NCBI GenBank assembly: GCA_965231815.1
Contig: OZ246890.1
Span: 1,692,888 to 1,756,887 of the forward strand
DNA: 64,000 nt
Reading direction: 5' to 3'
Source: Acidimicrobiia bacterium
GTDB lineage: Bacteria > Actinomycetota > Acidimicrobiia > Spongiisociales > Spongiisociaceae
Shown here: piece after piece, positions 1 to 64,000 of the stretch
How positions within the stretch are numbered: the stretch's first letter is position 1
Layout: the number at the start of each line of letters is the position of its first letter
The notes under the pieces: model-generated
What the model was told of the DNA's origin: nothing
The model's input: the letters and a program-made list of their open reading frames with translations, nothing else
Databases searched by the model: none
Position numbers and translations under genes: made by a program

Positions 1-812
1 GGCGGGCCGGGGCAGCAGGCCCGATCAACGTACGGGCCGATTCCGGGTTCTGGTCCTACGCCATGCTCGCAGCCTTGGACCAACTCGGGGTGGGCTGGTC
101 GGTCACCGTCCCCCAAGACGCCAAGGTCAGAGCCGCGATCGCCGCGATCGACGAACAAGCCCGGACGGCTATCGCCTACCCCGACGGCGGCGAAGCACAA
201 GTCGCGGAAACCGTACTCGAGATGATCAACCCAAAAGAAACGGTCACAACGGCGCGAGGTACGTCTCGTGGTGCGCCGCACCCGCCTCGTCGGATCCCAA
301 CCACAGTTCTGGAAGAACTGGCGGCACCACGCGTTCGTTACCAACCTCGACGCGTCCCCAACCGACACCTACCGACACCACACCCACACCGAGAAGAACA
401 CCGACACCGACACCCACACCGAGAAGAACACCGACACCGACACTAGCCGTCGGTTGGTCGAATCGGACCGGTACCACCGCCGCCACGCGGTGTGCGAACT
501 CGCCATACGCGACCTCAAAGGCTCAGGAGGTCTAGCCCATCTACCATCCGGTGTCTTCAACGCGAACGCCGCCTGGCTGCTGTGCGCCGCCCTAGCCCAC
601 AACCTCTACCGGCAGATCGCCATCCTCGGACAAACCCAACCGTCCGCCCAACTCGTATACGGGCGCACCATCCGGACCCGACTGTCGGACTGCCCGGACG
701 TCTCGTCAACCACGGCGGACGCCCCATCCTGCGTCTACCCGCCCGATGGCCCTGGGCCACCGCCTACCAGACCACCCTCGCTAACCTCCGCGGCCTCCCC
801 CAACTCTGCTGA
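1..812 (+). pseudogene. IS1380-family DDE transposase remnant (C-terminal half, runs off left edge, frameshifted)
   Basis: Three successive frames spell one IS1380-type transposase: RADSGFWSY...LDQLGVGWSVTVPQ (frame 3), VRRTRLVGSQPQFWKNWRHHAFVTNLD and HRRHAVCELAIRDLKGSGGLAHLPSGVFNANAAWLLCAALAHNLYR (frame 1), GLPGRLVNHGGRPILRLPARWPWATAY (frame 3). There are at least two frameshifts (near 250-270 and near 680) plus an internal 30-bp duplication. Confidence 0.75.
381..440. repeat. Perfect 30-bp tandem duplication inside the transposase remnant
   Basis: cacccacaccgagaagaacaccgacaccga occurs twice back to back (381-410 and 411-440). It adds a repeated THTEKNTDTD peptide to the reading frame. Confidence 0.95.
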
Positions 813-1566
813 CCCACCCCGAACAGCCCCGCCAACCCGAACAATCAGCCCCACCCCAACCCCACACGTCCCAAACCACCGAAACCAACCCCACCACCGC
901 TAACCCCACCGAACCACACCCCCAAACACCCCCAAACTGAACCCCCCCGGGTTTTCCGCCCGGACGAGGATGCCAACGGATCCGGGAACCGAGCACCACC
1001 TCCGAGCCTAGGACATAGGGATTGGGTGAGACGGCCACCGGCCGCACTGGGACTCTCGCCGGTCAAAGATTCGGAGCGGTTCCACCACTGAAGGCCCCGG
1101 GTGAACCCAGCTTCCAGCCACGCCGCTTTGCTCCATGTCCAGCCATACAGAAATCCTTTTACCTGCAACCCCGATGAGCGGCGCCGCAGCAACGATACTG
1201 ACCGGCTAGGACACCGGACCTGGACCAGGGGTCCGCCAGCAAGACGTACACGGCCCGGTGCCGTATGGAGGGCCGAAGGCAAGCTCCGGCGGTGCCTACC
1301 AAATTAGAACCTGACGGCATACCAGCGGTTCGGTCGGCACTTCGGGTGAGTCGAACCCTTCCGCCGATGCCGAGACGAACCCCCAACCACCCTTCGTTCC
1401 CCGGTAGCGAAGGTTACTAGCCAGACGAGGTAGGAGAACGCTTCGAGCGGTTCGTGAGTACGGTTTTTATTGCGGAGCAGGCGGCCGTTGAGTTGACCCT
1501 GCCGGAGAACATGTGCCCGACACCGACCAAAGCAGTGCCTACCCCACGAAACCGCGCAGCCTCGAC

Positions 1567-2463
1567 TTAGAACGGCGCTTGGTCGATAGCGGGCCGGCTG
1601 CCGACACCCGCGGTGCCGTCGATCTTGATCTCGATTGATGAGAGGTGAACGTCAAAGTAGAACGCTCCTTGCAGTTGGTCGTTCTCCTTCTCGGCTCTAC
1701 GCAACTGCTCGGCCTGCTCCCTCGACAGCAGGGACGCGTCCTGAGCGAGCATTCGAGATAGCTTGTTGGCCTGATCGAACGAGGTAGCGTGTGCGAGTTC
1801 ATCGACTATTGCCGCAGTTAGCTTCTCCGAGGTCCTCTTGTCCTTCAGCAGAACCTTGACGAGGTTCATTGCGAGCGTTTTTGGCTGTTGGCTAGCAGCG
1901 TTGGTCACCGCCTGCACCGAGCCGAAAAAGCCGTACGGCAGTAGATCGAACTGAACCGGGACGACGGCTACTCCACGACCCAGAGCGATGCCGACCTCTT
2001 GGTCACACCAATCGCTCTCACGGAAGCCCTGGTGGAGAAGCCCGGCTAGGGCGTCGCAGGAGTGAAGCGCTGACTCGACAACGAGCCGCCACTCCTTTCC
2101 CGGCTGAATGTCATCATGAGCGACGAAGGCATCGACGCCGTAAAAGCGGAGATACGACTTCAATGAGTGTGCTGCCAGCTTCTGAGTGGCCACATGGGTC
2201 AAGAAGAGCCGAAACCTGTCATCCTCCCAGGGTTCGTCGCCCGGGCGAGAATGGCCCATGAAATATTGGTCAATCCCAGCGAGGTTGTCGTCTTCTCCGT
2301 GCTTAAGGGAGGTAACGATGTAGGACCTCATGCCTTCTTGCCAATCGTCCAAGGTTGGGAAGCCGAACTGCTCTAGGACGAGGTCGATTTCTCCCCAGTC
2401 GTTCGTGGCTGCGAGCCGCGTGGCGACACGCTTAATGACGTCGACGCGCTGACCGGGCTGCAT
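1567..2463 (-). CDS. TIR-domain protein (central TIR flanked by an unknown ~80-aa N-domain and a helical ~110-aa C-domain)
   Basis: 298-aa ORF. Residues ~84-185 read RLFLTHVATQKLAAHSLKSYLRFYGVDAFVAHDDIQPGKEWRLVVESALHSCDALAGLLHQGFRESDWCDQEVGIALGRGVAVVPV. This matches the bacterial TIR pattern (F-hydrophobic-S/T-H ... D..I.PG..W ... S.WC..E). Visibly more AT-rich than neighbours. Confidence 0.7.
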   Translation of the reverse strand: MQPGQRVDVIKRVATRLAATNDWGEIDLVLEQFGFPTLDDWQEGMRSYIVTSLKHGEDDNLAGIDQYFMGHSRPGDEPWEDDRFRLFLTHVATQKLAAHSLKSYLRFYGVDAFVAHDDIQPGKEWRLVVESALHSCDALAGLLHQGFRESDWCDQEVGIALGRGVAVVPVQFDLLPYGFFGSVQAVTNAASQQPKTLAMNLVKVLLKDKRTSEKLTAAIVDELAHATSFDQANKLSRMLAQDASLLSREQAEQLRRAEKENDQLQGAFYFDVHLSSIEIKIDGTAGVGSRPAIDQAPF

Positions 2464-2825
2464 GCGATGAGTTTATGAAGCGTCTCAGCGAAAGGAGCGT
2501 CATTCGTATGAGGGTGTGCCTTTCTTACACCGCGGACACGATAGGGGGTGGGGAGATCACCAGGCTTGCCAGACTGATACTGGAGAGGCTCACCGGTCTG
2601 GCCGCTGGAATCCCCCGCGCTTTCGTGGTGACTGTCACGACAGCCCTGGATTATGGGGCATTGTCGAAACCTGTCCATGTACCGAACCTCGACGCACCAC
2701 GATCCGGATCGTGTCATCCGGTTCCATTCTGTGGTAGCCACTGCCGGGATCCTCATCCAGTACCGGGGCGGCCCGCCGCGCTAGAGCGAGGTGCGCGACC
2801 ATCTCCAGCCGTAGTATCAGTTGGC

Positions 2826-3857
2826 ATGGGCCGTATTACACATCCGCAGTTCCTTAGGTCGGGACGTGAGGTCCTACGCTTCGCGCAGCAGCTTCGTCTC
2901 GAGTGGTCGAGGGCTCGGGTGGGTGGGCTGTCGGCTGAGATCGCTTTCTTCGCGCTCTTGGGGCTGTTCCCGGCTGTGGTGGTGTTCGCCGCGGCGCTTG
3001 GCTCGCTTTACGTGGTGATCGGCGAAGGCGCGGCTGCCGACATCGAGCAATGGCTACTCGACCAGGTGCATGAGATCTTCGGTTCCGACAACACGCTGCG
3101 CTCTACCATCGCGGATCTCTTCGACCGGTCGAATGCGGGACTGATCACTGTTGGAGTTGTTTTGACGATGTACGCCTCGTCACGGGGCTTTGTCGCCGTG
3201 ATACGCGCCCTGGACGTGGTATATGACCACGACGAGCGCAGAAGCTGGCTGTTCACCCGTGTTCTGGGTGTCGGCCTGACAGCTTCCACGATTCTGGTGG
3301 CTGCGGTGGTTACTGCGATGGTGGTGGTCGGTCCCTTGCTGGGTGGCGGCGAAGAGGTGGCTGATCGCTTAGGGGCCGGCTCGATATTTACCTGGGCTTG
3401 GGGGTGGTTGCGCTGGCCTGTGGTGTTCGCGGTTGTTGTCTTGTGGGCCGCCTCCGTCTACCACATGGGGTACCGTCGGCGGGGTCCATGGCGGTGGGAG
3501 TTGCCGGGGGCGGTGGTGGGTACCGGATGGTGGTTGGTCGTTTCGGCAGGTTTCGGCGCCTATCTCGAGTTGGCCTCCAGCGGCGTGAACGCGGTGTTCG
3601 GGTTGCTGGGTGGGGCTCTGAGCCTGCTGCTGTGGCTGTATCTTCTGGCGATGGGCCTGTTGGTCGGCGCTGGGTTGAACATGGTGCTGACCCGCCGGAC
3701 CTCAACTCGGGAGACGCATGCTGGTATTCCCCTCGTTGCTTGGGGGGATGCCACCACAGATCGTGGCGCTATGTGCCGTCGCGGAAGGATGTCGTTACCG
3801 GCGAGGCTCATCGGTCGGCTCGTTCGAGCCACCATACGAACGACTCGGCGTCGCTAA
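2826..3857 (+). CDS. YihY/BrkB-family integral membrane protein
   Basis: From the ATG at 2826: MGRITHPQFLRSGREVLRFAQQLRLEWSRARVGGLSAEIAFFALLGLFPAVVVFAAALGSL, followed by multiple hydrophobic helices. The 5' extension of the ORF track (2475-2825) is not protein-like. Confidence 0.75.
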   Translation: MGRITHPQFLRSGREVLRFAQQLRLEWSRARVGGLSAEIAFFALLGLFPAVVVFAAALGSLYVVIGEGAAADIEQWLLDQVHEIFGSDNTLRSTIADLFDRSNAGLITVGVVLTMYASSRGFVAVIRALDVVYDHDERRSWLFTRVLGVGLTASTILVAAVVTAMVVVGPLLGGGEEVADRLGAGSIFTWAWGWLRWPVVFAVVVLWAASVYHMGYRRRGPWRWELPGAVVGTGWWLVVSAGFGAYLELASSGVNAVFGLLGGALSLLLWLYLLAMGLLVGAGLNMVLTRRTSTRETHAGIPLVAWGDATTDRGAMCRRGRMSLPARLIGRLVRATIRTTRRR

Positions 3858-4189
3858 GCGTCGATCCTTGCTCGCCAAGGAACACGGCCAGTGCATCGGC
3901 CAACTCTCGTACATGGTTCTGCCCGCCGCGGAAGAACCGGCGGGGATGGGTGAAGACGAGCCCCGCGTGCCGCTGTCGTTCGGCTGTGATGCGCCGGTGG
4001 AGCACTGCGAAGTCCTTCACGTTTTCGGTCACGACCGTTCTGCCACCGGCCGTCGCGGCCCGGAAGTAAATCCTCGTCGGGCAGCCCGATCAGATCGGAG
4101 CGCTCCTCGACGGCTACGACGTCGTGTCCCCGGTCCCGGAGGAGGGCCGCGACGCTCGGATCGTGCATCTCGTCAAGGAGGAGTTTCAC
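3808..4189 (-). pseudogene. DUF5615/Mut7-C-like PIN-type toxin, apparently frameshifted
   Basis: Frame A (4189 down) reads MKLLLDEMHDPSVAALLRDRGHDVVAVEERSDLIGLPDEDLL, then nonsense. Frame B continues the family pattern: (F)RAATAGGRTVVTENVKDFAVLHRRITAERQRHAGLVFTHP. The frames switch around 4055-4066. Confidence 0.6.
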
Positions 4190-4632
4190 CCCGACAATAT
4201 CCTGCGCTCGTTCTCCCAGGCGGCCAACTCACGGTCGGCGATGTCGTTGTTGTGCGCGATCTCAGCGTCGATCTCGTCGGTGAACTCTGCGTAGTACCGG
4301 CTGGTTGTGCGGACCTGCCCTTGGGTGAGGCCGAGTTGAGCGGCGGCTGAGGTTACTCGTTCATCGAGGCTTTCCGCCAGACCCAGTAGCAGACCAACAA
4401 CCTCACACACGTCGGGTCCGGCAGCCAGACCAGCGCGCCGACCGCTCGGACCGTCACGGAAGACGATCCCGGGGTGGGATTCCATGCGAAGCCCCTCGTC
4501 GATCAGTCGTTCCCCCGCGGATGAGATCGATTCAGCCCGCTGGGCCGCACCCCGTTTGAGCCGCTCGTAGGCGCCCTGGCGCTTGAACCGGATCGATAGA
4601 ACAGTCATGGTGAAAATGTAGTTGATTGTCAC
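4186..4632 (-). CDS. Antitoxin-like protein (RHH-like N-terminus plus DUF433/VapB45-like middle region)
   Basis: Overlaps the downstream toxin start by 4 nt. MTVLSIRFKRQGAYERLKRGAAQRAESISSAGERLIDEGL is ribbon-helix-helix-like. HPGIVFRDGPSGRRAGLAAGPDVCEVV ... LGLTQGQVRTTSRYY is DUF433-like. The start may be the internal ATG at 4608. Confidence 0.55.
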   Translation of the reverse strand: MTINYIFTMTVLSIRFKRQGAYERLKRGAAQRAESISSAGERLIDEGLRMESHPGIVFRDGPSGRRAGLAAGPDVCEVVGLLLGLAESLDERVTSAAAQLGLTQGQVRTTSRYYAEFTDEIDAEIAHNNDIADRELAAWENERRILSG

Positions 4633-4756
4633 CGGAAAGCCGGCTGGTTTGGTCAGGTTCCTACCACGGTGAGGCCCGTGGGCGGTCTACGTTGGGCAAA
4701 ACTTCCAAGTATGATCGGGATAGGGTTTGGGAATAGCTGACTGGTAAGGTATAGGA

Positions 4757-5836
4757 ATGAGGGTTCGTCGGGTTCTGATGGTGGCGGTGATCGCCGTCTG
4801 GGCAGTGGTACCGGCACCCGTGTCGGGGGAGGACGCTTCGGGGGCGGGGACGCCGGTTGCCCTCTGCGACCAGGCTTCAGTAAACCAGTTTTCAGACGTG
4901 GATGCAGGTCGTTACGCCGCGGATTACATCCTGTGTATGAAGGTTTTGGGTTTGTCGGTGGGTACGGCAAGGGGCGCCTACGATCCGGAATCGGATCTCA
5001 CACGGGCACAGATGGCCACGTTCCTGGTGCGTCTATGGCGGGACGTGTTGGGGAGGCAATGTCCTGAGGGCGTGGAGGCGCCATTCGTCGATACATCTGG
5101 GAATGCCCATAAGGGCAGCATCGACTGCTTGCACGGGTTGGGTATCACCGTGGGTACGACCGCGGTGACTTACGGGCCGTTCGAGACACTGACAGGTTCT
5201 CAGATTTCGCGGTTCTTGGCGCGTTTCTACGACAACGCTGACAACAGTTGCGGACCTCCAGGTGAGGAACTTGATAGGGCCGTGAATTGTATGGTCGCCT
5301 TGAGAGTTATCCCGTCGGAAGCTGAAGGCAGCAGCACCGGGGCGGTGACCAGGTACCAGATGGCTGTGTACTTGATCGGGCTCTGGCATAACCTGGCGGG
5401 GCGTGGTCTCCCTCCGCCGCCACCCCATAAACCTGACCGTGATCCGACCGCATCCGGCGAAACCGTGGCCGTGACCCGACGGTCGCAGGACGAAGACGGG
5501 GAAGAAGACGATGACGATGACGACGATGACAGCCTCAATGCATTGACAACCACGCGTACTACAGTCGGTTTACAAACAACGACCGGTTCTACGGTTCCTG
5601 ATGACACTCCGTTTACGGATAATGATGGGTTTGATACTCCGTTTACGGATAATGACGGTACTGATTCGGATGGTTTTGACACTCCTGAGGGGGGTTCGAC
5701 GGTCGGTACTCGGGCGACTACCGCGACTACGGTTTCTGTAACCTCTACGACGAGGTCGACATCCTTGACGACTGGTTCTACGGTTCCCGACAACAGCCCA
5801 TACAGCGACGACAGCGACGACAGCGACAGCGATTGA
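4757..5836 (+). CDS. Secreted SLH-domain protein with an acidic/Thr-rich repetitive C-terminus
   Basis: Signal-like N-terminus MRVRRVLMVAVIAVWAVVPAPVSG. SLH-type repeats (FSDVDAGRYAADYILCMKVLGLSVGT...YDPESDLTRAQMATFLVRLW; FVDTSGNAHKGSIDCLHGLGITVGT). Poly-D run and DTPFTDNDG tandem repeats. Confidence 0.75.
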   Translation: MRVRRVLMVAVIAVWAVVPAPVSGEDASGAGTPVALCDQASVNQFSDVDAGRYAADYILCMKVLGLSVGTARGAYDPESDLTRAQMATFLVRLWRDVLGRQCPEGVEAPFVDTSGNAHKGSIDCLHGLGITVGTTAVTYGPFETLTGSQISRFLARFYDNADNSCGPPGEELDRAVNCMVALRVIPSEAEGSSTGAVTRYQMAVYLIGLWHNLAGRGLPPPPPHKPDRDPTASGETVAVTRRSQDEDGEEDDDDDDDDSLNALTTTRTTVGLQTTTGSTVPDDTPFTDNDGFDTPFTDNDGTDSDGFDTPEGGSTVGTRATTATTVSVTSTTRSTSLTTGSTVPDNSPYSDDSDDSDSD

Positions 5837-7050
5837 CAGGTTCTCGTTCGGTCGGAACGATTGACCGGGGGATTGGTTATCCGCAGGATCCCGCGTTGGG
5901 TGGGTTGGAGGACCTGTTCGATCCCGAGTGGGTTTGGGAGGCGTACTGTCGGCGGTTCGGTCAGCGTGGGTCGGGTCCTGCCCGTGTTGTACTCCGTCTG
6001 GTTAACCACAGTCCGGGAAAGCGTATCCTGGTCTCCTACAGGATCAAGTGGCAACGCGACGATTACCTGCCGCCGGAGTACTTCACGTTGTCGGTAGAGC
6101 GTGGCGCCTCAGTTGAGGTCTTTCGTTACCCGCATGATCCTTATCTGCCGGGCCTTGCCGAAGCAGCCGATCCCGAGGCTGCCCACCGGTTGATCGGCCG
6201 CTATGTTCTGGTCTTCCCCGGCCGTCGGGTACGCGTGGAACTTGTTCGCTATCGACCCCGCAGCCGGGCGGTGCTACGGCACCGGGTGGGCAAAGTAAGA
6301 CTCTACGTTCGGGTGATGCGACCGGTGGGTATGTCTCCTTTGCTGGAAGCCGCTCGACTCGTGGCACGTTCGGGATTCGCTGCTCCCCGAGTGGCTGGAC
6401 GCTGGGACGACGGTGGGGTGGTGTGGCTGTCGGAAATACCGGGCATCAACGTGCGCCGCTCTCTGAGACGGGGCGATCCTCCAACCCCCGGCCTTGTTCT
6501 AGACGGATTGGAAAGTCTTTGGCGTCTTCCTCCCCACACCACACGGGCCTGTCCGTTCGGGCTTCGCGGGCGGTACTACTACGCAAGCCGGATTCTCCAC
6601 CACGCCCTGGAGAACTACCCGACGGTGTCTCTGCTCCGGGATGCTACCCGGGCACTGGATCCGTTCGTCGAGGGCTGGAGACCGTCGGGCATCGCCCACA
6701 ACGACTTCTATGACGACCAGATGATCGTGCTACCCGACGGAAGGCTAGCCCTAGTGGATTTCGAGGAGGCCGGACCGGGCGACCCCATGCTCGATATCGG
6801 GAACTTCCTGGCTCACCTCAAATGGAACTCGACCTTCAACAAGAACATCAACGGGGACCCTAACGGCGCTTACTACGATCTGTTCCGGTCCGCTGCCCTG
6901 GAACGGAACCGTTGGAACGAGGCGGACCTCAACCTGCGCGAAGCGGTCTGCCTGTTCAGGATATCGGCCAACCCCATCCGGCGACCTCGTTCCGGATGGC
7001 GCGACAAAGTCGAAACCGGCTTACAACTAGTCAACGACGTACTGGGGTGA
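5833..7050 (+). CDS. Phosphotransferase-family (APH/choline-kinase-like) protein
   Basis: Kinase catalytic/Mg loop pattern IAHNDFYDDQMIVLPDGRLALVDFEEAGPGDPMLDIGNFLAHL. 4-nt overlap with the upstream SLH gene. Confidence 0.7.
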   Translation: MTGSRSVGTIDRGIGYPQDPALGGLEDLFDPEWVWEAYCRRFGQRGSGPARVVLRLVNHSPGKRILVSYRIKWQRDDYLPPEYFTLSVERGASVEVFRYPHDPYLPGLAEAADPEAAHRLIGRYVLVFPGRRVRVELVRYRPRSRAVLRHRVGKVRLYVRVMRPVGMSPLLEAARLVARSGFAAPRVAGRWDDGGVVWLSEIPGINVRRSLRRGDPPTPGLVLDGLESLWRLPPHTTRACPFGLRGRYYYASRILHHALENYPTVSLLRDATRALDPFVEGWRPSGIAHNDFYDDQMIVLPDGRLALVDFEEAGPGDPMLDIGNFLAHLKWNSTFNKNINGDPNGAYYDLFRSAALERNRWNEADLNLREAVCLFRISANPIRRPRSGWRDKVETGLQLVNDVLG

Positions 7051-7052
7051 GT

Positions 7053-7260
7053 TAGCCCTGATTATTCAGGTTTCCCACACACCGAGGCATGTAACGCCTG
7101 TTCAACCCGAGTATCAAGATAAACCCGCCGTTCACCCGACAGGTGAATCTCCACACCGGACTGAAACGGGAAACGCCGATAGCTGTACTGCCTGGTCAGG
7201 GCGCGAATATGGTCGTCTCCGCTCATCCTCCAAACCCCCATCCATGAATAATCGGGGCTA
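7053..7260 (+). mobile_element. MITE-like repeat family 1, copy 1 (~208 bp, TA-flanked, imperfect terminal inverted repeats)
   Basis: Starts TAGCCCTGATTATTCAGG and ends CCATGAATAATCGGGGCTA. Shares conserved blocks with 13352-13561 (inverted) and 48698-48904: gttcacccgacaggtgaa, gccgatagctgtactgcctggtcagggcgc, ctcatcctccaaaccccca. Confidence 0.85.
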
Positions 7261-7602
7261 GGAGAATCTCACTGTTCACCCGGCGGGTCCTCGACGTATG
7301 CGCGCCATCTCGATCCATGAAGGGCCATGTTGACCGGCGGGGCCATGGTGTGTCGTCGGTCCGCGGACCGGGACCGGAGGTGAATCGTTGTCCCGAGGTC
7401 CCCGCTCAACAATTCGCGCCGGCAAGTGTGGTATGCTTAGAGGGATTCCGGCTCTAGTAGGTCGGGCTGGTGGGTTCGCAGACGCGTCTTTGGTTCTTTC
7501 CGTCATCATGGACTTGCCCCGGGAGATTGTCCGAATACCAGTCTTCCATTGATTCACTAACGAACCCGTGCAGCCGCTCGCGCTAAGCGGGCAAGGAGAC
7601 CC

Positions 7603-8898
7603 ATGCCACCCACATTCGCCCAGTTGGGCGTTCCCAAGTCCATCTGCCACGCCCTTGCCCGGCGCGGTATTACTCAACCGTTCGAGATCCAGACAGCCGC
7701 GATGCCCGACGCGTTGGATGGCCGTGACATTTGCGGTCACGCTCCCACGGGGTCGGGCAAGACGCTCGCCTTCGGTATTCCGCTCGTGGCGAATGCAGGT
7801 AAGGCAAGACCATATAGACCCCAGGCCCTCGTGCTGGCTCCGACCCGAGAACTCTCTCATCAGATCATGACCGAGCTCCGGTCCCTCTCGGGAAAGATTC
7901 GTGTGGCGGTCGTCTATGGCGGTGTGGGATACGGGCCCCAGATCGGAGCCCTCCGTCGTGGGGTACACATACTCGTAGCGTGCCCCGGCCGCCTAGAAGA
8001 CCTGATCGATCAACGCGCGGTAGACCTCTCTGATGTCGACCAGGTGGTTGTTGACGAGGCTGACCGGATGGCTGACATGGGGTTCATTCCAGCGGTGCGG
8101 CGTCTACTCGACCAGACTTCGAGCAGACGGCAGACGATGCTGTTCTCCGCCACGCTTGATGGCCCGGTCAGGTCACTAACCCGCGACTACCAGCACCATC
8201 CTGCGCGCCATAGAGTAGGCGCGGCAACACCTGACGTTATCGCTGCTGACCATGTGTTCTGGAACGTCGCCAGAACGGATCGGCTCAGGGTCGCTTCCGA
8301 GACGATCAACACCGCGGGGTCGACGATCGTCTTTTGCCGGACCCGTCATGGCTGTGACCGGATAGTCCGCCAACTCGACCGCAATGGTGTCCGGGCCGCC
8401 GCGATCCATGGCAAACGAAGCCAGAGCCAGCGGACTAGGGCGTTGGAGGACTTCGCCTCCGGAAAGGTCCAAGCGTTGGTCGCAACCGACGTTGTTGCCC
8501 GAGGGATACATGTAGAGGATGTCCGGGCTGTCATCCACTTCGACCTTCCCGCCGACCATAAGGCTTACCTTCATCGATCGGGCCGGACCGCCCGCGCAGG
8601 CGCCGGCGGCGTCGTGGTTTCGCTCGTTCCTCCCGATCAGGTTAGAGATATCCGGCAGATCAAACGACGACTCGGCCTCCAGCAGCGTATTACTCAGGTG
8701 GATCTCAGGGCTATCCAACCCCTTGTCCATGCGTCACCCCATCCTCAATCCCGCAAGGTGGCCAACGATTCTACAAGTCGCCAACATCGGAACTCCCAGC
8801 AACGCCGCCGGTATACCGGCAGGAACAGGTATCGGCAACGACCTAGCAATCACAAGCGGTCACGGTCCAAGAATCCGAAAGAGCGCGCGACCGTCTGA
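7603..8898 (+). CDS. DEAD-box ATP-dependent RNA helicase with a basic C-terminal tail
   Basis: Q-motif region FAQLGVPKSICHALARRGITQPFEIQ, Walker A APTGSGKTLAF, DEAD box VVDEADRM, SAT, HRSGRTARAG. AAGGAG Shine-Dalgarno sequence upstream of the ATG. Confidence 0.9.
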   Translation: MPPTFAQLGVPKSICHALARRGITQPFEIQTAAMPDALDGRDICGHAPTGSGKTLAFGIPLVANAGKARPYRPQALVLAPTRELSHQIMTELRSLSGKIRVAVVYGGVGYGPQIGALRRGVHILVACPGRLEDLIDQRAVDLSDVDQVVVDEADRMADMGFIPAVRRLLDQTSSRRQTMLFSATLDGPVRSLTRDYQHHPARHRVGAATPDVIAADHVFWNVARTDRLRVASETINTAGSTIVFCRTRHGCDRIVRQLDRNGVRAAAIHGKRSQSQRTRALEDFASGKVQALVATDVVARGIHVEDVRAVIHFDLPADHKAYLHRSGRTARAGAGGVVVSLVPPDQVRDIRQIKRRLGLQQRITQVDLRAIQPLVHASPHPQSRKVANDSTSRQHRNSQQRRRYTGRNRYRQRPSNHKRSRSKNPKERATV

Positions 8899-9058
8899 TC
8901 AAGCCAAGTTACTCCGGTACGACTGGACGCCTGAGCGGTAGATAGTTGCTTATGCACCATTCGAAGACTAAGTTATCCAGGGCTGTACCGAGCATGGTTG
9001 CTGAACCGGGCTAAGGGTACCGGGGAGTGGGTTTGAGAAGGAGGTACCTGATAGGCCG

Positions 9059-12000
9059 ATGTTGCGGCGTTGGTTTCGGATTCGTGCGGTCGAGATTGTG
9101 ACGGGCGTGCGGATCCGTCTTGTGGCTGCGGCTACGATCTGCACCCTTGTCGCGAGCATGCCTTGGTCGGCGTTTGCGCAAAGCAACCAGCCACCTGACT
9201 TTCCGTCGACCGAAACCGGAGTCAGGAGCGTGGCGGAAGACACCGGACCCGGAGTGGATATCGGTGCTCCGTTCCAAGCCGATGATCCCGATGATGCGGT
9301 TCTGACCTACTCAATCGGAGGGGTTGATGCCGACGCCTTCACCGTGGTTGCAGGTACCGGACAGTTGCAAACCTCGTCCGGACTCAACTACGAGGCCAAG
9401 AGCACCTACCGGTTATCCGTCACCGCAACCGATCCCATGGGTGCTTCCGATTCCATCAATGTGGTGGTGAACATCACCAACGTTGAAGAAGCAGGCATCG
9501 TCAGTTTCGTTCGTCAAGCTAATCACAAGACGATAAGGGTGCATTTGCGGGATCCGGACGGAGGGGTGAGTGGCGCCACATGGACCTGGGCGAGATCGGT
9601 AGACGGACTGACAGCCTGGACGGACATCACCACTACCTCCACTTCCTACACCCCGGGAGTCTTGGACTCAGGCAAATACTTGCGGGCTACGGTGACGTAC
9701 ACCGACACGCTCGGTGCGGGCAAGGAAGCCAAGGCCGTTTACAACAACCTGCTCCCGGCACCCGAAATCCGGGTGGCCACCGTGGTCTCCGGGCTCACCA
9801 TCCCCTGGGACATGGCCTTCACCCCCGATGGGACCATGCTGTTCACCCAGCGATCCGGGTCGCTTAGTAGCCGACTCACCAATGGCGTCGTGCAGACCGT
9901 CGATGCCGACTTCGGAGATCTGTTTGCCTCCGGAGAGACAGGGTTGATGTCCATCGCGGTCGATCCGGAGTTTGGCTCCAACCGGCGTTTCTATACCTGC
10001 CAGGGTCACACCGGCCCGGAGGTACAGGTGATCGCCTGGACGATCGATTCCTCCTACGCGGAGGCCACCCGGGTGGCGGACCCGCTTGTCGGGGGAATAC
10101 CCACCGGCGCCTCCGGGCGACACGGCGGCTGCCGCCTACGCTTCGGACCTGACGGATACTTGTGGATCACAACCGGTGATGGCGGCCGGGGGACGAACCC
10201 GCAGGACTTGGCGTCGCTTGGGGGGAAGGTCCTTCGCGTTGACAAGACGACGGGTCTCGGCGCTCCCGGCAATCCGTTCCCCTCGTCGCGTGTCTATACC
10301 TTCGGTCACCGTAACGTTCAGGGTTTGGATCGTCGTCCCGGTACGAATGAAATGTGGTCGGTCGAGCACGGCCCCACCTTCGATGACGAGATCAACCTGC
10401 TGGTGGCCGGGGGCAACTACGGTTGGGACCCCACTCCGGGGTATAACGAGAGGCTTCCCATGACCGACCTGACACGGTTCCCCGACGCCGTCGAGGCCAA
10501 ATGGTCCTCGGGAAGTTCCACCCTGGCTACCAGCGGTGGCACATTTCTGTCGGGGAGTGGATGGGGCATCTGGGAGGGACGTTTGGCGGTGGCCACTCTC
10601 AGGGCTCAGAACCTGTACCTGTTCGAGTTCGACGCCGCGGGGGAGCTTATCAGCATGATCTCCCTTCCCGAGCTGGCTTGGAAGTACGGGCGGCTGAGGA
10701 CACCCGTACTGGGTCCTGACGGCGCTCTCTACGTATCCACATCCGGCCTTCCCGGCACCGGCCTGATACTCAGGGTGGCCGAGAAGCAGGCGCCGGATGA
10801 GCCTCGTATGGGGCAGGTGACCAGCCGTGTCGATCAACTGGTCGTCAACTGGGACTCGCCCACCGACGATGGGGGAGGGGAGATCACCGGCTACGACCTT
10901 CGCTACATCCGTTCCGACGCGACCGACAAGGCAGATATCGAGTGGGCGCTGGTAACCGGCGCGCATGGACCGGGCAGCGGTCCGTTCGCGTACACGTTGG
11001 GTTCGTTAGAGAACGGGGTCTCCTACGACCTACAGGTCCGCGCGGTCAATAGCGAGGGAGTGGGCCAGTGGTCCCGAACTGTCCAAGCGACTACTGCCCT
11101 ACCAAACCATCCGCCGGTGTTCTCCTCGGACACCGCCGTCAGGGAGATCGGTGAGGATCACATGGTGGGAGGGAAAGTAGGGGCGCCGGTGGTGGCGACC
11201 GATCCCGAGCGGGACACGCTGACGTACACGCTTGACGTCTCCTCTGAGTATTTCGATCTGGCTTCCGCCACCGGACAGCTGACGACTCGTGCGGAGCTCG
11301 ATTTCGAAACCGATTCCGTTCACGATCTGACAATCCTGGTAAGCGACGGTAAGGATGAGAACGGTGAAACCGACCCGAGTAGCGATGACACCATAGATGT
11401 CACGGTGAACGTGACGGACGTCAACGAGCCTCCGGCACTCGACGGCCCGGTCACCGTAGACATCTCGGAAGGCGCCGAGCGTCGGCTGGCCACCTATAGT
11501 GCTGTCGATCCGGAACAGGCATCCATTGCTTGGAGCGTGGCGGGCACCGACGCCGCCGACGTGGAGATCGACAACTCAGGCGAGCTCAGTTTGCGACAAT
11601 CGCCCGACTACGAGGGCCCGCAGGACGCCAACCGGGACAACCGGTATCAGGTCGAGGTGCGAGCCTACGACGGGATGAACCGTTCTACACTCGATGTCAC
11701 CGTCACCGTCGGTAATGTTGACGAGCCGGGCGCGATCACCCTGTCATCTATCCAGCCTCAGGTGGGAACCTCCATGGTCGCCACCCTGTCGGATCCCGAC
11801 GGCGGTGTCAGCGGCGCTTCCTGGCAATGGTTTACCTCCACGGATCAAGCGACGTGGTCGAGCATCACCGGTGCGGTGCGGTCCGGTTACACACCGGTTG
11901 TGGGCGACGAAGGCGCCTACCTGCAGGTGACCGTCTCCTACAACGATGGGGAGGGGCAGGGGAAGAACGCCGAAATGGCCCTCGCTTCGACCGTGAGGGC

Positions 12001-13306
12001 GGCGCCGGTGACTAACTCTCCTCCTGAGTTCCCCAGCACCCGGGTCCAGAGGGAAGTGTCCGAGGGTGCACCGTCCGGTAGGGCACTCGGAGCGCCGGTC
12101 GCCGCTTCCGATCCCGACGGGGATAAGCTCCTCTACACCCTTGACAAGAATAGTGACGCCGTTTTCGACATTGACGAAGCAACCGGCCAGCTGTCTACCG
12201 AGGCCTCCCTAGACCACGAAAGCAGGGCAACCTACAACGTGAAGGTTACAGCTACCGATCCGTCCTTGAGTAAGGCGACCACAACCGTAGCCGTCACCAT
12301 TACCGACGAGGACGAACCACCCGTCCTCAGCGGACCCGGCGTCGTATTCGTTCCCCACAACACCAGGAACACGGTGGCTACCTATCGCGCGTCCGACCCC
12401 GAGGGCGCCACACTCACCTGGACGCTCTCTAGCCCTGACCTGAGCCTACGGTTGGCCAAAGGCGTTCTCTCCTTTCCCGATCCGGCCGAATACCAACCCG
12501 ATTCCGGCAACACCTATTACATCACCATCGAGGTCTCGGATCAGACGTACAGTACTTTGCTCCCTGTCACCATCATGGTCACCGAGGTCTCCCGTAAGAC
12601 CCCGCCTCCGCCGACTCGATCCGGTGGCGGAGGCTCAAGCGATGGCGGAGGCTCAAGCGGTGGCGGTGGCGGTGGCGGTGGCGGCCCGCCGACGCCGACG
12701 GCCTCTGAGAGGTTCGAGGACGTTCCGTCGGGAGCGGGGTACGAGTCAGCGGTGTCGTGGATGGTCGAGCATCAGATAACTGTGGGTTGTACCCGCACCT
12801 TGTTCTGCCCCGACGCCGACCTTACCCGCCAGCAGTTCGTCACTTTCCTGTGGAGAGCGGCCGGGGAGCCGACCGCCACCTATCGGGGGTCCGAGGCGTT
12901 CGCGGATGTCGTCCAGGGTGTGTATTCGGATGAGGCCATCGGTTGGGCTGTCTCCAACGGGGTTACCGTCGGCTGCACAGAAGGGGAATTCGGGGATACG
13001 AATTGGCGGTTCTGTCCCGGCGATCCGGTTACCAGGGGGCAGATGGCGACGTTCCTTTACAGGCATGTGGATTCCGGCTATCCGGGACGATCGCTTGCCT
13101 ACACGGATGTGGACGCCGACGCCTATTACTGGCCGAGCGTTTCATGGTTGACCGAGTTCGGAGCGGCGCCGGGATGCGATCCGGGGCGTTTCTGCCCGGA
13201 CCGGGATGCCACCCGGGTCGAAGCGGCGGTGTTCATCCACGGGGTAGCCATACGACCCGGGATGTGGGGACCGGGGAACACCTCCTTCATACCCTCATCA
13301 AGCTGA
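9059..13306 (+). CDS. Giant cell-surface protein: cadherin-like repeats + PQQ-type sugar dehydrogenase beta-propeller + FN3 + further cadherin-like repeats + Gly-rich linker + C-terminal SLH repeats
   Basis: 1415-aa ORF. Cadherin-like LTYSIGGVDADAFTVVAGTGQLQTSSGLNYEAKSTYRLSVTATD...VVVNITNVEEAG, with at least four similar units. Sorbosone/glucose dehydrogenase-like PWDMAFTPDGTMLFTQRSG...GHRNVQGL...GGNYGWD. FN3-like ITGYDLRYIR...YDLQVRAVNSEGVG. C-terminal FEDVPSGAGYESAVSWMVEHQITVGC...LTRQQFVTFLWR SLH units. The exact start is uncertain. Confidence 0.8.
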   Translation: MLRRWFRIRAVEIVTGVRIRLVAAATICTLVASMPWSAFAQSNQPPDFPSTETGVRSVAEDTGPGVDIGAPFQADDPDDAVLTYSIGGVDADAFTVVAGTGQLQTSSGLNYEAKSTYRLSVTATDPMGASDSINVVVNITNVEEAGIVSFVRQANHKTIRVHLRDPDGGVSGATWTWARSVDGLTAWTDITTTSTSYTPGVLDSGKYLRATVTYTDTLGAGKEAKAVYNNLLPAPEIRVATVVSGLTIPWDMAFTPDGTMLFTQRSGSLSSRLTNGVVQTVDADFGDLFASGETGLMSIAVDPEFGSNRRFYTCQGHTGPEVQVIAWTIDSSYAEATRVADPLVGGIPTGASGRHGGCRLRFGPDGYLWITTGDGGRGTNPQDLASLGGKVLRVDKTTGLGAPGNPFPSSRVYTFGHRNVQGLDRRPGTNEMWSVEHGPTFDDEINLLVAGGNYGWDPTPGYNERLPMTDLTRFPDAVEAKWSSGSSTLATSGGTFLSGSGWGIWEGRLAVATLRAQNLYLFEFDAAGELISMISLPELAWKYGRLRTPVLGPDGALYVSTSGLPGTGLILRVAEKQAPDEPRMGQVTSRVDQLVVNWDSPTDDGGGEITGYDLRYIRSDATDKADIEWALVTGAHGPGSGPFAYTLGSLENGVSYDLQVRAVNSEGVGQWSRTVQATTALPNHPPVFSSDTAVREIGEDHMVGGKVGAPVVATDPERDTLTYTLDVSSEYFDLASATGQLTTRAELDFETDSVHDLTILVSDGKDENGETDPSSDDTIDVTVNVTDVNEPPALDGPVTVDISEGAERRLATYSAVDPEQASIAWSVAGTDAADVEIDNSGELSLRQSPDYEGPQDANRDNRYQVEVRAYDGMNRSTLDVTVTVGNVDEPGAITLSSIQPQVGTSMVATLSDPDGGVSGASWQWFTSTDQATWSSITGAVRSGYTPVVGDEGAYLQVTVSYNDGEGQGKNAEMALASTVRAAPVTNSPPEFPSTRVQREVSEGAPSGRALGAPVAASDPDGDKLLYTLDKNSDAVFDIDEATGQLSTEASLDHESRATYNVKVTATDPSLSKATTTVAVTITDEDEPPVLSGPGVVFVPHNTRNTVATYRASDPEGATLTWTLSSPDLSLRLAKGVLSFPDPAEYQPDSGNTYYITIEVSDQTYSTLLPVTIMVTEVSRKTPPPPTRSGGGGSSDGGGSSGGGGGGGGGPPTPTASERFEDVPSGAGYESAVSWMVEHQITVGCTRTLFCPDADLTRQQFVTFLWRAAGEPTATYRGSEAFADVVQGVYSDEAIGWAVSNGVTVGCTEGEFGDTNWRFCPGDPVTRGQMATFLYRHVDSGYPGRSLAYTDVDADAYYWPSVSWLTEFGAAPGCDPGRFCPDRDATRVEAAVFIHGVAIRPGMWGPGNTSFIPSSS

Positions 13307-13351
13307 GCCCGCGGATCCACGCGGTCGCTCCGCTCGTCGCAGGGGCGCTAT

Positions 13352-13561
13352 TAGCCCCGATTATTCATGGATGGGGGTTTGGAGGATGAGTGGAGTAGAC
13401 CAAAGTTGCGCCTTGACCAGGCAATACAGCTATCGGCGTTTTCCTGTCCCGGTCCGGTGTAAGAGGTTCACCTGTCGGGTGAACGGTAGGATTCTCCTAA
13501 TACTCCGGTTGGTCTGGCGTTACATGCCTTGGTGTGTGGGAAACCTGAATAATCAGGGCTA
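13352..13561 (-). mobile_element. MITE-like repeat family 1, copy 2 (inverted relative to copy 1)
   Basis: Its reverse complement aligns end to end with 7053-7260, with the same termini and conserved blocks. Sits between the stop of the giant SLH protein and uvrA. Confidence 0.85.
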
Positions 13562-13694
13562 GCGAAGTTGAGCAGCGGTGTGGACTCCGATGGGCGTTGT
13601 TTGAGATAGTCGTGATTCTCCACCGGACCGGTGGCAACTACCATGATGTTTCCACTCGCCTGCTTCCCCCGACTGATCGAACCTGAACGCTGAG

Positions 13695-16514
13695 ATGATG
13701 ATCAAGGACAAGCTGGTAGTCCGCGGCGCCCGCGAACATAACCTGCAAAACGTTTCGATAGAGCTTCCTCGCGATCGGCTGATCGTATTCACGGGTCTGT
13801 CCGGTTCGGGTAAGTCCAGCCTGGCGTTCGATACCATCTACGCGGAGGGTCGTCGCCGCTATGTGGAGAGCTTGTCGGCCTACGCCAGGCAGTTTCTCGG
13901 CCAGATGGACAAACCCGATGTCGACTTCATCGAAGGTCTGTCTCCGGCCATCTCGATCGATCAGAAAACCGCCGGGCGTAACCCTCGCTCGACCGTCGGG
14001 ACCATCACGGAGATCCATGATTACCTGCGCCTCCTGTACGCGCGGATCGGGCTTCCCCACTGCCCTGAATGCGGGAGGGCCGTGGCTCGCCAGACACCCC
14101 AGCAGATTGTCGACCAGATAGCCGTCCTCCCTGAAGGAACCCGTTACCAGGTGCTTGCACCGATCATCAGAGGCCGCAAGGGTGAGTACGAGGAGCTTTT
14201 TCGTGACCTTTCCCGCCAGGGGTTCAGTCGAGCGAGGGTGGACGGTGAGGTGGTTTACCTGGGGGAGCCGATCAAGCTGGACCGCTACTACACCCACACC
14301 ATCGAGGTGGTGGTCGACCGCTTGGTAGCCGGTCGGGGCGGGAAACGGCGGATCACCGACTCGCTCGAGACCGCTCTGGGTCTCACCGGGGGAATCGCGG
14401 TCGTGGACGTGATAGACGGTTCCGAGCTGACCTTCAGCCAGCATCTGGCGTGTACCGACTGCGGTTTGTCGTTCGAGGAGCTAGAACCCCGCACCTTCTC
14501 GTTCAACAGTCCCTACGGCGCCTGCCAGGCATGTTCGGGGATCGGAACCAAGTTCGAGGTGGATCCGTTGCTGGTGATCCCCGATGATGAGCTCTCGATC
14601 GCTGAGGGCGCGGTGGCGCCGTGGGCAACCAACCGGAATCGCTACTTTCACCACCTGCTGAACGGGCTGGCTAATGAACTCGGGTTCGATGTCGACCAGC
14701 CCTTCCACCAGTTGGCGGACGAGCACCAAGAAGCCGTTCTGTACGGTACCGGGGACATGCCGGTGCAGGTGTCGTTCACCAACAGGTTCGGGAGACGGCG
14801 GCGGTACAAGGCGACTTACGAAGGGGTGATTCCGGTCCTGCGGCGCCGTCACGAGCAGACCGAATCGGAATCGGCTAGGGCTCACTACGAGGAGTACATG
14901 CGGGAGGTTCCCTGTCCGGAGTGTGGTGGCGCCCGTCTTAACCCTGTCGCACTGTCGGTAACCGTGGGAGGCCTGAACATTTTCGAACTGTGTCGCAGCT
15001 CCATCAGCCAAACCCTCTCTGTTCTGGACGGGCTCCAACTGGGTAGAAGGGATGCGACGATTGCGGAGTCGATCCTGAAGGAGATCCAAGCCCGCCTCCG
15101 GTTCTTGCTGGATGTGGGCCTCGAATACCTGACCCTGTACAGGGGCGCCGCCACCCTTTCCGGGGGAGAGGCCCAGCGGATCCGGCTGGCCACCCAGATC
15201 GGCTCCGGCCTGGTAGGTGTCCTGTATGTTCTGGACGAGCCCTCCATCGGGCTTCACCAGCGTGATAACCGTCGCCTGCTCGAGACCCTTCTCCGGCTTC
15301 GGGATCTCGGGAATACGCTCATCGTGGTCGAACACGACGAGGAGACGATCCGGACCGCCGACTACGTGGTCGATCTAGGGCCTGGAGCGGGGGAGCATGG
15401 CGGCCATGTGGTTGCGGAGGGGGGCTATGAACAGATAGTCGCCGAGCCGACTTCCCTTACGGGCGACTACCTGGCCGGACGCCGCAGGATTCCCACCCCG
15501 AAAGCCCGCCGATCCGGTGACGGCCGGACGGTCACCGTAGTGGGAGGCGCCGAGAACAACCTACGCCATCTTGATGTGGAGTTTCCGTTGGGAAGGTTCA
15601 TCTCCGTCACCGGTGTTTCCGGCAGTGGCAAATCGACCTTGGTCCAGGAGATCCTGTCGAAGGGACTTCACCACCGACTCTATAGGGCGAGAGCTGTTCC
15701 CGGCCGCCATAGACGTATCGAGGGAATCGAGCATCTCGATAAAGTCATCAACATCGACCAGTCACCCATCGGTAGAACACCGAGGTCCAACCCCGCCACC
15801 TACACCAAGGTATTCGATCGGATCAGGGCCCTGTTCGCATCCACTCCCGAATCGAGAGCCCGCGGATACAAGCCGGGGCGCTTCTCTTTCAACGTCCGCG
15901 GCGGTCGCTGCGAGGCGTGCCGCGGTGATGGAACGATCCGGATCGAAATGCACTTCCTGCCGGATGTGTACGTGCCCTGCGAGGTCTGCGAAGGCAGGCG
16001 TTACAACCGGGACACCCTCCAGGTCAGGTGGAAGGAGCGGTCGATCTCCGAGATTCTCGATATGCCGGTTGAGGAGGCATTGGCGTTCTTCGACGCCCAG
16101 CCACCCATCGCCCGCATCCTGCAAACCATCTACGACGTGGGGTTGGGATACATCCGTCTAGGCCAATCGGCGCCGACCCTGTCCGGGGGCGAGGCACAGC
16201 GAGTCAAACTTGCTTCCGAACTCGGGAAGCGGGCCACCGGCAACACCATGTACATCCTTGACGAACCCACCACCGGCCTTCATTTCGAGGACACCCGCAA
16301 GTTACTGGAGGTACTCCACCGCTTGGTGGACACCGGTAACACCGTGGTGGTTATCGAGCACAACCTGGACGTCGTGCGGTCAGCGGACTGGATCATCGAT
16401 ATGGGACCGGAAGGTGGGGATGAGGGGGGGCGGATCGTGGCCCTGGGGACACCCGAGCAGGTGGCGCAGGTTCCGGAGTCATACACCGGAAAGTTCCTCC
16501 GGGACGTTCTGTAG
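13695..16514 (+). CDS. uvrA: Excinuclease ABC subunit A
   Basis: [68 protein letters not shown]. Two ABC modules, LSGGEAQR signatures and Zn-finger cysteines. 939 aa. Confidence 0.97.
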
Positions 16515-16558
16515 GAGGGTCAGGTCCCTACTGGCCGGGCACGAAACGGAGTGCGGAC

Positions 16559-16877
16559 ATGTTGACGGACCTGGAGTTGGCTGGAAGGGGAGAAGTCGGG
16601 CCGACCGATCGGTCATACCGGGTGGTTCCCGACCGCATTTGCCGTGGGCGCCTATCCCAACCCGGTCGGGTGGAACAGCAAGCTGGACACGGCTGCACGG
16701 TCTATGTTCACTGTTGGGGAGGTAACGGGCGGACGGGCGCCGTGGTGGGATGCCGGTTGCGAAGGCACGGCTACGCAGGAGTCGGCGATGCCATCGAATT
16801 ACTGCGAAGACTGCGCGTTCAGGGTGATAGGAAGGGTGGTCACAAGCCGACCACCTAGACTGCGGCACAGCGCCTGA
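16559..16877 (+). pseudogene. Degenerate Cys-based (CX5R) protein phosphatase-like remnant
   Basis: P-loop VYVHCWGGNGRTGAVVGC is present. The N-terminal AFAVGAYPNPV...KLD part lies in another frame, the region between them looks deleted, and an in-frame TAG precedes a conserved-looking tail TAAQRLMVEQW. Confidence 0.4.
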
Positions 16878-16958
16878 TGGTGGAACAGTGGGGGTACGGA
16901 CGCTGAAGGATCATCCGCCGGAAGCCTGATCCTTAGCGCCTTTCAAAGGGGGATCGAC

Positions 16959-17678
16959 GTGCAAGACTGGAACAAACTAACCGGGTGGTGGCTGGAGGAG
17001 TCCCGGGATCCGGCTTACCAGGAGGAGGTTGTTCCTCTCTTTCTGGGGGTTCTACCCCGAACGGTATCCGGACAGGTCGTGCTGGATTTTGGATGTGGTG
17101 ACGGGCGAATACAGGATCTGCTGGCCTCTCGCGGCGCACAGCCAATTGGCGTGGACATGAACCTGGATCTGTTGCGCCTGGCGTCCCGTCGGCATCCCGT
17201 CGTCCTGAACTATCTACCCCAGATGTTCTGCATCGGAGACGACTCGGTTGATGGCGCTTATGTGGTCCTTTCCCTTGAACACTTCGAGGATTCACCGCGC
17301 TTCTTCAACGAAGCGGCGCGGGTAACCAGGGCGGGGGGATGGTTGTCGGTAGTCATCAACCATCCTGTTTATACGGCGCCCGGGTCAGGACCGGTGCTTG
17401 ACACTACGGACGACGAGCTTTTCTGGCGCTTCGGCGATTACCTGACCGAGGGAAGGACCCGGGATCCGGCCGGAGGACGAACCGTCGAGTTCATTCATAG
17501 GCCGATCTGGATGTTGCTCAGCGAAGCCGCCGCCGCCGGTTGGTCATTGGAGATGGTTCGGGAACAAGGGGCCGGGTCTCTTGCCGCCGCCAGGGACCCG
17601 ATCCTTGCCAAACACCGCGACATTCCACATTTGATGGCCCTTCGCTGGCTGAAGGCGGTGCCCGCTCCCCGTCGTTGA
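16959..17678 (+). CDS. Class I SAM-dependent methyltransferase
   Basis: Motif I VLDFGCGDGRI, later DGAYVVLSLEHF and GGWLSVVINHP. Confidence 0.75.
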   Translation: MQDWNKLTGWWLEESRDPAYQEEVVPLFLGVLPRTVSGQVVLDFGCGDGRIQDLLASRGAQPIGVDMNLDLLRLASRRHPVVLNYLPQMFCIGDDSVDGAYVVLSLEHFEDSPRFFNEAARVTRAGGWLSVVINHPVYTAPGSGPVLDTTDDELFWRFGDYLTEGRTRDPAGGRTVEFIHRPIWMLLSEAAAAGWSLEMVREQGAGSLAAARDPILAKHRDIPHLMALRWLKAVPAPRR

Positions 17679-17718
17679 TCGATTCGGGCCGTTAGCCCAT
17701 CCGGCGGTGTGGAATAAA

Positions 17719-17752
17719 GAAGCCGGCCCATCCGTTAGGAAGGGCCGGCTTC
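17719..17752 (-). terminator. Hairpin terminator between convergent genes
   Basis: GAAGCCGGCCC (17719-17729) pairs with GGGCCGGCTTC (17742-17752), an 11-bp perfect stem. On the minus strand it is followed by TTTATT, downstream of the proX-like gene. Confidence 0.6.
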
Positions 17753-17782
17753 GCCAGAAATGGTTGCTTGTTGTTTAAGGTG

Positions 17783-18724
17783 TCAGCCTGCCGCTCTGGC
17801 AGAGTCCAGCCAACTGTCCACCATGTCTCGGTTAGCGGCGATCCAAGCCTCGGCGTCAGCCTCGATATCAGCTTCCGAGTACTCATCGGCCGTGGCCATC
17901 TTGGCATTCTGGGCGGCGATGTCACTCAGCGGAATCGCCACCACCTCGAGGAGGCGGCGAATGTCGGGATTCGCATCCAGGAAGTCGGTGTTGCCTACCG
18001 CACGGATGTCGTTGACAGCGGACTGTAGCCAAACGGCGTTTTGCCCGGCCACGATGGCGGTGTTGGTCCAGTTCGGGGTCCAGGCGTAGAACAGCACCGG
18101 TTCACCGGAGTCCACTCTCGCCAGGATACTTTCTGCCAACTCGTCGTAGTTGCCCGAGATCTGCTCCACGTTGGCGCCCCAACTCTCTTCAGCGATCTGG
18201 TCGTTGATGACTGTTTCGCAGCCCCATCCGACGTTGCATCCGAGGAGGTCAGCCTTGCCGTCGCCGTCCCTGTCGAAGAGACCGGCATTGGCGGCCACAC
18301 CACTCATCGAGGTGATTCCATTGCTGTCGGCCGTGGCCTTATCGATCATCAGACCGTCAACGGCGCCGCCGGCTACTTGCCAGCCCACCGGTTCGATCGG
18401 CAGATCAAAAGTCTGGCCTGTGACGTTCTCTCCCTCCAGATAGAAGTCATGGAGAGGGAACCAGCCGTTCGCCCACAGATCGTACTGACCTGCGGCAAGG
18501 GCGGGATAGAACGAGTAGGGGCTCAGCTCGGCTGCTGCTGGATTGGTCACCTCGTAACCGAGTTCTTCGACCAACTCTGCATAGATGGCAGCCTGCATGT
18601 ATCCGGAACTCCAGTTAGCCCGGGCGATAGCCACGGGTCCGCCTTCGTCCTCGATAGCACAAGCCGAGAGCACCAGCAAGAATGCCGCAAGAGTCGCGGT
18701 CAGCGTGCTCAGTTTCTTGATCAC
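17783..18724 (-). CDS. Glycine betaine/osmolyte-binding lipoprotein (ProX/OpuAC family)
   Basis: Lipobox LVLSAC, then ARANWSSGYMQAAIYAELVEELGYEV, WANGWFPLHDFYLEG, LFYAWTPNW. The GTG start overlaps the stop of the upstream BCCT gene (GTGA). Confidence 0.8.
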   Translation of the reverse strand: MIKKLSTLTATLAAFLLVLSACAIEDEGGPVAIARANWSSGYMQAAIYAELVEELGYEVTNPAAAELSPYSFYPALAAGQYDLWANGWFPLHDFYLEGENVTGQTFDLPIEPVGWQVAGGAVDGLMIDKATADSNGITSMSGVAANAGLFDRDGDGKADLLGCNVGWGCETVINDQIAEESWGANVEQISGNYDELAESILARVDSGEPVLFYAWTPNWTNTAIVAGQNAVWLQSAVNDIRAVGNTDFLDANPDIRRLLEVVAIPLSDIAAQNAKMATADEYSEADIEADAEAWIAANRDMVDSWLDSARAAG

Positions 18725-20490
18725 CGTTGACCTCCCTTCTCCAGCCTCTCGATAAGTCCGCCATGCTGAGCTTGGAAGATGGCTTCGTCGTAGTGGCTCT
18801 CCAGAAGGTCGAGTTCCTCATCGAAGGCCTTCTTCAGGCTCCAGAGCATTATCAGGAGCACGAAGAGGAACGGTAGCCCGGTAGCCACGGCAGCGGTCTG
18901 GAGGGACGACAGGCCTCCTCCGATGAGCAGCACGATGGCCACGAGACCTTCCATGCATGCCCAGAACACACGCTGGGGCTTGGGCGAGTCGAGTTTTCCT
19001 CCCGAGGTGAGGTGGTCCACCACCAAGGAACCCGAGTCCGACGACGTTACAAAGAACGAGATCAGCAGCAGGATTCCCACAATCGAGACGAAGTAGGTCC
19101 ATGGGAAGGCTTCCAACATAACGAACAGGGCGGTCGCCACGTTCTCGTTGACAGCCGTCGCCACGTCCAAGGTGCCGGTCCGTTGGAGATCCATCGCCGC
19201 GCCTCCGAACACTGCAAACCAGAGGAAGCAAAGGAGGCAGGGAAGAACGATCACACCGACGACCATTTCCCGTACCGAGCGACCCTTGGAGATCCGCGCA
19301 ATGAACATTCCGACGAAGGGCGACCAGGATATCCACCATCCCCAGTAGAAGATGGTCCACCACTGTTGCCACTGGGTATTGAGTAATGCCGCATTCCAGA
19401 ACGAGAACTCCGGCAGGATCTGGATGTAGACCCCGATGCTTTCCACATACAGCGACAGCACTAGGAGAGTGGGACCTACCAGCATCACGAAGATCAGGAA
19501 TGCTCCGGCCAACCACACGTTGATCGAGCTCAACCGCTTGACACCACCGTCCAATCCGGCCACTACCGAGATGGTGGCCAATCCGGTGATACCTGCGATA
19601 AGTAGGATCTGGGTAGTGAGATTATCCGGTATGCCGAACACCTTGTTTAACCCTGCGGCTGCTTGTGAAGCGCCGAGTCCCAACGAGGTGGCCAATCCGA
19701 ACAGAGTTGCCACCACGGTAAGAACGTCAATGGCGTTACCCCAAGTCCCGTAGATCCTCGGACCCAGGATCGGGTAGAACACCGATCGGAAGGTCAGAGG
19801 CAAACCCCGGTTGTAAGCGAAGAACCCCAGCGCAAGCGCCACCAGGCCGTACAGCGCCCATCCATGAATCCCCCAGTGGAGATAGGAGGTAGCCAGTGAA
19901 GCCCGGGCCGCTTCCGTCGACAAGGGTTCCGCGTCGAACAGAGGTGGCGGCGCCGTCAAATGGAAGATCGGCTCTGCCACGCCCCAGAACATCAACCCGA
20001 TACCAAGACCGGCTGAGATCAGCATGGCGTACCAGGCGGCGGTCGAGAACTCCGGTAGGGCCGTCGGGCCACCTAGCCGGATCTTCCCGTACCTGCCTAA
20101 CGCGAAGTACAGCGCTGCTCCGATGAAGATGTTGAAGGATATGATGTAGAGCCAACCCACCTTCTCGTTGATGAATTGGAGTATGGCGTCGAACACCCCG
20201 GATGCCTGTTCCGGGAATATCAGTGTGGCTGCGATGAAGACCAGCAGGAATCCGGCGGCGGAGAAGGTCACTTGGGGATGGATGTCGAATCCCCACTTGA
20301 CGATATTCCGGTCGCCTGGTTCCCGGTCGGCTACTTCGGGATAGAAGTCGATGTCGGGGTCGATCTGTAGTCCCTCGAAGTGTGACCGCTCCCGGATCGC
20401 AGCAGCGCGACGGCGCTCCTGCTCGTCTTCCCAATCCTCGTATGCCTCGGAGACCTTGGTCAGGTCAAGTTCGTGGCGACCTTCAGCCAT
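18721..20490 (-). CDS. BCCT-family betaine/carnitine/choline transporter
   Basis: BCCT signature WTIFYWGWWISWSPFVGMFIARISKGRSVRE, WGVAEPIFH, 12-TM-like hydrophobic profile. 589 aa. Confidence 0.9.
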   Translation of the reverse strand: MAEGRHELDLTKVSEAYEDWEDEQERRRAAAIRERSHFEGLQIDPDIDFYPEVADREPGDRNIVKWGFDIHPQVTFSAAGFLLVFIAATLIFPEQASGVFDAILQFINEKVGWLYIISFNIFIGAALYFALGRYGKIRLGGPTALPEFSTAAWYAMLISAGLGIGLMFWGVAEPIFHLTAPPPLFDAEPLSTEAARASLATSYLHWGIHGWALYGLVALALGFFAYNRGLPLTFRSVFYPILGPRIYGTWGNAIDVLTVVATLFGLATSLGLGASQAAAGLNKVFGIPDNLTTQILLIAGITGLATISVVAGLDGGVKRLSSINVWLAGAFLIFVMLVGPTLLVLSLYVESIGVYIQILPEFSFWNAALLNTQWQQWWTIFYWGWWISWSPFVGMFIARISKGRSVREMVVGVIVLPCLLCFLWFAVFGGAAMDLQRTGTLDVATAVNENVATALFVMLEAFPWTYFVSIVGILLLISFFVTSSDSGSLVVDHLTSGGKLDSPKPQRVFWACMEGLVAIVLLIGGGLSSLQTAAVATGLPFLFVLLIMLWSLKKAFDEELDLLESHYDEAIFQAQHGGLIERLEKGGQR

Positions 20491-20780
20491 CTCGTAACCT
20501 TGCGTAGCGCCAAACCATCTGACTCTCCTTCCTCTAGTTGGCAGTCATGGTTTGCCTGGGAAGGCATCATCAGACCGGGTCCGAATGCGTCAAAATCAAA
20601 GCATCGGTCCGGGATGAAGTATCCGGGGTCCTGTTTAGTCCTCCCCAGGGACCCTGATCTACCCGAACTGTAGTTGAATCATGACCACCTACGCTGACTA
20701 GAGCACTTGATTTCTGTTTCTGAAACCCTTTCGAGTTCTGATCGCTAGTCTCGGAGCGGCACTACCAGGAAAGCGTCAAA

Positions 20781-22865
20781 ATGCAGCGAACTACCCTTTC
20801 CGTCGTCGGGATCGTTGTGACCGCGCTCGTCATCGGGTTGGGAGTCCAGGGGGCGGCCGGTCAATCGGACGATCAGGAAGAGGCCCGCCCGCGAGTACGG
20901 ATGGCGCGAGCCACATGGGATACGGGCTGGTTCCAGGCGGAGGTCTACAAACTCCTCCTACAACACCTGGGATTCGAGGTGGACGGTCCGGTCACCATGG
21001 ACAACCCCGAGTTATACGCGGCGGTTGCCGGCGGGGAAGTGGATATGTGGCCCAACGGCTGGTTCCCCCTCCATGATCGTTACCTTGAGGGAGGGCTACT
21101 GGAAGCCGTGGGTACCCAGGTCGATGACGGCGCCTTGCAGGGTTACTTCGTTGACATCAAGACCGCCGAGACCCATGGCATTACTACCTTGGCCGATCTA
21201 TCCGATCCCGGCATAGCTGCCCTGTTCGATGCGGATGGAGACGGTCTGGCGGACTTGGTGGGGTGCGAGATGGGCTGGTCGTGTTCAGCCATTATCGACC
21301 ATCATCTGGAGGCTTACGACTTGGCCGCAACCGTGGAACACGTCCAGGGCGCCTACTCGCCTCTGATCTCGGAAACGATCGACCGTTACCGGGCCGGGCA
21401 TCCGGTCCTCTTCTACACATGGACGCCCAATTGGACGGTGGGCGAGTTGGTTCCGGGACGGGACGTAATGTGGTTGGAGGTGCCGTTCCCCTCCCTGCCC
21501 GACGATCAGGCGGCGTTTCTGGACCGCACCATAATCCCTGGCATTGTCGGATGTCGTAACGACCCGTGCCAGGTGGGTTGGCCGCCCAATGACATCCGAG
21601 TGGTCGCCAACTCGGCATTCCTTAATGCCAATCCGGCGGCTCGGCGGTTGCTGGAGCAGGTGGTGATCCCTCTGGCTGATATCTCCGCCCAGAACGCCCT
21701 CATGGTGGAGGAAGAGGGTGATCCCGAAGACATCCGTCGCCACGCCGAGCAGTGGGTGTCTACCAACCAGGCCCTGGTCCGGCGTTGGATAGAAACCGCC
21801 GATCCCGATGCCGAATCCTTGACGGATCCCGATGCCGATACCGGGCTCGCCGACGGAGTGCTGAGGGTGGCTGCGCGGGTTCTCCCACCATTCGTGACCT
21901 ACGAGAGCCTAACCTACGATGGCTTCGAAGTCGGTCTAGTGCACCTGATCGGTACCAGGTTGGGTATGGATGTCGAGATCTACGCCGTCGACACCGTAGC
22001 CAAGCAGATAGACGACATTGCCAGAGGTGTCGCGCATCTGGGGTTGGGTGGGGTAGCCATCACCGGCTCCCGCGAGTCGACGGTCGACTTCTCCCTCCCG
22101 GTACTCGACACCGGCCTGGCCATCATGGTTCCGACCCACGACCATGAGGGCGTGGGCGGTCGCATCCTTAGTTTCTTCCGGGCCATCGCCGGATCCGACC
22201 TGCCCTGGCTCATCGTGGTGTTCGCTATAGCGGTCCTGATGGCCGCTCACCTTATATGGTGGTTCGAACGTCACCACAACCCCGATTTCTCCGTTCCCTA
22301 CCGGCGGGGGATCTTCGACTCCTTCTACTGGTCCGTGGTCACCATGAGCACGGTCGGCTACGGCGACAAGGTGGCCCGCGGGCGGATGGGCAAGATATTC
22401 GCCTTGTTGTGGATCTTTCTCGGAACGCTGGTATTCGCCAGTTTCACCGCCGCCATCTCCTCGTCCCTGGCGGTGAGCGAACTGCGAGGCGAAATCGCCG
22501 GGCCAAGCGACCTCCCCGGCCACCGGGTCGCGACCGTTGCGCGTACAGCCGGGGCCGCCTATCTCGAAAACGCCGGCATCGGGCCGGTTCTCGTGGACGA
22601 GATCGAAGACGCCTACCGGCTCTTGAACGAAGGGGATGTGGATGCGGTCGTATTCGATGCTCCGGTTCTCCGCTTCCACGTATCTCGGGAGGGCGCCGGT
22701 GCGGTCACCACCGTCGGTCCGGACTTCGATAAGGTTCAATACGGCCTAATGACGAGTGAGGAGAACAGCGAACTCCGAGAACGGTTGAACCTCGCACTAC
22801 TTGACCTGATCGAGAGCGGTGTTTACCTCCAGGTTTACGGTCGCTGGTTCGGCGCCTCGGACTGA
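20781..22865 (+). CDS. Fusion protein: ProX/OpuAC-like betaine-binding domain + GluR0-like ligand-gated K+ channel (S1-M1-P-M2-S2)
   Basis: Signal/TM, then residues ~40-335 paralogous to the neighbouring ProX (ARATWDTGWFQAEVYKLL, WPNGWFPLHDRYLEG, LFYTWTPNW). SBP-3 lobe 1 (LRVAARVLPPFVTY...LGGVAITGSRESTVDFSLP), TM LPWLIVVFAIAVLMAAHLIWWF, pore helix/filter FYWSVVTMSTVGYGD (filter at nt 22350-22367), TM IFALLWIFLGTLVFASFTAAISS, SBP-3 lobe 2 to the C-terminus. Confidence 0.8.
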   Translation: MQRTTLSVVGIVVTALVIGLGVQGAAGQSDDQEEARPRVRMARATWDTGWFQAEVYKLLLQHLGFEVDGPVTMDNPELYAAVAGGEVDMWPNGWFPLHDRYLEGGLLEAVGTQVDDGALQGYFVDIKTAETHGITTLADLSDPGIAALFDADGDGLADLVGCEMGWSCSAIIDHHLEAYDLAATVEHVQGAYSPLISETIDRYRAGHPVLFYTWTPNWTVGELVPGRDVMWLEVPFPSLPDDQAAFLDRTIIPGIVGCRNDPCQVGWPPNDIRVVANSAFLNANPAARRLLEQVVIPLADISAQNALMVEEEGDPEDIRRHAEQWVSTNQALVRRWIETADPDAESLTDPDADTGLADGVLRVAARVLPPFVTYESLTYDGFEVGLVHLIGTRLGMDVEIYAVDTVAKQIDDIARGVAHLGLGGVAITGSRESTVDFSLPVLDTGLAIMVPTHDHEGVGGRILSFFRAIAGSDLPWLIVVFAIAVLMAAHLIWWFERHHNPDFSVPYRRGIFDSFYWSVVTMSTVGYGDKVARGRMGKIFALLWIFLGTLVFASFTAAISSSLAVSELRGEIAGPSDLPGHRVATVARTAGAAYLENAGIGPVLVDEIEDAYRLLNEGDVDAVVFDAPVLRFHVSREGAGAVTTVGPDFDKVQYGLMTSEENSELRERLNLALLDLIESGVYLQVYGRWFGASD

Positions 22866-22967
22866 CTCCATCCCCGGGAGTGTTCCGCTCATTACGACAA
22901 GGTCGGATAGTGACTCGGGCCTGACCCGGTAGCCTTGTAACCACCCCTTACCGGAGGAAGAAGGCTA

Positions 22968-24800
22968 TTGAAGCGACCTGCACCAGCCGAGATCCCGGAT
23001 GCCCCCGGCGCCTATCTTTTTCGGAGCCCGTACGGGCAGGTAACATATGTCGGGAAGGCCAAATCACTTCGCAAGCGGGTGTCGTCCTATTTCCTTAGGG
23101 ACTTGCCACTCCGGACCAGGGCGATGCTGGAAGCCTCCGACCGCGTGGAATGGATCGTGGTGGAGAGCGAGGTTGCCGCCCTTTTCCTGGAGTACTCACT
23201 CATAAAGGAGCACCTGCCGCGCTTCAACATCCGCCTGAGGGACGACAAGAGCTATCCGTACCTGGTGATCACGCGTTCGGACCGGTGGCCCAGGGCTCGA
23301 GTGATGAGAGGGGCCAAAAAGAAGGGAAACCAATACTTCGGGCCTTATGCACATGCCTACGCCATCCGCAACACCCTCGATCTGCTCCTCAAGTCACTTC
23401 CCATCCGGACTTGCACGGACACAGTGTTCCGCAGGCACCAACTGAAGGATCGGCCCTGCATCGAGTACGAGATCGAACGATGCTCGGCCCCCTGCGTGGG
23501 GTACGTGGATGAAGAGACGTACGCAGATTATGTCGACGGGTTGGCTCAGGTGCTGCAGGGGAATGCCGGGAGTTTCGTATCCCGCCTTGAGCAGCGCATG
23601 CTCGAAGCCTCCGAGGTGCAGGAATACGAGCGAGCGGCGCGCATCCGGGACCAACTCAGCGATGTAGGACGGGCTATGGCTCGCCAGGAGATCGTGACCG
23701 ATCGTCCCGAGGACTTCGACCTGATCGCTTCCCACGGGGATGACCTCGAGGTGTCGGTGCAGGTTCTTCGAGTGCGGAACGGACGCATAGTGGGACGCTT
23801 CGGATCCATCATCGATCGGGTGGAGGAGGTGACCGCCCGACAAGTAATGGCGACGGTTCTCCGCGATCTTTACGACGAGTCGTCCCCTCCTCCTCGCATG
23901 GTGCTGATGGAGGCGGCGCCTCCCGACGGGGAGCCTTGGGCGGAACTCCTATCCCGCCGTCGGGGGTCGAAAGTAACCCTGAAGGTACCCCAGCGAGGGG
24001 CTAAACGCCGCCTTATCGAGACCGCCCGTACCAACGCCGCCGAGGCTTTCGTACGGCACCGTCTCCGCCGCCAGTCGGACCACAACACCCGGGCGAAAGA
24101 TCTAAGGAGCCTCCAGACGACTCTGGCCCTGCCGGAACCTCCTTTACGCATCGAAGCCTATGACATTTCGACCATCCAGGGTCGCCACACTGTCGGATCG
24201 ATGGTGGTTCTCGAAGATGGCCTTCCGCGTCGCAACCATTACCGGCGGTTCCGGATCAGGACGGTGGACGGCCAGGACGACTTTTCCTCAATGGAGGAAG
24301 TGATACGGCGGCGTTTCAGCGCCTACCTCAAGGACTTGGAGAAGCCCGTGTCGGAGAGGGGCAAGTTTGCCTATCCCCCTTCTCTGGTGCTCATCGACGG
24401 TGGTCCCGGCCAGGTCGGACGGGCGGTGGAGGTTCTCAACCGGTTCGACCTCGATATCCCGGTGGCCGGGTTGGCCAAACGGATGGAGGAGGTGTACGTG
24501 CCCGGTCAGCCGGAACCGATCGCAATCCCACGGGACGAGCCGGCTCTTCACCTCCTCCAGCGAATAAGGGACGAGGCCCATCGCTTTGCGGTCATGTATC
24601 ACCGTCAGATTCGAGGCAAGCGGATGGTCGACTCGATACTCGACGACGTGTACGGGATAGGTCCGGTCCGCAAGAAAGCTCTCATAAAGGAGTTCGGTTC
24701 GGTCAAGCAGATGAGGAAGGCCGAGGTCGACCGGCTCGCCGGGGTGGTGCCACCCGATGTCGCAGAGAGGCTCTACGCTAGGCTGCATGACGGCCCCTGA
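22968..24800 (+). CDS. uvrC: Excinuclease ABC subunit C
   Basis: GIY-YIG N-terminus APGAYLFRSPYGQVTYVGKAKSLRKRVSSYF, UVR domain, RNase H-like endonuclease domain, (HhH)2 C-terminus. TTG start. 610 aa. Confidence 0.95.
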   Translation: MKRPAPAEIPDAPGAYLFRSPYGQVTYVGKAKSLRKRVSSYFLRDLPLRTRAMLEASDRVEWIVVESEVAALFLEYSLIKEHLPRFNIRLRDDKSYPYLVITRSDRWPRARVMRGAKKKGNQYFGPYAHAYAIRNTLDLLLKSLPIRTCTDTVFRRHQLKDRPCIEYEIERCSAPCVGYVDEETYADYVDGLAQVLQGNAGSFVSRLEQRMLEASEVQEYERAARIRDQLSDVGRAMARQEIVTDRPEDFDLIASHGDDLEVSVQVLRVRNGRIVGRFGSIIDRVEEVTARQVMATVLRDLYDESSPPPRMVLMEAAPPDGEPWAELLSRRRGSKVTLKVPQRGAKRRLIETARTNAAEAFVRHRLRRQSDHNTRAKDLRSLQTTLALPEPPLRIEAYDISTIQGRHTVGSMVVLEDGLPRRNHYRRFRIRTVDGQDDFSSMEEVIRRRFSAYLKDLEKPVSERGKFAYPPSLVLIDGGPGQVGRAVEVLNRFDLDIPVAGLAKRMEEVYVPGQPEPIAIPRDEPALHLLQRIRDEAHRFAVMYHRQIRGKRMVDSILDDVYGIGPVRKKALIKEFGSVKQMRKAEVDRLAGVVPPDVAERLYARLHDGP

Positions 24801-24802
24801 CA
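24658..24802 (+). repeat. Direct repeat, left copy (uvrC 3' end / ancestral rapZ start junction)
   Basis: taggtccggtccgcaagaaagctctcataaaggagttcggttcggtcaagcagatgagg...gctgcatgacggcccctgaca recurs at 25602-25747, differing by about ten substitutions and a 1-nt indel. Confidence 0.95.
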
Positions 24803-24986
24803 CTACCGGCCTGAGCCGGCCGAGAAAAAGTCCCCCTGTCGGCATGACTGGTCACTCCTGCGCCGGACGATCCACATCCACCAAGGTGGATTGGGTCGAG
24901 CGACCTGCACGCTCTGGTTACACACCCTCCTCGAAGATTCGACCGGGACCGAGCGTTAACCGCGATACCGCGGCTAGGATGGTCCT

Positions 24987-25262
24987 ATGAAGCGGGTGGC
25001 AAGCCGAGGCATGGGAGATTCCGTGCAGATGGACATCTGGGAGCAATGTAAGTCGATCGAAAGAGTCCCGGGCAAGGTCAGCGGTACGTGGCTCTTCCGA
25101 GGTACGCGTATGCCTGTCACAACCCTCTTTTCGATTCTCAAGTCCGGCAATACGGTCGCCGACTTCCACAAATGGTATCCCGGTGTAGAGGAGGGTTTGG
25201 TACTCGACTTACTCGAATATTTAGAGTCATCCCTTGAGCCGCTGTTGCCGTCGGCAAGATGA
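24987..25262 (+). CDS. DUF433-family antitoxin-like protein
   Basis: ERVPGKVSGTWLFRGTRMPVTTLFSILKSGNTVADFHKWYPGVEEGLVLDLLEY matches the DUF433 pattern (..G.p.f.GTR.pv..l...l..G.s...i...yP.l). The start may be an internal Met. Confidence 0.7.
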   Translation: MKRVASRGMGDSVQMDIWEQCKSIERVPGKVSGTWLFRGTRMPVTTLFSILKSGNTVADFHKWYPGVEEGLVLDLLEYLESSLEPLLPSAR

Positions 25263-25581
25263 ACGTTCTATTCGATCACAACACACCAGCTCCCTCCGTG
25301 ACTATCTTCCAGAGCACACAATCGATACGGCTGCCGAGAACGGGTGGAATGAGTTGGTAAATAGTGCTTTGCTCGACCGAGCTGAGGAGTACGGTTATGA
25401 TGCGTTCATCACTGCGGACCAGAATATGCCTTATCAGCAGGATCTCGCGGCAAGGCGGTTGGGATTCATCGTATTGCCCACCAACAACTGGAATCTGGTC
25501 CAGCTGCTAATCCCCGCTATTCGTTCAGAGTTGATCACAATAGGTCCTGGCGAAGTGGTTCGTATCCCTGAACAGGGTTGA
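25234..25581 (+). CDS. DUF5615-like PIN-type toxin, probable 1-nt frameshift near the 5' end
   Basis: LRDYLPEHTIDTAAENGWNELVNSALLDRAEEYGYDAFITADQNMPYQQDLAARRLGFIVLPTNNW is the family core. The expected N-terminus MNVLFDHNTPAP is encoded from the ATG at 25259 in a different frame. The frames meet at the C-run gctccctcc (~25291-25299). Confidence 0.6.
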   Translation: MSRCCRRQDERSIRSQHTSSLRDYLPEHTIDTAAENGWNELVNSALLDRAEEYGYDAFITADQNMPYQQDLAARRLGFIVLPTNNWNLVQLLIPAIRSELITIGPGEVVRIPEQG

Positions 25582-25601
25582 TACCAAGGGGTTTCCCATT
25601 T

Positions 25602-25747
25602 TAGGTCCGGTTCGTAAGAAAGCTCTCATAAAGGAGTTCGGTTCGGTCAAGCAGATGAGGAAAGGCCGACGTCACTCGGCTCGCCGGGGTGGCGCCACCC
25701 GATGTCGCAGAGAGGCTCTACGCTAGGTTGCATGACGGCCCCTGACA
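25602..25747 (+). repeat. Direct repeat, right copy (decayed uvrC 3' fragment carrying the functional rapZ start)
   Basis: Aligns with 24658-24802. Carries an extra A (gaggaaagg versus gaggaagg) and several substitutions that break the uvrC frame. Confidence 0.95.
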
Positions 25748-26628
25748 GAACCGGACCCCAACCGGTCGGCGAGGGACCGCGCCTGCTGGTTCTGACCGGG
25801 CTTTCCGGCGCGGGGCGGTCGACCGGTGCGAAGGTGCTTGAGGACCTCGGTTTCTATGTCATAGATAACCTGCCCCCCGAACTGCTCCGCCCGGCCGTAG
25901 ACCTGAACGACCTGCAAGCAGGGCGCCGCCGTCTGGCGGTGGTGCTTGACAGCCGGGGAGGGTTTCCTCTCCACGAACTGGAAGACCACATCCACCAGTT
26001 GGAAGATGCCGGTATCCATGTCACGCTGGTGTTCCTCGATGCCGATGACGAGGTCCTGATCCGACGCTACGAGGAGCACCGCCGACCCCATCCGCTCGGT
26101 CTGTCCACTCTGGCCGAGTCGATAGCTTCGGAGAGGACCATGATGGCCGACCTCCGGATTCGGGCCGACATGTATGTCAACACCAGCGAGACCAACGTTC
26201 ACCAACTCCGGAACTGGTTCTCCCACCAACTTTCCGCACTCGCCGAAAGCCACGCCATGCGTCTAGCGGTGACCTCATTCGGCTTCAAGAAGGGAACTCC
26301 CCGAGATCTTGACTTGATGTTTGATGTCCGGTTCTTACCCAATCCACACTGGTTGCCGGAGTTACGCCCGCTCACCGGTCGGGATCCGGCCGTTCGCAAA
26401 TACGTACTTTCCAACCGGGATTCTTCGGAGTTTCTCGATCTCCTCCGTGGCCTACTCTCTTTCCTGGTCCCCCGCTACCGGGAGGAGGGTAAGTCATACG
26501 TGAGTATCGGTATCGGATGCACGGGTGGGCATCACCGGTCGGTTGCGCTGGCCGAGGAGTTGGCCGGTTGGCTGGCCGACTGCGGCCACCACGCCACCGT
26601 CCGGCATAGAGACCTTGGCGAAGAATGA
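25732..26628 (+). CDS. rapZ: RNase adapter / nucleotide-binding protein RapZ (YvcJ family)
   Basis: LLVLTGLSGAGRSTGAKVLEDLGFYVIDNLPPELL, FGFKKGTPRDLDLMFDVRFLPNPHW, GCTGGHHRSVALAEEL. The ORF also opens at 25702, but 25732 corresponds to the ATGA-type overlap with the ancestral uvrC stop. Confidence 0.9.
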   Translation: MTAPDRTGPQPVGEGPRLLVLTGLSGAGRSTGAKVLEDLGFYVIDNLPPELLRPAVDLNDLQAGRRRLAVVLDSRGGFPLHELEDHIHQLEDAGIHVTLVFLDADDEVLIRRYEEHRRPHPLGLSTLAESIASERTMMADLRIRADMYVNTSETNVHQLRNWFSHQLSALAESHAMRLAVTSFGFKKGTPRDLDLMFDVRFLPNPHWLPELRPLTGRDPAVRKYVLSNRDSSEFLDLLRGLLSFLVPRYREEGKSYVSIGIGCTGGHHRSVALAEELAGWLADCGHHATVRHRDLGEE

Positions 26629-26670
26629 GCCACCTCATAAGGGAGATCAAGGGATGACGGAGGATTCGGT

Positions 26671-27846
26671 TTGTTGACCCTCGCCGATATGGATGTCAGG
26701 GGCCGCCGAGTGCTGCTGAGGTCAGACCTCAACGTTCCCTTGTCGAACGGAGAGGTGGCAGACGATTTCCGCGTGCGGGCGACCCTGCCGACCATCGACC
26801 TGCTACGCGGTTCGGGGGCCACCGTGGTGGTGTGCAGCCATCTGGGCCGTCCCGACGGGCGCGTTGTCGATGAGTTACGTATGGCGCCTGTGGCTGCCGC
26901 CTTGTCGGAGTTGGGTGGCTTCCCCGTGGAGGTATCGGCAGACACCGTCGGTCCCGACGCTCACCGGCTTGTCGAGCGGGCCGGTTCCGGGGAGGTAATC
27001 CTCCTGGAGAACACCCGGTTCCATCCCGGGGAGACCGCCAACGACCACCGGTACGCAGCCGCTCTGGCCGAGTTAGGCGATCTATTCGTTATGGACGCGT
27101 TCGGATCAGCCCATCGTGCCCATGCCTCGACGGCCGGGGTAGCGACCGTTCTCGAATCGGTGGCCGGCCCGCTGCTGGTCAAGGAACTGCAAGCCTTCCG
27201 GATCCTGTTGGAGGACCCTCCCCGACCCTTCACGGTGGTCCTGGGAGGCGCCAAGATATCCGACAAACTCCCGTTATTGACGGCTCTCCTGCCGAGGGTG
27301 GATGCGATGCTGGTAGGAGGAGGAATGTGTTATAGCCTTCTGGCGGTGGAGGGATACGAAGTGGGAGACTCGCTGCTGGAGTCTGACCATCTCGATTCGC
27401 TGGCCGAACTGCTGGAAGGTGATTACGGGGACCGGCTCATCCTTCCTGTAGATGTGGTAGCCGCGGATGGCTTTATGCCGGATGCGACCACCAGACAGGT
27501 CGATGTAGCAGCCATGGAGGACGGCCTCGCCGGGCTGGACATCGGTTCCCGCACCGCCGGGATGTTCGCCGATGTCATCGCCGGGTCGGGAGCGGTATTC
27601 TGGAACGGTCCTATGGGGGTATTCGAGTGGGAAGCCTTCCGGGCGGGTACCGAGGCTATCGCAGTCGCGATGGCGGAGTCCGACGCGTTCACCGTGGCAG
27701 GAGGTGGGGATTCGGTGGCAGCTATCAGATTGGCGGGCCGGGAAGCCGAGTTGGCCCATCTCTCTACCGGCGGAGGCGCCGGTCTGGAGTTATTGCAGGG
27801 CCGGACGCTTCCATCCGTGGCGGCGCTTGAGGCATGGTCCCCATGA
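26671..27846 (+). CDS. pgk: Phosphoglycerate kinase
   Basis: RVLLRSDLNVPL...VVVCSHLGRPDG...LLENTRFHPGE...FWNGPMGVFE...STGGGAGLELLQG. 391 aa. Confidence 0.95.
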   Translation: MLTLADMDVRGRRVLLRSDLNVPLSNGEVADDFRVRATLPTIDLLRGSGATVVVCSHLGRPDGRVVDELRMAPVAAALSELGGFPVEVSADTVGPDAHRLVERAGSGEVILLENTRFHPGETANDHRYAAALAELGDLFVMDAFGSAHRAHASTAGVATVLESVAGPLLVKELQAFRILLEDPPRPFTVVLGGAKISDKLPLLTALLPRVDAMLVGGGMCYSLLAVEGYEVGDSLLESDHLDSLAELLEGDYGDRLILPVDVVAADGFMPDATTRQVDVAAMEDGLAGLDIGSRTAGMFADVIAGSGAVFWNGPMGVFEWEAFRAGTEAIAVAMAESDAFTVAGGGDSVAAIRLAGREAELAHLSTGGGAGLELLQGRTLPSVAALEAWSP

Positions 27847-28610
27847 ACCGTAAACCCCTCATGGTCGGTAACTGGAAGATGCACGGATCCCACCTCGAGG
27901 CTATCCAGCGGGTGCAGAAGCTCAGCTACCGCCTCGACCCTGGCGACTACGACCGGGTAGAGGTAGCTGTGGCGCCCCCGTTCACGTCACTCCGTTCGGT
28001 CCAGACGGTGGTACAGATGGACCATCTCCGCATCCGGATCGCCGCGCAGAACCTCCACTGGGAGGAGCGGGGGGCGTACACCGGCGAAATATCGGCCCCC
28101 ATGCTGGCCAAACTGTCGGTTTCGTATGTGATTGTCGGGCACTCCGAGCGGCGGCAGTACTTCGGGGAGGATGATCGGACGGTCAATCGCAAGGCGAAGG
28201 CCGCGCTCAAGGCCGGTCTGGTCCCGATAGTGGCGGTGGGGGAGACTCTGGAGGAACGGGAAGCCGGCCAGACGGAGCGGGTGATCCGCAGGCAGGTATC
28301 CGGTGCACTGTCGCGTATCCCGGCCGATAAGGTGGCGAGGTTGGTAATCGCTTACGAGCCTGTCTGGGCGATCGGAACCGGTCGTCACGCCCGTCCCGCG
28401 GACGCCCAAGAGACTATCTCCGCCATACGGGCCCACATACGCGGGCGGCGGGGCGGTGCCGCCGACCAGGTCCGGATTCTCTACGGTGGATCGATGAATC
28501 CGGGAAACGCGGCTGCTTTGATGGCAAAGACTGACATTGACGGGGGTTTGATAGGCGGCGCGTCCCTGGACCCTGACACGTTTGCCGCTTGCGTACGCTA
28601 CTGGAAATAA
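27834..28610 (+). CDS. tpiA: Triose-phosphate isomerase
   Basis: PLMVGNWKMHG...AAQNLHWEERGAYTGEISAPMLAKLSVSYVIVGHSERR...AYEPVWAIGTG...YGGS. The start could be the ATG at 27843. Confidence 0.95.
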   Translation: MVPMNRKPLMVGNWKMHGSHLEAIQRVQKLSYRLDPGDYDRVEVAVAPPFTSLRSVQTVVQMDHLRIRIAAQNLHWEERGAYTGEISAPMLAKLSVSYVIVGHSERRQYFGEDDRTVNRKAKAALKAGLVPIVAVGETLEEREAGQTERVIRRQVSGALSRIPADKVARLVIAYEPVWAIGTGRHARPADAQETISAIRAHIRGRRGGAADQVRILYGGSMNPGNAAALMAKTDIDGGLIGGASLDPDTFAACVRYWK

Positions 28611-28643
28611 CCATTCACACGGATTCTGGGAGGTGATGGCCGC

Positions 28644-29384
28644 TTGAGCACACTGGTTTTCGTCCGTCATGGGCAAAGTATCTGGAACTTGGAGAACCGT
28701 TTCACCGGTTGGACGGACGTGCCGCTGACCGAGTTAGGCGCCGACGAAGCCAGGTCGGCGGCTGAAATGCTCGAATCGGAAGGTTCGGTGTTCGATGTCG
28801 TTCACACCTCGGTATTGAGGCGGGCGATCAACACCGCCAACCTTTTGCTGGACGGGATGGACCTCCACTGGCTACCGGTAAGGAGAAGTTGGCGGATCAA
28901 CGAACGCCACTATGGCGCCTTGCAAGGCCTGGAAAAGAAAGAGACCGCGGCCATTCACGGTGCGGAGCAGGTGTTCAAGTGGCGCCGTAGCTATGACGTC
29001 CCGCCCCCACCTCTCGACGAGACCGATCCACGGCACCCTCGGCACGACACCCGCTACCGATCGGTTCCTCCCGCTGAGTTACCGGCGAGCGAGTGCCTGG
29101 CCGATGTCGTGACGCGAGCCCTTCCGTACTGGGAAGGCGGGATCGTTCCCGATCTCGACGCCGGACTTCGGGTGCTCGTGGTCGCCCACGGCAACAGCAT
29201 TCGGGCCTTGCTGAAGTACTTGAAGGGGATCTCGAAAGAGGAGATCAGTCGGTTGAATATCCCCACCGGGATCCCTTTGGCGGTGGAACTCGACAGCAAA
29301 CATCGCTACGTGTCCGACCGTTACCTTGGAGACCAAGCCGCTGCCGAAGCCGCCGCAGCGGCGGTAGCCGCGCAGGCCGGTTAG
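28644..29384 (+). CDS. gpmA: 2,3-bisphosphoglycerate-dependent phosphoglycerate mutase
   Basis: LVFVRHGQSIWNLENRFTGWTDVPLTELG...RSWRINERHYGALQGL...VVAHGNSIRAL. Confidence 0.93.
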   Translation: MSTLVFVRHGQSIWNLENRFTGWTDVPLTELGADEARSAAEMLESEGSVFDVVHTSVLRRAINTANLLLDGMDLHWLPVRRSWRINERHYGALQGLEKKETAAIHGAEQVFKWRRSYDVPPPPLDETDPRHPRHDTRYRSVPPAELPASECLADVVTRALPYWEGGIVPDLDAGLRVLVVAHGNSIRALLKYLKGISKEEISRLNIPTGIPLAVELDSKHRYVSDRYLGDQAAAEAAAAAVAAQAG

Positions 29385-29420
29385 CTGGATAGCCGAGTAA
29401 TCCGGCCGGCAACTCGGGTT

Positions 29421-29924
29421 TCAGTCGCCTCCGACTCCTCGGGGTGCGTCAGCGAGAACTAGATGGTGGGTTTCCATTACGCGTTGGCCGTTGTTGATCA
29501 GATCAAGGGCGTCGCGTACTCGTTTGGCTGCTTTACGCGGATCGGCGGTAATCTCGAAATCCCAAAGGCGGATCACGTTCCAGCCGCGCGCCGTTAGTTG
29601 CTCGTTCGCTGCTTGGTCCCGTGCTATATTGCCTTCGATTTTCTTGTCCCAGTAAGCGCCGCTTCGCCCCCGCCAGTACTTGGATGGGTGCCCGTGCCAG
29701 AAGGCGCCGTCCACGAACACGGCTAGGCGTATCCTGCCAAAGGTAACGTCCGGTTTGCCAGGCAAGTCAGTGCGGTGACAGCGCCACCCTCGAAGGCCGA
29801 TGGCGTACATCGCCTTACGGAGCAGGATCTCCGGCCTGGTGTCCCGTGTCTTGACACTTCTCATCACGGCGCTTCGAGTAGCGGCGTCGTACGTGTCTGC
29901 CATCAATAGCCGTAGGTGAACCAT
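29421..29924 (-). CDS. vsr: Very-short-patch repair endonuclease
   Basis: TRSAVMRSVKTRDTRPEILLRKAMYAIGLRGWRCHRTDLPGKPDVTFGRIRLAVFVDGAFWHGHP. Alternative start at 29903. Confidence 0.88.
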   Translation of the reverse strand: MVHLRLLMADTYDAATRSAVMRSVKTRDTRPEILLRKAMYAIGLRGWRCHRTDLPGKPDVTFGRIRLAVFVDGAFWHGHPSKYWRGRSGAYWDKKIEGNIARDQAANEQLTARGWNVIRLWDFEITADPRKAAKRVRDALDLINNGQRVMETHHLVLADAPRGVGGD

Positions 29925-29939
29925 TGCCGGGAGTGAAAG

Positions 29940-30719
29940 CTAGATGTCATGCCCGGCAAGTTCTCTGTAGCGTTGGCGAGCTAGCCACTCAAGGCGTTGG
30001 GCTTGCACGACGAGGGTCCTCCGTAATCCTGAACTCGGGGATCGCTCGCTAATGATTTGCGCCAGGTTGGCGATCGTGCCCGCCCGCCGCGCAATGCGGA
30101 TATCGGAGTGTCTGCGCAAACGTCGGATGTCATCTGGGATGATTGACATTCTAGCCGACGATGGCAGCTCAACGATGTTGGCTATGGGGACATCCTTCTC
30201 GTTGAGCAACGCTGCGAACACCGATTCGAAGAGAGCTTTCTGGTAAACGGTGTATTCGAGATCGGCGAGATAGGGCAGGGCCTCGGATCGCGATGCGTGC
30301 TCTAGGAGGGTGCTGAGAAACCCCGTACAAAGGGGTTCAGCCGCTAACCCACAACTCCATGACCAGGCGGTTTGCCGACCGCCTAACCCCGTAAGATTCG
30401 TTTTTCAGGACCCTCCTAGTCGCCAGAGAGGCCACATCTCGATTTCGGCTACTTCGAATGGATCCAGAACGCTCATCGCGGCAGCGTCGGTTCGTTGATT
30501 GGTCAGGTGGCGGCGGATTCTTGTCCGCAGCTTCTCATAAGTTCGACCTACATAGATCGGTTCCTTGTCGTAGTCATAAAACAAGTAGACACCATGCTTG
30601 GCGTCTCCAACCCGTCGGCCCTCGGAGTCCTCGGTATTGAGCGCTTTGGTGATCAGGGCTCGGATGGCTTTGACTTCATGGGGAGGATCAGACCGGTACG
30701 GCACGACGTGACCCGGCAT
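29940..30719 (-). pseudogene. GIY-YIG-type (Eco29kI-like?) restriction endonuclease interrupted by a MITE
   Basis: ORFs 30405-30719 and 29940-30221 share one frame. The N-terminal piece has the GIY-YIG core GVYLFYDYDKEPIYVGRTYEKLRTRIRRHL. The frame stays open and protein-like from 30221 up to the repeat boundary. The stop at 30405-30407 lies inside the repeat. Removing 114 bp restores a 221-aa ORF. Confidence 0.75.
30302..30419 (+). mobile_element. MITE-like repeat family 2, copy A (~116 bp, CTAG/TA-flanked), inserted in the endonuclease gene
   Basis: CTAGGAGGGTGCTGAGAAA...TTTTTCAGGACCCTCCTAG. Near-identical copies lie at 58704-58820 (same orientation) and 53431-53548 (inverted). Confidence 0.9.
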
Positions 30720-31821
30720 CCGTATCGGTGGATAGTCTCAGGAGCGGGGCGAGGTAGCTGTGAGCTATCCAGCGGACAACCGGTACACAAACCGCGTCGC
30801 CCAGCCCGTACAGCGCTTGGTTGGTCGTAACCGTGTCCAAGATGAAGTTGTCGGCCCCTTGCAGGCGCGCGCACTCGCGAGGTGTAAGCCATCTGACTCT
30901 AAGCTTGCCTGCACCTACTTCCACGAGTGCCTGCTTGCTTGATCCTCCACGCGCGGTGCGTAGGCATCCCGCGATGTCGTCCCTCCGCACTTCCCACACC
31001 GCCTTGCCACCTCTCGTTCGGCGGTATGCGGTACGCCACTGGAGATCGGTCCCTTCGACAAGTGTTCGTACCCTCCTCGTCTGGAGCGGCGACAAAGATG
31101 CGTGGAAGTTCGCCACCCTGTCGCCCGACCACCACCGCGGGTCGGTGGCTGACATCCGCTCGACGACGGTATCTAGTCGGTGTCCTCCGTTTGGTGGGGC
31201 GGCGAGCGGGTAGAAGTGGATTCCGGACTGTGGTCGCTCCGAGCGGAACCGCCATACCGAACGAGGCCGGAACCGGGTCACCCGCCGGTCTTCTTCGATC
31301 TCGGGTGGCTCTAGCAGCCCGACGACAAACAACCGCGGTCGGCTTTGGGGTACGAACCACTTAGCGTCACCTACGATCAGGTCGCAGCGATAACCGAAAC
31401 GGTTCAACTTGTCAATAGCGTTCTCCAAGTCTCGGCCTCCTCGGGAGGTAGCGAAGCCCAAAACGTTCTCCAGTAGGATCCCGCGGGGTCGCCGGTCGCC
31501 CATCTCTTCAAGGATCCGGGTGAATTGCCAGAACAAACCCGACTCCGAACCCGACAGACCGGCCCGTCCGCCGGCGACGGACAGATCCGTGCACGGGAAC
31601 GAAGCCGTTGCCAAGTCAATATCCGGGACGTTGTTACCGGACAGTTCGCGGATATCGGAGAGAACGAAGTCTTCGGTTCCGTAGTTTGCAGCGTAGATCG
31701 CCAGCTTGACCGGGCTTATGTCGTTCGCGAACACAACTTTGAAGCCGGACTGCTCCAACGCCGTTCTCACCAAGCCCATCCCGGCAAAGAACTCCGCTAC
31801 CCGCAATCGAGAATTCCACAT
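30688..31821 (-). CDS. DNA (cytosine-5)-methyltransferase
   Basis: Motif I VAEFFAGMGL, motif IV ASFPCTDLSVAG, motif VI LLENV, C-terminal RWLTPRECARLQG and GLGDAVCVPVV. Overlaps the endonuclease start by 32 nt. Confidence 0.9.
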   Translation of the reverse strand: MWNSRLRVAEFFAGMGLVRTALEQSGFKVVFANDISPVKLAIYAANYGTEDFVLSDIRELSGNNVPDIDLATASFPCTDLSVAGGRAGLSGSESGLFWQFTRILEEMGDRRPRGILLENVLGFATSRGGRDLENAIDKLNRFGYRCDLIVGDAKWFVPQSRPRLFVVGLLEPPEIEEDRRVTRFRPRSVWRFRSERPQSGIHFYPLAAPPNGGHRLDTVVERMSATDPRWWSGDRVANFHASLSPLQTRRVRTLVEGTDLQWRTAYRRTRGGKAVWEVRRDDIAGCLRTARGGSSKQALVEVGAGKLRVRWLTPRECARLQGADNFILDTVTTNQALYGLGDAVCVPVVRWIAHSYLAPLLRLSTDTDAGSRRAVPV

Positions 31822-31943
31822 CTGTTATTCAGTGTACAACCATATGGTGACAATAACTCATACACTTCTTCGCGGTTTACTCGCTGAGCCGGCGATATCC
31901 GGTTCCCGATTCGGCGTTCGCTGTGCCATAATCCGGGCGTCGT

Positions 31944-32204
31944 TTGCCAGGAAGGAGCCATACCGTGGCCATAGCGACCGCCATCCTCATCATCCTCCAC
32001 CTGCTCATGTCCATTGCCCTGGTGTTCCTCATCCTCCTGCATTCGGGCAAGGGCGGGCTCGGTGACACATTCGGCGGTGGCATGCAGGCCGGCGGCTTGG
32101 GTGGTTCCACCCTGGCGGAGCGCAACCTAGACCGGATCACCGTTATCGTCGCGGTGCTCTTCGGATTGACCACCATCACACTCGCCATCCTGCTCGGCCG
32201 CTGA
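31944..32204 (+). CDS. secG: Preprotein translocase subunit SecG
   Basis: LHLLMSIALVFLILLHSGKGGLGDTFGGG...GSTLAERNLDRITVIVAVLFGLTTITLAILLG. The likely true start is the GTG at 31965. Confidence 0.8.
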   Translation: MPGRSHTVAIATAILIILHLLMSIALVFLILLHSGKGGLGDTFGGGMQAGGLGGSTLAERNLDRITVIVAVLFGLTTITLAILLGR

Positions 32205-32232
32205 CGGCATCGGCCGGGCACCCGCCTCCGGC

Positions 32233-33819
32233 ATGACCGAGCGACCGGAAAAGACCCGCGGCCTGGCCACCGGGCGACGCCGGTTCCTTCTGATCGGCGT
32301 GGGCGTGCTGGTCGCTTTCGCCGCAATGGTTGGATTCCTATCCTCGGATCCACCTCCCGACGAGGCCGTACCGGTCGGGGATGCCGAACCCGGGGCATCT
32401 ACCGAGGCGTCCGGCCCGGCGGAGACCTTTGCTGAGCGGAGTGATGACCAACCGACCTCCACCGGTCCGGTGACCGAGGCCGAGGAACCATCCGGCGCCG
32501 CGACGTCGTCGCCGGTTGACTCGAGCCGACAAGGGGCTCCTACCGCGGGAGAGGTTCCCTCGGAAGGGGGCATGGAAGCCGACCTTCAGTCCGTGCTCGA
32601 CTCGTTGACGACCGGGCTGGACACCGATGCGATCACCCGGCTCGTCGAATCCGGCGACCTTCGGGTTGCTTGGGTGCTTGCCGACCTGATGCGCTTCATA
32701 CATTCGGAGGTATCCGGGCTCAGCGATGCCTTCACGAGCCTGACCGGGGTAGAACTCGGCGCTAATCCATGGAAGGAGGCCACCAACCAGCTCATCGCTT
32801 GGGATACTCCCGCCCTCCCCGGGTTCGGTCAATGGAAGGGTCAGGTCTACACCCTGGTGGATCCACGATGGGCGCCGTTCTTCGAAGACAGGGATTCCTT
32901 GATTGACTGGCGGTATGTGACCTGGGGCGGGGTGTTGATCGATGACCGACCCATCACGCAGACGGATTCCCCCTGTCCTCGGGGATGCATTCCGGCCCTC
33001 AACGACCCACCGCTCGAACCTGGCTTCGAAAGCGATTACCACCCTGACGACGCATACGTGTTTGCGGTTACCGTCAACGGCGAATCGGTGGCTTTTCCCA
33101 AGAACATGATGGAAGTGCACGAGATGGTAAACATCACCGTCGGAGGCCGCCGTCTCGGTATCCCCTATTGCACCTTATGCGGATCGGCACAGGCCTACTT
33201 CACGGACGAGGTTCCGGCAACGGTGCGTGATGCACCGGCCGGGCCGGAGACCTTCGAGTTGCGAACCTCCGGGCTACTTTCACGATCCAACAAGATGATG
33301 TACGAGTTCCATACCTTCTCCGCGTTCGACACGTTTACCGGCCGGGCGGTGAGTGGCCCCTTGCGGGAGGCGGGCGTCCAACTGCCGCAGACCACCGTTG
33401 TCGCCTCCCCTTGGGGCGAGTGGAAGGCGGCCAACCCCAACACTTACATCGTGGTTGAGGATGGAGGGATTGGTCATACCTATCCGGAAGACCCGTTGCG
33501 CGGTCGTGACGATGACGGCCCCATCTTCCCGATCGGGGATGTCGATGATCGCCTGCCGGTTCAGGAGAAGGTCTTGGGCGTGGTCCTGACAGAGGGATCC
33601 GAGGCGGTGGCCATAGCTTTCCCGGTAGCCGCGGCCCGCGAGGTTCTGGTCGGGGGAGGATCGGTCGAACATGCGGGGGTTGCTCTGACCAGGGACGGGG
33701 GAGGGTTGCGCGCCTGGAGCCCTGACGGTCTGGAGATCCCGGCTCATGAGGCATTCTGGTTCGCGTGGAGCCAGTTCCATCCGCAGACCACCCTCTGGGC
33801 ACCGACGAGCGGTGGCTAG
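32233..33819 (+). CDS. DUF3179-domain protein with N-terminal membrane anchor
   Basis: FAVTVNGESVAFPKNMMEVHEMVNITVGGRRLGIPYCTLCGSAQAYF...FELRTSGLLSRSNKMMYEFHTFSAFDTFTGRAVSGPL is the DUF3179 pattern as I recall it. Confidence 0.65.
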   Translation: MTERPEKTRGLATGRRRFLLIGVGVLVAFAAMVGFLSSDPPPDEAVPVGDAEPGASTEASGPAETFAERSDDQPTSTGPVTEAEEPSGAATSSPVDSSRQGAPTAGEVPSEGGMEADLQSVLDSLTTGLDTDAITRLVESGDLRVAWVLADLMRFIHSEVSGLSDAFTSLTGVELGANPWKEATNQLIAWDTPALPGFGQWKGQVYTLVDPRWAPFFEDRDSLIDWRYVTWGGVLIDDRPITQTDSPCPRGCIPALNDPPLEPGFESDYHPDDAYVFAVTVNGESVAFPKNMMEVHEMVNITVGGRRLGIPYCTLCGSAQAYFTDEVPATVRDAPAGPETFELRTSGLLSRSNKMMYEFHTFSAFDTFTGRAVSGPLREAGVQLPQTTVVASPWGEWKAANPNTYIVVEDGGIGHTYPEDPLRGRDDDGPIFPIGDVDDRLPVQEKVLGVVLTEGSEAVAIAFPVAAAREVLVGGGSVEHAGVALTRDGGGLRAWSPDGLEIPAHEAFWFAWSQFHPQTTLWAPTSGG

Positions 33820-33873
33820 GGGAGAATAGTCTCAATGCGGGCATTCCGGGAAGATCACTTGCAGTAGGCCCGT

Positions 33874-36054
33874 ATGTTCATGAACAGCCAATACAGCAGA
33901 GCGTTGCAACGAGCCTGTCGACTTACGATAAGCGGTCTGGCCGTGCTGGTGTTCCTGGCGGCGTGCGGCGAAAACGATACTCCGGTCTACTCGGACGGCG
34001 CCGACGATCTCTTTGTCGGCACTATCCGGCTCGGTGCGGCCCTCAGCGAGACCGGCAAGTACGCGGTGGAAGGTCGTGACGCGCGTCAAGGCTACGAAAC
34101 CTGGGTGAGGTGGGTGAACGATGAGTATGGCGGTATCAGGATCGGTGACGATCGCTACCGGGCCGAGATTATCTATTACGACGACGAGTCCGATGCCGAC
34201 ACCGCCGCCAATCTCGTTCAGAAGCTCATCGACGATGACCAGGTTGATTTCCTGCTCGGACCCTATTCGAGTGGTTTGACCACGGGCGCCAGCGCCATTG
34301 CCGAGGCCAACGGCGTCATTATGGTGGAAGGCAACGGAACTTCCGATACCTTGTTCGAGCGGGGCTTCCGCAACCTCTTCCTGGTGGCGACCCTGGCTAG
34401 CGACTACACCAAATCCGGTATCGAGATGCTTGCCGCCCAAGGAGCGCGTACCGCCGTCATAGCCTACGAGGACACCTCTTTTCCGACCTCGGTTGCCGAG
34501 GGCGCCCGCCGTCACCTCGAGGCGGCCGGAATCGAGGTGCTGTCGATGGAGTCCTACCCCAAAGACATTCAGGACGCCACCGCGATCATGACCAAGTTCC
34601 GGGAACTGGAACCCGACATGTTCGTCGGAGGAGGTCATTACAACGACGCTTTGTTGTTCGTTGCCGCCGCGAAGGAACTGGATTTCACTCCTGACGGGAT
34701 GCTGATAACTGTCGGTCCGTCAAACCCGAAACTGATCGAAGAGTTGGGTGAAGACGCCGAAGGCTTGCTGGGTCCTACCCAATGGGAGCCGGTGATGGCC
34801 TACGAGGGTCCCTACTTCGGCCGAGCCTCCGACTATGCCGAGTATTTCGAGCGACAGTGGGGCGAGCCGCCCGTTTACCAGGCAGCAAGCGCCACCGCGG
34901 CCGCCCTAGCCCTGCACTTGGCGATCGAGGCGGCCGGAACCCTCGGAACCGACGAGGTCCGGGAAGCCCTGTATGCACTCCAGGCCGACACCTTCTTCGG
35001 CCCTATCGCCTTTGACGAGCGCGGTGTCAACCCTTCCAAGCCGATGGGTACCATCCAGGTTCAGGAAGGGAAGATTCGAGTGGTGGCGCCGGCAGAGGCG
35101 GCGGCCGCTCAACTGCGATACGCAACTGCAGAGCCAGACTCCGGGAGAGGCGGATCGTCGTCGGCGCGCCTGGCGCAGACCCTGATCAACGGAATCGCCC
35201 TCGGGGGTATGTACACCATCCTCGTGCTGGGTTTCTCCATCATCTGGGGGGTTATGGGGGTGATCAACTTCGCTCATGGCGAGTTCGTGATGCTCGGCGC
35301 CTACCTGGCCTGGTTGGGCAACCACCTATGGGGAATCGATCCGTTCCTCACCATTCCGGTCGTGTTCCTGTTGATGATGCTGCTCGGCTACGGGACCCAG
35401 CGGTTTCTGGTCAATCGGGTCATCGATCGGCCACACCTGGTGTCGTTGCTGGTGATGTTCGGGGTGGCCATCATCATGCAGAACCTCCTCAAGGCGGTCT
35501 TCTCGGCGGACTTTCGGCGCGCCGACACCGTACTCGACGGGGCGTGGGCCCTCGCCGGGAGCGTCACCATACCGGTGACCCGCTTCTGGATCATGCTCAT
35601 CGGCCTGGCGATCACAGCCCTCCTCAGCCTGTTCCTCGCCCGAACCCGGCTCGGAAAAAGCATCCGGGCAGCGGCTCAGAACCGCGAAGCCGCCCGGATA
35701 GTCGGTATCGATGTCGGCAAGGTCTACAGCATCACCTTTGCATTGTGCATAGGTATTACCGGGGTGGCCGGGGTGCTGGTCAGCCCGGTACTGGGTATCC
35801 AACCCTTCCAGGGCGCCCCGCTAACCCTCAAGGCCTTCGCCATCACCGCCATGGCCGGTCTCGGATCGGTTCGGGGCGCAATAGGCGGCGCCTTGGTGCT
35901 CGGATTGGTTGAAGCCGGGCTGGCGACCTACATCCCCCGTATCGGTACCAATCTTGCGGTGGTGGCCTCTTTCGTCGTACTTGTGGTCGCCCTGATCCTC
36001 CGGCCCCAGGGTCTGTTCGGAGGGTTGAGGACCGTGGATGCCACGGCCACATGA
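33874..36054 (+). CDS. Fusion of a LivJ-type (Peripla_BP_6) substrate-binding lipoprotein and a LivH-type ABC permease
   Basis: Lipobox LAACG. SBP part: IRLGAALSETGKYAVEGRDARQGYETWV...LLGPYSSGLT. After a Gly/Ser linker (~residue 425), the LivH core: LINGIALGGMYTILVLGFSIIWGVMGVINFAHGEFVMLGAY...RAAAQNREAARIVGID. One uninterrupted 726-aa ORF. Confidence 0.8.
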   Translation: MFMNSQYSRALQRACRLTISGLAVLVFLAACGENDTPVYSDGADDLFVGTIRLGAALSETGKYAVEGRDARQGYETWVRWVNDEYGGIRIGDDRYRAEIIYYDDESDADTAANLVQKLIDDDQVDFLLGPYSSGLTTGASAIAEANGVIMVEGNGTSDTLFERGFRNLFLVATLASDYTKSGIEMLAAQGARTAVIAYEDTSFPTSVAEGARRHLEAAGIEVLSMESYPKDIQDATAIMTKFRELEPDMFVGGGHYNDALLFVAAAKELDFTPDGMLITVGPSNPKLIEELGEDAEGLLGPTQWEPVMAYEGPYFGRASDYAEYFERQWGEPPVYQAASATAAALALHLAIEAAGTLGTDEVREALYALQADTFFGPIAFDERGVNPSKPMGTIQVQEGKIRVVAPAEAAAAQLRYATAEPDSGRGGSSSARLAQTLINGIALGGMYTILVLGFSIIWGVMGVINFAHGEFVMLGAYLAWLGNHLWGIDPFLTIPVVFLLMMLLGYGTQRFLVNRVIDRPHLVSLLVMFGVAIIMQNLLKAVFSADFRRADTVLDGAWALAGSVTIPVTRFWIMLIGLAITALLSLFLARTRLGKSIRAAAQNREAARIVGIDVGKVYSITFALCIGITGVAGVLVSPVLGIQPFQGAPLTLKAFAITAMAGLGSVRGAIGGALVLGLVEAGLATYIPRIGTNLAVVASFVVLVVALILRPQGLFGGLRTVDATAT

Positions 36055-37162
36055 GGAACCGGCGCCTCCGGAACGGCCCATGGTCGGTTCTAAGGGAGCG
36101 ACTCCGGAGGGGCGGCCCGTGAAGAACACCGCCGGGGATCGATCAGTCGAGGGTATCTCCCGAGGCGGCCGAGCCACTCGGACCGTCCTCGGACTGTCTG
36201 TCGTGATCCTGACCCTACTGCTAATCGCGCCGCTACTCCCAGGTGTCAACGACGCGAGGTTGTTCACCTTCACGCTGATGTTCACGGCTATAGGAGTGGC
36301 GGTGAACTGGAACCTGACCGGCGGGTTTACCGGGTACGTAGATTTCGGACATGCCGTCTGGTTCGGGATCGGCGCCTACACCACGGCCATCCTGATGTCC
36401 CTGCAGAGCAACGGACCGCAGATCGGCTGGACTCCCTTACCCGCGGTTGTGTTAGGGGCGCTGGTGGCGGGGTTCCTGGCCGCGGTCATCGGGCGGGTGA
36501 CGATGCGGCTCAAGGGTCCGTACTTCTCGATCGCCATGCTCGCCACGTTTGTAGCGGTGCGAGAAATAGTACGGGTGTGGGGCGGGCTGACCGGGGGAGG
36601 GGTCGGCCTTACCCTACCCCCCTACCTCAACCGGCCGCTCTTCTACTACATCGAACTCGGGTTGGTGACCGCCCTGGTGGGATTCACCTGGTGGCTGCGC
36701 AGTACGAGGTTCGGGGCCGCGTTGGTGGCGATCCGTGAGGACGAAACCGCGGCGGAGATGCGCGGGATCGATACTACCCGTCTGAAGGTCATGGTGTTTA
36801 GCTTCGCCGGGTTCTCCACCGGCCTGTTCGGTGGTCTGTGGGCATACCAGAACACCTTTGTCGATCCTGATATTGCCTTCGTCGAGGTGCGCACCCTCGA
36901 TGCGGTTTTGGGCACGATCCTGGGGGGGTTGGGCACGGTGGCCGGCCCGGTCGTCGGGACGGCGGTTCTGTTCTGGCTGCGCGAGTTGCTCTGGTCTCAC
37001 CTCCTCGACTACCACCTGATCGCGCAGGGAGTGCTCCTCATCGTGATAGTCCTCTTACTCCCGAGGGGTTTGTTGGGGAGTTTCGACGCCCGAGGGACCA
37101 CCATCAGCCGGATATGGCGAAGCCGTCCAGGTCAGAGGAAAGACTCCGAGGGAGCGCTATGA
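36038..37162 (+). CDS. livM: Branched-chain amino acid ABC transporter permease (LivM type)
   Basis: NLTGGFTGYVDFGHAVWFGIGAYT...GPYFSIAMLATF...AIREDETAAEMRGID. The start is uncertain and probably downstream of 36038. Confidence 0.85.
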   Translation: MPRPHEEPAPPERPMVGSKGATPEGRPVKNTAGDRSVEGISRGGRATRTVLGLSVVILTLLLIAPLLPGVNDARLFTFTLMFTAIGVAVNWNLTGGFTGYVDFGHAVWFGIGAYTTAILMSLQSNGPQIGWTPLPAVVLGALVAGFLAAVIGRVTMRLKGPYFSIAMLATFVAVREIVRVWGGLTGGGVGLTLPPYLNRPLFYYIELGLVTALVGFTWWLRSTRFGAALVAIREDETAAEMRGIDTTRLKVMVFSFAGFSTGLFGGLWAYQNTFVDPDIAFVEVRTLDAVLGTILGGLGTVAGPVVGTAVLFWLRELLWSHLLDYHLIAQGVLLIVIVLLLPRGLLGSFDARGTTISRIWRSRPGQRKDSEGAL

Positions 37163-37914
37163 CCAACCTCCTCGAGGCGCAAGGCCTTGTCAAACGGTTC
37201 GGTGGCTTGACCGCCGTAGACGGGGTCGACATAGCCGTCGGCCGAGGTGAGATGGTCGGCTTGATAGGTCCGAACGGGAGTGGCAAGACCACTCTCTTCG
37301 ACTGCCTGAGCAGGGTTACGGAGATCGACGAAGGAGCAATCCGCTTCGAGGGTAGGGATATCACCCGGCTCCGTCCGCATCAGGTTGCAAGACTCGGGAT
37401 GGCCCGCACGTTCCAGGTCATCAGGGTGTATAGAGACCTCACGGTAGCGGAGAACATGGAGTTGAGCATCCAGTGGAATCGGGTGGGTGGAGCCGGCCTC
37501 TTCCGGAGCACCGATCCCGCTACCCGGACGCAGGTTGACTCCCTGCTCGAGTTTCTGCTGCTTTCCGACCTCCGGCTGGAGAAGGCGGGCACCCTCTCCG
37601 GAGGCCAGCGCCGCCTACTCGAGATCGGCATGGCCTTGATGAGCGAACCGAAACTGCTCCTCCTCGATGAAGCCACCTCCGGTGTGAACCCGACGCTCAT
37701 CGTCGAAATAGCGGACCGGCTCCGCGTTATCAACGCGGGTGGCGTGGCGATCCTGCTTGTGGAACATAATGTCGGGTTCGTGGCTGACCTGTGCGAGCGG
37801 ATCGTGGTGCTGGACCGGGGGGCCAAACTCGCCGAAGGAACCCCTCACCGGATCATGCAAGATCCGGCAGTGATCGAGGCATACTTCGGTACCCGAGCGG
37901 GAGAGGACGGTTGA
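37159..37914 (+). CDS. livG: ABC transporter ATP-binding protein (LivG type)
   Basis: MTNLLEAQGLVKRFGGLTAVDGVD...GPNGSGKTTLF...LSGGQRRLLEIGMAL...LLLDEATSG. ATGA overlap with livM. Confidence 0.9.
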   Translation: MTNLLEAQGLVKRFGGLTAVDGVDIAVGRGEMVGLIGPNGSGKTTLFDCLSRVTEIDEGAIRFEGRDITRLRPHQVARLGMARTFQVIRVYRDLTVAENMELSIQWNRVGGAGLFRSTDPATRTQVDSLLEFLLLSDLRLEKAGTLSGGQRRLLEIGMALMSEPKLLLLDEATSGVNPTLIVEIADRLRVINAGGVAILLVEHNVGFVADLCERIVVLDRGAKLAEGTPHRIMQDPAVIEAYFGTRAGEDG

Positions 37915-37916
37915 GG

Positions 37917-38657
37917 ATGGCAAGCGAGGCCGCCGTCCCCTTACTCGAGGTGATCGACCTGACCGCCGGTTACTACACGGGCCATGACGTCATCAAGGGT
38001 GTCGGCCTGGAGGTCTCGCGAGGAGAGATTGTCTGCGTGCTCGGTCCCAACGGGGCTGGGAAGTCCACGGTGTTCAAGGCGATCTACGGGTTGGCGACCA
38101 TACGGTCCGGGCGGGTGCTCTGCGCGGGGCGGGATATCACGGGTATCGCCCCCCAGCATGCGTTGCCGGTGGCGGGAATTGCGATGGTGCCGCAGCTCCG
38201 CAGCGTGTTCCCGCAAATGACCGTGTACGAGAATCTTGAACTGGGCATGTTCCTGGAGCGGGACAGGACGCGGATACGGGAACGCATCGACTACGTGTAC
38301 GAGCTGTTTCCAAGGCTGGCGGAAAGGTCGAGCCAGGATGCCGGGACCATGTCAGGGGGGGAGCAGCGTATGCTCGAGATCGGCCGCTCACTCATGTACG
38401 AGCCCCGTTTGGTGTTGATGGACGAACCATCGGTGGGTCTCGCGCCGATAGTGACCAGACAGGTCTTCGGGGCGATACACCGGCTCAACCGCGAGATCGG
38501 GTTGACGGTGCTGATGATCGAACAGAATGCTCGTCAAGCTCTCGAGGTCAGCCACCGCGGTTACGTGCTGGAATCAGGCCGTCGCACCTACCAGGGTCGT
38601 TCCGGTGATCTGCTGGCCGATCGCGACGTCAGGAGAGCCTTCCTCGGCATGCAATGA
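37917..38657 (+). CDS. livF: ABC transporter ATP-binding protein (LivF type)
   Basis: LLEVIDLTAGY...GPNGAGKSTVFK...MSGGEQRMLEIGRSL...VLMDEPSVGLAP. Confidence 0.9.
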   Translation: MASEAAVPLLEVIDLTAGYYTGHDVIKGVGLEVSRGEIVCVLGPNGAGKSTVFKAIYGLATIRSGRVLCAGRDITGIAPQHALPVAGIAMVPQLRSVFPQMTVYENLELGMFLERDRTRIRERIDYVYELFPRLAERSSQDAGTMSGGEQRMLEIGRSLMYEPRLVLMDEPSVGLAPIVTRQVFGAIHRLNREIGLTVLMIEQNARQALEVSHRGYVLESGRRTYQGRSGDLLADRDVRRAFLGMQ

Positions 38658-38763
38658 TCTCCGGTGCTGTGGCGGTATCGAGCTGTGTTTATGCTAAACT
38701 ACCGATACTTAGCGGTTGACCTTTCCCCGACAGGGTGACAAGGATGATCGACAGGAGGTCAAT

Positions 38764-39144
38764 ATGGGATTCATTCACACTATCGCATCGATCAGGAATC
38801 CGGCCCAGCCCGATCGAGTTTGGGAAGGGACCTTCCTGGTCGACACCGGCGCGATCGATTGCCTAGTGCCTCGCCCTTATCTGGAGTCGATTGGCTTGCA
38901 GCCGGAGGGGCAAAGGACGTACGGGCTAGCTGACGGGAGCGCCACAACCTTAGACGTTGCGGTCGGCAGAGTGGAGATGATGGGCGAACTCGTAGGAGCG
39001 ACGATCGTATTCGGAGAGGATGAAGCCGAGCCGCTGCTCGGTGTCACCGCCTTGGAATCGTTAGGTATCGAGGTGGATCCACTCAGCCAGACGTTGAAAA
39101 AGCGGCAGGTGGTAAGGCTCCGGGGTGGGTTCCGTCCGAAGTGA
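38764..39144 (+). CDS. Stand-alone retropepsin-like (clan AA) aspartic protease
   Basis: MGFIHTIASIRNPAQPDRVWEGTFLVDTGAIDCLVP...GATIVFGEDEAEPLLGVTALESLGIEVD. Has the D-T-G-A active-site motif. 126 aa. Confidence 0.65.
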   Translation: MGFIHTIASIRNPAQPDRVWEGTFLVDTGAIDCLVPRPYLESIGLQPEGQRTYGLADGSATTLDVAVGRVEMMGELVGATIVFGEDEAEPLLGVTALESLGIEVDPLSQTLKKRQVVRLRGGFRPK

Positions 39145-39156
39145 CGGGGAACCGGT

Positions 39157-39197
39157 TAGCCCTGATGGTTCCATACACCGGATAGTACGGCCGCTAG
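39157..39197 (+). repeat. Possible internally deleted remnant of MITE family 1
   Basis: tagccctgatggttccatacaccggatagtacggccgctag resembles the family-1 left end (tagccctgattattcaggtttcccacacaccg) joined to fragments of its internal gatagctgtac block and a ...gctag terminus. Confidence 0.3.
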
Positions 39198-39254
39198 TCT
39201 TTCGTTAGGCCGCCCGCCGGACCACGGAAAGGGCGGAGCGCAACCGAGGAGGAG

Positions 39255-40346
39255 ATGGAAATGCCGCGCACGGTGCAAGGTGTGGTCTCGAAGGCAGTTG
39301 GTGAGCCGGTAACGTTGGAGAACATCATCGTTCCCGACCCGGGTCCCGGGGAGGCGGTGGTAGAGATACAAGCTTGTGGTGTGTGCCATACGGATCTTCA
39401 TTACCGCGAAGGTGGGATTAGCAACGACTTCCCCTTCTTCCTCGGTCACGAGGCGGCGGGAGTGGTGCAAGAGGTCGGTCCGGGAGTTACCGAAGTCGCA
39501 CCCGGAGACTTCGTGATCCTAAACTGGCGGGCCGTGTGTGGCCAGTGCCGTTCCTGTCTCAAGGGTAGGCCGAACATCTGTTTCAACACGCACAACGCGG
39601 TGCAGAAGATGACCTTGGAAGACGGCACCGAGTTGTCGGCCACACTCGGTATCGGCGCATTCGCCGAAGCTACCCTGGTAGCAGCCGGGCAGTGCACCAA
39701 GGTCAACCCCGAAGCTGCTCCGGAGGTGGCCGGTCTCCTAGGTTGCGGGGTTATGGCCGGCATCGGCGCCGCGATGAATACCGGTGGAGTGGGCCGGGGC
39801 GACAGCGTGGCGGTCTTCGGCTGCGGTGGTGTGGGCGATGGCGCCATAGTCGGCGCCAAACTGGCCGGCGCCACCACCATCATCGGGGTAGACATCGACG
39901 GTCGTAAGCTGGAGTGGGCTCGGGAGTTCGGCGCCACCCACACGATCAATTCCGCCGAGATGGACCCTGTTGAGGAAATCAGGTCGCTCACCGGAGGCAA
40001 CGGGGCGGACGTGACCATCGAAGCGATCGGGCTGCCCCACGTCTATCGCCAAGCCTTCGAAGCGCGGGATCTGGCCGGAACGGTCGTGCTGGTGGGCGTT
40101 CCCACCCCCGACATGACCATTGAACTGCCATTCATCGAGGTGTTTGGCCGAGGGGGTGCCTTGAAATCGAGTTGGTACGGCGACTGCCTCCCCTCGAAGG
40201 ACTTCCCCATGCTCATCGACCTGTACCTGCAGGGGCGGCTCGATCTGGACCGTTTCGTCTCGGAGACGATCGGGCTGGGTGATGTGGAGGAGGCCTTCCA
40301 CAAGATGGAGCGGGGTGAGGTTCTCCGTTCCGTGGTCGTCATCTGA
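39255..40346 (+). CDS. Class III Zn-dependent alcohol dehydrogenase, S-(hydroxymethyl)mycothiol/formaldehyde dehydrogenase type
   Basis: [57 protein letters not shown]...[19 protein letters not shown]. Confidence 0.88.
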
Positions 40347-40361
40347 TCCGGTTGATGATTC

Positions 40362-40991
40362 ATGTCTCTGGAACTGGTTACCACGGATGGGTTCTTCCGG
40401 CTTGACGGGGGTGAGTGGGCGGTAACCAACAACGTTTGGATGGTGGGAGACGACAGCGAGGTTCTCGTATTCGACGCCGGGCACGACCACGGTCCGATCG
40501 TGGAAGCCGTGGCCGGACGCAGGGTAGAGGCGATCGTCCTCACTCATGGCCACAACGACCATATCGACGCGGCCGTTCCGTTACGAGAGCAGGTGGACGC
40601 CCCGATCCTGATCCACCCTGCCGATCGGATGCTGTGGGAAATGGTCTATCCGGCTACCGAACCCGACCGAGACCTGGAGGACGGCCAAACTCTCAAAGTG
40701 GCCGGCCATCGGCTCGGCGTGATCCACACTCCGGGACATTCACCCGGTTCTTGCTGCTTCAGGGATGAGGCAGGTGGTCTGGTGTTCTCCGGTGACACCC
40801 TGTTTAACGGTGGTCCGGGAGCGACCGGGCGGAGCTTCAGCGATTACCCGACCATCCTGCGTAGCATCCGGGACCTGCTGCTTACCCTGCCGGACGAGAC
40901 CATTGTCCACACCGGCCACGGCGCCAGCACCACCATCGGCTCGGAGCGGCAGGGTGTCCTGGATCGGATCGCGAAGCTTGGATCGGGCTGA
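40362..40991 (+). CDS. MBL-fold metallo-hydrolase (glyoxalase II-like)
   Basis: VLTHGHNDHIDAA...VIHTPGHSPGS...FSGDTLFNGGPG...HTGHG. The usual partner gene of the mycothiol-type dehydrogenase. Confidence 0.85.
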   Translation: MSLELVTTDGFFRLDGGEWAVTNNVWMVGDDSEVLVFDAGHDHGPIVEAVAGRRVEAIVLTHGHNDHIDAAVPLREQVDAPILIHPADRMLWEMVYPATEPDRDLEDGQTLKVAGHRLGVIHTPGHSPGSCCFRDEAGGLVFSGDTLFNGGPGATGRSFSDYPTILRSIRDLLLTLPDETIVHTGHGASTTIGSERQGVLDRIAKLGSG

Positions 40992-41063
40992 GGTTCAAGG
41001 TACTGGACGCCGAAGGTATGCGAGCCTACTCGTCAGGGATACGGGTATACTCGGCAATCGCCC

Positions 41064-41151
41064 GTCGGAGTGGCGGAATTGGTAGACGCGCTAGGTTGAG
41101 GGCCTAGTGCCCTTATAGGGCGTGGAGGTTCGAGTCCTCTCTCCGACACCA
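41064..41151 (+). tRNA. tRNA-Leu (anticodon GAG), class II with long variable arm, CCA encoded
   Basis: Acceptor GTCGGAG/CTCCGAC, anticodon stem CTAGG/CCTAG with loop TTGAGGG, variable arm GCCCT..AGGGC, T-loop GGTTCGAGTCC, A73-CCA. Confidence 0.92.
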
Positions 41152-41361
41152 ACATGCTCCAGTATCGAGTCCCTCGTGAACAACCGAGAGTTCGATGGCG
41201 AGCAATACATCAATATCGGGACCGAATGCTCTACGCTAATCCTGCGCGTAAGCAGCAGGGGGAGCGGTCGGTAGCGATTCCCCGAGCCGGTGATTTCAGG
41301 CGTATCGAACGTTCCGAGGCTGTTCGAGCGGCCCCCGGACCGATTACCGGAGCAACACGAG

Positions 41362-42765
41362 ATGGGAGGACGGGTGAGGTACCAACGCAGAGGATCGCTG
41401 TTTATGATCCCGGCAGTTCTGGCCCTGGTCGCAACAGCCTGCGGTTCGCCCAACCCACCTCCTCCCACGGCGGCGCCGACTACGAGCGTCGTATCAACTA
41501 CTACGGCGCCGACTACAACCACGGTTCCTGCCACGACGACCGCTCCCACTACGACAACAACCATACCTACCACCACCATCGGACCTACCACCACTGCACC
41601 CCCCGTCACGGTCATACGAGAGATCGTCCGCGAAGTGGTGGTCCAGCCTGAAGAGCAGGATGAACAGGAGGAGCCGGAGAATCTCACTCCGGCGATTCCT
41701 CCCGCTCCTCTCGTTACGGTGCGGATCAACGGTGGACCGCTCTATCCCTACAACTTGTGGGCTGCTTCCAAGGAGTTGGGCATCGCCGAGGAGCTAAACA
41801 TCGAGTTGGATATCGTGGGTCAAGCCTTCTTTCCGGCCGCTGCGCTCCAGCGGGGGGAACTCGACGTGATCGCCTCATGCCCTACCTGTACGTTCGCGGT
41901 TTACGAGAGCATTCCCGGGTTCCGCAACTGGATCACCGCCTACCAATGGCGTGGGTTCCAGGTCATCGGACGGCAAGACCCTGAGACTGATGGGCCGGTG
42001 CACAAACCATGGCTTGATTTCTATGTCGAGGCAGGGGGCGATGTGGGCCTGGCCAATCGTGAGTTTGTCATATCGCTGACCGGTCGGAGCTTCGCCATCT
42101 GGGATCCCGGTAGCCTTCCCGCGCTCACGGCATTGCTCGACCAGGGTGGGCTAACCATCGACGATGTGGAGATCATCGGCGCCGCCGACATCGAAGGTGC
42201 ATCCACCGCGTTCCTGGCAGGGCAGGGGGACTACCACATCGGTGACAGCATGGAGATGCATCAGATGCTGGTGTCTCCCGATTTGAGGGACCGATTCGTC
42301 TCGGCGGCCCCGTTTCAAGCCTTCGGGCCCGCCGGATTGTGGTACAGCACCTTCGCGTCGACCCACGACTGGCTTGATGAGAACGAGGAGACAGCCCTCC
42401 GGATGATTGCCATCTGGTACCGAACCATTCGTTACCTGCACAACCGTACCGGTTCGGTTCTTCCACCCATGCACGAGGCGGTGCGGCGAGCAGGCGGTCA
42501 GTTAGTAAGCGACGAAGTTCTGACCGCGGAGTTGTTCGCAATCGCCGACTTCGTGCGGTTCCAGGATGCTTGGGACCACTACTTCGCCGAGGGCTCGCCT
42601 ACCCGTATGGACCTGTCGATCACACACTCTCATACCGAGGCTGTGGAAGCCGGAACGGTCCCCGCCGATTCCGACTGGAGCGTCTTCGAAGTCGAGGCGG
42701 AGTGGTTCCGGAAGCTTCAGGCTCGGCCGGATCTGCTCGACTGGATAATGAAGCCCCTCACCTGA
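41362..42765 (+). CDS. Lipoprotein, probable ABC-transporter substrate-binding protein (NMT1/SsuA-like) with Thr/Pro-rich linker
   Basis: Lipobox LVATACGS, TTAPTTTTVPATTT linker, then a two-lobed SBP-like sequence. The functional family assignment is weak. Confidence 0.5.
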   Translation: MGGRVRYQRRGSLFMIPAVLALVATACGSPNPPPPTAAPTTSVVSTTTAPTTTTVPATTTAPTTTTTIPTTTIGPTTTAPPVTVIREIVREVVVQPEEQDEQEEPENLTPAIPPAPLVTVRINGGPLYPYNLWAASKELGIAEELNIELDIVGQAFFPAAALQRGELDVIASCPTCTFAVYESIPGFRNWITAYQWRGFQVIGRQDPETDGPVHKPWLDFYVEAGGDVGLANREFVISLTGRSFAIWDPGSLPALTALLDQGGLTIDDVEIIGAADIEGASTAFLAGQGDYHIGDSMEMHQMLVSPDLRDRFVSAAPFQAFGPAGLWYSTFASTHDWLDENEETALRMIAIWYRTIRYLHNRTGSVLPPMHEAVRRAGGQLVSDEVLTAELFAIADFVRFQDAWDHYFAEGSPTRMDLSITHSHTEAVEAGTVPADSDWSVFEVEAEWFRKLQARPDLLDWIMKPLT

Positions 42766-42800
42766 TGTCACCGACCTCAGGTACCAACGAGGGTTCAGGA

Positions 42801-43328
42801 ATGTACCGTACCGACGCGATACCGGTAGGCAGGCCGGTATTCCATCCGACCGCCTTCGTTGCTCCCGGAGTACATGTATATGGTGACGTAACCCTCCAGG
42901 CCAACTCGGTGATCATGTTCGGAGTCGTAATCAGGGCCGAGTTCGGTCCGGTGGAGGTGGGGTGCTACTCCAACATACAGGATGGAGTGGTGATGCATGT
43001 CGACGAAGGATTCCCATGCACGGTGGGCGCCCACAGCACTGTGGGTCACAGCGCGGTTCTCCACGGGACCACGATCGGGGAACGGTGCTTGGTAGGGATA
43101 GGCGCGAGGGCACTCAACGGATCGGAACTCGGCGAGGGGGCCTGGTTAGCCTCCGGGGCGGTGCTTCCGGAAGGCAGGAAGATCCCACCATGGACGCTGG
43201 CCTTGGGGATTCCCGCCAAACCGGTCAGGAAACTCACCGAGGCCGAGATCGAGCGCCAGCGGCACGGGGTGGAGTCATACCAGAGGCTTGCCACCACCTA
43301 CCGCCGACTTCTCGACTCACCCGGCTAG
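42801..43328 (+). CDS. Gamma-carbonic anhydrase-family (left-handed beta-helix) protein
   Basis: FVAPGVHVYGDVTLQANSVIMFGVVIRAEFGPVEVGCYSNIQDGVVMHVDEG...VGHSAVLHGTTIGERCLVGIGA. Confidence 0.85.
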   Translation: MYRTDAIPVGRPVFHPTAFVAPGVHVYGDVTLQANSVIMFGVVIRAEFGPVEVGCYSNIQDGVVMHVDEGFPCTVGAHSTVGHSAVLHGTTIGERCLVGIGARALNGSELGEGAWLASGAVLPEGRKIPPWTLALGIPAKPVRKLTEAEIERQRHGVESYQRLATTYRRLLDSPG

Positions 43329-43390
43329 CGTCTCCCGGCCACGTTCCGGGAATCCGGCGCGGACGGTGCTGGCGGGTCGTATGGCTATTG

Positions 43391-44092
43391 ATGCTGATAC
43401 CCTTCGATTATGGCTCCCATTCGTTTTCGGAGACGGCGATGATCGCTCGTGTCCCCCGCCTCAGGCCTATCGGTCAGCGGATCGAGTTGGTACCGATGGA
43501 CAGCCATTGCGGGGACATCACCCTCGGACTGTACGAGCAGGTCGGGGATCAAGGAACCTCGTTCCTGGTACACACCTACAGTTCCCGGGACGGGGCGACG
43601 TTGCGAGCGGCGTACGTTGCCGAGGCGATGTCCGTTCTGGGGGGTATGGTCATCGATCGGCAACAGGCAACGATATTGCGTTTCCCTTGCGGTGACGCTC
43701 ACCGGGTAGCCTGCCGGAGGATCTTTCTCGAGGCCGCCAAGCTGCCCACCGGTTCTCCCCTGGAGTCACGTCCGCTGCAAGTATTCGACAGAAGGCAGGG
43801 CAAGAACATTGAAATAACCTGCTCGGGCAGCCGGTACCGGGCACACAGTGCCGGCCATTCGGGGCTACATGATCGACGGGTGGCGGTGGCCGCTCTGGGT
43901 CTCGTCAGGCTTGGCGACATGGAGTCGATCCCGGATACCAGCGACCAGGTGCGCTTCCGATGCAATACGCCGCACGATGCGGTTGTGGGCCTCCTCCTCG
44001 CCCGAGCCTTGGAAGTAAGAGCAGCCCTTCGGGAGGTGGAGAGTCGAGCCGCCCGGGGAATACTCACCGCTCCCAGCAGCCAGGCACGCTAG
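43391..44092 (+). CDS. Hypothetical protein, no recognisable domain
   Basis: Open frame with a plausible composition (start 43391 or 43439). No motif recognised. Confidence 0.4.
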   Translation: MLIPFDYGSHSFSETAMIARVPRLRPIGQRIELVPMDSHCGDITLGLYEQVGDQGTSFLVHTYSSRDGATLRAAYVAEAMSVLGGMVIDRQQATILRFPCGDAHRVACRRIFLEAAKLPTGSPLESRPLQVFDRRQGKNIEITCSGSRYRAHSAGHSGLHDRRVAVAALGLVRLGDMESIPDTSDQVRFRCNTPHDAVVGLLLARALEVRAALREVESRAARGILTAPSSQAR

Positions 44093-44354
44093 TTGCTAGT
44101 TGCTTATGTGTGTTGTGAATTGGCGGCATATCGATAATGCAGTACAGTCGCTTCCTATCAGATTCCTTTTAACTACTGGATGCCCTTCTCCTGCCGACCC
44201 GTCCGTACAACCGCCGTCCTGATCAGCCGCCGGATCTACTAACAAGTTAATAACCGCTCAAGACAGAGACCTGATACGGGTCCTGGAAGACAAAAGATAC
44301 ATTAGTGTAAGGAAGATAACTGCATTAGCATCAAGAACATTCCTACATTAGGAG

Positions 44355-45671
44355 ATGGTACCGATTCGTGTAGCGCCTATGCCGAGGCATGTATCGGATC
44401 AGGTTGACGACGCGCTGGAGTGGGCAAGAGTCGTATTGATCCACGGCGCTCGCCAGGTCGGCAAGACAACTCTCGCCCTTATGACGAGCGAGCGGTTGGG
44501 AGGTACGTTCGTCACACTCGATGATCCGGCGTTGTTGGCGGCGGCTCGCCGTGACCCGGTGGGGTTCGTCCTCCAACCACAGCCGTTGGTGATCGACGAG
44601 ATACAAAGGGTCGGCGATCCGCTCCTAACGGCCCTCAAGTTGGTGGTTGACCGCGATCCGACCCCTGGCCAATTCATGATTACCGGTTCGACTAACTTCT
44701 TGACTGTCCCCACGATCTCGGAATCGCTGGCGGGGAGATTGGCGATCATCGAACTCCGGCCATTCTCCCAGGGTGAACTGGCTTGCGCCGGTCCTGAGAC
44801 TTTCATAAGCATGGCCTTCGATCAGCCTGAAGTTATTCGGACGGGACCATCCGGGTTGACCTCCCGAGATCAGTATTTGGAGTTGATTTGCGGAGGTGGT
44901 TACCCGGCCGTGATAAACCTCACGCTGCGGCAGCGCCGTGGCTGGTATAGAGACTATCTCCGCACTGTCATCCAGCGCGACATCGTCGAGTTAGCGGATA
45001 TTCGGCGCGCCGACGCCATAGTCCCGGTCCTGACCACATTGGCCGCGTTAACAGGACATCCGATTAACGTAGCCCGCCTGGCCCGTGGCGCAGGGATCAA
45101 TACGCGAACCGCCGATGGTTACCTTTCGTGGCTAGAGACCGTGTTTCTGGTACACCGCATACCTATGTGGTCCCGCAACCTATCCACTAAACAAGCCAAG
45201 TCGCCCAAACTATACGTAACTGACAGCGGCTTAGCGGCACACCTCGTCGGAAAGGGTCCGGTGGCCCTGGCCCGACCTACGGACCCATCAGTGGGAGGCT
45301 TGGTCGAGACCTTCGTGGCTAACGAGGTGGCCAAACAACTCACATGGAGCCAACCCGACGTGCGACTCCACCACTTCCGTGACCACGGTGGTCCCGAGAT
45401 CGACTTGATTCTTGAATCCCCCGATGGACGCATCGTGGCAATCGAGGTCAAGGCCGCCGTCTCTCCCGGTTCTGGAGCATCCCGATGGCTTGCCTGGTTT
45501 CGGGACCGACTTGACCGCATCGGCGAGGACTTCATGCACGGTTTCGTACTACACACGGGACCGAACCGTGCAAGCCTGGGCGATCGGATCACCTTGCTAC
45601 CCATCGACGCGCTCTGGAATCCGACCACATTGACCGGAGGGACAGGACATTTCCACGGCCGAACTGCTTAA
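44355..45671 (+). CDS. AAA+ ATPase with DUF4143-type C-terminal domain
   Basis: Walker A VLIHGARQVGKTTLA, Walker B LVIDEIQRV, FMITGSTNF, then the DUF4143-like region GYLSWLETVFLVHRIPMWSRN and EIDLILE...IVAIEVKA. Preceded by a 260-bp AT-rich spacer. Confidence 0.75.
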   Translation: MVPIRVAPMPRHVSDQVDDALEWARVVLIHGARQVGKTTLALMTSERLGGTFVTLDDPALLAAARRDPVGFVLQPQPLVIDEIQRVGDPLLTALKLVVDRDPTPGQFMITGSTNFLTVPTISESLAGRLAIIELRPFSQGELACAGPETFISMAFDQPEVIRTGPSGLTSRDQYLELICGGGYPAVINLTLRQRRGWYRDYLRTVIQRDIVELADIRRADAIVPVLTTLAALTGHPINVARLARGAGINTRTADGYLSWLETVFLVHRIPMWSRNLSTKQAKSPKLYVTDSGLAAHLVGKGPVALARPTDPSVGGLVETFVANEVAKQLTWSQPDVRLHHFRDHGGPEIDLILESPDGRIVAIEVKAAVSPGSGASRWLAWFRDRLDRIGEDFMHGFVLHTGPNRASLGDRITLLPIDALWNPTTLTGGTGHFHGRTA

Positions 45672-45714
45672 CCGGAGCTTGGATCCGGATAGGGCCGGCT
45701 CTGCTTCCCCGGCT

Positions 45715-46662
45715 TCAGTTGACCTGATTGAGCAGAGGCTCCCCGGTTCGGAGGCGGCGACAGTTCTCAACGGCCACTTCCAGGCTTCTTACCAGGGTTT
45801 CCCTCGTCTGCCAGGCCACATGGGGGGCAAGAACCACGTTGTCGAGGTCGAGGATGGCATTGCCGGATGGAACCGGTTCGGCAGCGAACACGTCGAGGCC
45901 TGCTGCCGCGAGTTGCCCTGATTGCAGGGCTTCTACCAAGGATGCCTGGTCCACTACCTCACCACGGGACGTGTTGATCAGGATGGCGCCCGGTTTCATC
46001 ATCGCCAGCGCATTCCGGTCGAGTATTCCGGCTGTTCGCTCGGTCAGCGGAACATGAAGCGAAACGATGTCCGCTTCACGAAGGAGTTCGTGAAGGTCCC
46101 TCCATTCACCCACCGCGGTCTCCTTGCGTGAGGTGGCGGTGTACAGGACGTCTGCTCCGAGGGCGACCAGGATCGGCCCCAGGATGCGGGGGATGCCGCC
46201 GTATCCAACCAATCCCACCGTTCTTCCGGCCAATTCCATACAGCTTTCGGGTACATCCCGCGGGATCCGCCAACCCCTTCCGGAACGGGTCTGTTCGTGG
46301 AACCAGGGGAGGCGACGCAGGCAGGCCAGTATCAGTGCCAGGGTCATCTCGGCAACCGCCCGGCTGTTGGCGCCGGGCATATTGCACACCGCGATGCGCC
46401 GGGCTCGGGCGGCAGCCAGGTCGATCGTGTTCACCCCCACCCCGATCTTTTGCACCAGCCGCAACCCGGGTCCGGCCTCCATGAGAGCGGCGGTCATCGG
46501 TTCGAGAACGTGCCACACCACCTCTGCGTCCGCTAGTTCGGTCAACATCCGATCGGGATCCGTCGGCTCCACCGCCACGACCCGCAGGCCCGCTTCTCTA
46601 TCCAACTCCCGCAAGCGGCGCCGCATCCATGGACCCGCGGTGTGGTGGTAGACGACCTTCAT
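45715..46662 (-). CDS. D-isomer-specific 2-hydroxyacid dehydrogenase family protein
   Basis: Start taken at MKVVYHH. GVGVNTIDLAAARARRIAVCNMPGANS, NAD fold GRTVGLVGYGGIPR, RGEVVDQASLVEAL..GQLAAAGLDVF..EP. Confidence 0.85.
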   Translation of the reverse strand: MKVVYHHTAGPWMRRRLRELDREAGLRVVAVEPTDPDRMLTELADAEVVWHVLEPMTAALMEAGPGLRLVQKIGVGVNTIDLAAARARRIAVCNMPGANSRAVAEMTLALILACLRRLPWFHEQTRSGRGWRIPRDVPESCMELAGRTVGLVGYGGIPRILGPILVALGADVLYTATSRKETAVGEWRDLHELLREADIVSLHVPLTERTAGILDRNALAMMKPGAILINTSRGEVVDQASLVEALQSGQLAAAGLDVFAAEPVPSGNAILDLDNVVLAPHVAWQTRETLVRSLEVAVENCRRLRTGEPLLNQVN

Positions 46663-46672
46663 CCGGGGACCA

Positions 46673-47446
46673 TCAGCGGTTGCCGGTCTCGCTCGCAAGC
46701 GGTCCGACCGTGACCAGATGCTTAGCCAGCGCCACGCAGGCCAAGGCGTCCTTGCCGTACCCGTCGGCGCCCATGTCGTCGGCGAACTCCCGGGTGACCG
46801 GGGCGCCACCCACCATGATCTGGACCTCGTCTCTGAGGTCTTCGTCGATGAAAGCCTCGATCGTGCGACCCATGTTGGGCATGGTGGTTGTGAGCAGGGC
46901 CGACATGCCGAGCACTCTCGCCTGGTGTTCCTCCACCGCGTCTATGAACTCATCAGGTGAGGTGTCCACGCCGAGATCGACAACGATGAATCCGGCCCCC
47001 CGCAGCATCATGATGCACAGGTTCTTGCCGATGTCGTGCAGGTCGCCCTTCACCGTCCCCATGACCACCGTCCCGATCGGCTCTACCCCGGATGCGGACA
47101 GTATCGGTTCGATATGTCGCATACCGGCTTTCATAGCTCGAGCACAGGCCAGCACCTCCGGTACGAATATGAAGTTCTCCCTGAACTTGATTCCCACGAT
47201 TCCCATCCCGGCGATCAGTCCGTCGTCCATTACCTCAAGGGCCTCAAACCCGTGGGAGAGGGCGTATTCGGTCAGCCGATCGACCTCGTGGTGCTCGGCT
47301 TCGATTAGCGCCGCCGCTATGTCCTGCATCAGTGGGTCGGCCCGGCTGAACAACTCGATGTTGCGGGCCAACTCGTCGGGTCGATCCAGGTAGTCCTCGA
47401 TCTCGTAGCGGATTGTCTCGTTGAGAATGTCGGGCAACTCGGCCAT
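46673..47446 (-). CDS. Cobalamin-binding corrinoid protein (MtaC/MtbC-like)
   Basis: B12-binding DxHxxG motif in GTVKGDLHDIGKNLCIMMLRGAGFIVVDLGVD, then LGMSALLTTTM and VGGAPV. Confidence 0.85.
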   Translation of the reverse strand: MAELPDILNETIRYEIEDYLDRPDELARNIELFSRADPLMQDIAAALIEAEHHEVDRLTEYALSHGFEALEVMDDGLIAGMGIVGIKFRENFIFVPEVLACARAMKAGMRHIEPILSASGVEPIGTVVMGTVKGDLHDIGKNLCIMMLRGAGFIVVDLGVDTSPDEFIDAVEEHQARVLGMSALLTTTMPNMGRTIEAFIDEDLRDEVQIMVGGAPVTREFADDMGADGYGKDALACVALAKHLVTVGPLASETGNR

Positions 47447-47462
47447 GCTAGAGATCCCTCGG

Positions 47463-48518
47463 TCAGGCCGCCGGAGGGTGTGCGGCGTGCCATTCCTTTA
47501 CAGTCTTGGGGATTTCGAGCAGGTTTTCGATGGGGGTCTGAAGGGGGATGGCGCATTCGGGCGTCACTATCTGAACCCCGGCTTCTAGATTGGCGAGGAC
47601 CTCGCCTCGAACCTCGGCCGGTCCCTTGGCGAACAGGGTTTCCGGGTTGTTGATGTTGCCGGCAAGGGCGATTTTATCGTGTACGGCATCCATGGACTCT
47701 TCGGGCTGGTTCTTGGAGTCGTAATGGAAGGCCGCCATTCCGGTCTCGGCGATGTAGCCCATCCTGTCGACGGTCCTCCCGCAGATGTGGAGGATCAACG
47801 GAACCGGTATCCGCTCCACCATCTCGATGTGGAGATCCTTCAGGAAGCGAAGGTAGTAGTCCCCGGAGACAAGGTCACCGGTAGCGTGGTCAGGAAAGGT
47901 CAGAGCATCGGCCCCGGCCTCGATCTGGGCCACCCCGAACAGGACCGAGATCTCCTTCATTCGGTTGAGGGCGTCCATCGTCTTGGCTTCGTCGTCGTAG
48001 GACATCAACAGGAACGGCTCGACGCCGAAGCAGTGGTAGCCAAGAGTCCACGGCCCCATGGTCTTTCCGATGATTGCCGCCTCGTTGCCGAACTCCTTCC
48101 GCAAGAGGCTAATCGCGTCGATGACGCATTTGATGTCGCGGTGCTCCAGGAACCCATCCGGAATCTGTACGTCCTCCGGTCGTTCCCAGATCGGCTCCCG
48201 CATCTTCACGGTGGGCCAGTTGTCCTTCTGCTCCCATTGCATCTTGCATCCCAGGGCTGAGGATTCCTGGATGATCGAAAAGACCGGCATGATGCTGTCA
48301 AAGCCGAGTTCTGTGTAACCGGTGGCGGCTAGTCGCGCCATGAGCTCCGCTTCCCGGTTGGCCTGCGGGAAGTACGCATCGGTGAGGTCCATAAGCTCAA
48401 CAGTGGCGATCGAAGTCGGGTTGGCGACCGGTGTCCTGTCGACCGGTTCCCGGCGCAACGCCGCCAGTACCCGCTCACGGGAGGTCATAGCCGACACTGT
48501 GGCCGTCGCCCCGTTCAT
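47463..48518 (-). CDS. Uroporphyrinogen-decarboxylase-family methyltransferase (MtaA/MtbA-like, methylcorrinoid MT2 type)
   Basis: MTSRERVLAALRREPVDRTPVANPTS...MPVFSIIQESSALGCKMQW...ILHICG. Lies next to the corrinoid protein. Confidence 0.8.
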   Translation of the reverse strand: MNGATATVSAMTSRERVLAALRREPVDRTPVANPTSIATVELMDLTDAYFPQANREAELMARLAATGYTELGFDSIMPVFSIIQESSALGCKMQWEQKDNWPTVKMREPIWERPEDVQIPDGFLEHRDIKCVIDAISLLRKEFGNEAAIIGKTMGPWTLGYHCFGVEPFLLMSYDDEAKTMDALNRMKEISVLFGVAQIEAGADALTFPDHATGDLVSGDYYLRFLKDLHIEMVERIPVPLILHICGRTVDRMGYIAETGMAAFHYDSKNQPEESMDAVHDKIALAGNINNPETLFAKGPAEVRGEVLANLEAGVQIVTPECAIPLQTPIENLLEIPKTVKEWHAAHPPAA

Positions 48519-48576
48519 GTCGTTTCTCGTCTCCCAGTATCAGGGTTGGCGCCGCTTGAGGTTGCCCGGCACGCTT

Positions 48577-48614
48577 AACGTGCTCCCCATAGGATAACGT
48601 GCGCCCCATAGGAT
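48577..48614. promoter_or_regulatory. Tandem 19-bp direct repeat upstream of the corrinoid methyltransferase operon
   Basis: aacgtgctccccataggat / aacgtgcgccccataggat (18/19 identical), lying 59-96 bp upstream of the start at 48518. Confidence 0.5.
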
Positions 48615-48697
48615 ACTGTCCCGGCCAATTCCGAATGCTTCACCCTTGCGAGGGTTGTTGCACTCACCCGAGGGCGGACCAGGCTGCCCTCGACCGC

Positions 48698-48904
48698 TAG
48701 CCCTGATTGTTCGGGGTTCCCACACCGTGGCAGATAACGCCAGTTCGCCTGGATACTTGCTCGAACTCACCGTGTCACCCGACAGGTGAATCTACACTCC
48801 GGAGAGGGACAAGAGACGCCCGATAGCTGTACTGCCTGGTCAGGGCGCAGCCATGGTCTACTCCACTCATCCGCCGAACCCCCATCTATGAACAATCGGG
48901 GCTA
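48698..48904 (+). mobile_element. MITE-like repeat family 1, copy 3
   Basis: TAGCCCTGATTGTTCGGGG...CTATGAACAATCGGGGCTA, with the same internal blocks as copies 1 and 2. Ends 14 bp before the start codon of an SLH-domain gene. Confidence 0.85.
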
Positions 48905-48918
48905 GCTAGACTGCGAGG

Positions 48919-49473
48919 ATGAGATGGGTGAAGCAGTGCCTCCTCCTTATCCTCGCCTTCTTGGTGGTGGCCGGGTCGGCGGTGTGGGCGCAAGCCCGGT
49001 TCTCGGACGTGCCCGCAGCGCATCCCCACGTCGAGGCTATCGAGTGGGCGGCGGAAGCTGGCTACTTCTTCGGGTACCCGGACGGTACCTTCCGCCCCGA
49101 CAGCCTCCTCACCGCCGAGCAAGCTGCCACGGTGTTTCTGCGGGCCTTCCCCGATGGTGTCACCCGCGGCGAACTCGCCGAGGTCCTGATAAGCCACCGC
49201 AACACGACCTCTTGTGGCTCGCATTGGGATGATTTTCTATGCCAAGTCATCCCCGAGTCGCCGGACGTGATCTCATTTCGAGTGGAGGATGCCTGCAACC
49301 CCCTCACCGTGACAGTATGGGCCGCCTCGTGGCATTTCGGGTACCGCATCAGCGACAAGGCGGCAGCGGCCGTGTTCGATGCCCGACCGGGACAGATCAT
49401 CTCGATCGAACTACCGGAGGTGTCGCAGCCCTTCCCTGGCTACTCATGGGAATGGTCTGGCCAGTGCCACTAG
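48919..49473 (+). CDS. Small secreted SLH-domain protein
   Basis: Signal-like LLLILAFLVVAGSAVWAQA, then the SLH unit RFSDVPAAHPHVEAIEWAAEAGYFFGYPDGTFRPDSLLTAEQAATVFLRAF. Confidence 0.7.
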   Translation: MRWVKQCLLLILAFLVVAGSAVWAQARFSDVPAAHPHVEAIEWAAEAGYFFGYPDGTFRPDSLLTAEQAATVFLRAFPDGVTRGELAEVLISHRNTTSCGSHWDDFLCQVIPESPDVISFRVEDACNPLTVTVWAASWHFGYRISDKAAAAVFDARPGQIISIELPEVSQPFPGYSWEWSGQCH

Positions 49474-49833
49474 GCCTAGGCCGCCGCTAGACGCTATCGG
49501 TCCCCGGCCCGGGTACCGCGCCGTCGGGCTAGCTAGGGCGTGTTGACATTGCGTAGGGAATTTGATGATGAGTGCCATCTCCAGCGCGTACGTGATCGAC
49601 GTGGTGATGCTGACCTGCACCGGGTCGGAGGTCATCCACCCTTTTCTTTCCCGACCGGGGTCGCTGATCTGAAAAAGCTCGCTGTAACTGCTCGGCGCTG
49701 TGGAAACTCTTACAACAATAACCCGTCCGGTTCTTCCCTCCCCTTGTCCGGTCCTATCTCATGTCCTACGCAGGAGCCTCCGACGGACGCTGACCGAGTA
49801 GTAGGTCTGCGTCCGTCGGGTCGGCAAAGGTCC

Positions 49834-51498
49834 TTATCCTTTTGACATCGTGAAAGCGGAGGCGTGGACTATTGCACCCTCGTAGGTCAGCATCTGGCCC
49901 ACTATGTTCCTGTCGTTCACATGAGATTCTGTGCCCAGACCGACTCCGCGGTTCTCTACTGCTCGTGCTTGGGCGAAGCGTCTAATCCTGCCCAGGACCC
50001 GGGTAGGGGAGGGATGCCCGCTGGCGGACGCTCGCTCCATAAGGTGGGAGCGAACCAAACCTTCCCAATGAGGAACCAGCAGGTCGTGGCTACCGAACAG
50101 TTCTATAGCCACGACCCACAATCCGTGGGTGACGGCCATCCCACACTGGCCTGGAAGGGGCCCCAGCCGAACGAGTTGTTCGACAGATCGGGCACGTCGC
50201 CGATCGCGGTGGAGCGACCGCTCGGCGTCTCGCACGGCTCTGGTTTCGGAGTTGACCTGAAGATGGGCGAGTTCTTGGTCGACGGAGCTCCAGACGGCGG
50301 CCTGGTCGCTGCGGTGCGACCCTTCCCGCCGGATCGAGTTGACCACCGACGCGTTCTTCGCCCGTCTAGTCCGTCGAGGAGCGAAAGAGGCGCCGCGGCC
50401 GAATTCGCGACGATTTCCCCACCTGCCCTGCTCGAGGCAGGACACCGGTATCCGGAGGCGGGACGACCCGTCAACCAGGACGCTGGTGTTGAGCACCCGA
50501 TCCTGTAGTCCCCCGACGAGTTGTTCTCCTTCGGGGATCAGGACTAGGCGATTGGTGGGATTAGTCACTTCCAGAAACGGTACCGTCGAATCAGGTAGTT
50601 CCTCGATCACCAGGCCCGAGTCGCGGCCCGTGGCGATCTTCGGGAGGGAGTTCCCCGGCAGGTAGAGGGGAAAGAAGGAGATTCCCGACCGGGTGATGGG
50701 GATGCCCACCGCAACCTTCTCCAGGTTCGGGATTTGGCGCCGCGATACCCGGCGGCGGGCTGGTCCTTCTTGGCGACGGGGGCGTGGGTTGTCACCGCCG
50801 GTTTGTTTTCCTCGGGGTTGGCCCATCACTTCTTCCGCCTCACGGGTTCCGCCATAGAACTGTCCGGCATCCATCGTCCGCTGGACTCTGGTCTTTCCCC
50901 GATATTCGCGGGCAGCGCGGGAAATGGACTGGAAGGCCGCGGCGGTTCCCGCTGCCGACGCCTCGAAATTGGAAATGCTCTCCTTGGCGAATCCGATACG
51001 TCCCGCCTCCATATAGGCATCCTGATTGGCCCCCATGAACACGAACTCCCAACCGGATTCCTTCCGTGCGCTGATCAACTCCGCCACCCCTGCCCGGTTG
51101 TACCGTCGGGAGGCGTTCTCGAGCCCATCGCTGAAGATCACTACCAGTTGGTCCTCCGAAGCTCGTCTTTCCCCGGATCGGGCTTCGATACGCCGGTCTG
51201 CGTGTTGGATGAGCTCACCGATGGCGTCCAGCAGGGGAGTAGAACCTCGGGGTTGATAGGTTTTGGTTGTGAGCGGCGGGACCTCCTCGACAGGAGCGGC
51301 GTCGTGGATGATCTCGAACGGGGCCTGGCTGTCGAACTGTACAAGGGTTAGGTGCGCGCTCCCGGTTGCCTGAGCCTGCTCGCCGATGAACGTGTTGAAC
51401 CCTCCGATCACGTCCTCGGTCAGTCGTCCCATCGAGCCCGAGCGATCGAGAAGGAACCAGAGCTTTGTCGGTTCGGGGGCTGTTGATTCGGTCAACAC
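49834..51498 (-). CDS. Fusion protein: N-terminal vWA (MIDAS) domain + C-terminal ARPP-1-like domain (unknown function)
   Basis: AAGGAG Shine-Dalgarno sequence upstream. vWA: LWFLLDRSGSMGR...TPLLDAIG...VVIFSDGLENAS. After a basic linker: FFPLYLP...LVIEELPDSTVPFLEVTNPTNRLVLIPEGEQLVGGLQDRVLNTSVLVDGSSRLRIPVSCLEQGRWG...DQAAVWSSVD. From memory this matches the ARG/rhodanese-phosphatase-associated ARPP-1 family. Confidence 0.7.
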   Translation of the reverse strand: MLTESTAPEPTKLWFLLDRSGSMGRLTEDVIGGFNTFIGEQAQATGSAHLTLVQFDSQAPFEIIHDAAPVEEVPPLTTKTYQPRGSTPLLDAIGELIQHADRRIEARSGERRASEDQLVVIFSDGLENASRRYNRAGVAELISARKESGWEFVFMGANQDAYMEAGRIGFAKESISNFEASAAGTAAAFQSISRAAREYRGKTRVQRTMDAGQFYGGTREAEEVMGQPRGKQTGGDNPRPRRQEGPARRRVSRRQIPNLEKVAVGIPITRSGISFFPLYLPGNSLPKIATGRDSGLVIEELPDSTVPFLEVTNPTNRLVLIPEGEQLVGGLQDRVLNTSVLVDGSSRLRIPVSCLEQGRWGNRREFGRGASFAPRRTRRAKNASVVNSIRREGSHRSDQAAVWSSVDQELAHLQVNSETRAVRDAERSLHRDRRRARSVEQLVRLGPLPGQCGMAVTHGLWVVAIELFGSHDLLVPHWEGLVRSHLMERASASGHPSPTRVLGRIRRFAQARAVENRGVGLGTESHVNDRNIVGQMLTYEGAIVHASAFTMSKG

Positions 51499-51582
51499 AT
51501 CTCCTTAGGTCTGGGTTGGGGTGTGGTTTCGACCCTCAACCGGTACAACACCGTGACTGAGCAATTTATTCCTGTTTGACAA

Positions 51583-51592
51583 TAACCGGTTA
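51583..51592. promoter_or_regulatory. Perfect 10-bp palindrome in the divergent promoter region (candidate operator)
   Basis: TAACCGGTTA sits within an AT-rich 164-bp spacer. The adjacent TTATTcctgtttgacAATAA is also an inverted repeat. Confidence 0.35.
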
Positions 51593-51662
51593 AATTCTGA
51601 ATGACAAGAACTATCTGGGCCAAGTTATCCATTCCCGCGATACGATTCCTATCATTGTATGG

Positions 51663-52421
51663 ATGGGGTATGACACGAAACCGCCGGACGGATACGATGC
51701 TCGGGAATACCCCCCGGTCGCGGTCACCGTCGATATAGTCACCTTCACGATCGTCGACGACCAACTCCGGCTCCTGCTGGTCCGGCGCGGTCAGGATCCA
51801 CACAAAGGCCGTTGGGCCTTGCCGGGAGGCTTCGTACGTGATGACGAGGACCTTGAGACGGCGGCCCTGCGTGAGCTTCACGAGGAGACCGGGGTGGTTG
51901 TCGAGCCGCGCTATCTGGAGCAGTTGGGCACGTACGGCAACCCCGGACGCGATCCCCGGATGCGGGTGGTCACCGTCGCCTACTGGGCCATCCTCGCCAA
52001 CCTCCCTGAACTGCAGGGAGGAGGAGACGCCGCCGATGCGCGCCTGTTCCCGGTGATGATGGTCGAAGCCGACGCTCTCCAGCTGGCTTTCGACCACGGC
52101 AAGATCATCCGAGACGCGGTAGAGCGGGTGCGTTCCAAGCTTGAATACACCACCCTCGCGGCCCGGTTCTGCCCGCCGGAGTTCACTATCAGTCAACTGC
52201 GGAGGGTCTACGAAGCGGTATGGAACGCCCGTCTGGAACCGGCCAACTTTCACCGCAAGGTCAGGGGTACTCCGGACTACCTGCGCTCGACGGGGCATCG
52301 AACCGAACCGAGTCCGACCGGCGGGCGACCGGCCGAGAAGTACAGGACCGGAGACGCTCCATACATTTCTTCGCCGATCCGAAGGTCAGGGACCACCAAG
52401 AGGAAGCGTCCTCCCGGCTGA
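51663..52421 (+). CDS. NrtR-type Nudix hydrolase fused to a C-terminal winged-helix domain
   Basis: Intact Nudix box GGFVRDDEDLETAALRELHEETGV. C-terminal LAFDHGKIIRDAVERVRSKLEYTTLAARFCPPEFTISQLRRVYEAVWNARLEPANFHRKV is the NrtR wHTH pattern. Confidence 0.8.
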   Translation: MGYDTKPPDGYDAREYPPVAVTVDIVTFTIVDDQLRLLLVRRGQDPHKGRWALPGGFVRDDEDLETAALRELHEETGVVVEPRYLEQLGTYGNPGRDPRMRVVTVAYWAILANLPELQGGGDAADARLFPVMMVEADALQLAFDHGKIIRDAVERVRSKLEYTTLAARFCPPEFTISQLRRVYEAVWNARLEPANFHRKVRGTPDYLRSTGHRTEPSPTGGRPAEKYRTGDAPYISSPIRRSGTTKRKRPPG

Positions 52422-52906
52422 GCTCCGGCCCGCATTCATCCGGAAATGAGCCAGGTCGACGAATGCCCGACCGCCAGGAATCGTCCACCGGCGATGGCCA
52501 CCGCGCCATCCGCAATGAACTGGCATCCTGCGGGGTTGGGAGTCATCGATTCAAGATCACATCGGTCCTGGGACAGGTCCGTGAACTAACCGTGTCGACT
52601 GCGTGAGGATTCCGCTACAAACGGTCCTGCTCATTCGTTTCGGATCGGACGCGCCGTCTGCGCAGGATGATCAAACCAACACCGAGCAAGGCAATCAACG
52701 AAATACCGATAGCTAAGACTTGCCGGCCTTCTGCGTGGTTGCTTGGCGGATCCGGCGTTGGAATGGACCCGTCCGGTGGGTAGCCCATACCGAATACCCG
52801 CTCGAGTTCGCCCGTCGTCGGTCTCGGGTCGCAGTTCCTCAAGATAGAGATGCTTCCGGGTTTTGGTGTACCGGATCACTGTAGCTACCATGCAGCGTCG
52901 AAGCGG

Positions 52907-52981
<75 letters not shown>

Positions 52982-52990
52982 CGATCCGAA

Positions 52991-53022
52991 AAGACCCGGG
53001 CCCGCCCGGGTCTTTCCTTTTC
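52991..53022 (+). terminator. Rho-independent terminator after tRNA-fMet
   Basis: AAGACCCGGG-cccg-CCCGGGTCTT is a perfect 10-bp stem with a 4-nt loop, followed by TCCTTTTCC. Confidence 0.75.
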
Positions 53023-53430
53023 CGCGTATGGTGTGCTTGTCGCCGACGTGTTGCTAGTGTCCCGAGTCGGAAGTTCGCTGAAGGTTGCAGGTAACCACCC
53101 GGCGTGCTTCCGGTACAGACCCGGGTTAAGACCGCGAAAACCAAACTACCGGCATGGATCGCTCGCCGGTGGGTCCCACCCCCAACCGCCGCCTCCTCGG
53201 CGTCGAAACGCGTCCCGCCAACCCCTAGCCTGGCCAAACCATAGGCAAGGCAGAAGAAAAACCAAGATGATCCCAACCCCGGTCCGGTCGGTACCTGACC
53301 CAACCGTCGGTGCTTACGGTTACCAACCAGTATGCAGACCGGGTGTGACAGATTCCCCCGGCTGTCGGGTTACGCCCGTCGGAAAGATTTCGCGATCTCC
53401 CAAACACAAGCGAAACAACGATTCAGGACA

Positions 53431-53548
53431 CTAGGAGAGTGCTGAAAAACGAGTCTTTCGGGGTTCGGTGGTCGGCAAACCGCCTGGTCAGAGGGTTGCG
53501 GGTTAGCGGCTGAACTCCTTTGTGCGGGGTTTCTCAGCACTCTCCTAG
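53431..53548 (-). mobile_element. MITE-like repeat family 2, copy B (inverted)
   Basis: Its reverse complement aligns with 30302-30419 over the full length. Both termini carry the same G-to-A change (GGAGAGT / ACTCTCC). Confidence 0.9.
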
Positions 53549-53609
53549 CTTGTTGCTCTTCATTGCCATACATAACTGATCCCAGATATGTGGCTATTAG
53601 GCTTGCCGG

Positions 53610-54182
53610 ATGAACAAAGGCGGTCCCGAGTCCCAGGACAACCTGGTGGAATCCGTATTCGAGGCGATGCGTCGAAGGCGCATGCATCGGGTGTTCAAGC
53701 CCGAACTTCCGAGTCGGGACATTCTCGACAAACTGGTATATGCGGCAGGAAGGGCACAGGTCGCGCGTCCGGGGATACGCCATCTGATCGTCGTAACCGA
53801 TTCACGTCTGGTACGCACGGTACGCCAGGCATGTCCCGGCTTCGTCAACAACGCTCCCGCGCTCATAGTGATCTGCAGCGACCTCAACGAGGCTCAAGAG
53901 GTTATGGGTCCTCGAGGAGTTGAGATGGTTACTCGATTGGATGCGGGTGCATCCGCGGCTTTTGTCACTATCGCCGCCCCGGCCCTCGGGATCGGCGTGT
54001 GCAAGGTAACCAGCTGGACCGAGGAGGTCGTGCAAGCCATCTTCGGACTTCCACCTCACATCAGGCCGGAAGTTCTCATGGCGGCCGGGTACCCGGTGGT
54101 TAACCACCCCAAGCCCGTGAAAGGATTCCACCCCAGCGTTCACTACGATCGTTACGGGGAAGATCGGAGCGAGACCCGGTGA
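53610..54182 (+). CDS. Nitroreductase-family protein
   Basis: VFEAMRRRRMHRVFKPELPSRDILDKLVYAAGRA...LIVICSD...AGYP. Confidence 0.75.
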   Translation: MNKGGPESQDNLVESVFEAMRRRRMHRVFKPELPSRDILDKLVYAAGRAQVARPGIRHLIVVTDSRLVRTVRQACPGFVNNAPALIVICSDLNEAQEVMGPRGVEMVTRLDAGASAAFVTIAAPALGIGVCKVTSWTEEVVQAIFGLPPHIRPEVLMAAGYPVVNHPKPVKGFHPSVHYDRYGEDRSETR

Positions 54183-54499
54183 TCGATACCGTATCCGACG
54201 ACCCGCTCTTCGACTTCGTCCTATACCTGGTTACGTCCGCCCGGCTCACCCTGGATGAGCGGGCTATCTACGGCTCGTTCCGCCTAATAGAGGGCGCCAG
54301 CCGCCTCATCGAATCGGCCGAAGATGTCGAGGGGCTCGATCCTGACGGTTTCCTGCGGTCCATGCGCGACTCCATAGATCAGAACAAGGCACGGATGATG
54401 CTCGACAAGGAGGGCTTCCGGGAGTGGCTCACCGACCTTGCCGCCGGTATGGCTTCCGAAGCGGTGAAACGCAGTCTGGAAGAATCGCATGTGGGGTAA
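54179..54499 (+). CDS. Hypothetical small protein (possibly DUF6092-like)
   Basis: 4-nt overlap with the upstream gene. PLFDFVLYLVTSARLTLDERAIYGSFRLIEGASRLIE. The family assignment is from memory only. Confidence 0.5.
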   Translation: MIDTVSDDPLFDFVLYLVTSARLTLDERAIYGSFRLIEGASRLIESAEDVEGLDPDGFLRSMRDSIDQNKARMMLDKEGFREWLTDLAAGMASEAVKRSLEESHVG

Positions 54500-54582
54500 C
54501 GGCCGGGATCCGAGCAACACCTCGGCCTCGGGTTCCCATCAAGCCTTGTCGGTTAATGGTCTCCACGACCGGGGAAGGGCTG

Positions 54583-55902
54583 TCAGCGCGCCGCATCCAG
54601 CGCGCCGCGGATACCGTCTACGAGTTCGGTAACGCCCGCATCGTCGAGGATTAGCGGGGGAGAGATCTGGATGGCGTGCCCGAACAGTATCCGGGTAAGG
54701 ATCCCGTGGTCGCGCAGTGACCGTCCCACCCGGTCGGGCATTCCGGGATCATCCTCCACTGCGTCGAGGTTCAACTGCACCGCGGCCATCGCTCCGGCAC
54801 CCGAACGCACCTCGCCTACCAAGGGATGGTCGGATAGGGGATTGAGTCCGGTGGCCAGTTTGGCCTCCAGCCCGACCGCCGCCCGTACGATCCCTTCCCG
54901 CTCCATGATGTCGAGGTTGGCGTTGGCTGCCGCCGCTACCGTGGCATGTCCGGTATAGGTGTAGCCGTGACGCCACATCCCGGCGCCTCCTTCGAACCAC
55001 GGTTCGGCTATCCAGGGGGACACGATTACCGCCCCGAGAGGTAGGTATCCCGAGGTTATGCCCTTGGCGCAGGTGATGAGGTCCGGAGTCAGATCCCAGC
55101 GTTCGCTGGCGAACCACCTACCGGTTCTTCCGAAGCCGGTTATGACCTCGTCTGCAATAAACAGCACCCCGGCGTCCCGGCAGATGCCCCGTACTTTCTC
55201 GAGGTAACCGGGAGGAGGCCCCAGCACGCCACCGGCGCCTATGACCGGCTCGCATATGAACGCGGCCACGTTCTCGGCGCCCAATTCCTCCAAGGTCTCG
55301 ACGAGGTCGTCGTGTGAATCCCATCCGACTACGCGAGTGTCCGCCATCAGCTTTCCGTACCCGTCGAGGTTGGCGGAGATCCCGGCCACGCTTGTGCCGG
55401 CCGTGTGCATACCGTGGTACCCCCGGAATCGGCTCAGAATGTAGGTTCGTTGGGGTTGGCCCTTGACCTTGTGGTACAGGCGGGAGAGCTTGACGGCGGT
55501 ATCCACCGAGTCCGAGCCTCCGCTGGTCAGAAACGAAACGCTGCCGGGTACGGGGGCGATTTCGGAGATTCGCTCGGTGAGTTCCATGACCGGGGGGTTG
55601 GTCAGGTCACCGAAGGTGTGGTACGTCTCGAGCTGCTGCATCTGGCTGAACGCAGCCTGTGCGATCTCGGTACGGCCATGACCGATATTGCAGTACCAGA
55701 GGCTGGCGGTGGCGTCCAGATAGCGGCGACCCGCAGAGTCGTAAACGTAATAACCGTCGGCTCGCTCGAGGATCAAAGCCGAACCTCGGGTGATGGCCCT
55801 CATATCGGCGAACGGATGCCAGAATTTCGTCACGTTTACTCCCGAGCTGTCGGCTTCGCGATACTGCACCAAGACCCGGGCCAAGGACGAGGAAGGTTCC
55901 AT
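54583..55902 (-). CDS. Class III (omega) aminotransferase, PLP-dependent
   Basis: YVYDSAGRRYLDATASLWYCNIGHG...GYHG...FICEPVIGAGGV...LFIADEVITGFGRTG...ITCAKGITSGYLPLG. Confidence 0.9.
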   Translation of the reverse strand: MEPSSSLARVLVQYREADSSGVNVTKFWHPFADMRAITRGSALILERADGYYVYDSAGRRYLDATASLWYCNIGHGRTEIAQAAFSQMQQLETYHTFGDLTNPPVMELTERISEIAPVPGSVSFLTSGGSDSVDTAVKLSRLYHKVKGQPQRTYILSRFRGYHGMHTAGTSVAGISANLDGYGKLMADTRVVGWDSHDDLVETLEELGAENVAAFICEPVIGAGGVLGPPPGYLEKVRGICRDAGVLFIADEVITGFGRTGRWFASERWDLTPDLITCAKGITSGYLPLGAVIVSPWIAEPWFEGGAGMWRHGYTYTGHATVAAAANANLDIMEREGIVRAAVGLEAKLATGLNPLSDHPLVGEVRSGAGAMAAVQLNLDAVEDDPGMPDRVGRSLRDHGILTRILFGHAIQISPPLILDDAGVTELVDGIRGALDAAR

Positions 55903-56276
55903 GTGCCGACCGGTCGGGATAGTCGATCACCAACTACCGGTTCCGGTGCATGCGAACCGTGGAAACCTCGATTCGAATCGACCATGAGGTGGCGCCTCCG
56001 TACCGACTACAGGTTACCAAGCGGCATGATCGAGGATCAACAACGTATCCGGTCCCGGTTTCCAAGTCCTCCTGGTTGACCGACGTTGCCTGCTGCAGTG
56101 GGCGGTCTTTCTGCCTGAGGTGCTTTGAATGAGACGTACCCCATTGAGTCGTGGGCTCCCATGGGCCTCGTGTTGGTTGCCGGTGGTTCAGATTGTCTTC
56201 GATCAGGATTATTCTGTATGGAAACGGGCAGTACGGTAAGACCGGGTAGATGGCGGATATGAAGAGGTACGGGTAG

Positions 56277-56777
56277 ATGGCCGAACCGGATCCAAGCGAC
56301 CACATCGAGTGGAAGATCCACCAGTGGGAACAGATCCTTCCCGGAAGCGGCTTCGATCGGATCGAACCGGCGGCCCGCATCCTGCAGCTTGGCGCCGTGA
56401 TCGTCCGGGAGATGGACAAGATCGCCAAAGAGGAAGGGCTGATAAACCAGGGTGACTATCAGGTGCTGTCGATCCTGCGCATCAGTCACCATCTCGGTGA
56501 GGAGATGACCATTACCGACGTCGCCACCCGGCTCGGGTCAACCACCGCCACGATGGTCAATCGGGTGGACCGTCTCGAAGCACTCGGATACGTTAGGCGG
56601 ACCCCGCATCCCACCGACCGTCGAGCTCTGTACCTGGCCGTCACGCCCGAAGGTATCGCCTGCGTTCAGCGAATAGTTGTCCTGCGTACCCGGAGACGGG
56701 AACGGTGGCTTGCCTGCCTGACCGACGAGGAACGCGCCACCCTTACGGAGCTGCTCGGCAAGCTCGCCTCGGCGTGA
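56277..56777 (+). CDS. MarR-family transcriptional regulator
   Basis: QVLSILRISHHLGEEMTITDVATRLGSTTATMVNRVDRLEALGYVRRTPHPTDRRALYLAVTPEG. Confidence 0.85.
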   Translation: MAEPDPSDHIEWKIHQWEQILPGSGFDRIEPAARILQLGAVIVREMDKIAKEEGLINQGDYQVLSILRISHHLGEEMTITDVATRLGSTTATMVNRVDRLEALGYVRRTPHPTDRRALYLAVTPEGIACVQRIVVLRTRRRERWLACLTDEERATLTELLGKLASA

Positions 56778-56868
56778 TTGGCGGCCGAGGTATCAACAAC
56801 AGCAACCGGTTACCCATCCGTGGCTCGAGTCGGTTGCCCAAACCCGCGACAAAGTTGTGGGAAAAGGC

Positions 56869-57819
56869 TCAGGCTCTGGTCCGGAGCTCCTCGGTTAGCT
56901 TAGGAAGTACCTGATGGAGGTCACCGACGATCCCCAGGTCGGCAACCGAGAAGATCGGCGCTTCAGGGTCTTTGTTGATGGCCACGATGCGTTTGGAGTT
57001 CTTCATGCCCACCAAGTGCTGCATGGCTCCTGAAATACCGCACGCCATGTACACCTCGGGTTTGACGGTCTTTCCGGTCTGGCCTACCTGTTTTGCATAA
57101 GGTACCCACCCGGCGTCCACGATGGCGCGGGTGGCCCCGGTAGCGGCATGCAGGGGTTCCGCGACCGCCTCGATCAGGGCGTAGGACTCGGCGTCGCCCA
57201 ATCCTCTCCCACCGCTGACGATTACCTTGGCGTCACTGAGTTGGGGTCCCTCGGCCCGCTCCACGATCCGGTCGATCACTCTGGGTGACCCGGCATGGCC
57301 GGTTTCCGGCAGCGTGCGGGTTTCGGTCCTCGTCACCGAACCCCCCGTAGGCTCGGCGCTGAAAGACTTGGGCCGTATCAGAACCAGATAAGGAGCGGGG
57401 CCGGTGAAGGCGGTACGCACGATATGGCTCCCGCCGAATATCTCGCTGGTGACAGAGCAGTCTTCGTCGAAATCAAGACCCACCGCGTTGGAGATGATCG
57501 GGCGGTCGAGTCGGGCAGCCAGCCTTCCGGCCACATCCCGTCCCAGATAGGTCTGGGCGAACAGGATCGCCTGCGGAGTCTCCTCCTCAACCAAACCCTC
57601 CATGACGTGAGCAACTGCCGCGGCGGGGAGGTCGCTTCCGCCCTGCAGGTGGTACACCGTCCCGGCGCCGTAAGCTCCCAGCGTCTCGATCGCGGCGCCC
57701 GTTCCATCGCCCAGGTAGGCCACTGCTACCGGGCCTACGGAAGCGGCCTTCGTGATCACTTCGAGGGCGGACTCGCCCGGGCCGTCGTCCGCATGCTCCG
57801 CGAATACCAGTATCGACAT
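56869..57819 (-). CDS. etfA: Electron transfer flavoprotein subunit alpha
   Basis: [10 protein letters not shown]...[45 protein letters not shown]...[13 protein letters not shown]. Confidence 0.93.
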
Positions 57820-58578
57820 CTATATCACCTTTGCTGTCTCTAGAAACTCGACAATCCTCAGATGGCCCGTCCCGTCGTCGGCGACGATTACCCCGGATTC
57901 CCGTTCCGACGCCGGAGTTACCGATACAACTTGCTGGCGGGGATCACCTCCGACCGCAAGGTCAGCGGAAGTAAGCCGGTCCACCGGCTTCTTCTTGGCG
58001 GCCATGATTCCTCGAAAGGTGGGGTAGCGGGGCTCCACCGCACCTGCGGTTACGGCCAGCAAGGCCGGTAGATCGGTCTCGACGACATCGGACCCGGCCG
58101 ACGTCTGGCGTTCGACTCTCAGGCCGGCCCCGGCGATCTCGATCTTGCGGGCGTAGGTCAGGGCCGGTACCTCGAGTAACTCCGCCATCATCTGGGGTAC
58201 GACCCCGGAGTATCCGTCGGTGGATTCGACACCGGCCACCAGCACGTCGAAACCCTCCCGCCGGGCGGCCGCGGCCAGTACCTTGGCGGTTGTCAACGCA
58301 TCGCTGCCGACGAGGCTCGGATCGTCGATGAGCACCGCCTTGTCAACCCCCATCGCCAAGGCTTGGCGGATTCCTTGCATAGTACCCGTCGGACCCATCG
58401 AGACCAGGGTTACCGAACCGCCCGTCTTCTCACCGAGTTGGAGACCCACCTCGATACCGTAGCGGTCGGTGTCATCCAGTATCTGTTCCGGTGGGCGTAC
58501 CAGACGGTGATTAGCCGGGTCTAGCGATGAGGGGGAGGCAGGGTCCGGGATCTGCTTTACACATACCACCACCTGCAT
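57820..58578 (-). CDS. etfB: Electron transfer flavoprotein subunit beta
   Basis: Start taken at MQVVVCVKQIPDP. Also VSMGP...QALAMGVDKAVLI...DVLVAGVESTDG. Confidence 0.92.
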   Translation of the reverse strand: MQVVVCVKQIPDPASPSSLDPANHRLVRPPEQILDDTDRYGIEVGLQLGEKTGGSVTLVSMGPTGTMQGIRQALAMGVDKAVLIDDPSLVGSDALTTAKVLAAAARREGFDVLVAGVESTDGYSGVVPQMMAELLEVPALTYARKIEIAGAGLRVERQTSAGSDVVETDLPALLAVTAGAVEPRYPTFRGIMAAKKKPVDRLTSADLAVGGDPRQQVVSVTPASERESGVIVADDGTGHLRIVEFLETAKVI

Positions 58579-58703
58579 GTTTGTGACTCCTTGTTTGGTA
58601 ATTGTCGTTGGGGAGGAGGGTAATGGACGATTCGTACCGTCCGGGCAAGCGGGAATCATAGCCGTGGACGTATCGGTCACCTAGGTGGGTACCCGAAAAC
58701 GGT

Positions 58704-58820
58704 CTAGGAGGGTGCTGAGAAACCCCGTACAAAGGGGTTCAGCCGCTAACCCACAACTCCATGACCAGGCGGTTTGCCGACCACCTAACCCCGTAAGACT
58801 CGTTTTTTGGACCTTCCTAG
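58704..58820 (+). mobile_element. MITE-like repeat family 2, copy C
   Basis: CTAGGAGGGTGCTGAGAAACCCCGTACAAAGGGGTTCAGCCGC... is near-identical to copy A. Intergenic between deoA and etfB. Confidence 0.9.
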
Positions 58821-58865
58821 GAGACAGTCACCCTCCGGGTGGCCGCCATGGTAGCGAGATCATAA

Positions 58866-60155
58866 TCAAACCTCGTCAATAATGAGCGGCCGGGGCGGTG
58901 GAGGCTCGCCGTTGATCCGGAATGCTTCCTGCGTCCTGGCCGAAGCCGCTCCGATCATCCGGTTGTCGTTGAATCGCAGGGTGGCGAGTTCGTCATCAGG
59001 CGAGACCCGGTCCCCGACCTTGACAGCCAGGGAAATACCTGCTGCGTGATCGATGTGGTCGTCCATGGTTTGCCGTCCGGCCCCGAGGCTCATAGCTGCC
59101 AGACCAATCTCCATGGCGTCGATCGACGCCACGTATCCTGCTTGCCGGGCAGCAACAGTGTGTGCCTGACCTGCTTTGGGGAGCAGGTCAGGGTGCGCCA
59201 CGACGGAAGGATCGCCGCCTTGGGCGCGGATCATTTCCTCGAGTTTCTCAAGTCCTGATCCCGACCCGATAGCCTCGTCGATACGTGAAGCAGGGTCATC
59301 GATAGCGGCTTCGTCAAGCATCCCCACCGCCAACTGCTTCACTAATGCGAGTAGGTCAGCGGGTCCGGTACCGGCAAGGACCGAGATTGCCTCCTTTATC
59401 TCGTTGGCGTTACCTACTTCGAAACCCAAGGGCTGATCCATGCGGGTGAGGTAGGCCCGCACTCGTGTCCCGTGCAACTCACCGATCCGTACCATGGCTC
59501 CGGCCAGTTCCCGTGCTCTATCCGTCGTTTCCATGAAGGCGCCGGCGCCGACCTTGATGTCCAGGACCAAAGCGTCCAGCCCCTCCGCCAGTTTCTTGGA
59601 CATGATCGACGAGCTGATGAGCGGGATCGAGGCCACCGTGGCTGTGGTATCCCGCAGGGCGTAGAGGATCTTGTCGGCCGGGACGATCCGTTCCGATTGG
59701 CCGGCTATCACCACCCCGCAGGTCTCCACCACCTCGGCGAACTCGGCAGGCGAGAGCGAGGTGCGGAAGCCTGGAATGGATTCCAGCTTGTCGAGAGTAC
59801 CGCCGGTATGACCCAGCCCACGTCCCGACATCATCGGAACTGCAACCCCACACGCCGCTACCAGGGGAGCGAGGCAGATGCTCACCTTGTCTCCCACCCC
59901 ACCGGTGGAGTGCTTGTCAACCTTGGGAATCGGGCTAGGTATGTCCAGACGATCCCCGGAGTCGATCATGGCGGTGGTGAAGTCGGCGAGTTCCTGGTCA
60001 TCCATACCCCGGAAGTAGATGGCCATGAGCATGGCGGCCGCCTGGTATCTAGGTATCGAACCGTCGACCACTCCCGCCAGGAAGCTCCGTATCTCGTTCG
60101 GATCCAGGAATCCCCCGTCTCGCTTGTGGCGAATCAACTCGCGTGTAGTGCGCAC
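58866..60155 (-). CDS. deoA: Thymidine/pyrimidine-nucleoside phosphorylase
   Basis: IRHKRDGGFLDPNEIRSFL...AAMLMAIYFRGM...DKHSTGGVGDK...SGRGLGHTGGTLDKLESIPGF. Confidence 0.93.
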   Translation of the reverse strand: MRTTRELIRHKRDGGFLDPNEIRSFLAGVVDGSIPRYQAAAMLMAIYFRGMDDQELADFTTAMIDSGDRLDIPSPIPKVDKHSTGGVGDKVSICLAPLVAACGVAVPMMSGRGLGHTGGTLDKLESIPGFRTSLSPAEFAEVVETCGVVIAGQSERIVPADKILYALRDTTATVASIPLISSSIMSKKLAEGLDALVLDIKVGAGAFMETTDRARELAGAMVRIGELHGTRVRAYLTRMDQPLGFEVGNANEIKEAISVLAGTGPADLLALVKQLAVGMLDEAAIDDPASRIDEAIGSGSGLEKLEEMIRAQGGDPSVVAHPDLLPKAGQAHTVAARQAGYVASIDAMEIGLAAMSLGAGRQTMDDHIDHAAGISLAVKVGDRVSPDDELATLRFNDNRMIGAASARTQEAFRINGEPPPPRPLIIDEV

Positions 60156-60170
60156 GTTTCTCTCAGATCC

Positions 60171-60467
60171 TCACCAATCGACAGCCACCCGGTTGCTTTC
60201 TACGGAGAACCCCTCGGACACCAAATGGCGAGCGTGTTCATCCTCCTTGCCGGGGACCAATCGTCCGGAAGCGGTCACCACCCGCCACCACGGCAAGCCG
60301 GTAGACCGGGCGAGGAGTTGTCCGACCGCGCGGGCCGCTCCCGGTCGCCCCACTTGGGCTGCGATCTGTCCGTAGGTGGTGATTTCACCGGTTCGTAACT
60401 CGGCGACAGCCAGATTGACTCGGTTGGCGAAGCCGGCCCGTTCATCGGCGGCCGACATGATGGTCAT
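60171..60467 (-). CDS. Alkyltransferase-like (ATL) protein: MGMT DNA-binding domain without the acceptor cysteine
   Basis: GEITTYGQIAAQVGRPGAARAVGQLLARSTGLPWWRVV. PWWR stands where MGMT has PCHR. ATGA overlap with the upp stop. Confidence 0.7.
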   Translation of the reverse strand: MTIMSAADERAGFANRVNLAVAELRTGEITTYGQIAAQVGRPGAARAVGQLLARSTGLPWWRVVTASGRLVPGKEDEHARHLVSEGFSVESNRVAVDW

Positions 60468-61084
60468 AACGTGGCGAACAGCCGGTCTCCCATATCGCCG
60501 AGACCAGGCACGATGTAGAAGTGGTCGTTTAGATGGGAATCGACGGCGGCTGTGACAACCATCACATCCGGATGTTCCTTCTCCATCCTCTCCACGCCTT
60601 CGGGCGCCGCCACCACGCACAGGGAGATGATGTGTTCAGCACCGGCGGCCTTGACCTGGGCCACCGCCCACGACAGGGATCCACCTGTAGCCAGCATCGG
60701 TTCGAGCACCAGCACGAGGCGGCCTTCCATAGGGGGGAACTTCGTGTAGTACTCGACCGGGCGGGCGGTCTCCTCATCACGTTGAACACCGGCGTAGCCG
60801 ACGGCGACATCGGGAACCAAGTCCATCACCGCATCGATCAGTCCCAGGCCCGCCCTGAGGACCGCCACAGCCACTACCTGCCGACCCAGCCTCCGCCCGA
60901 CCGACGTAGTCAGAGGCGTTTCCAGGCTGTACTCTTCGAGCGCGGCGTTGGCGGTGGCCTCCATAAGGAGGATGTATGCGAGGCGGCGGGACGTGTGACG
61001 GAACTCCTGCGGATCGGTCGACCGATCTCGGAGTATGCTCAAGTAGTGATGCCCAAGAGGGTGATCAACGACGGTGATTGCCAA
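60464..61084 (-). CDS. upp: Uracil phosphoribosyltransferase
   Basis: VLRAGLGL...YGVQRDEET..P..YY.KFP...LVLEPMLATGGS...VAAPEG...IVPGLGDMGDRLF. Confidence 0.93.
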   Translation of the reverse strand: MAITVVDHPLGHHYLSILRDRSTDPQEFRHTSRRLAYILLMEATANAALEEYSLETPLTTSVGRRLGRQVVAVAVLRAGLGLIDAVMDLVPDVAVGYAGVQRDEETARPVEYYTKFPPMEGRLVLVLEPMLATGGSLSWAVAQVKAAGAEHIISLCVVAAPEGVERMEKEHPDVMVVTAAVDSHLNDHFYIVPGLGDMGDRLFATL

Positions 61085-61391
61085 GACTTCTCCACGGATA
61101 CGCTAGGTTAGGGGCCGAAGGGTCGCTGATTGAGGAGGTCCACACCGAGACCGACTTTCGTCGGCCGGAGGCGGATCGACCATGCCGCCGTATCAACTGC
61201 CCTTCCAAGGCTGGAGGGTAGCGCATCCGTCCGATTCATGGTCGGTCGATGACCGCCGTCCTTCGGTTCGTCGATAATCGAAAGTTAACTACCGTGGGCG
61301 TCCGCACCGCGCCCTCCGTCCGGCGGAGGATCGGGCATATGGATGATGTGATCGACCACCGACCACGAAGACGAAAGGGAATATCGATACG

Positions 61392-62891
61392 ATGTTCGAA
61401 GCGCTGACCTCCCGTTTCGAAGGTGTGTTTGATCGCCTGCGCGGTCGAGGCCGCTTGAGCGATCGGGATGTCAACGACACCCTCGCCGAGGTCCGTCGCG
61501 CCTTGCTGGAGGCGGATGTGAACGTCGAGGTGGTTGGCCGCCTTCTGGACCGTATACGCCGCCGGGCCGTGGGTACCGAGGTCATGCGAAGCATCACGCC
61601 GGGCCACCAGGTGGTCAAGGTGGTTCACGAGGAACTCATCGAGACCCTCGGGAGGGAGGCGGCCCCGCTCGCCGTGGCCAAGTCCAAGCCGCTCATCACC
61701 CTCATGGTGGGACTCCAGGGCTCGGGTAAGACCACCTCGGCGGCCAAGCTGGGCCGATTGCACCAGCGTGCGGGCAAGAGCGTCCTGCTGGTAGCGGCAG
61801 ACCTGGTCCGTCCCGGCGCCGTCGAGCAATTGCAGCTGCTGGGCAGCCAGATCGGGGCGGAGGTCTTCAAGGGCCGCAGAAACGCTACCTCGGTGGTTCG
61901 TAACGCGTTACGATACGCGGCCGGGCGTGGTTTCGACGTGGTAATCGTTGACACAGCCGGTCGGCTGCAGATCGACGCCCGCCTCATGCGCGAACTGAAC
62001 ACCATTACCAGGATCGCGGCGCCCGATGAAGTGTTGCTGGTTGTGGACGCCATGACCGGTCAGCAAGCGGTATCCGTCGCGGAGGGATTCCTCGAACATA
62101 CCAGCGTCACCGGTGTGGTCCTCTCGAAACTGGATAGCGACGCTCGAGGTGGAGCAGCCATCTCGGTTCGCGAGGCGACCGGATGCCCGGTCAAGCTGGT
62201 GGGAACCGGCGAACGTCCTGAGGATCTCGAGGTATTCCATCCGGAGCGGATGGCATCCCGCATTCTGGGAATGGGAGATATCCTCACCCTGGTCGAGCGG
62301 GCGGAGGAAGCGCTCGATGAGAAGCAGGCGGACGAACTAGCCGATCGCCTTCTCAGAGCCGAGTTCACACTCGAAGACTTTCTTGATCAGGTCAAGAATC
62401 TGCGGAAGATGGGATCGTTCGGGGAACTTCTTGGTATGATCCCCGGTGCCCGGACCGGTTCAGCGGATTCGCAAGCCGTGGATCGGCAGGTTCGTCGTTC
62501 TGAGGCCATAGTTCGCTCGATGACCCCTGCCGAACGGGCTAGCCCGAGGGTGATCGACAGCAGCCGGAAGAGAAGGATCGCTCTCGGGTCGGGAACCTCC
62601 GTCCAGGACGTATCCGGTCTCCTGAAACAATTCGACCAGATGCGTAACATGATGAAGTCCCTGTCCCAGGGAAAGGCCCTCGGTGGTATGCCCGGTATGC
62701 CGGGTCTCGGAGGTGGCCTTCCCGGTATGCAGGGACTGGGAGGCGGTCTTCCCGGGATGTCAGGAGCGGGCATGCAGGGAAGGCGACGGAAGGCTCGTAC
62801 CGGTGGTAGGAAGCCGCCTGCCGGATCGCGATCCTCCGGTAAAAGACCAAGAACACCCAAGAAACTCCAGAAGAAAAAAAGGAAGAGGTGA
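61392..62891 (+). CDS. ffh: Signal recognition particle protein Ffh
   Basis: [18 protein letters not shown]...[15 protein letters not shown]...DTAGRL...[14 protein letters not shown]-domain plus a Gly/Met-rich and basic tail. Confidence 0.96.
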
Positions 62892-62893
62892 GT

Positions 62894-63262
62894 ATGGCGG
62901 TGAGGATCCGCCTCCGTCGAATGGGAAAGAAAAAGCAGCCTACCTACCGGGTAGTAGTGGCTGATTCACGTTTCCCCAGGGACGGACGGTTTATCGAGTC
63001 GATCGGGCGTTATGACCCGCGGCCGTCTCCGTCGATAGTAGAGATTGACAATGACAGGGCCCAGTACTGGTTGGGAAACGGAGCACAGCCCAGTGAACGA
63101 GTGCAGAAGTTACTCGAGATATCCGGGGCTGTTAAGAGACCCAAGGTCTCACGTTCCGGCATCTACCGCCTTGATCACGAAGAGACCCCGGCCGTCGAAG
63201 CTGCCCCGGAGTCAGGTGGCGACGCCGGGCAGGAAGCCCCCGATACGGATGGAGCATCATGA
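62894..63262 (+). CDS. rpsP: 30S ribosomal protein S16 with an acidic C-terminal extension
   Basis: [42 protein letters not shown]. Confidence 0.95.
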
Positions 63263-63507
63263 GCGGTGAGATTGTTGAACGGGTGGTCCGTTATGTGGTT
63301 TGTTCCATCGTGGACGATCAGGAGGCGGTTGACGTCACCATGGACGAGCGCGGTGAGGACGAGATCGTAGCCCAGGTACGGACAGCTCCCGGCGAGATGG
63401 GACGGGTTATCGGCCGGGGCGGTCGAGTGGCCCGCGCTATCCGGACTGTCGCACAAGCCGCCGCCGAGGAGGAAGGGCTCACGTCAGGCGTTGAGTTCGT
63501 CGACTGA
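63259..63507 (+). CDS. KH-domain RNA-binding protein (YlqC family)
   Basis: [25 protein letters not shown]. Sits in the conserved position between rpsP and rimM. Confidence 0.88.
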
Positions 63508-63688
63508 CAGGGCCGTTCGGACAGGCCTTCGACTCACCGAGCCGAGGATGTCTCGAGCTGATGCGTTTGTCCAGCCCGTTCGGCTTCTAGGGATTCCGGC
63601 CTCGGTCATCCGTTTGTAGCCGGGTTGCCGTGCTCCTCGATCCAACACATACGGTGCGGGTGCCGATTGTCTGAATTATCGTGACCGG

Positions 63689-64000
63689 GTCTGAGGAAAT
63701 GGTGACGGTGGGCCGTATCGACCGGATCCACGGGCTGGAAGGCGAGGTGAGGGTCCGGATCGAATCGGACGATCCTCGGCGGTTCATTCCCCCGGCGAGA
63801 TTCTATACGAATCTACCCGGCTTCCCGCTGCTGGTTCTGCGGCAAGCGCGGCCCGGTGCCAGGCATGTGCTGGCAAGGTTTGCCGGCATCACGTCCCGAG
63901 AGGCCGCTTTGAGGCTGGTGGGGGCGGAACTGCTCATCCCCGAGCGCCTCCGGCGTCAACTGCCGGCGGGCGAGTACTGGCCGGACCAGTTGATCGGGTT
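63689..64000 (+). CDS. rimM: Ribosome maturation factor RimM (partial, runs off right edge)
   Basis: MVTVGRIDRIHGLEGEVRVRIESDDPRRF...LVGAELLIPE...GEYWPDQLIG. The frame is open to the window end. Confidence 0.85.

Follow-up and report, generated by a model that had tools for sequence, protein, structure and literature searches.

GluR0, the prokaryotic ionotropic glutamate receptor (iGluR) of Synechocystis and of Nostoc punctiforme (2PYY), has an SBP_bac_3 clamshell that is split by an inverted K+-channel pore, giving the order S1-M1-P-M2-S2. It carries a TVGYG filter and an Arg/Asp pair for alpha-amino acids, and it has neither an M4 helix nor a domain before S1. Prokaryotic iGluRs have been stated to lack an N-terminal domain (NTD) and to possess a ligand-binding domain (LBD) and a channel only (PMC3483616, PMC12551409). 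Eukaryotic iGluRs, such as the NMDA receptor with its Zn2+/ifenprodil allosteric site, carry a second binding-protein-derived domain before the LBD, the amino-terminal domain (ATD), as well as an M4 helix and a cytoplasmic C-terminal domain. The ATDs have the type I LIVBP/ANF_receptor fold. They originated from binding proteins, and their ancestral ligands are mostly no longer bound (PMC3483616).

ProX of E. coli is the free periplasmic binding protein of the ABC importer ProU, with glycine betaine and proline betaine as its ligands. In its structure 1R9L, we take Trp65, Trp140 and Trp188 to be the cation-pi box for trimethylammonium, with His69 and the Cys136-Cys142 disulfide as further features of the site. 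In ABC importers fused to their substrate-binding domains (SBDs), including Lactococcus OpuA (OpuABC) and GlnPQ with its tandem SBDs, a linker attaches an OpuAC/SBP_3-type domain to an ABC permease. In Halobacterium, the transducer CosT receives its compatible-solute signal from CosB, an OpuAC-family protein (PMC8050422). An engineered ectoine-binding protein, EhuB, was able to gate the GluR0 pore in the artificial K+ channel GluR0-EhuB, which needed an engineered dimer interface (bioRxiv 10.1101/2021.01.27.428399). Glycine betaine-responsive ion channels are also described from nematodes (ACR-23, LGC-41 and DEG-3/DES-2; PMC9860315, PMC8747062); these are pentameric Cys-loop receptors of animal neurotransmission, whose fold, pore and binding site are unrelated to those of the protein described below.

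We analyzed a 64-kb stretch of DNA from an Acidimicrobiia bacterium (hereafter the window) in which a single gene encodes both a ProX-type domain and a GluR0-type channel (Table 1). The open reading frame had zero internal stops, and its product contained, in order, a signal peptide or anchor, an E. coli-type ProX domain, a linker, S1, M1, a pore helix, TVGYGD, M2 and S2. Pfam assigned OpuAC to aa 38–327 (E 9e-47) and SBP_bac_3 to aa 363–691, the latter interrupted by channel domains (Ion_trans_2 at aa 483–562 and Lig_chan at aa 476–580, with Ion_trans also matched in the channel module). The hydropathy profile showed a hydrophobic N-terminal segment at aa 1–27 and two transmembrane helices on either side of a pore loop. 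The first-pass annotation of this DNA had read the same 694-aa architecture, and the ORF, hydropathy and the agreement of Pfam and NCBIfam with the proposed domains confirmed it. The motifs WPNGWFPLH (aa 90–98) and YTWTPNW (aa 212–218) were also correctly placed, and TVGYGD lay at exactly nt 22350–22367. The annotation had further considered that the ORF might be a mis-joined pair of genes. A mis-join, a frameshift or a missing stop was rejected because the full-length architecture recurred in all of the best 120 matches of two independent database searches, and also in complete MAG chromosomes of many species, the gene being a conserved single ORF.

Table 1. Coordinates of the ProX-GluR0 fusion gene, its functional sites and the adjacent operon in the window.
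Feature	Position (nt)	Strand	Basis
Free ProX-type lipoprotein, 313 aa	17783..18724	-	Pfam OpuAC; NCBIfam ProX equivalog 235 bits, cut-off 215
BCCT-family carrier, 589 aa	18721..20490	-	Pfam BCCT E 4e-187; NCBIfam BCCT subfamily
Divergent intergenic region, 290 bp, between BCCT operon and fusion gene	20491..20780	.	Gene coordinates
ProX-GluR0 fusion gene, whole	20781..22865	+	ATG start, 694 aa and stop codon; ORF list and translation
Signal peptide or membrane anchor (aa 1–27)	20781..20861	+	Hydropathy; AF2 helix aa 2–21
ProX-type (OpuAC family) glycine betaine/proline betaine-binding domain (aa 38–341)	20892..21803	+	Pfam, NCBIfam, 1R9L
W94 codon (ProX Trp65, aromatic box)	21060..21062	+	Alignment to 1R9L
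W166 codon (ProX Trp140)	21276..21278	+	Alignment to 1R9L
W214 codon (ProX Trp188)	21420..21422	+	Alignment to 1R9L
Acidic Pro/Ala-rich linker, ProX to S1 (aa 342–358)	21804..21854	+	Predicted disordered
S1 lobe of SBP_bac_3/iGluR LBD (aa 359–452)	21855..22136	+	Pfam SBP_bac_3 and Lig_chan-Glu_bd; alignment to 2PYY and GlnH
R431, alpha-carboxylate-binding Arg by alignment	22071–22073	+	Nostoc GluR0 LBD 2PYY and GlnH
Channel module (pre-M1 helix, M1, pore helix, filter, M2)	22152..22487	+	Pfam, AF2 helices, Foldseek
K+ selectivity filter TVGYGD (aa 524–529)	22350..22367	+	Motif position
S2 lobe (aa 570–694)	22488..22862	+	Alignment to 2PYY, E 8e-38
D626, alpha-amino-binding Asp by alignment	22656–22658	+	Nostoc GluR0 2PYY and GlnH

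The N-terminal signal or anchor places the ProX domain outside the cell. No lipobox Cys was present in the N-terminus, and in the AF2 model the N-terminal helix was followed by a low-confidence stretch at aa 21–33. By hydropathy and AF2, there was no M4-type helix and no hydrophobic segment beyond aa 569, and the protein ends outside the cell with S2.

The fused ProX domain scored 341.6 bits against the NCBIfam ProX equivalog NF008334 (cut-off 215) and was 38% identical to E. coli ProX 1R9L (E 2e-68), which was also its best structural match in Foldseek (TM-score 0.84, normalised to 1R9L; pLDDT of the domain 80–96 in AF2). Conservation was counted in two sets, 66 species-level sequences and 238 database sequences. 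W94 was kept in 66/66 and 238/238 of them, as were W166 and the two cysteines that flank it, C162 and C168, which are equivalent to the Cys136-Cys142 disulfide of ProX. The third residue of the box, W214, was W in 58 and F in 8 of the 66 genomes and W in 238/238 database sequences, and H98, the counterpart of ProX His69, was kept in 60/66. Loss of the aromatic cage, which the first-pass annotation had named as evidence against its proposal, was thus not seen. The cage is intact and strongly constrained, and a degenerate ProX site was rejected, W94, W166 and the disulfide being kept throughout the 66 and 238 sequences and W214 being W or F.

ProX was the most conserved portion of the fusion protein across phyla, with identities of 49–62%, compared with 25–41% for S1, 38–51% for the transmembrane domain (TMD) and 33–52% for S2. 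The Arg or Asp of the LBD was missing in some members, and the Trp box was missing in none. This pattern speaks for ligand binding by ProX being indispensable to what the fusion protein does. The Cys258-Cys263 hairpin insertion in the ProX domain was considered as a fusion-specific docking element and rejected, because free ProX-type proteins of the same branch have it. ProX-type domains elsewhere are fused to unrelated extracytoplasmic modules (WD40, VWA and proteases), so fusion by itself is no proof of allosteric coupling. A variant with two tandem ProX domains (P0123) recalls GlnPQ, and a fusion of a binding domain with BPD_transp_1 occurs among distant relatives (P0255).

In the clamshell, R431 was kept in 61/66 species-level and 229/238 database sequences, and D626 in 63/66 and 235/238. 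Since this pair is kept, S1S2 probably still binds an alpha-amino acid and gates the channel; on that reading ProX would be a second sensor or modulator and not necessarily the gate. Within the channel module, M1 spanned aa ~474–499, the pore helix aa 507–523 and M2 aa ~535–565, and Foldseek matched GluA LBD-TMD structures. The canonical filter TVGYGD was found in 63/66 genomes and 238/238 database sequences. The earlier claim of a canonical K+ filter therefore held at the sequence level, and a non-selective pore was rejected for the window gene. Non-K+ filters occurred in a few relatives.

With Pfam and the alignments to 2PYY and 1R9L in agreement on a GluR0 topology plus an additional N-terminal binding domain, the fusion is a GluR0-type variant and not a typical member. 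It shares with GluR0 the split clamshell, the filter, the Arg/Asp pair and the lack of M4, but its S1 is preceded by a whole ProX domain of 300 aa and by a linker. In contrast to E. coli ProX, with which it shares the Trp box, the His and the disulfide, the fused domain is covalently joined to a channel. GluR0-EhuB likewise couples a compatible-solute-binding protein to the GluR0 pore; there EhuB substitutes for the S1S2 LBD, whereas the fusion keeps the LBD and has ProX in front, and the ProX-GluR0 family is natural and widespread. The linker tether resembles that of SBD-fused ABC importers, but the partner is a K+ channel pore, with no BPD_transp_1 match in Pfam.

The first-pass annotation had also placed the ProX domain where eukaryotic iGluRs carry the ATD. 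The position is indeed the same, and the three-layer arrangement from the extracellular side to the membrane, with its allosteric potential, is common to both. The domain is nevertheless no ATD homologue. It has the type II OpuAC/ProX fold, and Pfam found no match to ANF_receptor or Peripla_BP_6 in the fusion protein. Compared with the eukaryotic ATD, ProX was independently acquired, is attached by a long disordered linker and fully retains its ancestral ligand site, and the M4 helix and the cytoplasmic C-terminal domain are absent. The inter-domain span (query alignment positions 328–362) varied from 34 to 48 aa across the family with an identity of 12–56%, the closest relative excepted. In the AF2 model the pLDDT was <50 at aa 345–358, i.e., ~14 central residues of the spacer were predicted to be disordered, and at a pTM of 0.46 contacts between ProX and the LBD are not readable from the model. 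The linker is thus long, poorly conserved and predicted to lack order. Neither the alignment nor the AF2 model showed a rigid path by which ProX could be coupled to the gate, and it is unlikely that ProX packs as a rigid ATD-like layer.

A survey of the domain order in databases, as the first-pass annotation had suggested, recovered >230 full-length homologues with the same architecture. The fusion was carried by at least 66 species-level genomes from Acidimicrobiia, Desulfobacterota, Cyanobacteria, Chloroflexota and others. Record names pointed to saline habitats, namely sponges, marine sediment, mats and soda-lake sediment, and to a halophilic actinomycete. Plain GluR0-like proteins of ~365 aa were 34–40% identical to aa 360–692 of the fusion. 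In a neighbor-joining tree built from the channel part, one cluster held 23 of the 25 fusions together with three unfused sequences, in a topology whose deep nodes were star-like and had no bootstrap support. The tree is compatible with a single fusion event or with a few, which falls short of a firm single origin. The identities of the ProX and channel parts were correlated over all pairs (r 0.84) and uncorrelated among distant pairs (r 0.14). In public records, the label "ProX substrate-binding protein" or "ProX ABC transporter substrate-binding protein" masks the channel part. The full-text literature searched, most subscription journals being outside its scope, yielded no account of a fusion between ProX/OpuAC and an iGluR or between ProX and a K+ channel.

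The fusion gene of the window is transcribed divergently from an operon that the first-pass annotation had called a betaine transporter operon. The operon is real, but it consists of a BCCT secondary carrier and a ProX lipoprotein and contains no ABC system; proVW-type (ProV/ProW-like) genes were not found in the 64-kb window. The lipoprotein has the lipobox LVLSAC and Trp-box motifs, and its gene is translationally coupled to the BCCT gene by a GTGA start/stop overlap. Its proposed paralogy with the fused ProX was borne out by ~40% identity and the same Trp motifs. The closest solved relative of the BCCT protein was the trimethylamine transporter 8ZW8 (E 3e-151), and the protein scored under the cut-off of the NCBIfam equivalog for betaine BCCTs. 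With trimethylamine as the substrate of that nearest solved relative, betaine stays the likeliest rather than a proven ligand class, and the shared ligand may be another methylated amine. Both promoters presumably lie in the divergent intergenic region. Rfam found no RNA element or riboswitch there (E up to 1, positions 17000–24000), and matches in a scan for promoter and terminator consensus sequences were no commoner than in shuffled sequence.

The linkage extends beyond the window, and it makes the connection with betaine transport stronger than the first-pass annotation could tell from one sequence. A BCCT gene was found ≤5 kb from the fusion gene in 42 of 54 informative loci, which span six lineages: Acidimicrobiia (29/29), Nitriliruptorales (1/1), Desulfobacterota (9/11), Chloroflexota (1/1), Kiritimatiellae (1/1) and Gemmatimonadaceae (1/1). 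Four arrangements occurred (divergent, convergent, same-strand with a substrate-binding protein gene between, and directly upstream), and a gene for a free ProX/OpuAC binding protein usually accompanied the BCCT gene. No BCCT linkage was seen in Cyanobacteria (0/6), Phytoactinopolyspora (0/2), Holophagae or Sericytochromatia, where the neighbors had no common theme. The sequences thus show the domain order, two binding sites and a filter that are intact and conserved, an extracellular position for each binding module, and the linkage with neighboring genes.

We consider it somewhat probable that the fusion is a K+ channel of the GluR0 type to which a second sensor layer, of betaine type, has been added and which acts together with BCCT uptake. 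Four such subunits would assemble into a K+-selective, ligand-gated channel of GluR0 type, with two binding modules on the outer side of the membrane. S1S2, next to the membrane, most likely still has an alpha-amino acid as its ligand and operates the gate. The Trp box of the tethered ProX would accommodate glycine betaine, proline betaine or a closely related trimethylammonium compound. Occupancy and closure of ProX would alter the open probability of the channel; liganded ProX might dock on the LBD layer in the way that binding proteins engage chemoreceptors, sensor kinases or ABC permeases. The availability of external osmoprotectant would thereby be coupled to K+ flux. Channel, adjacent BCCT and free ProX/OpuAC binding protein would form one working unit, in which betaine enters with Na+ or H+ and K+ passes through the channel for charge balance. 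The second phase of osmoadaptation would correspond to such an exchange of K+ for compatible solute. Which way K+ flows depends on how the membrane potential compares with E_K; with the potential on the negative side of E_K, K+ would enter through an open channel and not be released. From the sequence we infer both ligand identities, the effect of ProX on gating and the direction of the K+ flux.

A stronger version, which we regard as rather doubtful, is that ProX and not the amino-acid clamshell is the physiological trigger. The protein would then be a natural betaine-gated K+ channel that, as a unit with the BCCT and the free binding protein, swaps cytoplasmic K+ for imported solute. If so, it would provide a route of K+ release and charge compensation for the second phase of bacterial osmoadaptation, and it would mean that prokaryotes arrived on their own at the iGluR design with three layers (NTD, LBD and pore).

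The fusion might alternatively serve tethering only, with an ordinary amino-acid-gated GluR0 to which ProX is attached for co-localisation or co-expression, capturing betaine and so raising its local concentration for the BCCT or for an ABC importer elsewhere, with no effect on gating. The long, disordered and poorly conserved linker would suit such a role, as would the promiscuity of ProX-type domains and the amino-acid site retained in the LBD. Fusions of SBDs with membrane proteins are known in ABC importers, and Foldseek matched the GlnPQ SBD tandem 6H30 and the OpuA chain 7AHC. We nevertheless consider tethering alone unlikely. We know of no BCCT carrier that uses a binding protein, the BCCT gene already has a free ProX lipoprotein beside it, and an N-terminal anchor alone would be enough. 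The fusion is kept in diderms, where a tether is needless, and in genomes without an adjacent BCCT. Moreover, the order ProX-S1-pore-S2 is strictly kept over very deep divergence, with ProX the slowest-evolving part.

It is also conceivable, although we judge it quite improbable, that the protein reports nutrients instead of osmotic state, shifting membrane potential or K+ and thereby priming uptake and catabolism. In sponges and sediments, both methylated amines and amino acids can be used for carbon and nitrogen, and the carriers include sponge symbionts and marine-sediment Desulfobacterales. Betaine is a substrate in sponge and marine-sediment habitats according to PMC8547467 and PMC12478193, and GluR0 itself has been discussed as a nutrient sensor (PMC12551409). 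The similarity of the BCCT to a trimethylamine importer and the cyanobacterial copies without nearby osmolyte genes point in the same direction. However, betaine catabolic genes were not adjacent in the window, where the neighbors were uvrA, uvrC, rapZ and pgk, and some loci elsewhere have an osmotic context. One Desulfobacterota locus (L050) has, besides a BCCT and an OpuAC-type SBP, a MarR regulator and an OpuA-like osmoprotectant uptake ABC system with a CBS-domain ATPase, and at locus L058 the neighbor is a fusion of a Na+/H+ exchanger with a Usp domain. Extremely improbable is a ProX turned into a ligand-free module for assembly or stability, comparable to the eukaryotic ATD in tetramerisation: its position and the ATD precedent of lost ancestral ligand binding (PMC3483616) would fit, but phyla differ little or not at all in the Trp box, the His and the disulfide of the betaine site, which is unexpected for a purely structural role, the ProX equivalog threshold is passed, and the flexible linker speaks against a rigid assembly layer.

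The N-terminal layer of iGluRs is regarded in reviews as a eukaryotic addition (PMC3483616, PMC12551409). The ProX-GluR0 family differs: bacteria added a second binding-protein layer to an iGluR independently, with another fold and with the ligand site intact. The family is thus a simple model for the way in which an added sensor domain acquires control over a gate of the iGluR type, and it offers natural starting points for biosensor channels, which have hitherto been engineered (bioRxiv 10.1101/2021.01.27.428399). For annotation, it means that hundreds of entries named "ProX substrate-binding protein" are actually channels. In osmoadaptation, K+ is accumulated and later replaced by betaine, and the coordination of the two at the membrane level is poorly defined. 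A K+ channel with a betaine sensor, genetically tied to a betaine-family carrier, would make this link between K+ and betaine directly testable.

The fusion gene is an intact ORF, and the domain order proposed in the first-pass annotation (ProX, S1, M1, pore, M2, S2, with S1 and S2 as the two ligand-binding domain, or LBD, lobes) was borne out by Pfam, hydropathy and an AF2 model. The motifs WPNGWFPLH, YTWTPNW and TVGYGD were located as it had described. No transmembrane segment was found after M2 by hydropathy or in the AF2 model. The transmembrane layout therefore places the ProX domain, S1 and S2 all on the extracytoplasmic side, with the pore loop entering on the cytoplasmic face, like that of GluR0. 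Since the N-terminal domain passes the equivalog model, NCBI gives the entire protein of 694 aa the name 'glycine betaine/L-proline ABC transporter substrate-binding protein ProX'; in JGI records it is entered as one or two binding proteins of ABC systems. In the public annotation of this protein and its homologues, the channel half is hidden from view.

Features of the fusion gene, its protein and the adjacent genes. Genes are in window positions; conservation is given for 66 species-level sequences (among the loci listed) and 238 database proteins.
Feature	Position	Basis or detail	Species-level	Database
ProX-type lipoprotein gene	17783..18724 (-)	follows BCCT gene; lipobox LVLSAC, intact Trp-box motifs		
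BCCT carrier gene	18721..20490 (-)	divergent, upstream of fusion gene, 290 bp off		
Fusion gene	20781..22865 (+)	ATG start, 694 aa; ORF list and translation		
N-terminal hydrophobic helix	aa 2-21	hydropathy, AF2 model		
OpuAC	aa 38-327	Pfam, E 9e-47		
WPNGWFPLH	aa 90-98			
W94		Trp box	66/66	238/238
H98			60/66	217/238
C162, C168		disulfide pair	each 66/66	each 238/238
W166		Trp box	66/66	238/238
YTWTPNW	aa 212-218			
W214		Trp box	58 W + 8 F	238/238 W
ProX insertion	aa 242-280; nt 21504-21620	second invariant Cys pair C258/C263, GC..DPC		
SBP_bac_3	aa 363-691	Pfam; span holds both channel matches		
R431		motif ITGSR	61/66	229/238
Pre-M1 helix	ahead of M1	hydropathy, AF2 model		
M1	aa 474-499	hydropathy, AF2 model		
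Lig_chan	aa 476-580	Pfam, within SBP_bac_3 span		
Ion_trans_2	aa 483-562	Pfam, within SBP_bac_3 span		
Pore helix	aa 507-523, filter next	hydropathy, AF2 model		
TVGYGD filter	aa 524-529; nt 22350-22367		63/66	238/238
M2	aa 535-565	hydropathy, AF2 model		
D626		motif VVFDAP	63/66	235/238

Screening 5.8 billion proteins gave 732 matches to the fusion protein. The best 120 of the 732, surveyed for this domain order, were 654–702 aa long with an identical Pfam set and 68–100% identity, the first being the window's own protein. A profile built from non-actinobacterial members yielded at least 120 further full-length fusions. About a dozen full-length fusion clusters were found among 1.84 billion 50%-identity representatives, where the closest unfused kin of the channel half were GluR0-like proteins of ~365 aa (34–40% identity). 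Among the loci listed from species-representative genomes, the full-length gene occurred in many lineages at 41–94% identity, and its nearest species-level relative (94%) lies on a complete Acidimicrobiia MAG chromosome. Other carriers among these loci were Nitriliruptorales, Phytoactinopolyspora, Desulfobacterales, Anaerolineae/Caldilineae, Holophagae, Kiritimatiellae, Sericytochromatia and Gemmatimonadaceae, together with several families of cyanobacteria. One of the cyanobacterial carriers, Halomicronema sp. CCY15110, is in culture, and its protein has the K+ filter. The first-pass concern that two genes had been mis-joined is excluded, since the same full-length architecture recurs across database matches and species-representative genomes, the complete MAG chromosome included. 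One locus from Leptolyngbya sp. SIOISBB (L073:7001-9005) held two fusion-gene pieces in different frames with a junction near position 8472, pointing to a pseudogene with a frameshift or else to a fault in the assembly.

By sequence, the N-terminal domain is assigned to the E. coli-type ProX. It matched PDB 1R9L at E 2e-68, its score with the NCBIfam ProX equivalog was 341.6 bits (cut-off 215), and Foldseek aligned its model to 1R9L with a TM-score of 0.84 and an rmsd of 3.0 Å. In the alignment, Trp65/Trp140/Trp188 correspond to W94/W166/W214, His69 to H98, and the Cys136-Cys142 disulfide to C162/C168; the 1R9L study reportedly assigns these ProX residues to the ligand site. The Trp box, whose loss would have refuted the original proposal, is retained, with W94 and W166 invariant and W214 either W or F. 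Across phyla, the ProX domain was the slowest-evolving part of the protein (49–62% identity to the query, versus 25–41% for S1, 38–51% for the TMD and 33–52% for S2). This conservation indicates strong purifying selection on the predicted betaine site, and the domain probably binds a betaine-type ligand.

The insertion carrying C258/C263 is absent from E. coli ProX and from the neighbouring lipoprotein. It is also present in unfused ProX-type proteins from this branch, so it is not fusion-specific. Close ProX-type kin were fused elsewhere (P0135, P0143, P0190, P0233, P0252) to several unrelated modules: WD40 propellers, VWA together with SBP_bac_11, Peripla_BP_6, a protease of trypsin-like type and, in a protein of 2069 aa, a BTAD-kinase-STAND module. 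As a building block the ProX domain is thus promiscuous, and fusion alone is no proof of allostery. A 1008-aa database protein, P0123, had a tandem pair of ProX-type domains ahead of S1-pore-S2, recalling the tandem binding domains of GlnPQ; its second ProX copy had lost the first box Trp, and its pore loop lacked GYG.

The best solved relative of the channel half was the ligand-binding core of GluR0 from Nostoc punctiforme (2PYY, E 8e-38), followed by glutamine-binding proteins and eukaryotic iGluRs. R431 and D626 aligned with the alpha-carboxylate-binding Arg and the alpha-amino-binding Asp, respectively, of GluR0 and GlnH. R431 was replaced by A or G in a few cyanobacteria and by V in P. 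halophila, and D626 by H in Sericytochromatia and Kiritimatiellae; the Trp box was present in every member with either residue altered. The K+ filter read at first pass proved canonical and was kept almost throughout the family. With the Arg/Asp pair and the filter kept, an amino-acid-operated, K+-selective GluR0-type gate would be the default expectation, and the protein is very probably a GluR0-type K+ channel. Two loci, L032:1117-3132 and L063:6905-9043 (Phytoactinopolyspora halophila YIM 96934), had TPFGAGNN in place of TVGYGD. The Trp box was kept in both and the LBD Arg was also lost (R to V) in L063. They probably represent a non-K+-selective or otherwise altered sub-lineage, one member of which comes from a cultured halophile.

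The GTG start of the lipoprotein gene overlaps the BCCT stop as GTGA, and the two genes are translationally coupled. Of the divergent betaine transporter operon described at first pass, the BCCT/ProX-lipoprotein pair was confirmed, and betaine is the most probable class of ligand. The closest solved relative of the carrier was the trimethylamine transporter TmaT (8ZW8, E 3e-151), with BetP far behind (about E 1e-87), and its score of 549 bits fell below the cut-off of 650 for the NCBIfam glycine-betaine BCCT equivalog. The BCCT substrate may be other than glycine betaine, and the ligand common to the carrier and the fusion protein could be another methylated amine. No ProVW/OpuA-type ABC genes were found anywhere in the 64-kb window, and the module is flanked by uvrA and uvrC, an actinobacterial housekeeping context. 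BCCT carriers are not known to be paired with a binding protein; this pair accompanies the fusion gene in several phyla.

Using tblastn, we found the fusion gene and a BCCT gene no more than 5 kb apart at 42 of the 54 informative loci among those listed: Acidimicrobiia (29/29), Nitriliruptorales (1/1), Desulfobacterota (9/11), Chloroflexota (1/1), Kiritimatiellae (1/1) and Gemmatimonadaceae (1/1). None lay within this distance in Cyanobacteria (0/6), Phytoactinopolyspora (0/2), Holophagae or Sericytochromatia, where neighbours were heterogeneous or had no evident relation (mreBCD/TauE, genes for cobalamin, a GGDEF sensor, hydrolases, a Na+/H+ exchanger-Usp fusion). Four arrangements were observed: BCCT divergent upstream, as in the window; BCCT downstream and convergent; BCCT, SBP and fusion gene on the same strand (L027 and Desulfobacterota); and BCCT directly upstream at 42 bp (L069). 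Linkage that outlasts rearrangement and phylogenetic distance is good evidence for a shared function of the BCCT and fusion genes. The Desulfobacterota locus L050 is a compatible-solute uptake island, with the order BCCT, 100-aa ORF, OpuAC-type SBP (nearest to B. subtilis OpuAC 2B4L, E 1e-60), fusion gene, MarR-family regulator, CBS-domain ABC ATPase, then more genes, one of them for a second OpuAC protein. In a Xenococcaceae cyanobacterium (L058:5116-6714), the exchanger-universal stress protein domain fusion is divergent from the fusion gene, another ion-homeostasis or stress neighbour, though without a BCCT gene.

The protein thus combines a GluR0-type K+ pore with two intact extracellular sites, predicted to be of betaine and amino-acid type. 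In the mechanism we propose, the ProX domain would capture glycine betaine, proline betaine or a trimethylammonium compound akin to these, the closed, liganded domain would alter channel gating, and K+ flux would then be coordinated with uptake through the carrier. Such a flux could provide charge compensation for Na+/H+-coupled import and swap K+ for compatible solute; alternatively, it could determine the cytoplasmic K+ level, by which some BCCT carriers, BetP for one, are regulated. Flux direction is set by membrane potential relative to E_K and lies beyond sequence-based prediction. This mechanism is made plausible by two precedents: in an engineered GluR0, an ectoine-binding protein takes the place of the LBD and gates the pore (bioRxiv 10.1101/2021.01.27.428399), and Halobacterium CosB, of the OpuAC family, signals compatible solutes to a transducer (PMC8050422). 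We consider modulation of gating by ProX occupancy an evenly balanced proposition, and a physiological role in osmoadaptive K+/betaine coordination a tentative one.

Between the two confidently folded domains, aa 345-358 had pLDDT below 50 in the AF2 model. In the family alignment, the inter-domain span (query positions 328-362) was 34–48 aa long, acidic and Pro/Ala-rich, with only 12–56% identity, the closest relative excepted. This linker resembles the tether of fused binding domains in OpuA/GlnPQ more than it does the short segments that join ATD and LBD in eukaryotic iGluRs. With such a linker, the ProX domain might merely be membrane-tethered on an ordinary channel, which, set beside its slow evolution, we regard as unlikely. 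A nutrient or electrical signalling role appears more doubtful still, and a purely structural ProX domain, with its Trp box retained throughout, is highly improbable.

The fusion protein shares the sequence and topology features that define GluR0-type channels except for consisting of LBD plus pore only. Its N-terminal domain has the sequence and active site that define ProX, yet is no free ABC-system component, and has no homology with the ATD of eukaryotic iGluRs. Prokaryotic iGluRs lack an N-terminal domain according to reviews of 2012 and 2025 (PMC3483616, PMC12551409). A 2010 survey of prokaryotic iGluRs mentions neither betaine nor OpuAC, channels are absent from a survey, dated 2021, of the part that binding proteins play in signalling, and our full-text literature search found no description of a ProX-channel fusion. 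Both modules are already known, as is the idea that a binding protein can operate a K+ pore; what appears new is a widespread, unrecognised fusion family with a specific, testable physiological hypothesis.
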